A stretch of 64,000 nucleotides of DNA from an uncultured virus (IMG/VR IMGVR_UViG_3300022752_000049) (lineage: Duplodnaviria; Heunggongvirae; Uroviricota; Caudoviricetes). The notes beneath the pieces are model-generated. The model made no database searches, had not been told where the DNA came from, and worked only from the letters and a program-made list of their open reading frames with translations. Where the stretch lies: the IMG/VR virus record IMGVR_UViG_3300022752_000049. One strand, 5' to 3'. The translations under genes were made by a program, and so were the position numbers. Below are positions 1-64,000 of the stretch, piece after piece. Position 1 is the first letter of the stretch. Each line of letters starts with the position of its first letter.

Positions 1-400
1 TTGGGATCCGTAGAGAGTTATCAAAATGTTTCTTTAAATACTCCCTAATATGAACGTCTGTTACAGAGTCAACACTATAATCAAAAGCCTGTACCGATTT
101 TTCAATTAGTTTTTTTCTTAATGAAACCCAAATTAAATCTTTTGAATCTGGTATTATTATTTTTTTAGCTGACGGCAGTTTGGATCCATTGTAGGATGCA
201 GTGTTTCCTTCAGCGTCTACCTCAGAACCAGTTTTGGTGAATAATCTTACTAAGTTAGCGTAAGAAGCAGACCCAGTTACTGGGTCATCGGTTGACGCAT
301 TAGTTTTAAGATATTGTATTTCTTTTACATAGTCAAGTAAGAGCTGCTGTGTAGCAAATGTTGACTTTATATAGTCAAAGGACTCTTTATTCATTGACAT
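1..400 (-). CDS. Hypothetical protein, 3' end runs off the window
   Basis: ATG at 400 (MSMNKESFDYIK...) is open to the edge and was translated by hand. An in-frame CGGA sits at 7-10. Confidence 0.75.
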   Translation of the reverse strand, partial: MSMNKESFDYIKSTFATQQLLLDYVKEIQYLKTNASTDDPVTGSASYANLVRLFTKTGSEVDAEGNTASYNGSKLPSAKKIIIPDSKDLIWVSLRKKLIEKSVQAFDYSVDSVTDVHIREYLKKHFDNSLRIP

Positions 401-403
401 ACG

Positions 404-883
404 TTATTTAAACATTCTTTCTAATCTATTCATTTCAGCTATTTTTGCTCCGGAAGTATTAGCTTTCATCATTCTTGAATAATTATTTATTATACCAGAA
501 TTGTTTGATTTATTAAAAGAATTTGAAAGTGACTTTATATTTAAAATATTTGTTTTATTTTTTCCAGAAATATTTTTATTTTGTCTAGCTTGTTGATTTC
601 TTGGATTATCGTAACCGGTATTGCTAGCCTGTATCCAGGCTGGCGCACTGCGCATATAGCCCTCATACGAACCTCTAACCGGATCAGAAGAAGGAGCTAC
701 TGCTTCCGGGGATTCAGTGATAGCCCTTTTGCTTTCTTGGACTGCACTAGGCTTACCACTAGACGGTGTATGACTAACCTGAGCCGATAGCTGAGTGGAT
801 CTGCCTACTATTGGCCTTGTATCGGGCCTAGCATTAGCAGCGTCTTTTAGCTTTTTATTATAGTCAGCGTTTAGTAAACTCAT
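404..883 (-). CDS. Hypothetical protein (159 aa)
   Basis: ORF track; packed 3 nt from both neighbours. Confidence 0.75.
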   Translation of the reverse strand: MSLLNADYNKKLKDAANARPDTRPIVGRSTQLSAQVSHTPSSGKPSAVQESKRAITESPEAVAPSSDPVRGSYEGYMRSAPAWIQASNTGYDNPRNQQARQNKNISGKNKTNILNIKSLSNSFNKSNNSGIINNYSRMMKANTSGAKIAEMNRLERMFK

Positions 884-886
884 ATT

Positions 887-3800
887 TTAAAATGAACCAG
901 CTATATCATCATAGTGATTGCCGCCAAGATCAGGCAAACTGCTATGCATAGTACCCTGCATTTGACCATTTGATAAGTATCCGGCCCTACTCATAAACTC
1001 CTGCATCTTTTCATAATCTCCGTTAACGGAAACATTATAAGAAACACCTTGCCCACTACCTGCTGTAGGCATTGGTTCTATGGCGTACGGCATTGTCGGA
1101 ATGTTTTCATACGGATTGCCACCAGGCAGGAGTGGCGGACCAGATATACTTTCTGGTGTTACATCTTTATTTCTTTTCATCGCAAATATAGCTATTCCCG
1201 TAGCTGCAGCTGCGCCTGCTATTATTTTACCTTTGTTTTGAAAAGCTCCAGAAAGCATCGCGCCCAAATTCGGATTGTCTGCTATTTGCTGTTGTAGGAA
1301 TTGACCAAATCTAGTATATTTAGCTCGAGGAGCAATTTGGTCCATAACCAAGTTAGAAAAAGAATCTCTAACAACAGCATCTGCAGCAGTTGTATCTGCT
1401 ATCTCTTCCATGTATCTACCAAGTATTTCATCAATAGCATCTGTGGCTGAACCCACAGGGCTTTCTTGTACTGCGGTCTCGAATGCCTCAATCATACCTG
1501 GAGCCCTTAAAGCTATACCCTCATACGTATCTCTTGCTCTACGTATTGCTATTATTCTTCTTAAGTTCATAATGTATCTTTCGGTTGCGGCGGCCATATC
1601 TTCTTCTCGTATTGCCACACCTTTATTCGTTAATACCGAAGTCATTCTATCTCTATATCTTTGCATTACCAAGCTCTCAACATCCTCTTGTCTTTCTGCA
1701 GCTAATGCCAATAAATCATTGACTAAATCTGCATCTATCGCCGGATTATAGGCTGTACCAACTTTTTTGGATGCAACAAGACCGAGGTCTATAGTTTTTC
1801 CTGATGCGTCAGCAAAGAAGTTTGCAGTAGACGGCATGTTTTCTGGGAATAATTGTTGCCTTAAACCGCCTAATCCGAATCTACTTAACATTGAGTCTAT
1901 CTGAGCGTTTTGTTGTGCTGCGGGGTCAAATATGCTCGGACTTAATACTTGAGATATCCCACCCATTCCAACTGAATCAAGAGCCTCGATAATTTCTGCT
2001 GGTACCTGCTGCATTATTCTAGGTATGTCTTTTAGTGCCCTGGTTTCAGATGTAACTGTAGCTCTTGCGTTTGAGTAGTCAAAAATTCTATTTAAAGTAC
2101 TAAGAGAAAAAAAATCTTCTCCTGGAGCTATGTTTGTTGGACGGATTCTAGACAGATAATCGAAAACGTCGTCAACCATGGATAGCGTTCCCTGGTTACC
2201 CTCTAAAGACGTTCTAAGCATTGAGGCTCTTGCGTAATCAACTATATCTGATAAAGCATAGTTTCTTCCAGCTATTGAATATTGGTTTTCTCCATATTCT
2301 CCTATTGGACTTAAAACGGATTCTAGTATTCTGCCAAGTCCTGATTGAGCAGAAGCTTCTGCGGTTGTAACGCTAGAGTATTTCTTTTGATAAAATAAAA
2401 GTGTCTGAATATGCCTTAGGGCAGCAGACGGATCATCTGGATTTGATCTTATAACTTCTTCTAAATTTTGAATAATATTTTGCGAAATTGTATTTTTAGT
2501 TTGCTCTAGTCCAATTCTTGCTTTTTCTAAAACAACATTTATTGCTTGACTTGAAACAGATTCAGCTTGATCCAACCCGGCTACAATAGATCTTTCTGGT
2601 GCACCATTAGCAAAAAGTTCATCAATTCGGGCTATAAGATTTTGGTTTTCGTCGCCAAACTGATTCAATCTGTCTACTCTTTTTAAATCTGATTCTAGTC
2701 TATAGAGTTTTTCATATTCTGCTAGTTCGTTATTTTGTTGTTCTAGTAAATTTTTTGTAAGAAAATTTTCCACATCTGCTACTTCTTGGCTTTGTTTTAA
2801 AACTCCATAAAACTGAGCGAGTTCAGTACTTGCGCTTGATCTTAAAATATCTTCTTTGCTTTTAAGGGTTTCAAGTAGCTTTGCTGTTTCTGTCATATCG
2901 TTAACGAGTAAAGCTGCCGATTGTGCGTCAGGTAATCCGAGCATTGTTTAAAAGAGAGGCCTTTAATTGACCTAAGCTTTTTGTTACTCCTTTTTTATCT
3001 AAAACGCTTCTCTGCACTTGGCTGACTGCGTTTTCGATATTTGCAATAATTTTAGTTACTTCATCGGTGCCAGAAGTTGCGCCTGTTGCCCTAGATAATC
3101 CAAGCTTTAATCCTTCTAGCATGTTTTCGGCTACAGACAAAACTTCTCCGATTTTTACCCATACTTAGCTTTAGTTGAGTAGCAAATCTATCAAACCCTA
3201 TTCTTTTTGATTTTTCTACACCTAACATAATTTGATATGCAAGTAACTCTCCGCATATCTTGGGCAGACCCAGCTACTGCTGCGCTACCAACAGATGCTG
3301 CTCCGACATCCATGAATCCAAAAGCTATTTGCTCAAGCTTTTGTGCTCCGATTGAATCTCCGGCAGTAAGCCTGCTACCAGATTGATCTAATAAATTAGT
3401 TACTAGCTCCTGCATTTGTTGAGAGAATCCCTTTTTATTGTTTGAATAAGCTGCAGTAAGTGCTTGAATCTTTTGTGTTATTTGAGCTTCACTATGCCCC
3501 AATTCTCTAAACGCAGTTTGAAATTGATTTAAAACTGCTTCTTCCCCAAAATCAACACCAGTTTTTACAACTGCTAATCTACTTAAGCTTTTGTTTATTG
3601 CTTGGTTTCTTGTAAATTCATCTAAAACACCCTGGGAGTCAGAGGAAAATATTTGTGTTGCTGCATACAATTCTTGAGCGGACCCGGCAATCTTAAGTCT
3701 TCCGCCGCCGCCTGCAATAGCTGCGTCAATTGCTTGCTCTGGAGTATATACTGGTATTGAATTGATTCTTAATGACGATAGTCTTTTTTGTAAATCATTT

Positions 3801-6800
3801 GCATCAAACGCATTGGATGTGTTTAATCTTTCCATGATAGAAGAAATTGCGTCTTGTCTTTGCATATCTAAAGAAGAGGCAAAACCAAGTTTATTTACAT
3901 ATATGCCAAGGCCATCTTCTGCAGCAAAAGCTGCGTACTGTTGGCGATTAAAAGACTTATTAAATGCTTCTTCAATTTGAAATTTAATTTCATTGTCAAT
4001 TGAATCTGATTGTAGTATTTTTCCAGCGATTCTGTAAGCTACATCATTTTCGCTAACTGATGCAGCGTTTTTCAAACCTGCTCTTGTAGTTTCAAAAATT
4101 TGTTCGGATGTTTTTTTGCCAAATCCTCTTCCAAGAGAAGTTCTTACACTTTTATTTGATTCTAAAATATCTCTAACTGTTCTAAGTACTGGGTCATTGA
4201 CATCGGCATCGAGTGACATTTTTGTTTCAAACATTCTTATAAATCCGCTTTGTCTGTACTGCATTCCAAACTTAGGGTCTACTGCTGCTAATTTTTCAGC
4301 TATTTCAGGAGTTAGTTGTCTTGCTGTGCCAAACCTACCAGTAGCAGCTAATCGAACTACTTCTTCGTTTATTTCTGGAAGATTAATAAATCTAAAATCG
4401 TCTTCTAAAATATCACTAGCTCCTGGAAGATGTTTTAGTATATTTTGTATAGAAATATTTCTTGAGCTTTGAGAAAATTGCAGTCCCATGGTAGAACCGC
4501 TAGCATCCCTGTTTCCAACGTCAAGTATTCTGAAAATTGCTTTTTCTACTTTTTCAAAAAACTGAGGATTGTTTGTATCCATTCCCTCTATGTATTGTTT
4601 AGCTGCTGATTTGTTTCTTGATAATAAAGAAACATATTTAATAATTTTTTCTTCTTCATTTAATGAATTAAGTTCCAAAGCTGTTGCTCCAGCTTTAATA
4701 CTGGGTATTCTATTGAATCTTTGTTCACTAATTGAATCCGAAACAGCTCCGGCTAATAATTGAAATCTTTCAGCAAATTGGTTTTCTGAACCAAGCATTC
4801 TTATTAATGTATCTTCATCTAAGTGAGGAAACATCAGAGCAAATTCCTGAGGACCAGTTGGTTGACGCCAAACAAAAGAAGCTAATCTTCTATTTCCGTT
4901 TGTATCCCTAAGAAAAGATAAATCACCTATTACTTTGTCGTCTAAGTCAAATCCGCCAAATGCTTCGTATAGTGTGTCTGCAGTGCTGCCACTAACCAAA
5001 AACTTATGTCCCTGCATTCTGTATTTCATCAATTCCATTTCAGTGGCGGTGCCGTTTTCCATTGCGATTCTTATAGATTCCCTGTCTTTAAATCGTCCTC
5101 CTAAAATTGTATCGCCTACGGCGTTTGCCACGCGTTCTTCTGTATCAATTGCGTTTCTTTGAGAAAACGGAAGTATTGGAAGAAATAAGTTTGTATTTCT
5201 AATTTGACCAGTTTCAGAAACTGATCTATAAACTCTGTCAAACTTAAAAAAGTCTTGTGTTAAAAATCTTTCAGCCTGCTTAGCTAAACCTCTAATATGA
5301 GCTACATTTGTAAGCCCCTGTTCTCCGACGAAGTATGTTAGCTTGCAGTTCTATTGCTTCTTGTCTAAACTTTACAGCACTACTTCTACTGCTAAACCTA
5401 AGACTTTCCCAATTTTCTACATCTATGTTTGCTCCTCTTTGAACCTTATCTCTTAGTCGAGAAGATATTTTTCCTCTTCTGAATTCTTCTATATCTTGCT
5501 GTATCTGCTTAGCATTTTTTGATATTTCACCACGGATTACATCGTTGCCTGGACCATACATTTGCTTATGGAATATAAGACCTTGTATATCTGCATTTAT
5601 CATTTCATTTCCATGGCCAGTAGACAATTGCATAGTTATTGTACTAATTGGATTTCTGCCAGGTATTCTTTTACCAGCCGCAAGTGAAACTTCGCTTTTA
5701 AGTAGTTCTTCTGAGCCAACTCCTATGTATCCTAATCTTTGTAATTCGTAAACATTATTACCTTTTTCTGCGGCCAAAACATCAGATACCATCTTAACTT
5801 GACCGACTACCTATAAAAATTCTTCCGGTTTGGTCATCAAGCTGTCTCACTTGAAAAGCAGCTTTTTGATATTTACCATCGATCATTTCTATTGGATTAC
5901 CTTGAGCAATTCTCCTAAAGTCACTTTCCCACGTCGCAATGTTTTGTTTAAGATTTGACATTCTTGTTTGCATTTCTGTTGTTATAGGACCAGACGAGGA
6001 TTGTAAAGAATCTAAATTATTTCTTGCTTGTAAAATATTATCCTGCAGTTGCATTGCCCTATGTCTAAAGACTATGTCGTTCATAAACATAGAACCATCT
6101 TGTGTTTTTTTCAAAGCTTCAGTAAAACCATACTGTATTTGGCTTATTCTACTGGCGCTCATCCCACGAGCTTCAGCTGTGGCTTTAATGTGCTTTGCGA
6201 TATTTCCAGAAGTTATTTCTGAAATTATTTTTGCTGCCTTTTGTGGATCAGACTCAGCTTGAGCTGCTGCTATTTTTTGAGTTACAAAACCAGAATCACC
6301 GCTAATAGCTTCTTGGAGAAAATTCATAACGCTTCCTACTTCATCATCTGCAACCCCTTTAGCTCTCAGTGTATTCCTAAAAAACTGTTGGCCGACATTA
6401 AGACCCTCTTCGTTTACTGTATCGTATCCTCTAGTGGCTATCTTGATACCCTGCCTTCTTCTTGAGGCTGATTGAAATGCTTTTTGTCCTCCCAAGTTTT
6501 TTTGACTAGAAATGTACGCTGCACCAAATTGATCTTGTGCTCCAAATGTTTGAAGTATAGATTCTAGATTAGTATCATATATCAAAAATGCGTCATCAAG
6601 AGTTTGGATTTGATCTACAAATTGATTTTGTAAATTTCCTTCTGTTTTAAGATAACTCAATAAGCTAGATATACCCTCTTCTCCCTCTACGAGGTTTCTG
6701 GCTGACGTTGTTGCCTTAATTCTTTTTGAAACTTTTGCAAATGTTGATCCAATTTCTCCAAGAATATCATCAGAATCTTTACCAAGAACGGACCTTAATT

Positions 6801-7500
6801 TGCCCTCGTCAAGAACTTGCGAACCAGTTCTAACCAATAATCTAGTTATCTGATCTGTTGTTAGATATTTATCCCCAACCCTAAATCTAAGTAAAACAGA
6901 CGCATCTTTTTGAATATTTAAAAGACCAGGAAGAACCGCTTCTCCCGTTGAAACAGCTGCAGCGTTCGCTGTTGGATCTAAGAACTGGCCTCTCCCTATC
7001 ATTGATTGCGCTATGTTGTCAACAGCGGACTGAAGAGGCCTATCACCGCCAATGTCTTTTGCTTTTTCGAAACCAATTCTTTCAATAACCAATCTTTGAT
7101 CAACAACCCCCTCTAATCCCACTGCTTTTCGCACTGCTTCCGCGTAACTCTGATCAGCTGCCCCGCTACTTAAAACGCTTTCATTAACTGCTTTTACTAA
7201 ATCAGATAATCTTCCATATTGGCTTTTGTCTACTGCTTCTCCAGTTACTAATTGGGACAAACCAACTGGAGATATTTCATCATATTCAGAAACTGAAAGT
7301 TTTGCTGCGTCCGCTAAAACAGATTCTATTGAACTTGTTTGACTAGAATATACTTTACCAGTGATTATATTTTGTACTGCTAGTTTTCCATCTGCGTCTA
7401 CAAGAAAACGTAAGGTACCCTTTGCGTAGGCTTCTGTAGCTTGAAAGCCTTTTTCCGAAAAGTCTACACCTATTTTTGAAAAGTCATTAACAGAAACCAT
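887..7500 (-). CDS. Giant virion-associated protein, about 2202 aa (tape-measure-like or ejected protein), rebuilt across five +1 shifts at CGGW
   Basis: ORFs 5794..7500, 5292..5792, 3191..5131, 2928..3140 and 887..2944 join into one stop-free frame if one C is skipped at 5805, 5327, 3253, 3150 and 2939. It is helical and A/G/Q/S-rich with a C-terminal hydrophobic segment (IIAGAAAATGIAIFAM), and lies just downstream of the tail genes. Function is inferred. Confidence 0.7.
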
Positions 7501-7512
7501 AGGTATTTAAAA

Positions 7513-10500
7513 TCACCTTACTCCGGCCATTACATTAATTTGACCAGGATTTGTATTATTAGTAACTGGAGTAATGTTTCCATCTATACCCATATCAAAC
7601 ATTAACCTTTGAAGCTGGGATCTAACATCTTTTTCTGACATATTAGAAGCGCCGAAACCTGGATAACTTGGGTTAACTAAATTAGCTTCCCTAATTTGTT
7701 GTGGGAAGAAACCCATTTGCGACATTTCAATACCCATCGCCTGTCCCATCTTTATTTTAACATGTTCCATGTTTGTGTTAGGATGCCAACCTTCCCAGTT
7801 GGCATTGGGTAGCTCATGTCTTGTAAAATACTGAACTAGATCTGGCCTTCTTTCTACTGGCATTCCCCAAGCGGCTTCGTATATTCTTCTTTCCAATCTT
7901 GGAGCTGTTGATAATATTCTTCCCCTCTCGGATTCCGGAGCTTCAATCATCGCCTTAAAGTAATCTCTTTTTCTCTTTGGTATAGATAGCGCTAATTGAT
8001 CTATTGATTTTGAATCTAAATCAGCTCCATACATTGTTCTTCTTGAAAGAGCCATGTATTGCTTTGCGGCTTCTACGTCACCTATTTTTTCTGCTCTAGC
8101 TGCAGCTGTTCTATTTTTGACATAGCTTAATACATCTGTGTATTCTTCAAGTGCAAGTTGCTTTTTTCTTTCCTGGGGAATATATCTTTCTTCTTTGGAT
8201 CTCTGTATTGCCGAAAAACCACCAACTGTTAACGCACCAAAAGAACCTAAAATAAACTGTGCTCTTGGGCCCTTACCAAAAAGACCAAGACCTATTGCAC
8301 CTACGCCAGCAGCAAGTAATGGATTTCTTTGCGTGCCCTTATTATATATTGGCTGTATAAAGCTTTCGATTGGCCTTTGCCACTCTGGGAACGTAGAACC
8401 ATATACATGTCTTCTTTCGTAGTCTTCAGTCGCTGTTCTTTTACCAAAAAACTTATTGTTTACGAAGTTATCCGTATGCTGCAAGTAGTCCTTTGTTGTC
8501 TCCAAGGGATTTAATGCTTTTTGGAAAATGCTTCTAGGTTCTTTATAAGGATCAAAGTTTGTTCTACTTTGTTCTATCGCATTAATCTGCGATCTAATTT
8601 GACCTACTTTTTTTCTTTCTTCTTCTGAAAGACCAATTTTATTTATTCTAGAATCTAAAGCTCTAAATTCTTTTGAGTAGGGTGCAACATCGGCTAAAAT
8701 ATCTAGCTGATTTACTGCTCCATATCTTCCAGATTGATCTGAGTATAATTTATTAAATCTTTCATAACCAACACCAGGAAGTCTCAGTTCACCTTCTTTT
8801 ACTTTTGTAAAAGGATCACCAGTAGTAAAATCAATAAAATTATCTCTACCTGGCAAGAACTGATATTGTATTCCCATAGTATTTCTAATAGGATTTACAT
8901 AATCTACATTTGTTCTTTCTTTTGGTATAAATCTTCTAACAACTTCAGATATTTCTATATTACCCAAAGCTCCTTCAGCTTGAAGCGGAAGGTCACCAAG
9001 ACCACCCAAATTAAGATCCCAAAAAGCCCTTGTGGTTCCATAAGCTTTAGATGCCGATTGAAGTACAGCTCTATTCGGCTCAAAATCAAAAGAACCAAAT
9101 CCTAGTGATTCTCTAATGTTTCCACCAGCAAAACCGTATATACCGAAAGTTTCCTGTAGTCTATAGCCTAATTCGCCACCAATAACTTCTCTATTTGTAG
9201 TTTTAAATGGCATGCCTGACGGCACTATGTCGGCTGGAGCTATATTGGAACCAGTAGGAACACCGGGGAGAATGGGGTTTATCGATCTTGATATTGAGGG
9301 GGGAGCGCTGGCAGATGCCTGTACAAGTGATGTATTATAGTATTCTGACTGCGCTCTTACTGCTTGCCTACCTGTTTGCTGAGGTGCGGATGCATTCGCG
9401 GCATTTGCGTTATGTAACGCTATCGGGATAGAGGAACCGGCTCCTACTTTGTATGCCTCCAGCTAATGTTGTTGGTATATTTCTAAGTGGTCTAGGCTCT
9501 CTACCGTATGCGGGTGCTGCAGCAAATGTTAAATCTGGATAGACTTCTCTAACAGACTCATCAGTATTATATGGAGTAAGTGGCGTAGCGTAGTTTGACG
9601 CATCAAACGTTGGTAAAAAAGCACCCCCTTGTCCAACTTTTTGATACTCGCTCAGTCCACGAGCAAGTTCTGCCGGATGCATTATTTTTTGTGGTTTAAG
9701 TATTCTACCTACAGTTGCGTTGAGAACTGGTACTGCCGCTCCAAACGGACCACTAAAATACTCTCCAGTTACTGGATAAGGTCTATCTTGATAATGTTTT
9801 CTTTCAAACCTATATGGATCAAGTGGTCTTAGGGGAGAAAAGTCATTATAGTATAAAAACTTTTCCATTGGGCTTCCATAGGTGTCCGATGTAAACATCG
9901 CACCACCCTGAAGCCTTCTATACCACGATGGTCTAAAGTACTCAATTTTTCCACCTTTAAACGGTGTGTTCCCAAGTGGCCAGAATCTTCCTTTTCTTAT
10001 TGGAACTTCGCCTTCAAGTAATTGTTTTCTCTTTTCAAAATATCCCATTCCACCAGGAGTTAAACCGCTAGCAAGAGCTTGCCCTTCTACGCCAATTCTT
10101 GCAGCTGTTCCCAATACAAGAGGTGAATATACTCTTTCTCCTCTTTCATCTTTTGGTTGAGTATATCCGCCAAGTGTTCTATCAACTGTTAATGCGGTTG
10201 TTCCTATAGCAACTGCTGGAAGTATTCTTTCTCCAACCATTCCCCTAAAGTAAAGATCTAATGGACCATAGAAGTTGCTTTCATTTAATTGAGATCCTAC
10301 TGTTCCAAAATATCTATTTAATCTTTGAAAACCAATTGACATTGGTACTGAAGCTAGCGAAAAACCTTCTTCATTACCATATGTGTGTATTCCAGAAGCG
10401 CTTAATAATGTAGCTTTTGGATTTCTCTTAAAAGCTGTTGCAAATGTTGGAACGAATGTAAATGGGTTTTCTCCAGTTCTTCCACTAAGAACTGTTGGTA

Positions 10501-13500
10501 TTTGATCTTCCACATATTGACCCATTCCAAAATTTCTCTTGAACATTGGAGCCACTTTACCCATCGCAGCGCTAATTGGGTTAAGCGAAGATCTACCTGC
10601 TGCCTCTGTTGTCCCCTGGATAAGGGGATCTAACAACGTTGGATTCTGACTTAAAATAGCTTTTGTTTCTTTAAATCTATTTAAAGTATTTATTACACTA
10701 CCCGCTGCGTTTGATCCCTGTTCGTATTGGAATGTTTTAAACGCAGTTAAGTTTAAGAGCGTGGACAGAGTTGCAGCTTGTGCTTCTGCTTTTTGAGATG
10801 AATTAATAACTCCGCTTTGCCGCTAAGTCATCAATGGCCGAGGTAATATTTGTTATTAATTGAGCTGGGTCTGCACCAGGGGCTAAACCTTTTCTGAGAG
10901 TAAGGTATCGTATTACCTCGAACCCCATTTCATCACCTCTAGTTACTATGGAGCCAGATGACTCCAACATTCTAGATTGTGCGGAAAAGTCTGTTATATC
11001 ACCGAACTTCTTTAATCTACTAAAAGCTTTTGCTATTGCTTGATAGTTTGAAAGATTTTGATCAATATCTATAGAGGAATTTATTGCAGTTAAATCGCTT
11101 TTAAAGAAATCTATAATTTTGTTTGCTGTGGCAGATGTTTTTGGCGAAAGCAGATCATCTAGACCAACTCCAGAAAGCACTCCTTCCGCATCGCCTATTC
11201 TGCTAAGCTTAAGCTCTCTTGACGCGGCAGAGAAAGATGCTAATTCACCCGTTCCCAGTATTGCTTCTGAAACTCTTCTAGGATTTCCATAACCCAACAT
11301 CGAATTTCCTAGTCGGGTAAATGCCTCCATCAACTCTCCATGAGAGGCCACCAAACTGTCATCAGCTGCGTTTCTTAATTGATACTCAAGTGTTTCGCCG
11401 GAGGAATCTGTTATATTTCTTAAAACTAAATTTCTTTTTCTACCAAAACCACCAATTGTAAATTCTTGATCAAATTCATCCCTAAGTATTCTTCCTAAAA
11501 CAGCTGGATTATTTACATCAGATTGTCTGTCTAAAAGTCTGCCAAAAAATCTAAATAGAGAATTTGGTTGCTCTTCTGCGTAATCTAATTTTTGTTTTAC
11601 TTTTCCTAAAAAGCCACCTTCATCAGATGAAGTTCTTGGCGTTCTTTGTTCAGATGCTAACTCTGCCGTTCTCGTGAACATGCCAGCGCTGCGCGTAGCT
11701 AATGGTCGATAATATCCAGCTATTTCTTTTGCTAAAGTATTTTCTTTTCCAACCTCCATCCTTCCCGATTGATAAGCTACTAACTTACCCTTTGTGCCAA
11801 GCAGGCCCCCAGTGCTATGCCATGTATACATGTCTGCTGCCAGACCAAGTTCATCTGCTTTTGGAACAAATGGATGCATACCGCTTGCTGAAGATACTCT
11901 AAACATTCCAGCTTCTGACATTGACTGAAAGTCTTTAAACCCAAGCATCTGCATTGGGTTAATATTGATGATTGGAACGCGTATGTCATTAGCTAAAAAT
12001 TTTGAAACAGCTCTAACACCAGCTTGTATTGGATTAACATTTAGGAGTACTGAACTTCCTTGATCTCCAATTTTAAAGAAACCTCTTAAATTACTTTGTG
12101 CCTGGCCCTGTTGTCCACTGGTAAGTCTTATGTCTGAAATAATTTGTCTAATCGGATTTGTTGACAACATACTGGAATTCGGAGTTTGAAAGGCAATATT
12201 TCCAGTAAAGACCTGATAAGGAGAAGGGGAAGCATTTCCGGCTGAATCTACTATATTTCCAGCTAATGGACTGGTCGTTCCAGTTTGTGTTCTTAGGATT
12301 TTATTAGCAATCAGCTTATCTTGATCTGCTAAAAACTCATCAAGCGTATAAGCAGAAACTCCAAAGAAACTACCTATGCTCCCAAATTTTGATGCCTGTA
12401 TGGCTTTATTGTTTAGAAGATACCCCTGCATTTGCTCATGAGAGTCAAAACCTCTTGCTGAAAGTCTTGCAGTTAAATTTGGTGCATTTTCGTCTATACC
12501 TATAGTTCTTGCAGTTAGCTTTTGTAGTTCGGATAATGCATCTCTTTTTACTCTTGCAGTATTTGGTAGATTCGTGTTATAGAGAACGCTAAAGCTATCT
12601 TCTTTTGGTTTAGTTCCCCTAAGAGCAGTTTGAGTGGCAAACTTTTTAAACTTTTCATAAATTACATTAGCAGTTGAATCTATATCTATATTTCCATAAA
12701 GAAGAGAAATATCTTTAGCACCGGGTTCAAAAGCCGCTTTATATAAATTGTCAACTTCGCTAAGCGCAGTTTCAAGTTCTTCTGGTTTTAGGGTTATTGG
12801 ATTTATCTTCCCAACTTTACCCTTATTGTATCTATCTATAACAGTAGCAAAAAAATCTGTTTCTGGGGCGCTGCCACCTATTGTTATCCTATTTTCTGGA
12901 GCAATAAATTCTGGATCTGTTTTTCCCTTTACAGCTTTCCATGGATATTCATCAAAATAAAGTTGATCTGCAAATTTTTCTGCGGATGTTTGATCTACTC
13001 CATCAATTTGTGAAAGCCTATTAACTAGCTGTTTTCTGTACTGTGCATCAAAAACTTCTCTCTTAAATGATCTAGATAGATACCCATTTCTTGCTGCGTA
13101 GTCAAGCCCAGTTACAGACGCCCTATTTCCGCCCCTGCGAATACCTACTTGGTTTTCAAAATCTTGAGCGAGTCTTATTAATGGAGAAGTTCTTTTTCTT
13201 AAAATATTTTCTATTGATTCAACAAGTATTGGGTTAACATCTTTATCGGCAGGAGCAGGACCTAGCTTATTTGCTTTTGCAATAATTTTTTGCGCTGCTT
13301 GTAATGTATCTCCGCTTTTATCAAGATAAATTTGAGCTGCACTTAGATTTTTATACTGCTTGTAACCCTGAGTTAATCCCTGTCTTATTGACTTATAGCC
13401 TGGTATCAAATCTAGGAGACTGTCTATTTTTGTACTGTCTGCTAATCCACTATTTAGCGCTTGTTTATTTCCCCTATAAATATCAGAAGCTATATTTTTA

Positions 13501-14540
13501 ATTTTTGTAGAAACAGGTTGACTTGGATTAGCTCCATGGCGCGCTGCGTACAAGTCGCCAACTGGGTTTTTGTTAACTCCAGATAATGTAGAAAATGCTA
13601 CAGATAAAGCGCCTGAAGATCTTTCGGAAAATTTAATTGATTTATCTAAAACATTAAAAATATCTTGTCCGACTTCAGAAAGTGATCCTCTTAGAAAATT
13701 TGTATTTTCATAAAGTTTTTTCTGAACTGGAGTTAACTGCTTATATCCAGCATACATTGAGTCCCATCTTTGTTCTGCTGTTCTAAAAAAGTTTAACGAA
13801 CTTTCTTTAGAGGCTCCAGCCATTGCAGCCGGAAGAACAAATCCGCCCAATTGAAATGCGGTAGTCTTAGCTAAATCTTTTCCTATATCAGTTATTCTGC
13901 TTGGGTCATACCACTTTTTTCTTGGGCCATCTGGTTCTTCTCTGCCAAATAGCTTTCTTCCGACAGTCTTATCAACTGCATAAAATGCTGGCACTTCATA
14001 GGGTAGCCTTCTTGCCTGTCTAACTAAAGACTGCTGAAGCTGGTCTCTCCAAGCCCATCCTTCTGCACCTTTTACTCCCTTTCTTGCAAAGGAGTATCCT
14101 GTATCAAGGATGCTTTTTATACCCTCATAACCAGTGGTTAGGGTATCTTTTCCAGCTTCTTTGTATACTAAAGAAGTTGTACCTTCGGCTAATCGAGTTA
14201 CGCCTTCTAGCTCGTCAAGAATACTGCGTACTTTAAGAAGCCCCTGATGAGACCTGGTCAATACATTTTGGGTACCAGCTTGCTCTGCTGCACGCGCGGC
14301 TTGTGTTAGCTTATAGCCAAGCTTTAAGCCCTGGCCCTTAACAACCTTGCCAGCAACTGTTGCTGCAATGCCTGTGGCAATCATGGCCGTAGCCATTTTG
14401 GTGATTGGATTGCCCTCAAGTGCTCTGGCAATAAAGCCAGAATTAGCAGCAGGGCCTACGTCTTCATTTCTTTGCTCTGCGAAGTCTCTTGAGGTAACAC
14501 CAAAGCCAATGTTATGTATTGGCTGATTGTCTCTTCTCAT
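7513..14540 (-). CDS. Tape-measure-like protein, about 2341 aa, rebuilt across two +1 shifts
   Basis: ORFs 10803..14540, 9410..10636 and 7513..9225 join by skipping C at 10814 (AAG C GGA) and 9439 (AGC C GGT). It follows the chaperone-like genes and has G/A-rich hydrophobic segments. Confidence 0.7.
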
Positions 14541-14551
14541 GGTCTACCTCT

Positions 14552-15185
14552 TTACTGTCTCATTCCCCACAATTTCTGAGCAATAGGATCGTTATATCCA
14601 GCTGCGCCTTCACTCTTAGAGGCGTCATGTCTTGCTGCGGAAACTTTTTCTTTATTTGATTCTTCCTCTGGATCTATTATTTGAAGAGTTACATTTGTCG
14701 GTTCTATTGCCCTCATTGCCTGCTGGACCTCTATTATTTTTTCAGCTAATGCGACTCTGGAAGCCAGCTGAGAATACGTTAAAGAGTCCAAGAATTCTGG
14801 AGTATCACTAGATATAGTAGCTAAAACAAACGCTTTCATTAAGCCTCTTACTTGAGAAGCTTGCTTTCTTTTTTCGTCTAGAATCTGTTTTGTTCTTTTA
14901 GGAGATGAAAAGCCAGAAAATTCTATTATTTGGTCAGCCAAAGAACTGACGGCTCCAGGAGATATTGAATTAATATCAAAATCATTAGGATATACTACTG
15001 CATATTTTACTATTTCTTCTTCAGCGTCTGCAGAAGAAAATACGCCATTATCTTTAAGGGCGCCAATTTTATCAAATTCGGAAAAAGTTAACTCTTTAAA
15101 TACAATAGTTTTTCCGCTTTAGCTGAACGCTAAATACAATGGAATACTTTTGCTTAAGCTCCTTAAGAATTGACTCTTCCAGCAT
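14552..15185 (-). CDS. Second tail assembly chaperone-like protein (210 aa), one +1 shift
   Basis: ATG at 15185, 1 nt after the upstream stop: MLEESILKELKQKYSIVFSVQLK[CGGA=G]KTIVFKELTFSEF..., joining ORF 14552..14941. It resembles the upstream protein (KQWKKQYGEVY...IVWRVLSRIEY; ILYP/VVYP; SGF). Confidence 0.65.
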
Positions 15186-15186
15186 T

Positions 15187-15753
15187 TTATAGCTGACGAA
15201 CCTCTAGCGCTACGAATCCAGATGCCTCTAGAACTTCTTGCGAAATCAAAGAAGGAAGACCGGCCATGTCGGAGGTAAGCGCTGCTTTATTGTAAGCTGG
15301 ATACAGGATGCACAGTTCTGCGATGGCTTCTTCGTTCCACATATTTGCTTCAGCCGTACTTATTTGGCCTGCTTGCATCAGTGATTCCATTTTCTTTACA
15401 AGTTGCTTATATTCTATTCTGGAAAGGACTCTCCAGACTATATGCTTATCAAAGGATATCGAAGTTATATACACTTCTCCATACTGCTTTTTCCACTGCT
15501 TAACCTGACCTGCAGTTGGTCCATTTTCAAAAATTGCTACGTCATCAGCCAAATCTTCTACAGTTGTTGCCTGAGAAGGATCAGATAACTTCTCGCCTTC
15601 AGCTGGTGTCGGTTCTGGATCTTCATAATTGGTTACCATAAGATCCGAATCCTGCTCTTCGTTTGTTTCCATGATGAGATCAACGGTATCTGCTTCTAAA
15701 TCTTTTGCTAGATTTTGGTCTCTTCTCACTACAATTTTTTTAACATCTGACAT
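15187..15753 (-). CDS. Tail assembly chaperone-like protein
   Basis: Lies between tube and tape-measure-like genes. WKKQYGEVY...WRVLSRIEYK pattern; acidic N-terminus; AAGGAG RBS. Confidence 0.6.
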   Translation of the reverse strand: MSDVKKIVVRRDQNLAKDLEADTVDLIMETNEEQDSDLMVTNYEDPEPTPAEGEKLSDPSQATTVEDLADDVAIFENGPTAGQVKQWKKQYGEVYITSISFDKHIVWRVLSRIEYKQLVKKMESLMQAGQISTAEANMWNEEAIAELCILYPAYNKAALTSDMAGLPSLISQEVLEASGFVALEVRQL

Positions 15754-15793
15754 TTTTATTATCTCCTTGGGGGTTTTGATTTAAATCACATAT

Positions 15794-15802
15794 ATTATAG
15801 CA
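15794..15802 (-). promoter_or_regulatory. Extended -10 promoter TGCTATAAT
   Basis: Matches TGnTATAAT, about 40 nt upstream of the 15753 start. Confidence 0.6.
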
Positions 15803-15810
15803 CAAGTATT

Positions 15811-16839
15811 CTATGACTTATAAGCTATATTGCTATTCCTTGGTGGTTGAATTTTAATAGTATTATCATAATATTTTGAATTTTGAGCAACAAATGTCTT
15901 ATTCCCAGTGTATGGATCGAGATTAGTTCCGGCTTCTGTAAAATAAAAATCTCTTGCTACAAATGAATATGTTTCTATAAGTGGAGCGCCCCCACTTTGG
16001 TATTCTGTTGACATTTGCATTAAATGAACGTTTTGTAAAACAATTTTCATTGCGTTACCTACTCCAGATAATTTAATTTTTCTTTCATTAATATCTGTTG
16101 ATATCAACCTGTCTAAATTATCTCTTTGCTCCACTGCTGCGGTTGATTTATTGCTTGAGCCAGTTATTGGAGAAAGACTAGTATCATCAACACCGTACAT
16201 AATAACAAAATTAAATGGCGGGTGGGCACTGAAGATATTATGTGTTCCACCAGCAGAACCCGCAGTTATTGCTGGGTCGGTTGTAATTCTATCAAGTTGA
16301 CTATTAGCCCAATATTTTTGTATATTTTCTTCATCTTTACGAGATTCATTTTGTGACCTCATGACAGAAACAACTCCTGATCCATCTTTTTTGCCAGAAA
16401 TAGATTGCACTCTAGCCTCAGCGGCTTTTTCCAAAAGCTCGGTCATTCTTCTTGGATATCTAGAATAAACAGAAAACTGCCCTGTAATAATTCTTGTACC
16501 ATTCATAATGGCATCAAAATTATAGGACCAAAAACCATAAACGGCTTGCTTTTCTTGTTTAATTAAAAATCCAAAACCAGCTATATCTAGCTCATCACCT
16601 TCGTCAAATAAACCGTCAATGAAAACTTTTACGTCTTCACCAGAAAAAAAGTAATCATAATAATTACTAAATCTAGGATCGGCCTTAGAGCTTCCAGCCC
16701 AATATAAATCCAAATCTGCTGTTAGCGGATCAAATGTTCCATCCAGATTCCTAATTCCTGGTCTATTGGATACAGTTTCCTCATATGGAATATAACCAGT
16801 AAATGGCTTGTAGGGATTTGTTTTATAAACTCCAGTCAT
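15811..16839 (-). CDS. Tail tube-like or baseplate hub paralog
   Basis: FSGEDVKVFI...QEKQAVYG...GTRIITGQF...PPFNFVI...ETYSFVARD aligns with the two tube-like proteins upstream. Confidence 0.65.
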   Translation of the reverse strand: MTGVYKTNPYKPFTGYIPYEETVSNRPGIRNLDGTFDPLTADLDLYWAGSSKADPRFSNYYDYFFSGEDVKVFIDGLFDEGDELDIAGFGFLIKQEKQAVYGFWSYNFDAIMNGTRIITGQFSVYSRYPRRMTELLEKAAEARVQSISGKKDGSGVVSVMRSQNESRKDEENIQKYWANSQLDRITTDPAITAGSAGGTHNIFSAHPPFNFVIMYGVDDTSLSPITGSSNKSTAAVEQRDNLDRLISTDINERKIKLSGVGNAMKIVLQNVHLMQMSTEYQSGGAPLIETYSFVARDFYFTEAGTNLDPYTGNKTFVAQNSKYYDNTIKIQPPRNSNIAYKS

Positions 16840-16848
16840 AAACTACCT

Positions 16849-17610
16849 TTATGGTTGATATATTTTTTCTATAAAATTTTTGTAATCTTGAACCCTGTCG
16901 CCAAAGGCATTGGTGCTTATTCTTAATCTCTCGTCTTTTTGAGCTTGATATCCTTCTGGGTACCTAAGATCATCGTTTGTTGTATCCAAGTGTAATAGGG
17001 GCTGTATTCCTCTTGCCATGTAAGTGTATGTTTGCTCAGTGATTAAGTCGTCAATTGACATTGTAGCACCTTCGTCAACTACTGTGATTCCAAATATCTT
17101 CATTTTAGCAGCTAAACCGTATTCGTTAAACATTGTAAAAACAACATCAAATGGCGGAAGCATGTCAGCAAGCGGAGCGTAAAAGCCCTTTGTATCTGCT
17201 AACAATTGCCTGTATGCATCTATTCTATAGAATGCGTACTCATTAAACTGAGTAAAAATCATACTTCCAGCAATTGTTCTAGCGCCCTTAACAAACCCTC
17301 TTGGATTAACATGACCTAGTGTTCTTACGGGAGAATTTTCCCTGTGCATTGAGTACGATATTGTTTGGAGTTCGGCAAGCTCTAATACATCGCCTTGATT
17401 AGTTAAAAAGCCATCTTCTCCAATTTTTGGTATGACCATCGTTGCATGAATGTCGGCACCAGAAAACGACATGTCCGAAAACGGATCAGGAAGAAAGTTG
17501 TTTTTTCTAAATTCTTTTATTGAGTCTTGGTAGTTAGCAACTCTGTTTTTTCTAGAGGAAATTGTTGTAAGACTCGCAATATCTTTTGTTTCTTCGTTTT
17601 CAAAAGGCAT
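16849..17610 (-). CDS. Tail tube-like paralog
   Basis: SFSGADIHAT...ISYSMHRENSPVRTLG...KGARTIAGSMIF...LPPFDVVFTMFNEYG...EQTYTYMAR. Confidence 0.7.
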   Translation of the reverse strand: MPFENEETKDIASLTTISSRKNRVANYQDSIKEFRKNNFLPDPFSDMSFSGADIHATMVIPKIGEDGFLTNQGDVLELAELQTISYSMHRENSPVRTLGHVNPRGFVKGARTIAGSMIFTQFNEYAFYRIDAYRQLLADTKGFYAPLADMLPPFDVVFTMFNEYGLAAKMKIFGITVVDEGATMSIDDLITEQTYTYMARGIQPLLHLDTTNDDLRYPEGYQAQKDERLRISTNAFGDRVQDYKNFIEKIYQP

Positions 17611-17623
17611 ATTTCCTCTTTAT

Positions 17624-17675
17624 AAAAGTATTAGTCGGCGGCAGAGAGCTTCCCCGTTTCTCCACCACCGACTAA
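17624..17675 (-). terminator. Intrinsic terminator-like hairpin after the major tube gene
   Basis: On the minus strand, TTAGTCGGTGGTGGAGA-loop-TCTCTGCCGCCGACTAA forms a 17-bp stem with G.U pairs and is followed by TACTTTT. Confidence 0.7.
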
Positions 17676-17695
17676 CAGCTTAAAATGTATTTAAA

Positions 17696-18385
17696 TTACG
17701 GTCTGATAATTGCAGAGTTCAATCCGCTAGCGCTAACAGCATCTTTGCTAATCAGCGAACCAAGATCATCTTGGTTAAATCTGTCGATTTGATCAGTCGT
17801 AATTCTGTACATTGGGCCTATTTCACGAGCAACATATGTCATCGTTTCTTCAATTACGATGTCATCCATTGATGCACCTGAACCTTCGTTCAGAAGCTCA
17901 ACTCCATATATTGAACGGACTGCAGCCTGACCGTATTCGTTCACAAATGTAATTGTGATATCAAATGGCGGAATCTGGTCTGCATAATAAGGCGTCTTAG
18001 TCACAACATCTCTTGTTTGAGATGTGAACTCTGCAATTCCTCTCTTGTGCGAAGGATCGCCAGGAAGAGTATTGTGAGCTCTTGTAAAGAACTTCATCTC
18101 AGTTGATGTATTATGGTGTGTTTCAAGCATCTGGTAAAGAGCTGGGCGATCAAAGACTGTAAAGATCAATGATCCAGCTATTCCTCTTTTACCTCTTGAA
18201 AAAGAACGTGGGTTGGGTGAGCCCATTGTGTAAATTGGAGCCTTTTCTCTTGTTACTGAAAAAGTAATTCCAGAAAGTGCACCAATTTCTACGCCACCAA
18301 AAGTGGCAACAATATCTGCACCAGAAAACGTTGTGTATGTGTTAAGATACTTGTTTACTGGGCTATCATAGTATTCGCCTGCCAT
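17696..18385 (-). CDS. Major tail tube protein
   Basis: TFSGADIVATF...SVTREKAPIYTMGSPNPRSFSRGKRGIAGSLIF...IPPFDITITFVNEYG. Directly follows the sheath gene and precedes a terminator. Confidence 0.75.
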   Translation of the reverse strand: MAGEYYDSPVNKYLNTYTTFSGADIVATFGGVEIGALSGITFSVTREKAPIYTMGSPNPRSFSRGKRGIAGSLIFTVFDRPALYQMLETHHNTSTEMKFFTRAHNTLPGDPSHKRGIAEFTSQTRDVVTKTPYYADQIPPFDITITFVNEYGQAAVRSIYGVELLNEGSGASMDDIVIEETMTYVAREIGPMYRITTDQIDRFNQDDLGSLISKDAVSASGLNSAIIRP

Positions 18386-18444
18386 ATACCCTCCAATCGG
18401 TACTTATAAAGTGCAGTGTGTGTGTTTTTTATTTATTTATTTGA

Positions 18445-19674
18445 TTAGCCAAGGTCAACCGAGATTTGAACATCAATATTTCTGAGTTCAAATGCTGGTG
18501 TCAACACAAGGTCAATCAAAGCCTTGTTTTCAGCTGCAATGTACTTGATATTGAAATCGCTATCAAGTATAGCGCCCAACATCTGCATGCCTCTTAGGGC
18601 TGAGGTTACGGATGTTTCCATTGAGTTTCTGACTTGAATCGTAGAAGGCTGACCAATATACTTCTGGCAGCTTTGACGAACAACAAGAGTAGCTTCGTTG
18701 ATAATTCTTAGAGTTGTTAATCTTGTGTAGTCAGATGCAGAACCTGCAAATGTAATACCGTCTGAGAATATTGGTGCTCTATTGAAGTTAAGTGTAATTG
18801 AGTTTACACCCTTATTCGAAAGAGCTGCAAGAGCGGTCTTTGTTGGGTTGTATCTCAATGATGCTACGTTATAGACGTTCTTGTTAATTGTAGATACATA
18901 AGAAGCCATTCTGCTAAGGGCTGCTGCTGTTGCACATGCTCCGTTTGAATAGCCCCACTCTGCTGGATAAGCAGAAGGCTTAAGCTCTGCTGCAACGACC
19001 ATTGAGTGACGACCAATTTCCTTAAGGGTTGCGTCACCATCGCGATCAGCGAGTGTGCCTAATGCAAGGTGAGTAGATACTTGTCCTGGCGTCATTACTT
19101 CATTTGATCCAGTGTATGGCTTAACTCCAAGGACCGCAAAGCATGGGTGCGAGTTCTCGTTAATCGACTTTACGAGATTTGAAATTTTATAGACCCAGCT
19201 ATTTGCTGCCGTTGAACTGTTGTTTGCGTAGAATCCGAAGTCTGGGCTAGATGGTGTTGATGCCCACTCTTCTGAAGCTCCGCCTCTTCCCCAAGGAACG
19301 ATGATGTCTGGCTGTGCTGCTTCTGCTGCGGCAAAAGCTGCATCGAGAACGCTACCGCCGAAACTTGTGCTAGTAACGCTACCAGTTGTGTGGTTCCATG
19401 TGGTGTCACTTGGGAGTGGAACCATGTAGATTCTTTCTGCGCCACCGGCAACAAGCTCAAAATAAGCTCTGTGGCAGTGCGAATCTTCACCGAATGCTGT
19501 GATAACATCGGCTTCATTTGTGCACAAAACGACGTCTAGGTCAGCTACGTTACCCTCGCCATCATCTGTATCTCTTTTGGCGATTACAACGATTCTTGGG
19601 CCCACTGGGCTGTCTTGACGAGAAATGCTGTAAAAGCGATCTTTAATAATTGTTTTTACGCCTGGTAGTGCCAT
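18445..19674 (-). CDS. Tail sheath protein
   Basis: MALPGVKTII N-terminus; C-terminal sheath-type motif (LSNKGVNSI...YTRLTTLRIINE...KYIGQP...LVLTPAFELRNIDVQI). Confidence 0.8.
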   Translation of the reverse strand: MALPGVKTIIKDRFYSISRQDSPVGPRIVVIAKRDTDDGEGNVADLDVVLCTNEADVITAFGEDSHCHRAYFELVAGGAERIYMVPLPSDTTWNHTTGSVTSTSFGGSVLDAAFAAAEAAQPDIIVPWGRGGASEEWASTPSSPDFGFYANNSSTAANSWVYKISNLVKSINENSHPCFAVLGVKPYTGSNEVMTPGQVSTHLALGTLADRDGDATLKEIGRHSMVVAAELKPSAYPAEWGYSNGACATAAALSRMASYVSTINKNVYNVASLRYNPTKTALAALSNKGVNSITLNFNRAPIFSDGITFAGSASDYTRLTTLRIINEATLVVRQSCQKYIGQPSTIQVRNSMETSVTSALRGMQMLGAILDSDFNIKYIAAENKALIDLVLTPAFELRNIDVQISVDLG

Positions 19675-19718
19675 GGATTTTCGACCTCCGAGTATGGACT
19701 CTTTTATAACTCAGAACA

Positions 19719-19726
19719 TATAGTAA
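19719..19726 (-). promoter_or_regulatory. Candidate late promoter motif TTACTATA (one of about 8 copies)
   Basis: The same motif precedes structural genes at about 23955, 24274, 34959, 41000, 47251, 50847 and 53605. Confidence 0.55.
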
Positions 19727-19789
19727 TGATTAACCTATAAAAACCAACTACATTTTATTTCTGAACACTTAAATTATATATTTAAAATA

Positions 19790-20596
19790 TTAGCAATCTG
19801 GCGTTGCGGATTGAAATAAGTCCACAATATTAGTCTCGTGATGGTCTTTGTATACAGTTCTGTTATAATCATAAATCGGGGTAGCTGGCTGAGAGGCTAT
19901 ATATTGTCTTACGTCAAATGCAATCTTGTCTACTATATCTACTGGTGTAACTGACAGCTTTTCTGTGGTCAATAAGTATAAAACAGTTCTTTTAATAACA
20001 TCTGTTTGATCCATATTTGTTTCCGTATCAGATACCCTTCTTGCGTATACAAATTCTGAAGCTCCTAATTTTTTAAATATAGGTGTATACTCCAACATGA
20101 AATCTTCAAATCTTTCCATTATTCTATCTGCTACTTCGGCGCCAGCATACCTTGAAGAATCGCCTTCCAGCTTGGCAGCATCTGCTTGGACTATAACAGT
20201 AAATGAAACAACGTTCTGAAATCTTTGTCCTTCTATAATATAATACTTTCCATCATCACCCAATGCTTTATCTCTATAGCGCATTTTTGGTTCTTGGTTA
20301 TGGGCTCTTTTAAGCTCAATGCCATAAGCTATGCACGGGTACTGTGCAAATGTTCCACCAAAAGTTGCAACAACGGGTATGTCTGGGTAAGAGTTTTCCC
20401 AGAGAAGTTTAACAACTTGTATAAACTCAAGATAGCTAAGATTACCATCAGCCTTCATTCTTCTAGCATCTGTGTTGTGATACTGTTCGGGCTTAGTTAC
20501 CTTAGTTCTATCAAAATCATTCATTTGATTTTGTCTAGTTGAAAATGCGCTTAGATCATCATCAATTCTGCCTGGAAAAGGAAAAGAAGATTGCAT
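19790..20596 (-). CDS. Putative tail completion/terminator protein
   Basis: Size and position between neck and sheath genes; function inferred from gene order only. Confidence 0.45.
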   Translation of the reverse strand: MQSSFPFPGRIDDDLSAFSTRQNQMNDFDRTKVTKPEQYHNTDARRMKADGNLSYLEFIQVVKLLWENSYPDIPVVATFGGTFAQYPCIAYGIELKRAHNQEPKMRYRDKALGDDGKYYIIEGQRFQNVVSFTVIVQADAAKLEGDSSRYAGAEVADRIMERFEDFMLEYTPIFKKLGASEFVYARRVSDTETNMDQTDVIKRTVLYLLTTEKLSVTPVDIVDKIAFDVRQYIASQPATPIYDYNRTVYKDHHETNIVDLFQSATPDC

Positions 20597-20597
20597 A

Positions 20598-22667
20598 CTA
20601 TACTCCTGGGCCCGTTGTTACTGAAAAGTTAATATTTTTTAAGCCAAGAGAAGATACCAAATTTAATTCAAATATTAGGAATCCTCTTTCAACCTTCGAT
20701 GCGTAGGCTTGCATTGAATAGCTTTTTATTACCCTTGAAGAAACAAGTAATTCTAACATGTTTTTTACTTGATTTTTTACTTTTTCTTCTGCGTTTTTTC
20801 CAACACCATCATTAGATATATTTTTTATTTCATTTATCACCATAGCAACCAATCTCATTTGTGGTGCTTTTGATAAAGTGCTTGATTGATTAGCCATTGT
20901 AGAGTCATTTGAAACTGCAACTTCGTATGGATAACCTCTTGTGGCTTTTCTTGTTCTATATACAACATTTATTCCCATATTATCCAATCTAGCGTGAGCT
21001 GAACGAGAAAGATCTGAACCAAAAACTGACATAGCTCCAGGTAAACGCCTTCTGATCATTCCCATATACACTGGCGTTGACGACATCGCACCAGCAAATG
21101 CAGCAGCTGCAGAACTACTATAAGACCTATTGAATCCAGAATGACTAAAATTAAGCTCACCGTATACTGGAATGATATATCTACCAATATCCGATTCGAT
21201 TTGACCGTCTACAGAATAAGTAGTTAGTTTATTTTGAAAAATAGGATTTGCTTCAAGTATATCGATATCTGATTCCTTTACTCCACCAGATCTAGAACCA
21301 ATTACACCAAGCTGAACATAGCCAGTTGCTTCGTGGAAGTTATAGCAGTGCAGTGCTAACTGAGAAATGAAATTTACGGAGCCAGTATTAACAATAGAAG
21401 TTTCTAACGGAACAATAATATCCATTAAATCGTATCCTTTAATTACATTATAAGAATCGGAAAGTCTTTCATAATATTTTTGGTAAAAATTTACAGGAAC
21501 ACCACTAACTGAGGACACTAGATGTGGCATTACTGTAAGCCTTTTGGATATATCCTCTATATACTCAGACATAGGGGCAGCTGCTAATACATACATACTT
21601 TGCGCTCCGCAACTATAAGCATCAAAAACGCCCCTCAGCAAAGGCGACTGCATGTCGGCTCCGAGTAAATTTATTGCTTCTTGTATTGAAGAAACCCTAT
21701 ATATTTCATTTAACTCTATTCCATCAGCGTGGCCAACAAGCAGTATAGCGTTCGTGCTTGACTCATCAAGATCGCTATATATCGGCCTAAAAGAAACAGA
21801 AGATCCAGTAGTTGGACCAGATAATTGGTTGCTTGTACCAGTTATATTTTTTACTAAATATTTACCAAAAACAGATGTCTCTGCTATTGTTTGCGTACTT
21901 GCATGTCTAAACTGAAATGTGTCCGAAGATGGGACTTCTACAACTTCGTATGTGCCATTTAATAAATTATCAGTTTCTTGTATTACAACAAATTCTCCAG
22001 AATTTATAAAATGATTTTCTTCAGTTTTAATTGTCGCTATATTATTTTCTAGTTTTTTAGAAATAATATTTCCAGTTTTGGTGTAGCTTTTATTAATCGC
22101 TTCAAAAAAATGTTCAACTACTTGATTTCTTCCGGCATATGTTGTTTGAATAACAACTGTATATATTCCACTATGCAGCTCTTCAGGTATCGTATAGGTG
22201 AATTGGTATTCCGAAGAAGAAACTCTTTTAAAGAATGCGGAATTTTTTAAAGTTAATCTGGATATACTTAAAGAGCCTACGCTTGGAATGGAAGATGCTT
22301 TTTTCTTTGCCGTTATTGTATTATCGTCAACTATGGAAACAACTTCATAATCACCATCACAAGAAGAACTGACTCCATATACATAAACTTGATCACCAAT
22401 AGATAGGTATTGAGTTTCGTCAAATGAAAAAGTTAAAGTTACATAACCATCAACAACAGATCCCGGAAGAATAATGCTGTCTATTTTGTAACTGCTATTC
22501 AGCATGGAGACGGTCGACTGAACAATATTCCCAGAACCGGTTTCTCCACGAACAACTGAAGCCAAAACATCAACAGGGGTAGATTCAGAAATTGGGTCAA
22601 AATAAGAACCATTAAAAATAAAACCAAATCTAAAATTTATTGTTTGACCACCGGCTGCTTTAAGCAT
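20598..22667 (-). CDS. Second sheath-like protein with N-terminal beta-rich domains
   Basis: The C-terminal ~400 aa parallels the sheath (ILLVGHA...GAQSMYV...DIIVP...LDNMGINVV...MRLVAMVINE). The N-terminus has two GD.V.I.G...NG.YEV repeats. Confidence 0.65.
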   Translation of the reverse strand: MLKAAGGQTINFRFGFIFNGSYFDPISESTPVDVLASVVRGETGSGNIVQSTVSMLNSSYKIDSIILPGSVVDGYVTLTFSFDETQYLSIGDQVYVYGVSSSCDGDYEVVSIVDDNTITAKKKASSIPSVGSLSISRLTLKNSAFFKRVSSSEYQFTYTIPEELHSGIYTVVIQTTYAGRNQVVEHFFEAINKSYTKTGNIISKKLENNIATIKTEENHFINSGEFVVIQETDNLLNGTYEVVEVPSSDTFQFRHASTQTIAETSVFGKYLVKNITGTSNQLSGPTTGSSVSFRPIYSDLDESSTNAILLVGHADGIELNEIYRVSSIQEAINLLGADMQSPLLRGVFDAYSCGAQSMYVLAAAPMSEYIEDISKRLTVMPHLVSSVSGVPVNFYQKYYERLSDSYNVIKGYDLMDIIVPLETSIVNTGSVNFISQLALHCYNFHEATGYVQLGVIGSRSGGVKESDIDILEANPIFQNKLTTYSVDGQIESDIGRYIIPVYGELNFSHSGFNRSYSSSAAAAFAGAMSSTPVYMGMIRRRLPGAMSVFGSDLSRSAHARLDNMGINVVYRTRKATRGYPYEVAVSNDSTMANQSSTLSKAPQMRLVAMVINEIKNISNDGVGKNAEEKVKNQVKNMLELLVSSRVIKSYSMQAYASKVERGFLIFELNLVSSLGLKNINFSVTTGPGV

Positions 22668-23037
22668 TGTTGACCTCTTCTCTTGTAGCTCCGGCTATCC
22701 AATAAACTATTTTGCCGCCCCTACCTCGTACCGGAGCAGCAAAATCTATTTTGAATATTTCATTTCCAGTTGGCAGTTCTTCATAAATTCTATCTCCTGA
22801 TTTTGGATTTACAAAATCTTGGAAATAATATACTACCTCTGAAGACACTGTAAGACCCTGCGTTTTTTCCTGCATTGCGTTTGCAAATCCGCTTGAACCC
22901 GGGTAATAACAGCGTGTTGTGTATCTTTGAAGTCTTGACTCATACTTCATCTGCTGGGGATCCATCAGTCTTTGCATTAAAATATTATGACCCCATTGTT
23001 TGAGAATATTTTTTAATGTTTTTTTAGGATCAATCAT
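22660..23037 (-). CDS. Putative head-closure/neck protein
   Basis: 125 aa; YYFQDFVNPKSGDRIYE; position in the neck module. Confidence 0.45.
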   Translation of the reverse strand: MIDPKKTLKNILKQWGHNILMQRLMDPQQMKYESRLQRYTTRCYYPGSSGFANAMQEKTQGLTVSSEVVYYFQDFVNPKSGDRIYEELPTGNEIFKIDFAAPVRGRGGKIVYWIAGATREEVNNA

Positions 23038-23923
23038 GCTTCCTTAAGCCTCGTTCGGGAATCGGATTTTCTTTCGGGGTTATGATTGCGCCGGGTCCAT
23101 ATATATCTTTGTCTGACAAATAAATTGTTGACCCAGTATACGGATCAACAGCTCTGCCAGAACTGACGGTAGGCATTGTGGGCAGTCCTTTTGGTTGTAT
23201 TGCCCTTGCGCTGACTTTTTGTGCTAATATTTCTTTTCTTAACGTAGCAGCTATCTGGCACCATGTGGTTGCATTAGCTCTAGTTAGAGTTGACCTAGGT
23301 AGGTTTCTATTTGTGATAGAAAGATCACCAAGTCTAACGGACAGCTCATCATCTCCCCCACCTCCATAAACCCTGGAAAGCTCACATGCAGTTGCGGCCT
23401 TTATATACTCCAAAGCAGTAAATGAAAGATTGCTTCCATCATCGTCATCAAGTAAAGAAAAAATTTGTTTTATTTCTAAAGAATAAATATGAATAAATTC
23501 CCCTATTTCCAAGAGGGGTGCATCAGGGAAGTAAGGAATTAACTCTTCTGGGTCTACATATAGAGGGTGAATATCCGGAGCAAACGCAATAACCTCATCT
23601 TCCCTAAGAAAGATAGTTGGATTATAGTCTTCATCTGGCGTACTAACGTATACCTGTTGATTTACAGTTATGGATCTATTATCTTCTAAAGTCCCTATAA
23701 ATGTTATTTTATAAGTACCTGCATTTGCAAAAGTATATTCATAATAAAACTCCGAAGTTGATATAGACTCAAGATTGCTATCCGATAAAATCAAATTATT
23801 ATTAGAATCGTATAGTTTAAAAAGCACTGAGACTGGGGAAACCTCTATCTGATTACCGCCAGAATCAATATCTACGAATTTGACCCTAAATCGAACTGCG
23901 TCATTTACTAAAATTGAAGACAT
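23030..23923 (-). CDS. Putative head-tail connector with an N-terminal Ig-like domain
   Basis: N-terminal beta-sandwich pattern (FYYEYTFANAGTYKITF); C-terminal SVRLGDLSIT adaptor-like motif. Confidence 0.5.
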   Translation of the reverse strand: MSSILVNDAVRFRVKFVDIDSGGNQIEVSPVSVLFKLYDSNNNLILSDSNLESISTSEFYYEYTFANAGTYKITFIGTLEDNRSITVNQQVYVSTPDEDYNPTIFLREDEVIAFAPDIHPLYVDPEELIPYFPDAPLLEIGEFIHIYSLEIKQIFSLLDDDDGSNLSFTALEYIKAATACELSRVYGGGGDDELSVRLGDLSITNRNLPRSTLTRANATTWCQIAATLRKEILAQKVSARAIQPKGLPTMPTVSSGRAVDPYTGSTIYLSDKDIYGPGAIITPKENPIPERGLRKHD

Positions 23924-23983
23924 AAAATTATCACCCGTTGGTTTGACTAATATTTATAGTACCCTAGAAAACCGCTTATAGAA

Positions 23984-24268
23984 CTAACCTAAGCCAATAA
24001 CATTCCCGTCATATATTGTAATTGCCTCTACCGAAGTAAGAGCTGATAAGTTTTCCTTAACTGTTTCAATTGTTATAACTCCGCTAGGATTTACATCTAT
24101 ACTTAAAACAGCTACAGTTGTTAGGTTTGAATAATCCTGTAAGCCAGCAAAAGAGATTCTTATATTATTTAAAATAATTGGATTAGAGATCCCCGGCACC
24201 TTGATTACCAGGGCTCCTATGTAGCTGATTCCAGCGTTATTGTACTCTAAGCCTGTGTTATATTGCAT
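23984..24268 (-). CDS. Hypothetical structural protein
   Basis: ORF track; TACTAT lies 6 nt upstream of the ATG. Confidence 0.6.
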   Translation of the reverse strand: MQYNTGLEYNNAGISYIGALVIKVPGISNPIILNNIRISFAGLQDYSNLTTVAVLSIDVNPSGVITIETVKENLSALTSVEAITIYDGNVIGLG

Positions 24269-24294
24269 GGCTCTATAGTAATTCTTAAACTAAT

Positions 24295-25074
24295 TTAATA
24301 CTGTCTAGTGTAAAAACCGGAGTCTTTTTTTAAATTAGTCATCCATATTCTGCCATCATTGGGGACCGCATTTTGCGGAGTGCCATATAAAAATGATCCC
24401 AAATAAGCTATGCGCATACCGTGGGTTACTGGAGTTACTTCATGAGTACCAACAAAGTTTGCGGGATAAATAACAGCAGTCCCCATTTTGGGTTTATGGG
24501 TGTATTTTGCGTGTCTGAACTTTATCCATCCACCCATAAAATTTGTCCCGTTTAACTCCTCTTCCTTTTCTACACAGTCATTAAGATAAATATTTATGCT
24601 TACCTTAGCGTGTTTTGGATATTCATTTGTTATGCCAAAACTATCATCATGCGGGATTTGATCATCGCAGTGTGGACCTATTCTTTGGCCATTGCTATAG
24701 GTTGCAAAATGCCCAGCGGATCTCCACCAGCATACTGTCGCAGCATCGGGGTATATTTTGCAATATTCTACTAGTACTTTATACAAAAGATCTTCAAGAA
24801 AAACAACTAGATTTTTTTGCTCTTCTGTTGGCTTCTGGTCAAACCCCTTGCATAGAGGGTCGGTAAATCTTTCTGGGGCTATATTAACAGAATCCATATC
24901 AAATTTAAATCCTGTTTTATTTATTGCATATTTTTTACCATTTTCTTCTATGTAAGTAAAAGTGCCCTGTTCCATTTGTCTAAGGAATGATAAGTAATCA
25001 ATAATATCTTGAGGATTAAAATCAAACAAATTTTCGGCCAAACATAGACCACTACCAATATCTGTCATCTTCAT
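24295..25074 (-). CDS. 2OG-Fe(II) oxygenase (prolyl-4-hydroxylase-like)
   Basis: HxD (PHCD), YLND, GG.I.F, distal H (THEV), R (RIAY). Confidence 0.85.
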   Translation of the reverse strand: MKMTDIGSGLCLAENLFDFNPQDIIDYLSFLRQMEQGTFTYIEENGKKYAINKTGFKFDMDSVNIAPERFTDPLCKGFDQKPTEEQKNLVVFLEDLLYKVLVEYCKIYPDAATVCWWRSAGHFATYSNGQRIGPHCDDQIPHDDSFGITNEYPKHAKVSINIYLNDCVEKEEELNGTNFMGGWIKFRHAKYTHKPKMGTAVIYPANFVGTHEVTPVTHGMRIAYLGSFLYGTPQNAVPNDGRIWMTNLKKDSGFYTRQY

Positions 25075-25949
25075 TATGATCTCACAATCCTAAAATGTTC
25101 TGAATGTTCTGAATAACCATTTTGTTTTAAGAAATTTTTGTAATCATCCATCAGTGTCGGCATGTAGAGATTTGTAGAAGTTTTTGCCATCTCTGACTCT
25201 TTGATTGGATCCGTTACGGATTCTCCAACCTCTTTATTTGGAGTACCGTGACTATACCAACCTAAATATGAGTATCTTTCTCCAGAAATCACTGGTTTAA
25301 CTTCATGCGCTGCCATATAATTGGAGGGGAAAAATAATATATCACCTTTTGATGGTTTAAAATCTATATCTAAATAGTTAAAATAGTGATGTCCACCAGT
25401 AAAATTACTGTCATTTAACTCTTCTTCTGTTTCAACACAGTCGTTTAAATAAAAAACGGTACTCACTGTATTTCTTGTTGCGAGTTGATCGACTGGCGTC
25501 CACACTCCATATACGTAATCTGCGCTGACGTCCGAATGCGACCCTAGGTAAACTCCACTTTTATACTGGACAATGTGACCTTTAACTTTCCACCAAACAC
25601 ACTTAACAGCTAAAGGAAATAGTTCAAAGTATTTTAATAGATATTTATCTTTTGATTCTTCTATAAAATCAAATATTGACTTGAATTTGTCATCAGCATA
25701 TCTGTGAATAGCAGATCCTCTTCCTGGCATTTGATCTATTGAATCTTTGCGAAAAAAATATCCGCTTTTATTAATATAGCATTCTTCGCCAGTTTCTGGG
25801 TTGACAGCTGGCTTGTACATTTCATTTTTTTCTTTATTAATTGAATTCCTTGCAAAATCTAAGATATAGTTCCAATCGAGTTCTAAGGCTGAGCGAAATA
25901 CAACTACTCCACCTCCCAAATGTTCTGCTTTTACATTGTTATCAATCAT
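25074..25949 (-). CDS. 2OG-Fe(II) oxygenase (prolyl-4-hydroxylase-like)
   Basis: SHSD, YLND, KGDILFFPS, AHEV, RYSY. Confidence 0.85.
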   Translation of the reverse strand: MIDNNVKAEHLGGGVVVFRSALELDWNYILDFARNSINKEKNEMYKPAVNPETGEECYINKSGYFFRKDSIDQMPGRGSAIHRYADDKFKSIFDFIEESKDKYLLKYFELFPLAVKCVWWKVKGHIVQYKSGVYLGSHSDVSADYVYGVWTPVDQLATRNTVSTVFYLNDCVETEEELNDSNFTGGHHYFNYLDIDFKPSKGDILFFPSNYMAAHEVKPVISGERYSYLGWYSHGTPNKEVGESVTDPIKESEMAKTSTNLYMPTLMDDYKNFLKQNGYSEHSEHFRIVRS

Positions 25950-26893
25950 TATTCAACCTTTTGTGTGGTAAGTTTTTTTCTGTTCCTGAACTATTATACC
26001 TTCTTATTGTACCCCTGAGCAATGCGAGAGTATCTGGATCCGTTAAAGACGATAATGTATCTATACTGTATTTATTTTTTATATATTCAATATAGTCTTC
26101 TCGTAAATTTTTAATCCAAACCTGACCCTGTTTACCTATTGGAGGAGTCATGCTTGTTATATGAACCCCTCTTTCTGGATGAGAAGACCCCTGGGCAAAG
26201 TACCCTATATACGCATACCTACTGCCATTTTGGCACGGATTAATTTCGTGAGTACCCAAATAATTTGAAGGAAACATTAAAACATCTCCAGCTTTAGGTG
26301 AATAAGCTACATTTGCATAAGGAAAAACAATTTCCCCATTATTGTATTCATACTTTTTTATATCTTCTTTTGAAGATACAGAAGAATTTAAATATATTAT
26401 TATACCAACAACATTTCTTGTAGCCAGTTGCAAGTCGGGCTCAAAACCCACCTGGTAATTCACATCATTATCGTTGTGTATTCCCATTCTACTGTTTGGC
26501 CCATATGCTAAAACGTGCCCCAATGTTCTCCACCAGATATTCGGAAGAATCATTGGAAATATTTCTATATACCTTAAAAGAGAGTGATAGAATGTTTTTT
26601 CGCATTCTTCAAAAAAGTTTATTAATTCTTTGGGGCTACTTTCGTCAATAAAATTCATTATATGACTAGCATTTATGTGTATATCCTCTAATGAATATCT
26701 ATGACCGCTTCTATTTATTGCATAAGTATTTCCATCTGGTTCATTCACTATATTATAATCTTCTTCTATGGCTTTTTGCTTTAAAGAAGCCAAATAGGGG
26801 ATTACCAGATCTTGATTGACTTCTATTGCTCCAGGGAAGCACACAATCCCCATTCCGATAATTTATCGGGTCTGGAAGACTATTGCCATTCAC
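25942..26893 (-). CDS. 2OG-Fe(II) oxygenase (316 aa), one +1 shift at codon 13
   Basis: IHND, YLN, AGDVLMFPS, THEI, RYAY. GTG at 26893 overlaps the upstream TAG. MNGNSLPDPINY[CGGA=G]MGIVCF restores the xGxGVVVF motif of the paralogs. Confidence 0.8.
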
Positions 26894-28068
26894 TAGCTAA
26901 TTTCCTGTGGCGTTGTATTGCACGGACCGGCGCCTTCGATCTTTTCCGCCGCATTTTTTCTAGCGTTTTCTGCTGCAGTTACTTCTGACATATCTGGATC
27001 CGGAGCGGTACCGACTTGAACGGTATCATGAGTCGTGTTGTACTGGGCAACCTCTCTACCTTGATAAACCGGATTCCAACCAGGTTCTACGTTAGATTTT
27101 GAAACATCAAAATATATAGAATGCGGAGACTTGCAGTAGAGTTCATAATCATCATAGATATTGTCAAACCAAACTGGTGGACACCACTTCTTGCTCTTTT
27201 TTTCTTCGACAACGACTATACCTGCTTTAATGTCATTGTCTCCTTGCCCAAAAAATGTTAGATAACTATACCTAACACCTTTACCCATAGACTCTACGTC
27301 ATGTGACGCAACGTAGTTTGTTGGGAAAAAGATGATATCCCCCTTTTGTGGCTTGTATGATATACCAAGGTGAACAAAACGCAAATTGCCGCCAGTAAAG
27401 TTTTTACCATTTAGCTCTTGCTGTGTTTCAACATGATCATTAAAATACACTAGGGCGCCACAGGTTTGACGTGATGCAACCATTCCCTTTGGCATGTATC
27501 TTACGCCTTTTGTGACCTTATAGTTAGTATCATTATCAGCGTGGCAACCTAATCTGCCCCCATCTCCATATCTTAAAATGTGTCCTCGAGTTTTCCACCA
27601 AATGCTACCGATCATCAATGGATAATGGTCTATATACTTTAATAGACATTTGTAAATTTGATCTTCAAGATAAAAAAAGAAATTTGCTATCTCTTCGGGA
27701 GTTTGTGAGTTGACGGGATCTAGCAGTCTTACTGGCGTTGCTGGCACTTCGTCAATTGCATATCTGAAACCATCTTCATTTATGCCATATTTTTTGCCCT
27801 CTATTTCAACATACTTCCATCTGCCCTGATGTGCTTCATCAGCTTTTTCATCAATATATTTTAATACTAAATTTTGATCTATGTTAAAAGCGTTTCTAAA
27901 AACAACAACACCAGGACCAAGAATCTCGCATTGAATTTTGCCAATTTCCTCTATTACCTCTTCCGTTATCTTAGGAGATACAGGAAAAGATGGGAGATTT
28001 TCATAATCTAATTGTTCGTTTACAGGACTATTGCCATAAGACATTTTATTACCCCAATACTTCGTCAA
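26893..28068 (-). CDS. 2OG-Fe(II) oxygenase (start may be the ATG near 28044)
   Basis: CHAD, YFND, KGDIIFFPT, SHDV, RYSY. Confidence 0.85.
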   Translation of the reverse strand: MTKYWGNKMSYGNSPVNEQLDYENLPSFPVSPKITEEVIEEIGKIQCEILGPGVVVFRNAFNIDQNLVLKYIDEKADEAHQGRWKYVEIEGKKYGINEDGFRYAIDEVPATPVRLLDPVNSQTPEEIANFFFYLEDQIYKCLLKYIDHYPLMIGSIWWKTRGHILRYGDGGRLGCHADNDTNYKVTKGVRYMPKGMVASRQTCGALVYFNDHVETQQELNGKNFTGGNLRFVHLGISYKPQKGDIIFFPTNYVASHDVESMGKGVRYSYLTFFGQGDNDIKAGIVVVEEKKSKKWCPPVWFDNIYDDYELYCKSPHSIYFDVSKSNVEPGWNPVYQGREVAQYNTTHDTVQVGTAPDPDMSEVTAAENARKNAAEKIEGAGPCNTTPQEIS

Positions 28069-28666
28069 TTGCTTCTCTTATTGTCCAACCAGCTCCCATA
28101 ACCCTTGGTTCTTCATCCAAGGGCATATCTTGCCAATTGAATCTAGAAATCACTACCCCATTTCTACTGATTAAAAATTTTTCATAACTATGGGGTATTC
28201 TTGCTATTGCTTGACCAGCTAAATTTTGTCCTTCTACAGCTGCAGTCGTTCCATCTGCAGTTGTATCAGAATATGCTCGTCTTTCTTTTCCTTTAAGGAA
28301 AGAATAAACTTCATGTTCATTTTTGCCGTTTACTTCAACTTTTTCAGCTATTGGAAAATTCACAAATGGATAGTTTGTTTTTATAAACTGACTTATCTCC
28401 TCATTTGAGCCCGGTTCCATTTTACCAAACTGATTACACGGAAAAGCAACAACTGAAAATCCCCTGTCTTTAAATTCATCATGGACTGCTTGCAGTTCCC
28501 ATAAATTCCTACTGGTTCTCACATATGACCACAGCGGACTGCATTGTGGCTTATACCCAAATTTGCTTGATATATTTACAATTAAAGTAATTTTTCCTTT
28601 AAATTGATCAAGAAAATTTTCTTGTCCATCGAGACCTTTAACATCTATATCGTAAACATTATTCAT
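28049..28666 (-). CDS. Glutathione peroxidase-like protein with altered active site
   Basis: FKGKITLIVNISSKFG, VAFPCNQFG, EKVEVNG...H.VY.FLK, EKFLISRNG: GPx-family motifs. Confidence 0.8.
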   Translation of the reverse strand: MNNVYDIDVKGLDGQENFLDQFKGKITLIVNISSKFGYKPQCSPLWSYVRTSRNLWELQAVHDEFKDRGFSVVAFPCNQFGKMEPGSNEEISQFIKTNYPFVNFPIAEKVEVNGKNEHEVYSFLKGKERRAYSDTTADGTTAAVEGQNLAGQAIARIPHSYEKFLISRNGVVISRFNWQDMPLDEEPRVMGAGWTIREAIDEVLG

Positions 28667-28955
28667 TTTTTATTCCCTTAAAATCGACCATACAATACTC
28701 GTTTATCTTAATTGTTCCAAAAATTACCTTATCCTCGAGTCTACCATTCATAACTATGGTAGATTTTGTTGGAGTTTCTGTTTTACCAATTAACTGAAAA
28801 GTATTTGAAACAAATTGCACATCATGAAACTCCATGCTACCCCTTGCCTCAGAAAGCATTGCATTAAGTGAAGGAGAGATTGCCAAAGTATAGTAATCAA
28901 CACCCAGGGGAGAAGATACTTGAATTTTCCAAGATCCTACAAATTGCTCTTGCAC
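28659..28955 (-). CDS. Hypothetical protein
   Basis: ORF track; overlaps both neighbours. Confidence 0.65.
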   Translation of the reverse strand: MQEQFVGSWKIQVSSPLGVDYYTLAISPSLNAMLSEARGSMEFHDVQFVSNTFQLIGKTETPTKSTIVMNGRLEDKVIFGTIKINEYCMVDFKGIKNE

Positions 28956-29656
28956 TATTGTGGCTCCTTTAATGATGGTAAGCCCTCAAATGGAGGTCCT
29001 ATTTTTTCTCCTTTTTCATTTAAGCCGGTTTTTATACCTTTCATCCAGGTCCAAGGTTGTTCCTGTAATTTCTTCATTTTTGCATTACCGTAACTCATTC
29101 TCTGATTCATTAAGTCTGGTTTATCCCATAGATTTTCTATTTTAAATTCTACGTTTTCTGCGAGGTTGTTTGGATATATAGTAAAGTGCATAAAAGGCAT
29201 TCCGGCTGGGAAGATAACCGGTTCTCCGACTTTAGTTATTTTCCAATTCATATTAAATTCATCTGGCCACCAATAACTTGGAATTGACGCGGTAAGTGGA
29301 ACAGCTCCATCGACAAAATAATTGGGCGATCCACCAATCCATGTAGAATAGTTATCTTCTGTTTGAAATGTCCATCCTGTGGAAAAAGACATTATTCCTA
29401 TAATACTTGGAATAACTATAGACCTTCCGTCAAGGGTCTCTCCTTGTAAAACTTTTGGAACCGTATTTCCACCATCCCATTGCACTACTACATCTTGCTG
29501 CAAAATTAATTCCCATCCAGTAACATTTGCCACAGTTAACGGCAAGCATTGATATGCGTGCTTGTTATAGGTATCGTCCATCCAGTCTCTTTTTATTCTT
29601 GACTGTTTTATTAATGGCGGATTTTGATGTGTTTTGGTTAACGTAACTAAGCTCAT
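28955..29656 (-). CDS. DUF6065-like protein
   Basis: RDWMDDT...HAYQCLPLTVANVTGWEL...F.MNWKIT...F..GMPF pattern, recognised from memory. Confidence 0.65.
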   Translation of the reverse strand: MSLVTLTKTHQNPPLIKQSRIKRDWMDDTYNKHAYQCLPLTVANVTGWELILQQDVVVQWDGGNTVPKVLQGETLDGRSIVIPSIIGIMSFSTGWTFQTEDNYSTWIGGSPNYFVDGAVPLTASIPSYWWPDEFNMNWKITKVGEPVIFPAGMPFMHFTIYPNNLAENVEFKIENLWDKPDLMNQRMSYGNAKMKKLQEQPWTWMKGIKTGLNEKGEKIGPPFEGLPSLKEPQ

Positions 29657-29662
29657 GATATT

Positions 29663-29671
29663 AGTATACCA
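29663..29671 (-). promoter_or_regulatory. Extended -10 TGGTATACT, leaderless spacing
   Basis: 6 nt upstream of the ATG at 29656, with no SD between. Confidence 0.5.
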
Positions 29672-29716
29672 TATAATGAGAAACTTTTTAACGCCAAAAA
29701 CGTACTACGCAGTATA

Positions 29717-30433
29717 CTACGAAAGAGTTGCGTAGTTTGGCTGAGTAGTTTTTTGCGGAATTCCTTTTGTTTGGTCTGCTTTTGAACCATCATTCGCGTA
29801 CCCCATGCCGTACTTATGGTTATTGTCGTTATAGTCAAACATAGTAACGGCAGAGTATTTGACTCCGCTTTTAACTTTTAGCGATGCGTGCGCATAGATG
29901 TAGGTAGAAGGAAATAGCACTACGTCGCCGGCCTGTGGTTTAAGAGTTATATCCAAATATGGAAACCATAGCTCCCCACCTTCATATTCATCATTTAGAT
30001 ACACTACTGAGGACACGGTACATGTATAAGAAAATCCATGGTCAGTGTGAACTGCAAAATGTTGACCAGGCTTATAGCGCACAAAATTAATTGCTTCCAT
30101 AAATTCCATTTTAAAATTGTACATAGATTCATAATGATTCAAACATTTTTTTAATCTATTATCTACGTCATCGTAGCATTTCTTTACTTCTTCAAACTCA
30201 GGAGTAAGATACGGCCAATGTATTGGGCTCATTTTTAAATCAACACAATCTCTATACTCTGACATCTTAACATTGTATCCAACGACAGCATCTGACCATT
30301 TAAATAAATCGTGAGTACTATTTCCAATAGTGGCTTCCAATCTTTCAGGAATATTGAGTTCCCTTTCTATGGCGTTTCTATATAGAAATATGCCAAACTT
30401 TGGATCGCTAACATGGTAGAATTCCATTTTCAC
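29717..30433 (-). CDS. 2OG-Fe(II) oxygenase (prolyl-4-hydroxylase-like)
   Basis: RYKPGQHFAVHTD, YLNDEYEGGELWF, AHAS, KYS. Confidence 0.88.
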   Translation of the reverse strand: MKMEFYHVSDPKFGIFLYRNAIERELNIPERLEATIGNSTHDLFKWSDAVVGYNVKMSEYRDCVDLKMSPIHWPYLTPEFEEVKKCYDDVDNRLKKCLNHYESMYNFKMEFMEAINFVRYKPGQHFAVHTDHGFSYTCTVSSVVYLNDEYEGGELWFPYLDITLKPQAGDVVLFPSTYIYAHASLKVKSGVKYSAVTMFDYNDNNHKYGMGYANDGSKADQTKGIPQKTTQPNYATLS

Positions 30434-30509
30434 TCCTTAATAAAAATCAGATGATATAATATACCACTTACATACAAAGAAATCAAAGCATCGAGTAGAA
30501 TAAATACTT

Positions 30510-31151
30510 TTGATCACTAAAGGAATAAATATGGAAAAATCATTAGTCCTTCCAGGACATTTTGGAAATTCGTCTAATAATATTAAAATAATAAAAAATT
30601 TTATTGAATTAGATGATCTAAAAACAATACAGAAATTTCTTCCCACAATAAATGAGTGGATGGATGCTGGGGAAAACCAATACGCTGAAGACGGCACATG
30701 TATCTACGATTCGTCTTATTGGCAGAATAGACAATGTAGTTACGATATTTTATCGAGGATAAATCTTGATATCTATAATCTAATTGATAAATATATTATA
30801 AAAATGCAGTGGTTTTTAGAAAATCAATTTAAAGTTCGCTTAACTGTTAGACCCCCAGTCATAATTAGATGGTTTCCCGGCTTAGAGCAACGACCACACG
30901 CCGATAAACAGTTAAATGACGGATCTCCGAATCCGTTTCCAACTTATGATTTAAATTCACTTCTTTATTACAATGACGACTTTGAAGGTGGCGAATTATA
31001 TTATCCACAACATGATATAGTCGTAAAACCAAAACCAGGACTGGCTGTAGCTCATCCGGGAGATGTAAATTATCTTCACGGAGTAAAAATGGTTACCAAA
31101 GGAGAAAGATTTACTACACCATCTTTTTATACGATAACGGAATTGTTATAG
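30510..31151 (+). CDS. 2OG-Fe(II) oxygenase, divergently transcribed (likely start ATG 30531)
   Basis: RPHAD, YYNDDFEGGELYY, LHGV, RFT. Confidence 0.88.
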   Translation: MITKGINMEKSLVLPGHFGNSSNNIKIIKNFIELDDLKTIQKFLPTINEWMDAGENQYAEDGTCIYDSSYWQNRQCSYDILSRINLDIYNLIDKYIIKMQWFLENQFKVRLTVRPPVIIRWFPGLEQRPHADKQLNDGSPNPFPTYDLNSLLYYNDDFEGGELYYPQHDIVVKPKPGLAVAHPGDVNYLHGVKMVTKGERFTTPSFYTITELL

Positions 31152-31155
31152 ACTT

Positions 31156-31590
31156 TTAATTTGGTGGAAAAAAATTCTGTCCGTCAAATGTCCAGTTTTT
31201 TTTGGGAGGATTTTCTAGATTTGTTACATCAATAATAACTGGATTCTTTTTTAAATTTTCTAAAAACATCAATGAATCTGGTTCATCTTTTGGAAACATA
31301 ATCCAAGAAGTTACAATGCCATCTGAAGTGAGGGCATACTTGTAGTTGTTTCCTATATCTTTTGCTTCACACAAATTAGTATTATTATTAGGTGGAAAAA
31401 AATTCTGTCCGTCAAATTTCCAGTTTTTTGTTATCATAGAAGCTTCTGGGAGATCGGTGCATTCTATGAATATTGGATTTCTAGAATAGGAATCACATGT
31501 TGATTCAAATGAGGGCTGATCATCAGAAATTTTGTGCACAAAGAAAACTTTTTGTTCTGCGCAAAAAGCAAATAATTTGTAGTTTGACAT
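31156..31590 (-). CDS. Hypothetical protein with a tandemly duplicated ~70-aa domain
   Basis: Two NP.I...T.L....KNW.FDGQNFFPPN units; 27-nt DNA direct repeat near 31163 and 31391. Confidence 0.7.
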   Translation of the reverse strand: MSNYKLFAFCAEQKVFFVHKISDDQPSFESTCDSYSRNPIFIECTDLPEASMITKNWKFDGQNFFPPNNNTNLCEAKDIGNNYKYALTSDGIVTSWIMFPKDEPDSLMFLENLKKNPVIIDVTNLENPPKKNWTFDGQNFFPPN

Positions 31591-31622
31591 TTTAAATCCT
31601 TATATTGTGTACTATTTATCCA

Positions 31623-32480
31623 TTATAACACATAATGTACATATTCCCATAGTTGCATATCAAGTTGATTATTTTCTTCAATTTTTTTTATATCTTTTTT
31701 TGACAACATTTGTTTTAATTCATTTGTTGTAAAAATATTATCATTTATTTTCACACTAGATTTATTATATTTAATATTTTTTTTAATGTCATCTCTTATG
31801 TCATTAAAAATGGTATTTGGATTATTTTTTTTAAATAGACTAATAACGTCCTCTGTAAATTGGTAAACTTTATCTACAACTCCTATAATTTTTAATTTAT
31901 CTATTTGGTCTTTAGCTTTTGTCCAACTTGTGTCATCATTTGGTATATACCAATTTTGACTTTTATTAAGATAATTCATTTCGTTTTTATGATCTTTAAT
32001 CATTAGTTTTTCATTTAAATTCATACAAGTATGATTATATTTGTAATTAAAGATATAATCTGGTATACCATTACAAAGATGTCTTGACTGCAAATTTCTG
32101 TGTTCTGCATAAAAAATGTCTTCAAAAAGATAGTACTTTATCTTTTTTTGAATTGAATCAAGTTTTGTATAGGCGTCTATGGTTTCAAAAACTTTATTAG
32201 TAGCCAGGTAAGCAAAATTGCTTATGCTTCTATCTACTGGATTTCTTGCTAAAAAAACAGTATCTACATTTTTTACTTTTAAAATTGGATAATTGCCAAA
32301 ATGACCTTGTATTATTTTATATTCATTTAAATCAATTTTTTTATCAAATATAGTTTGACCATAAAATGCCAGAGTGTCATATTCGCTAATACATTTTTTT
32401 AAATTAATGGATACTGTTGTTCCTCCACATTTTGGAACATGTAAAACATAGATAGTTTTATTATTTATATGTAATCCATT
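31623..32480 (-). CDS. Sulfotransferase-family protein; start codon uncertain (possibly ATA at 32468)
   Basis: The frame of ORF 31623..32093 stays open to 32480 and contains YVLHVPKCGGTTV (5'-PSB loop), IQGHF and ARNPVDRSISNF (3'-PB motif). Confidence 0.75.
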   Translation of the reverse strand, partial: NGLHINNKTIYVLHVPKCGGTTVSINLKKCISEYDTLAFYGQTIFDKKIDLNEYKIIQGHFGNYPILKVKNVDTVFLARNPVDRSISNFAYLATNKVFETIDAYTKLDSIQKKIKYYLFEDIFYAEHRNLQSRHLCNGIPDYIFNYKYNHTCMNLNEKLMIKDHKNEMNYLNKSQNWYIPNDDTSWTKAKDQIDKLKIIGVVDKVYQFTEDVISLFKKNNPNTIFNDIRDDIKKNIKYNKSSVKINDNIFTTNELKQMLSKKDIKKIEENNQLDMQLWEYVHYVL

Positions 32481-32493
32481 TTATTTTAAAGAA

Positions 32494-32983
32494 TTATGTA
32501 TTATTCCAACCCAAGAAGTTGCCACAACTGTCACGTACTTCAGGACCATAGAAAAAGGCGCCAAAGCATGGTGGGAAATATGGTGGGAAGAACGGTGGGA
32601 AAAACGGTGGGAAGAACGGTGGGAAAAACGGTGGGAAGAATGGTGGGAAAAACGGTGGGAAAAACGGTGGGAAAAACGGCGGAAAGAATGGCGGAAAGAA
32701 CGGCGGGAAATATGGTGGAAAATATGGTGGGAAGAAGGGGCTATGAATAGTGTAATTGATTGGTGTACCCAATGGAGTCACTGTTGTATCGGTTACGGCG
32801 TTTTTAACCTTATCAAGATCTCCAGAAACTGCGGTTGATTCTGCGGTTACGTTACCTACAGTAAAACCCGCATTGGTAATAGTTGTATTAGCGGTTGCTT
32901 TTGCTGTTCCGTGCTGCTATGGTTGGTTTAGCGGCTTTTCTTTTACTACCTTTACCAGGCTCTGGTGTCTTATTAGCGCTCAT
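32494..32983 (-). CDS. PASTA-like domain plus (PPxF)14 repeat protein (162 aa), one +1 shift
   Basis: ATG at 32983, 1 nt after the upstream stop: ...KPTIAA[CGGA=G]TAKATANTTITNAGFTVGNVT...TPLGTPINYTIHSPFF(PP[FYC]F)14GAFF... The PASTA-like call is tentative. Confidence 0.7.
32563..32739 (-). repeat. 12-bp coding tandem repeat, PP[F/Y/C]F x14
   Basis: GGTGGGAAAAAC / GGTGGGAAGAAC / GGCGGAAAGAAT variants differ mainly at synonymous positions. Confidence 0.95.
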
Positions 32984-32984
32984 A

Positions 32985-34911
32985 TTATGCTGCCAAGTCT
33001 CCTAGTGCTACCCATGTATCGGTAGCTCTCTTTATAAGTGTAGCAGATGACCATTGTGCGCGCAACTTAAGCCCTGGTGTGGCATTAATCGTTACGCCTG
33101 ATTGGCCAGCTATAGTTGTTTGACCTGCTCCGGTCTGCAGTACTGTTATCGTAGTTCCAACCGGGAAGGCTACGTTTGCGTTGGTGGGGACGGTTAGGTT
33201 ATGACCAGAAGCCACGCTCATTTCAACCATCTTTGACCTGTCTGCAAGAACAAGGGTATAAGCGGCTGTTTGGGCATTTGTTAGTGTGTCACCCACAATT
33301 CTTTCATACTTTGTTCCGTCATTTGTAAACTCCCAACAGTCGTCTGTTTCATTCCATCTAACCAGAACATTTGTTGATGTACCGCGCTCTACTTCAATGC
33401 CAGCATTTTCTGATGGTGATCCAGTAACATCGTTATTTAAAACGATAATATTATCTGAAACATTCAAAGTTGCGGTATTAATTGTTGTGGTTGTTCCGTT
33501 TACTGTTAGGTCTCCAGAAACAGTGAGGTTTCCGGCGACTGTGGGATTTGATGTATTTATCCAAGCTGATCCGTTATATAGAAGAACCTGGTTTGCAACG
33601 GCAGATGTAATTGTAACATCGCCAACATCGTCTAGGGCATTAATTGTTGGTATCGATGCATTAACCCAAGCGCTACCATTGTATTTAAGATACTGATTTG
33701 TAGCGTTGCCTGTTATTGTTACATCGCCAACATCATCAAGATTATTAATCGTTGGAATGTCAGCCCACTGTAAACCGCTTGCAGTTGAGCTATTCGCTTT
33801 AAGGAATTGACCATTTGTTCCTGCAGCCAGTCTACCAACAGTGTCTGCTGCGGAAGCAACAATAAGGTCACCTTTTGCATCAACAATTGAATTTGCGATA
33901 TACGTATTAGCGGCAGTCGCAGTTGTAAGATAAGTGCTAGAGGCGGTTGCGGTTGTAAGATAGGTGCTAGAGGCGGTTGCGGTTGTAAGATAGGTGTTAG
34001 CTGCCTCTGTGCTCAATAAGCGCAACCCAATCGCCGTATTAACTCCGGATAGATCAACTTGTGAAGACTCTTTGTCAGTAACCCTTCCGTATTGATCAAC
34101 CGTTATTGAACTTATAAAATTAAGAGTATTTGCGCCATTGACATTGTTAACGTTGACACTTGCTAAGTCGATGTTATCTGCATTGACGACTATTCTTGCA
34201 GAATTTGCTGTTTGCACATTAAAGTAACTTCCATCAAGAACTAAACCAGTTCCAGCTAAAAATGAACCAGCGGAGCTAAACTGAACTACGTTTATAGCGT
34301 CCGTTCCAACAACAAATGTATCTGGATTTGATACTGTCAGCACGAATCCTTTTCCAGCAGATGTTCCGTTGGTGACAAAGATATAGGCGCCTGGTATTTC
34401 ACTAGCCTCATTGCACAAACCGCACCTAGTCAAAACCCAGGGAGTTGATCCATCACCAACAGTTGTGACAACATATCTACCATTTTGGGCTGCTGTAGTT
34501 TGATTTTTTACCAAAATTCCTTGATTGACAGAAAATCCAGACAATGAGTCAACTGTAAGTGCGCCGTTTGAATTAGCTGTTAATGTTGCGCCAACTCCGT
34601 TTGTTCCATTATTGTACGTTGCATCAAGATTGGCTATTGTAGCTACCCTTGCGGAAGGTTTTGCTTTAATCCCGCTTGCAATTTCGTCAACATAACCGTT
34701 TTGTCGCCAAAGACGTTGAGGTGCTTCCCGCATTAGATGCAACAACTGAAGTTACATTTAAAATTCCAGTAGCAGAAATGTTTGCAACAACATTGCCATC
34801 AGTGCCCTTAAATTCAACCAATGGAGCAGTAGCGCCATTGGCGGCCTTAAATACGACTGCTTCATCATTAACTGTTATTTCTGGTGCTGTTTCAAATCTT
34901 AAACGGGCCAT
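32985..34911 (-). CDS. Tail or head fibre-like protein (641 aa), one +1 shift
   Basis: ORFs 34687..34911 and 32985..34745 join at SLATK[CGGT=G]YVDE. Contains ILVKNQT...NG.Y.V, LDDVGDV repeats and TYLTTATASS x3; AGGAG RBS. Confidence 0.75.
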
Positions 34912-34982
34912 GGTTCTCCTATAAGCTTAGTTATTGGTATAATCAAATGCTCGTTGAATATAGTAATGGCTTATTCATAAAA

Positions 34983-46445: not shown

Positions 46446-47216
46446 TTAAATACCTATATCTTTTGAAACAATAATTCTATATTTATATCCAGTCTCAAAA
46501 TAGGTTTTATCTTCTGTGTAATAAGCTGGGGTAGCGTCATTGGAAGGAAAATCTACGTAGACCTCCGGTTTCCAAGAGTGCATTTGTATTTTTGCATCTA
46601 CGGATTCCCATCTAGATGGAGTTCTTTGAATTTTTTTTCTTTGTATCTTAAAATACTGTGAGGTTAAAAAGTTTGTTGCTGGTCTAGCGTTGAACGCTAT
46701 TGTTACTCTACCATTATTGTGAGAATTATCTATATAAAAATCTCCGTTATCAGGATCAACATCTTTTATATAGAACTCTGGATTTTTTGCTATTATTTGA
46801 TACGAAGTATATGCTTCGTTAAGTACTGATTTATCTTCAATATATATTTCTTCTACAGTTGGAACTGTAATGGAAGAAACCCCAGATGGTGTGGCCGCAT
46901 CCTGTTTTGTAAAGACGATATATTCTTCTGGAACAACTTCGTTTGCGGCATCAAGTAATCCAACTAACCTAATTGCATACTCTTGACCAGAAACAAGTGT
47001 TTTATTCCAATATAGGGTAAGTGTTCTTGATATAGTGTTATAATCCGCTAATGTATTAATTACCTTAAACGGATTCTCTACCTGGCTAGGCGTTGCAGCG
47101 CAGGTTTGAGCAATAAATTTATCATTTGTTATAGAAGCAATCTTGATAGTTCTGCCAAATTTAATTTTAACTCTGTCCAAGTTTACTGCTGCGTAATCAA
47201 TTAAATTCAGCGGCAC
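46446..47216 (-). CDS. Putative Ig-like head or decoration protein
   Basis: Two beta-sandwich-like halves (LVSGQEYAIRL; FETGYKYRIIV); GTG start with AGGAG RBS; follows the MCP. Confidence 0.5.
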   Translation of the reverse strand: MPLNLIDYAAVNLDRVKIKFGRTIKIASITNDKFIAQTCAATPSQVENPFKVINTLADYNTISRTLTLYWNKTLVSGQEYAIRLVGLLDAANEVVPEEYIVFTKQDAATPSGVSSITVPTVEEIYIEDKSVLNEAYTSYQIIAKNPEFYIKDVDPDNGDFYIDNSHNNGRVTIAFNARPATNFLTSQYFKIQRKKIQRTPSRWESVDAKIQMHSWKPEVYVDFPSNDATPAYYTEDKTYFETGYKYRIIVSKDIGI

Positions 47217-47269
47217 GGTTTGCTCCTACGTTGTATATACAGATATTTAATTAGTAACTAAAAACGGAC

Positions 47270-47300
47270 AAAAAGATAAGGGGTGGCTTTCGCCACCCCT
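47270..47300 (-). terminator. Intrinsic terminator after the major capsid gene
   Basis: AGGGGTGGC-GAAA-GCCACCCCT followed by TATCTTTTT. Confidence 0.88.
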
Positions 47301-47317
47301 GATCCCTTCTTAGGATT

Positions 47318-47340
47318 CCGTAACTATAACGGCCCTAAGG
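47318..47340 (+). other. 23-nt copy of 23S rRNA helix 69 region (antisense in the capsid mRNA 3' UTR)
   Basis: CCGTAACTATAACGGCCCTAAGG versus bacterial 23S CCGTAACTATAACGGTCCTAAGG, 22/23 identical; reference recalled from memory. Confidence 0.8.
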
Positions 47341-47347
47341 ACTGTTA

Positions 47348-48409
47348 TTAGAGCGATACCTGGTTTGTAACCGAAACTTCGTAGTTACGGGTCAGGCGTA
47401 CGTTCTTAGCAACTGTGATACCCTCACCGTCACCGAGCATAACGATGTCATAGCGCTCTTTCATCTTCATCGAACGAATGTCACGTGATGGATCATCGAA
47501 CTGATCCGTGCTCATGTCGTCCTTGACGAGAAGAGTGCCAACCTCATTACGGTCAATCAGGAAAAGGTCTGACTTGGCTGGTGTTGAACCGCTCTTAGCA
47601 GTAAAGCTAACGAATGGCGAGACGATAACATTCAGACCCATTGGGGCTGTGGAGTTAAGCGTGCCTTCCTTAGACTGCGGACGGTAGCCCCAGCTTGTGT
47701 TGACAGCAGCTGCAGATCCACCTGCATGGAAGATCGAGTCTTTCAAGAAGACCGACCACATGAGTGGGTGGAGAATGAAGTCTGTTGGAACATGATTCTC
47801 GGCCATTAGAACAGCTGCCATATCAACGATGTCATCCCAGGTAACGGTCTTGTTGGCTGCGCCATCAATTCCGCGACCTGTTGTATCGTCGTATGAACCA
47901 CTGTCGTTGTCAAAGACGATTGTTGCAGCGTCCTTGAAACGGCTAAGTGCAATTTGTTCCTTCAGGCGTGCCATTGCACGACCTGCAGCACGTACATGCA
48001 GACCTACGATGTCCCAAAGTGAGTCAGCAATAACTTCCTCTGTGAAAGCCAGCTTAACACCTTTCTTTGACACCTTGCCCTCGACTTGCTTAGCAAATGC
48101 GAGTGCCTGCTCTGGGTATTCTTGTCCTTCTGGTATCTCAGCAGCTTGAATTGCGTTTACCGCTGGGAATTCCAAAGAACGACCCTTACCGAGGCGTACT
48201 GTTGAAAGGAGCGGAGTCACCAAAAGCTGCGGTTCGGCTGCCTCTTTTAGAGTACGCGAGATAACTTTGGGGAATAGCGCTGCGGCATCGGATGATGCAA
48301 AGGCCTCCTTAATTGTCACTCTGTTCTCTAAGTCGATGTAACCATCCTCAGCAAATGCGGCTTCCCAAGCTGGGAGACCCGAGAGGAGTTCTTGTATTGT
48401 TTTACTCAT
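47348..48409 (-). CDS. Major capsid protein
   Basis: 353 aa; AAEIPEGQEYPE...KKGVKLAFTEEVIADS.WD...AGRAMARLKE; FILHP; strongly biased codon usage; AGGAGG RBS; followed by a terminator. Confidence 0.88.
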   Translation of the reverse strand: MSKTIQELLSGLPAWEAAFAEDGYIDLENRVTIKEAFASSDAAALFPKVISRTLKEAAEPQLLVTPLLSTVRLGKGRSLEFPAVNAIQAAEIPEGQEYPEQALAFAKQVEGKVSKKGVKLAFTEEVIADSLWDIVGLHVRAAGRAMARLKEQIALSRFKDAATIVFDNDSGSYDDTTGRGIDGAANKTVTWDDIVDMAAVLMAENHVPTDFILHPLMWSVFLKDSIFHAGGSAAAVNTSWGYRPQSKEGTLNSTAPMGLNVIVSPFVSFTAKSGSTPAKSDLFLIDRNEVGTLLVKDDMSTDQFDDPSRDIRSMKMKERYDIVMLGDGEGITVAKNVRLTRNYEVSVTNQVSL

Positions 48410-48451
48410 CTTAGGATCTATCCTCCTGTTTGTTGTTTTTTTATTTTCTTA

Positions 48452-49207
48452 TTAGAGCGTCAGGTTAACGCGGAATGCGCCAATGACGTTCGTAACATCC
48501 AAATTGGAGCGGATGCCCAACTTGTTCTTATAGGTGCCTTCACGTGTAATTTCATATACCGTCTTCAAAGCACCTGGGTCTGACGGCAGCTGCATGTAGG
48601 AGAGTAGACCGTCATCGAAGTTTGTTGCAAACTTTTCGACTTCAATTACTTTACCAACTTGCAACCATGGGTACGATGCTGCGTCTGCTGTTGAAAGCTT
48701 TCTTGGGCGACCCATAAAATCTGGGGCGATCAAGTCACCTGCAGCAACGTCTGCGTTTACATTTGTAACCATTGGGTACTCTACATAACCGTGTGTGATA
48801 AAGCCAGCACCTTGTGATGTGCCCTTATCGAATGGTCTGTAAAGATCATATTGTGCGCATCCAACTGGAAGCGAACGAGCGGCAACTGCTTGAGTGTCAC
48901 CCGAAGCGCCTGCGACTGGTGTTGCACCAGCTAGTGGGTCCCAACCTGAAATAGTGTCACCCCATGTTACTGAGGATCCGCTACCGTTAGCTGGAACAAA
49001 GCGCGAATCACCATTTGCATCTGTTACAACCGAAAGGATTGTTCCTTTTGGAATAACGATTTCAAAACGGTCATCTTCTGAATCTACGTACCAAGTTGGG
49101 AGTGCAACTGATGGAAGAATGTAGGCTGATGGTGCAATACCCTCAGAAACTACAAAACGACCTGCGCCAGTCTTGGTCCCTACTTTGCGAAATTTCGCTA
49201 AGCTCAT
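48452..49207 (-). CDS. Capsid-associated (decoration/cement) protein
   Basis: Lies between protease and MCP; AAGGAG RBS; codon bias similar to the MCP; VIPKGTILS motif. Confidence 0.6.
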   Translation of the reverse strand: MSLAKFRKVGTKTGAGRFVVSEGIAPSAYILPSVALPTWYVDSEDDRFEIVIPKGTILSVVTDANGDSRFVPANGSGSSVTWGDTISGWDPLAGATPVAGASGDTQAVAARSLPVGCAQYDLYRPFDKGTSQGAGFITHGYVEYPMVTNVNADVAAGDLIAPDFMGRPRKLSTADAASYPWLQVGKVIEVEKFATNFDDGLLSYMQLPSDPGALKTVYEITREGTYKNKLGIRSNLDVTNVIGAFRVNLTL

Positions 49208-49226
49208 GTTATTATCTCCTTAATGT

Positions 49227-50817
49227 TTAGAGTTTCTTGCGACCCATTAAAGCATCGACAAGAAGATTTTCAAATGCAGACTCTGCTGTATCTTCATTCT
49301 TCTCTTCGCTTGCTTCGACTTCTGAATCAATTGTTAATACATTGTGCTCTTCATTTGATACGACCTCACTCTCAACTGCAATGTCAGCAAATTCCTTTGC
49401 TTTTGTAACATTGCCTGCTGGAATCTTTGCCATATCTCTTAGCGAATCGGCAAGCGACGAAGCGGTTCTCTTAACATGATCTTCGATAAGAGAATCTCTG
49501 TCTTCTGCTGATTCAATTCCAAGAGCAATTTTTGTATCGACAACTCTTTCAACGAGAGTACGATGCAGTGCTTCTTTGAGTTTTTTGTTTTCTTCTTCTA
49601 GAGACTGAATTTTATTTTGAGTCTCGTCAGCATCTTGCTCAGCGGCTTCTTTTTCGTCACTGAGCTCTGCTTCTGGCTCTTCAGTCTTTTCTGCTTCTTC
49701 GGTTTCTGTTGAAGAAGCCTCTTCTGATTTTTCGGAGTCTGCAGAATCAACAGCTTTTTCAGCTTGTTCTTCTGTCTTCTCTGAATCTTCAGATGAGATC
49801 TTTTCTTGATCAACTGCTTGTTCTGCAGTTGGTTCGGCTGGCTGCTCTTCTTTTGCCTGCTCAACTTCTAAGCTTTCTTCTTTTTGGACTGACTCCAAAA
49901 GACCCTCAACAACCTCTAAAACGTTGTCTTCTTGAACTTCTTGATTCATCTTTGGGTTCTCCTCATTATTTTCAACTACATTATTCTTAACAAATAGTAA
50001 TGTATTATCTTTCTGCCTATCAGTTTCACTTTCCTGAAAGGCCATTGCTGTTAAAAATGCTCCCTTGAGATGCAGATATAGTGGTCTTGATTCTTTCTTT
50101 TTAAGGCCGACAAAAATTGACTCATTTTCCTCTACGGAAACAATATCTTCTTTATCCATGTGTAAAACAAATGCCGAAGTTTTTGCGGTCCAGTTTTCTG
50201 AGTCGGATGTTGTTACTGAGCCATCTATTTTTTTAGAAGACCTAACACCAGATCTTTGATCAGCGGGTTGATTTACAAATGAATACTCTTTAAATGATAT
50301 ATCCTGCATGTCTATGAAGGCTAACTTACCCTTATAAACTTTACCTCTCTTGTATTTGGGAAACTTTGGCCTGCCGCTATCATCTTCTTGGGCCAAGTCT
50401 TCGCCGGAAATCGAGCAAACAGCTTTACCGGCTCTGCCGCCAACTGAACCAGTCAAATATCTTTTATCGGCTATTTTTTGAGCTGCTAAGGGATCTGTAA
50501 TTGCTATCTGTAGTCTTACAAAATTTGCTCCATCGATCTCTTTATCCATTCTGGCTGCGATAACTCTGCCGATGGGTTCGCTATTGAGATCATGATTTAA
50601 AATAATAGGCTTTGGGTATGGCTCCACCCATGACTGAAGAGCCTTTTCTAACTCTGCTGCAGAGTAGTTATTATAATTAGCGGTAAGTCCGTTCGTGAAT
50701 CGCAGCAACTTCAATAATCAATCCATGTTTATCATTAAAGGATTCAGAAAACTGTGATTCAATTTTAGAAAAATCTGGTAGTTCAAGAGTAAAATTCTCT
50801 GTGAAATCAAACGCCAT
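49227..50817 (-). CDS. Prohead protease/scaffold (529 aa), one +1 shift at codon 43
   Basis: ATG at 50817 with GGAG RBS: ...LIIEVAAIHE[CGGA=G]LTANYNNY...PIILNHD...PIGRV...RYLTGSVG...CSISG...EYSFVNQPAD; acidic coiled-coil C-terminus. Confidence 0.85.
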
Positions 50818-50903
50818 TTTTATCTCCAATATAACTATCCGACATTTATAGTAAATGATCTGTTTATAAGATTAAACAATATTATATAAATATATCATAC
50901 TTT

Positions 50904-51677
50904 CTACGAGATTTCTAAATATTGACTGTGTCTGGGATCGCCGTTAGCAAGAAAATGCTGCAGCATCGCTTGATGCATTATGTGCGGAGCGTAAATGTAG
51001 GAGGCAGAATATAGATTTAATCCAAGTTTTGCTGCGTTTGCGGACCAACCAAGGTCCTCGCCCTGGCTATGTAAATCATAATTAACATTTTGATAAGTAT
51101 GCTTTGACATCATTTTTGCGGCCATGATAACATCTGATTTAAAATATTCTCCAAGTGGATATTTTTCTTTTCTATACGCTTGACCGCCAGGTTCATTTAC
51201 CCAGTTCATAACGCTAGGGTACATCGTATCATTTGGTGTCATAAACATAAGCGGACTAACCGCATCTGCACCGTCTTTAATATGTGATACCAAGTAGTTA
51301 ATTGTATTTGAGTTGGTCAAAAGAATATCGGAATCAAGACTAAAAAAATAATCTGGATTTATTTCTCTTACTTTTTCAAGTAATTTATTCCTAAGAAATA
51401 CCATGTTTGTATATTTTGACATACTCCAAACTCTGGAATTTTCTTTATGCTCGAAATGAGGAATCTCTGTTCGAATATCTATTTCAAACAAAGGAATATT
51501 CGGCCTATTATTTTTGTATCTAATAAGATGAGATATTGTTTCCTGATCATCTGGAGAAACTTCAAAAACAAAACCTATATTAGATAAATCCAATTCTTGA
51601 TTTTCAATACAGGAAATCCAGTAAGGAAATATCCAATCTCTTTTATAGATTGGACAACCGATAACTAATTTAACCAT
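50904..51677 (-). CDS. Glycosyltransferase (GT2-like)
   Basis: LVIGCPI, LRNKLL, FSLDSDIL (DxD), GEDLGWS. Confidence 0.78.
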   Translation of the reverse strand: MVKLVIGCPIYKRDWIFPYWISCIENQELDLSNIGFVFEVSPDDQETISHLIRYKNNRPNIPLFEIDIRTEIPHFEHKENSRVWSMSKYTNMVFLRNKLLEKVREINPDYFFSLDSDILLTNSNTINYLVSHIKDGADAVSPLMFMTPNDTMYPSVMNWVNEPGGQAYRKEKYPLGEYFKSDVIMAAKMMSKHTYQNVNYDLHSQGEDLGWSANAAKLGLNLYSASYIYAPHIMHQAMLQHFLANGDPRHSQYLEIS

Positions 51678-51685
51678 TTTAAATA

Positions 51686-51946
51686 CTACTCAACGGCTGT
51701 AACAGAAGCCTCTTCTTTTACCTTCTTTTTAGAAGGTGTTTTTTCTTCTTTTGGCTTTTCTTCAACAAGAGAATCCTGTTGAGAAGCTGGATTATTTTCT
51801 GCTTGTTCTTCATTTGGAACTATTATTTCTACAATTGCATCGATGACATCAACTAATGCCTCTAGTGCTAAACGAGTTTGACCATTGCGAACCGCTGTCT
51901 TAAAGACTTCAAGAATATCTTTTTCTTCAATATCAACATTAGACAT
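51686..51946 (-). CDS. Hypothetical protein
   Basis: ORF track; overlaps the portal stop. Confidence 0.7.
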   Translation of the reverse strand: MSNVDIEEKDILEVFKTAVRNGQTRLALEALVDVIDAIVEIIVPNEEQAENNPASQQDSLVEEKPKEEKTPSKKKVKEEASVTAVE

Positions 51947-53576
51947 TTTTATCTTCCTTTTCTAAATCTGTTCCTATTACATTATACTCTTTTTCAAGCA
52001 AGTTTTCAATTACTCCTAAAAATTTATTGTCGTTTCTTCTTATGTTTGGAGAGCTGTTGCGTCCATTTTGATTTTGGGGTCTAGATTTATTACCGGGTCC
52101 CTTTCTTGCATTTGGCAAGTTTCTTTGACCTGATGTAGCTGATTTTTGTCCATCAGAATTTTTTGGTTCCTGTGGGGCATTTTGTGAAGAAATTTCTGCT
52201 TGAGCTCCAGCTATATCTATTTGTGTTTTAGCTTGAAGACCGGCGTAAAGCTCCGTATCGTCAACATCTGGGCTTAGACCTAAAGCTAATCTAACTTCGC
52301 TAAGGGTAATTGTATTGTTAACAAATTTTTGTATAATGTGATTTTCTTTTTTAACTTGAGTATCTACGTCTATCTCTTTAAACTTGAAGAAACATCTATC
52401 TGACTCTCCATTTACCGAAGGGTTAACAGTTGGGTCAAAACCACCTTCAAACAGCAATTCGTTAAATATATTTAGTCTTATCATTTCTCCAAATATTTTT
52501 TGTATTTGCTTAACCTTATCGTATAAAGCTGTGTCTAATCTGTCTGTTACAGATCTATTACCACCATTCATGGTCATACCCAAGTGATGAGGAGCGACAC
52601 CCAAACCAACCGCAACGCGCTCCTTGAAGTGATCCAGGTACCTTGAGGCATCGAGTGCTGTATTTTCTGATCCAATTATTTCTATATCATGCCTATACGG
52701 AAGAATCAAACCACCCTCTGCCCTAAGGTTTTCTATTTCAAGAGCAGCTTGGTCTATTTCTTGTGGTTCTGCCGGCTGTTCAGCTGTACCAATTTTATAC
52801 TTATAAAGAGGAAATAGTTCTCTATGAACTAAATTTTGTATATCTTCTTCGATTTGTCTAAGTGCAATTACGTCATCTAAAACGGTATTGATATACGGAG
52901 TTCCAAAAGCTCTTCCTGGTTTTCTGTCTAGATGAAGATGAATTACCCTATCTGCCGACCAAACTGGATCTCTATCCGTAGGTGCATAGGTCAATGGATC
53001 TGTTGCCTGTTGGTAGGCTCTTGGTCTATTATGTTTATCTCTTAGAATTCTAACCTGTTCTGTTGGGATAAGATAATAACCAGCAATTGGGTACTCGGCA
53101 TTAACGGGGTTGAGCTTAGACGGGAAGTAGGGAGTAATATCTCCTCTACCCTTAACTATAAATGCATTACCAAATTTGAATAACTGATCTGATACTTCTA
53201 TCAAAAAATCTAGAAAAGGTCTTTTCATAGCCATTTCCATAAAATCTATTCTTTGAAGAAGATAAGAAACGGCTTCTTGATTTTCTGAAACTATTTCCCA
53301 GCCTTCTTTCCAGAAAAGCTCTTTATGTTTTGCTATAGCTTGACGGACATAGGAGTCAGTATCAACTGCTTGATGTATTCTATCAAAATCGTAAGATGGT
53401 GGTTCAAAAGAAGCTCTTTTGCTAAAAAAATAAGATGTTCCCTGAAAGCCTAGAGCCAGGGCAGCCACTCTCATTGTTTTTGATAATGGACCTATATCTT
53501 GAGGCTTTAAAGATCTTTCCTCAAGATTGGTCTGATTGATGCTACCCGAAAAGGGCAAATAATCTTTAAACGCCAT
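51939..53576 (-). CDS. Portal protein
   Basis: 545 aa; LFKFGNAFIVK, VIHLH...AFGTP, LGVAPHHLG, ITLSEVRLALGL; upstream of the protease. Confidence 0.85.
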   Translation of the reverse strand: MAFKDYLPFSGSINQTNLEERSLKPQDIGPLSKTMRVAALALGFQGTSYFFSKRASFEPPSYDFDRIHQAVDTDSYVRQAIAKHKELFWKEGWEIVSENQEAVSYLLQRIDFMEMAMKRPFLDFLIEVSDQLFKFGNAFIVKGRGDITPYFPSKLNPVNAEYPIAGYYLIPTEQVRILRDKHNRPRAYQQATDPLTYAPTDRDPVWSADRVIHLHLDRKPGRAFGTPYINTVLDDVIALRQIEEDIQNLVHRELFPLYKYKIGTAEQPAEPQEIDQAALEIENLRAEGGLILPYRHDIEIIGSENTALDASRYLDHFKERVAVGLGVAPHHLGMTMNGGNRSVTDRLDTALYDKVKQIQKIFGEMIRLNIFNELLFEGGFDPTVNPSVNGESDRCFFKFKEIDVDTQVKKENHIIQKFVNNTITLSEVRLALGLSPDVDDTELYAGLQAKTQIDIAGAQAEISSQNAPQEPKNSDGQKSATSGQRNLPNARKGPGNKSRPQNQNGRNSSPNIRRNDNKFLGVIENLLEKEYNVIGTDLEKEDKNV

Positions 53577-53636
53577 CTTACTTCCTTAGTGCGACCTTGA
53601 CATTAATAGTAAGGCCACTTTTGGCTAGGCTATATT

Positions 53637-53813
53637 TTATAGTGCTTCTGCCATCCCGGCGGCATCAAATGTCTTTTTAATAATAAGATCTTTTACTGCC
53701 TCGAGCCAAAAGATGGTTTCCGCTTCTGAAAAATCACTCTTATATGAAAGATTCTTTTCAGAAATTTTAATTTCGACTTTAAATTCTTTTACTTCGTCTT
53801 GAACATCGCTCAT
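53637..53813 (-). CDS. Small hypothetical protein (58 aa), below the ORF-track cutoff
   Basis: ATGA overlap with the upstream stop; GAGG RBS; MSDVQDEVKEFKVEIKISEKNLSYKSDFSEAETIFWLEAVKDLII... Confidence 0.65.
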   Translation of the reverse strand: MSDVQDEVKEFKVEIKISEKNLSYKSDFSEAETIFWLEAVKDLIIKKTFDAAGMAEAL

Positions 53814-54079
53814 TGCTGATTTCCTCTCAGTGTATTGATGATTGCTGTTAGTTGCTTTATTGTTGCATCTTTAATGATTAACTCAGTGGTTAGCTGTCCA
53901 ACCTTTTCCTGAAAAGACGCTATTACTAAGCTTATGTCTAATTCTGAATTTATTTCCTTAGGCCTTGGTTGGACTTGACGATTCTCGTTTGGAGTTTCAA
54001 AATCTGATTCAACCACGATATTTTCCTTATTTGTTGTTAACTTAGACATTGCTTTATTATACCACCTGTTTTTCAACAT
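53810..54079 (-). CDS. Hypothetical coiled-coil protein (alternative start 54049)
   Basis: ORF track; two TGGTATAAT boxes (54056-54064 and 54086-54094), each 6 nt before an in-frame ATG. Confidence 0.7.
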   Translation of the reverse strand: MLKNRWYNKAMSKLTTNKENIVVESDFETPNENRQVQPRPKEINSELDISLVIASFQEKVGQLTTELIIKDATIKQLTAIINTLRGNQQ

Positions 54080-54125
54080 GCTGTGATTATACCATAATTT
54101 TATTGCCTTAGTAGCACATCAGTCT

Positions 54126-54701
54126 CTAAAAACAGTAAAGACTATTGTAGCAGTATTTAACTCCAGAAACAATTGGGTTAGTTCCATGAAGGTGAGCTGA
54201 GTCAAAAAAAATAACAGATCCAGCTTGTGGTTTAAATTCAAGTATTTTGTTTTTTTTATTATCTAAAAAAAATATTTCCCCACCTAGATAATTATCATTT
54301 AAGTATAAAACAGAACTTAGCTGCACTGGACGTTCCGTATTTGCTTCGATGTCTCTATGTAATTTGATGAATTTATCGTTTGTGTACCTTAATATTGATC
54401 GACCAACCCTTGCGGTAACTTTTACTTTATAAAGTCTTTCAACATAATCAATCAACATTTTATCAATATCTAATATTGTTTCATAAACAAATTCGCTTTT
54501 AAGACTTTTTGCTTCTGTGACTTCAAGAAAGTGATAGCTTGTATCGTTAGAGTAAATATTGTTTTGAAAATCTTCATATTTTAATAAATTATAAAAAACT
54601 TTAATTTGACGCTTACTTAAAATATCATATTTTATGATTGTATCAAGAGTTGATTGCATCGTGTTGGTTATGTATTTATAGTCTTGATTCAAGATCTTCA
54701 A
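54126..54701 (-). CDS. 2OG-Fe(II) oxygenase (start probably the ATG near 54659)
   Basis: LHRD, YLNDNYLGGEIFF, AGSVIFFDS, LHGT, KYC. Confidence 0.82.
   Translation of the reverse strand: MKILNQDYKYITNTMQSTLDTIIKYDILSKRQIKVFYNLLKYEDFQNNIYSNDTSYHFLEVTEAKSLKSEFVYETILDIDKMLIDYVERLYKVKVTARVGRSILRYTNDKFIKLHRDIEANTERPVQLSSVLYLNDNYLGGEIFFLDNKKNKILEFKPQAGSVIFFDSAHLHGTNPIVSGVKYCYNSLYCF

Positions 54702-64000: not shown

Follow-up and report, generated by a model that had tools for sequence, protein, structure and literature searches.

A conserved phage hairpin behind capsid genes and in tRNA arrays with antisense complementarity to helix 69 of 23S rRNA

Shine–Dalgarno sequences, which are located 5′ of the start codons of nearly every gene, pair over 4–9 nt with the 3′ end of 16S rRNA. 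Small RNAs derived from mRNA 3′ untranslated regions (UTRs), such as CpxQ and SdhX, and the stable RNAs encoded in the tRNA cluster of phage T4 represent another form of RNA-based control, and the known examples target mRNAs. We know of no small RNA derived from a 3′ UTR or a tRNA operon that targets rRNA. Helix 69 (H69) of 23S rRNA, which is nearly identical across all bacteria, forms the tip of the main inter-subunit bridge of the ribosome and is contacted by tRNAs and by release and recycling factors. Passages in PMC3035654, PMC6393290 and PMC11921876 describe elements called TURBS (termination upstream ribosomal binding site) in caliciviruses and in segment 7 of influenza B virus, which are thought to tether a ribosomal subunit after termination. 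H69 has also been approached with a synthetic agent: a complementary 13-mer peptide nucleic acid (PNA) invades H69 and blocks translation, as PMC10777018 describes the work of Kulik et al.

Here we describe a phage RNA hairpin that carries the complement of H69. The window analysed is a 64,000-nt stretch of DNA from an uncultured virus and comprises the structural-gene block of a large freshwater myovirus, in which sheath, portal, terminase and capsid genes are recognisable and every gene lies on the minus strand. The nearest cultured relatives of this phage are Bacillus jumbo phages of the 0305phi8-36 group, with capsid identities of 37–45%.

A complement of H69 behind the major capsid gene

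The element lies in the 3′ UTR of the major capsid protein gene (positions 47348–48409, minus strand), which encodes 353 amino acids, is recognised by Pfam Phage_capsid_4 (E = 7.5e-18) and Phage_capsid and by the PHROG major head protein, and is referred to here as family A. Read from the sequence, a second in-frame TAA (47345–47347, minus strand) adjoins the capsid stop TAA (47348–47350). In mRNA order, the TAA TAA double stop is followed by 4 nt, the anti-H69 element and an intrinsic terminator, which is the placement that an earlier note on this DNA, made from the sequence alone, had described. A terminator scan reports only one site near the element (stem 47300–47279, minus strand, nine pairs and a T run), corresponding to the stem-loop AGGGGUGGC-GAAA-GCCACCCCU with its U-rich tail at 47269–47300 on the minus strand; this terminator is one-directional. 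The same scan does not call the anti-H69 hairpin itself an intrinsic terminator, and the sequence that follows the hairpin is AAGGGAUCA. A promoter scan finds no sigma-70-like promoter on either strand within 47100–47500.

On the plus strand, the element (47309–47340) reads CTTAGGATTCCGTAACTATAACGGCCCTAAGG, and its 23-mer CCGTAACTATAACGGCCCTAAGG (47318–47340) is identical to E. coli 23S rRNA at 22 of 23 positions (95.7%; blastn, query 19–41) in the rRNA sense. Annotated 23S rRNA is matched in 5426/5426 E. coli genomes, at a median of 7 places per genome, which confirms the match that the earlier note had proposed. The E. coli counterpart is CCGTAACTATAACGGTCCTAAGG (L082, 61–83, rRNA-sense strand; positions 1902–1924 of the annotated 2898-nt gene), a stretch that we take to be H69, which spans 1906–1924 in the usual numbering, where the match itself covers 1908–1930. 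Because the element matches the rRNA sense on the plus strand and the mRNA corresponds to the minus strand, the capsid mRNA is antisense to H69, as had been proposed. The lone mismatch, a C in the window against a T in the 23S gene, places a G opposite the rRNA U in the minus-strand transcript and becomes a G·U pair, so this part of the earlier note also stands.

The similarity to 23S rRNA stops at the 23 nt, and the locus is not a 23S gene or fragment: there is no Rfam LSU rRNA hit at E values up to 10 in positions 46000–49000, and none in genome record G001. The 23-mer occurs once in the window even when up to 3 mismatches are allowed, and 0 of 100 shuffles contain it.

The mRNA-strand hairpin, CCUUAGG-GCC-GUUAUAGUUAC-GG-AAU-CCUAAG (47309–47340, minus strand), is about 32 nt long and is recognised by local folds, a covariance model and covariation. 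Its parts, all on the minus strand, differ in their relation to rRNA. The 5′ arm CCUUAGG (47334–47340) is complementary to the 23S sequence CCUAAGG just 3′ of H69 in the E. coli alignment, and the near-invariant 11-mer GUUAUAGUUAC (47320–47330) is complementary to the H69 loop and its closing pair. Between them lies a variable 3-nt spacer (47331–47333), which is GCC in the window, pairs with the inner 3′ arm and could also pair with rRNA GGU, one G·U included. The 3′ arm CCUAAG (47309–47314) is the variable ‘lid’ strand of the hairpin, whose pairing is kept despite drift. Local folds give CUUAGGGCCGU-UAUAGUU-ACGGAAUCCUAAG at −12.2 to −12.5 kcal/mol, in agreement with the longer hairpin drawn in the earlier note; when a longer piece of 121 nt is folded, the structure of minimum free energy is another one, of low frequency. 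Covariance model R1 matches the window at 47310–47339 (minus strand) with 22 bits and E = 8.9e-4.

The 11-mer is single-copy per genome record in G001, G002 and G003, and 0 reverse-strand copies are present in G001–G004. Likewise, a full complementary copy of the element is absent from the window, where the best candidate is the 10-mer TAACTATAAC (43197–43206), which resides inside an open reading frame.

Downstream of the terminator lies a GTTACTA motif (47252–47258, minus strand), which is repeated at other intergenic sites in the window and is also found behind the terminator in relatives of family A. This motif, which is separate from the anti-H69 element, is possibly the promoter of the downstream genes in family A; it has no counterpart in family B (see below), in which a TATAAT-like sequence occupies that spot instead. 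The next gene (46446–47216, minus strand, 256 amino acids) is without a family match and is not a homing endonuclease by Pfam or PHROGs. Its start codon, a GTG at 47216, lies roughly 130 nt from the element and beyond the terminator, and no restart codon is found close to the capsid stop. Assembled metatranscriptome contigs of four RNA runs cover the capsid gene, and bins 47252–47322 are without contig cover in all four; one X19 contig ends at 47335.

Conservation in three genetic settings

Family A comprises 552 confirmed IMG/VR relatives of the capsid gene in the window. Among the best 80 of these 552, 79 loci have GTTATAGTTAC, with no more than one mismatch, on the mRNA strand immediately behind the capsid stop, and the remaining locus ends at the capsid stop. 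When loci are found through the capsid protein only and unique sequences alone are counted, the hairpin is present in 58 of 59 loci with capsid identity of at least 85%. Absence from close relatives, which the earlier note had named in advance as evidence against its proposal, is therefore not what we observe. None of eight more distant family-A relatives carries the element, and the terminator stands alone there. A terminator directly 3′ of the hairpin is also seen in the relatives of families A and B that were inspected.

Among the 59 unique sequences, the 11-mer has a pairwise identity of 0.964. The neutral yardstick, the third positions of the last 110 capsid codons, reaches 0.563, the spacer 0.364 and the next 16 nt 0.388. 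By this comparison, the element is under strong purifying selection in the relatives, and the aligned letters that are conserved are exactly those complementary to 23S rRNA. Relatives are typically complementary to 23S rRNA at 19–22 of 23 positions, counting Watson–Crick pairs only. Seven kinds of natural 11-mer variant occur, four of which (GTTATATTTAC, ATTATAGTTAC, GTTATAGTTAA and GCTATAGTTAC; 6 of 20 variant sequences) break an H69 pair, and the three wobble-compatible kinds are partly explained by pairing within the hairpin itself. Loci that the loose pattern matched by chance, such as L153, L124 and L112, were put aside, and L112, L145, L100, L201 and L153 were excluded before the variant counts and the arm-swap test described below. 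The hits of a genome scan were a family-A contig assigned to an ‘Acidibacter’ metagenome-assembled genome (MAG), an assignment that we do not take as a reliable host call, and, separately, one rDNA locus.

A loose pattern scan revealed the same element behind a different capsid gene (L147 and L151). This family-B capsid is HK97-type (Pfam Phage_capsid) and has no detectable similarity to the family-A capsid (BLASTP E = 0.32); its closest cultured relatives are from Streptomyces phages, at 54% identity. The element is present in 20 of 20 unique family-B loci with capsid identity of at least 90% and in none of 19 relatives at 75–85% identity, among which L270–272 retain a degenerate form. In L151 it reads CUUAGGACCGUUAUAGUUAC, which is complementary to 23S rRNA at 20 of 20 positions. 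These 20 nt are found at 100% identity in 20 records (DNA search with a 40-nt query), from the genera Klebsiella, Listeria, Dickeya, Acinetobacter, Paenibacillus, Escherichia, Staphylococcus and Salmonella, Gram-negative and Gram-positive alike; eight of the 20 records carry a 23S rRNA annotation, and one hit that lacks an annotation proved to be a 23S gene. The breadth of this target is also reflected in a 2009 paper (PMC2790883), which puts the share of known 23S genes with deviations across the surrounding 26 bp below 2%.

A more specific pattern scan yielded, among the matches listed, 71 loci of family A and 9 of family B, with no third capsid family among these 80. A tail-fibre-like protein, a phrog_1574 protein and an exonuclease are encoded in both families at roughly 50% identity. 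The proteins shared by A and B comprise ThyX, ribonucleotide reductase (RNR), Pol III alpha, RecA, the exonuclease, the tail fibre and a structural protein of unknown kind, and no candidate RNA reader is among them. The second family also gives no support to a link between the element and CGG(W) recoding, which the earlier note had raised: family B has the element yet uses CGG normally, with in-frame CGG at 56 of 17,738 codons versus 5 of 10,358 (window) and 4 of 35,116 (G002) in family A, where it is almost missing, with one genome per family compared.

The loose scan also matched three loci amid tRNA genes. In the tRNA arrays of these group-C phages, CUUAGG-AU-GUUAUAGUUAC resides within a small structured RNA, and the exact 19-mer CTTAGGATGTTATAGTTAC is present in 39 viral contigs, 29 of which are unique in their flanks. 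The motif is on the strand of the adjacent tRNAs in all loci, and so the rRNA-sense strand is opposite to the tRNA operon. In 29 loci it is flanked by tRNAs on both sides, the upstream one ending 18–21 nt ahead of it; in 7 loci it opens the array as its first gene, and in 3 the locus is cut by the contig end. The RNA is 80–130 nt long, is not a tRNA and is closed by a 12-bp stem that covaries between variants. Within it, the 19-mer supplies the 5′ arm and the loop (AGUUAC) of a hairpin whose 3′ arm varies, and the spacer is 2 nt, versus 3 in the capsid families. The invariance of this 19-mer is partly by construction, given that the scan demanded the exact sequence; a scan with the central 9 letters left free returned 9 loci, with the same letters in all.

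Group-C phages have genomes of 78–112 kb, two of them complete, and encode capsids that are 44–53% identical to those of family B and unrelated to those of family A. No element follows the group-C capsid gene, which has a terminator only (5 of 5 loci). As judged from gene orientation, the transcribed strand is the antisense of rRNA in all three settings, which as contexts have only this sequence in common. These settings are not fully independent by their gene content: genes pass between families A and B, and group C is related to family B. The element, and a possible reader with it, may plausibly have moved between phages that belong to one host community.

The two arms of the capsid-linked hairpin evolve in a lopsided manner. 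Exact CTTAGG upstream of the 11-mer is present in 46 of 58 unique loci in family A and 20 of 20 in family B (66 of 78 together), versus 2 of 58, 0 of 20 and 2 of 78 for its exact partner CCTAAG. The 3′ arm has drifted to CCUAGA, CCUAAA, UCUUAG and other forms, which pair via wobbles and bulges. A covariance model was used to align 63 matches, among them a few spurious reverse-strand hits; in this alignment, itself fitted to the structure, 94.1% of cells are paired versus 86.0% in shuffles (0 of 500 reach this value), 8 of 10 stem pairs have changed on both sides, 53 compensatory cells are observed versus 17.2 expected, and 64 of 527 cells are G·U in the mRNA sense. Control partners slid along the sequence reduce pairing to 22–59%. 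An arm-swap test offers a check that is independent of this structure-fitted alignment: native arms pair at −9.78 kcal/mol versus −7.54 kcal/mol for swapped arms, an advantage of about 2.2 kcal/mol, and the native combination beats the mean swap in 66 of 78 loci. RNAalifold applied to a MAFFT alignment returned 0 pairs; the 3′ arms lie at varying distances and were left unaligned.

By these comparative measures the hairpin stem is real, and one strand of it is held fixed across the aligned loci: CUUAGG, a free spacer usually of 3 nt, and GUUAUAGUUAC(G). Because the covarying stem includes G·U cells, it points to an RNA rather than to a DNA-level feature. The mRNA strand is assigned to the element because of the gene orientation, the one-directional terminator, the strand of the group-C tRNAs and the many G·U pairs in the fitted alignment. 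Folding energies of the two strands are mixed: whole-region folds favour the sense strand in 26 of 36 cases, and its arm duplexes are better in 33 cases, equal in 5 and worse in 40 (n = 78).

Pairing with H69 and competing explanations

The explanation that we tentatively favour, with a confidence slightly short of even, is that the element is a phage-made antisense RNA that pairs with H69 and with the CCUAAG that follows H69. The functional strand would be about 20 nt, CUUAGG-N(2–3)-GUUAUAGUUAC, which is Watson–Crick complementary to the H69 loop, to the 3′ strand of the H69 stem and to the CCUAAG beyond it. This module would be presented as the 5′ arm and loop of a hairpin, with the 3′ arm acting as a freely varying lid. 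In the two capsid families, which are unrelated, it may be made in large amounts as the 3′ UTR of the capsid mRNA, and possibly released together with the terminator as a 3′-UTR-derived small RNA; in group C, it would be a small RNA excised from the tRNA operon. On 50S subunits that are free or immature, the exposed loop, comprising at least AGUUAC, could form a kissing contact with the loop of H69, from which pairing may spread to CCUAAG. Because H69 forms the central inter-subunit bridge, an H69-bound RNA should hold 50S subunits at the RNA or stop their joining.

We infer the binding step from complementarity. Also consistent with it, computed hybridisation to a naked 40-nt piece of E. coli 23S rRNA beats self-folding for 13 of 13 variants, with ΔΔG values of −12.6 to −25.7 kcal/mol, where shuffles average about −4 to −6 kcal/mol. 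The consequence of binding is speculative, and possible outcomes include tethering of 50S subunits at the capsid message, altered recycling or re-use, and dampened subunit joining or translation. Somewhat less confidently than for pairing as such, we suggest that at least three phage lineages may encode anti-H69 RNAs, as a capsid-message tail or a tRNA-operon small RNA, that would bind the central bridge of the 50S subunit and control subunit joining or recycling.

Several sequence features argue against pairing with H69. The spacer is not kept complementary to rRNA, such that the hybrid would consist of two helices (11–12 bp and 6–8 bp) with an internal loop, and four of the seven natural 11-mer variant kinds would break H69 pairs. 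A strong anti-H69 RNA should furthermore inhibit translation, which the phage also needs. Last, the rRNA target is invariant, and a captured rDNA fragment frozen by some other selection would therefore look identical. The strongest competing explanation builds on the last point: the hairpin may be a 3′ element recognised by a ribonuclease or RNA-binding protein of the phage or its host, with a role in mRNA stabilisation, 3′ processing or regulation, and its rRNA likeness would reflect only descent from captured 23S rDNA. An invariant loop on a covarying stem is typical of protein-binding hairpins, a role in stability or processing would fit the position between stop codon and terminator, the free spacer is in keeping with a reader other than rRNA, and a common reader could travel along with the genes shared by A and B and with the related capsids of B and C. 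However, no candidate reader is found among the proteins common to A and B, and a protein would leave unexplained the exact rRNA complementarity of the 17–20 conserved letters, 5′ arm included, and the recruitment of the same letters into a small RNA of tRNA arrays. The antisense orientation in all three contexts also argues against it, and we consider this explanation rather unlikely.

The remaining explanations fare less well. That the hairpin acts on the nascent transcript to tune termination or read-through into the downstream structural genes, for example via RNA polymerase or a phage factor, would fit its position directly ahead of the intrinsic terminator in families A and B, as well as metatranscriptome contig depth, which is far higher on the capsid gene than downstream when summed over the four runs, with the limit that contig depth cannot rank genes. 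However, group C has the same sequence in a tRNA operon with no such terminator arrangement, relatives without the hairpin keep the terminator alone, and the rRNA complementarity is left unexplained, all of which make a transcription signal improbable. A feature of the DNA itself, be it a partial I-CeuI-type target, a nuclease-site mimic or a 23S rDNA recombination scar, is still more improbable. The overlap with the I-CeuI site that the earlier note had pointed out holds for the first 20 bases of the 26-bp site given in PMC2790883 (19 of 20 identical, CTAA cut site included) and fails for the last 6, which differ. H69 rDNA is perhaps prone to insertion, given that a MAG 23S gene (L484) has a duplicated H69 stretch around a masked insert. 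No endonuclease family match is found in the neighbouring open reading frames by Pfam or PHROGs, however, and for the nuclease-site mimic of the earlier note there is only a partial site, with no homing endonuclease nearby; a scar would be expected to decay, whereas conservation of the 11-mer far exceeds that of synonymous sites, and the covarying stem with its 64 of 527 G·U cells in the mRNA sense likewise speaks against the recombination scar that had been suggested.

The plus strand of the window does reproduce the H69 stem and loop (CCGU-AACUAUA-ACGG), and the earlier note had considered an H69 decoy made from that strand; a look-alike transcript of this kind would titrate H69-binding factors. 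All genes here are on the minus strand, however; the 47100–47500 interval has no promoter-like site of the sigma-70 kind, and the terminator is one-directional. Moreover, most relatives replace the H69 stem and draw part of the loop into the stem (for example, L015 and L025), so the shape is not conserved, and a group-C transcript in the rRNA sense would run against the tRNA operon. Such a decoy is thus highly improbable. Finally, the hairpin has the size of a CRISPR repeat (about 32 nt), and the repeat of one CRISPR-like metagenome array (L603 and L615; 36-nt repeat, 30-nt spacers) starts with the 11-mer, which could suggest an RNA anti-CRISPR or a solitary repeat unit. Only the 11-mer is common to both, however; the rest of that repeat is missing from the phage hairpins, and the repeat is without the conserved CTTAGG arm. 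None of 80 tandem loci, among the matches listed, is a phage-type array, and the only two with CTTAGG are rDNA duplications. We therefore reject CRISPR-repeat mimicry, which has the smallest likelihood of all.

Relation to known RNA–ribosome systems

The element appears to be without a described family. In Rfam 15, the hairpin region gives only four weak hits, which lie over the terminator and are all far below gathering, and the group-C RNA gives only tRNA hits at gathering and none at E values up to 1. The openly accessible full-text literature yielded no report of an element in a phage or an mRNA with complementarity to H69. Cultured phages give no DNA match to the element region or to the group-C RNA; the 40-nt query returns from them only 23S rRNA genes in small or contaminated records and three short chance hits. 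The only hit in a full phage record, that of Paenibacillus phage Pd_22F, was rejected, as a complete 23S and 5S rRNA operon resides inside that record.

If the anti-H69 RNAs of the three lineages do control subunit joining or recycling, no natural RNA regulator directed at large-subunit rRNA would precede them. A natural RNA that pairs with H69 would represent a new way in which a virus handles the host ribosome, and a bacterial, large-subunit counterpart to the rRNA pairing of eukaryotic viruses. It would also provide an antisense sequence, ready for use and already tried by evolution, against an antibacterial target that has been validated. The universality of H69 allows the idea to be put to the test in laboratory bacteria with the 32-nt hairpin, and the uncultured host is not needed. 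Even if pairing fails, the hairpin is a widespread RNA motif for which neither an Rfam family nor a paper was found, and which follows the family-A capsid gene in at least 71 of 80 sampled loci and has a sister small RNA among tRNA genes.

Among known systems, Shine–Dalgarno sequences share with the proposed interaction a short mRNA–rRNA pairing that positions a ribosomal subunit. The phage element differs in that its complementarity extends over 17–23 nt, is directed against 23S rRNA, and occurs in one copy per genome, 3′ of one gene. The anti-H69 PNA described in PMC10777018 shares the same target and would share the same principle of strand invasion, and indicates that H69 is reachable; the PNA is man-made and inhibitory by design, whereas the phage agent would be a natural RNA presented by a hairpin that includes a lid strand. 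In families A and B, the arrangement resembles that of 3′-UTR-derived small RNAs, with a conserved seed in a stem-loop followed by the mRNA’s own terminator, and in group C it resembles tRNA-operon small RNAs, in that a small RNA would be cut from a tRNA array.

The closest described analogue is the TURBS, which, in the papers cited above, is likewise a viral mRNA element by a stop codon, partly structured, with a conserved motif complementary to an exposed rRNA hairpin loop. The differences are large. TURBS pairs with small-subunit 18S rRNA, whereas the phage element is complementary to H69 of large-subunit 23S rRNA. TURBS lies upstream of a stop–start overlap and drives reinitiation; in contrast, the phage element lies downstream of the stop with no restart codon near. 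Furthermore, the phage element has a bacterial host, and the same sequence also occurs in a free small RNA.

Sequence divergence at the end of the capsid gene and a recurrent intergenic motif

The final few capsid codons and the spacer that follows the stop (window 47351-47405) diverge strongly between relatives, whose capsid proteins end variously in ...TNQVSL, ...TNEM or ...TNDVTL. Strain variation is also the probable reason why breaks at 47403-47405 are seen in many of the metatranscriptome contigs.

The motif [GA]TTACTA recurs on the minus strand of the window at intergenic sites upstream of genes (47252-47258, 41002-41008, 34961-34967, 24276-24282 and 19721-19727), and in relatives that share this capsid type (family A) it lies directly 3′ of the capsid terminator. 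This motif may serve as the promoter of these late genes.

Codon use and proteins common to families A and B

The CGG codon, part of the putative CGGW recoding to which the earlier note had tentatively linked the hairpin, is nearly missing in frame from family A, occurring at 5 of the 10,358 codons in 16 long minus-strand ORFs of the window and at 4 of 35,116 codons in 57 ORFs of a second family A genome, G002. Out of frame, CGGW is frequent. One CGGA is located inside the 56-nt overlap between ORFs 62052-62564 and 61370-62107.

Family B phages carry the same hairpin downstream of a capsid gene of unrelated type, and the two families are otherwise unrelated apart from common proteins. These include a tail-fibre-like protein (window 43959-45677, minus strand, and positions 14655-16454 of the family B genome G004; 46-50% identity) and a phrog_1574 protein (window 34983-35798; 48% identity), which together hint at a common host and the exchange of genes.

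Related sequences at other loci

Within ORF 42251-43234 of the window, the 10-mer TAACTATAAC (43197-43206, minus strand) is complementary to the hairpin loop, where roughly 0.1 such matches are expected by chance.

In an Anaerolineales MAG contig (L484), the 23S rRNA gene holds two copies of the H69 stretch CCTTAGGACCGTTATAGTT (locus ~1150-1330) on either side of an N-masked stretch that may represent an insertion in H69. Separately, two metagenome contigs (L603 and L615) contain a CRISPR-like array of 36-nt repeats and 30-nt spacers, wherein the repeat starts with the near-invariant 11-mer of the hairpin, GTTATAGTTAC, and beyond it is unrelated to the phage hairpin.

A small RNA with the H69-complementary 19-mer in phage tRNA arrays

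Phage tRNA gene arrays harbour a structured small RNA of 80-130 nt that contains the anti-H69 19-mer (loci L499-L537; for example, L500:381-504 and L499:382-462). Searches with this RNA yielded no match in Rfam or in cultured phages. At these loci the RNA is closed by a covarying stem of 12 bp, which is the same length as the stacked acceptor and T-arm of tRNA.
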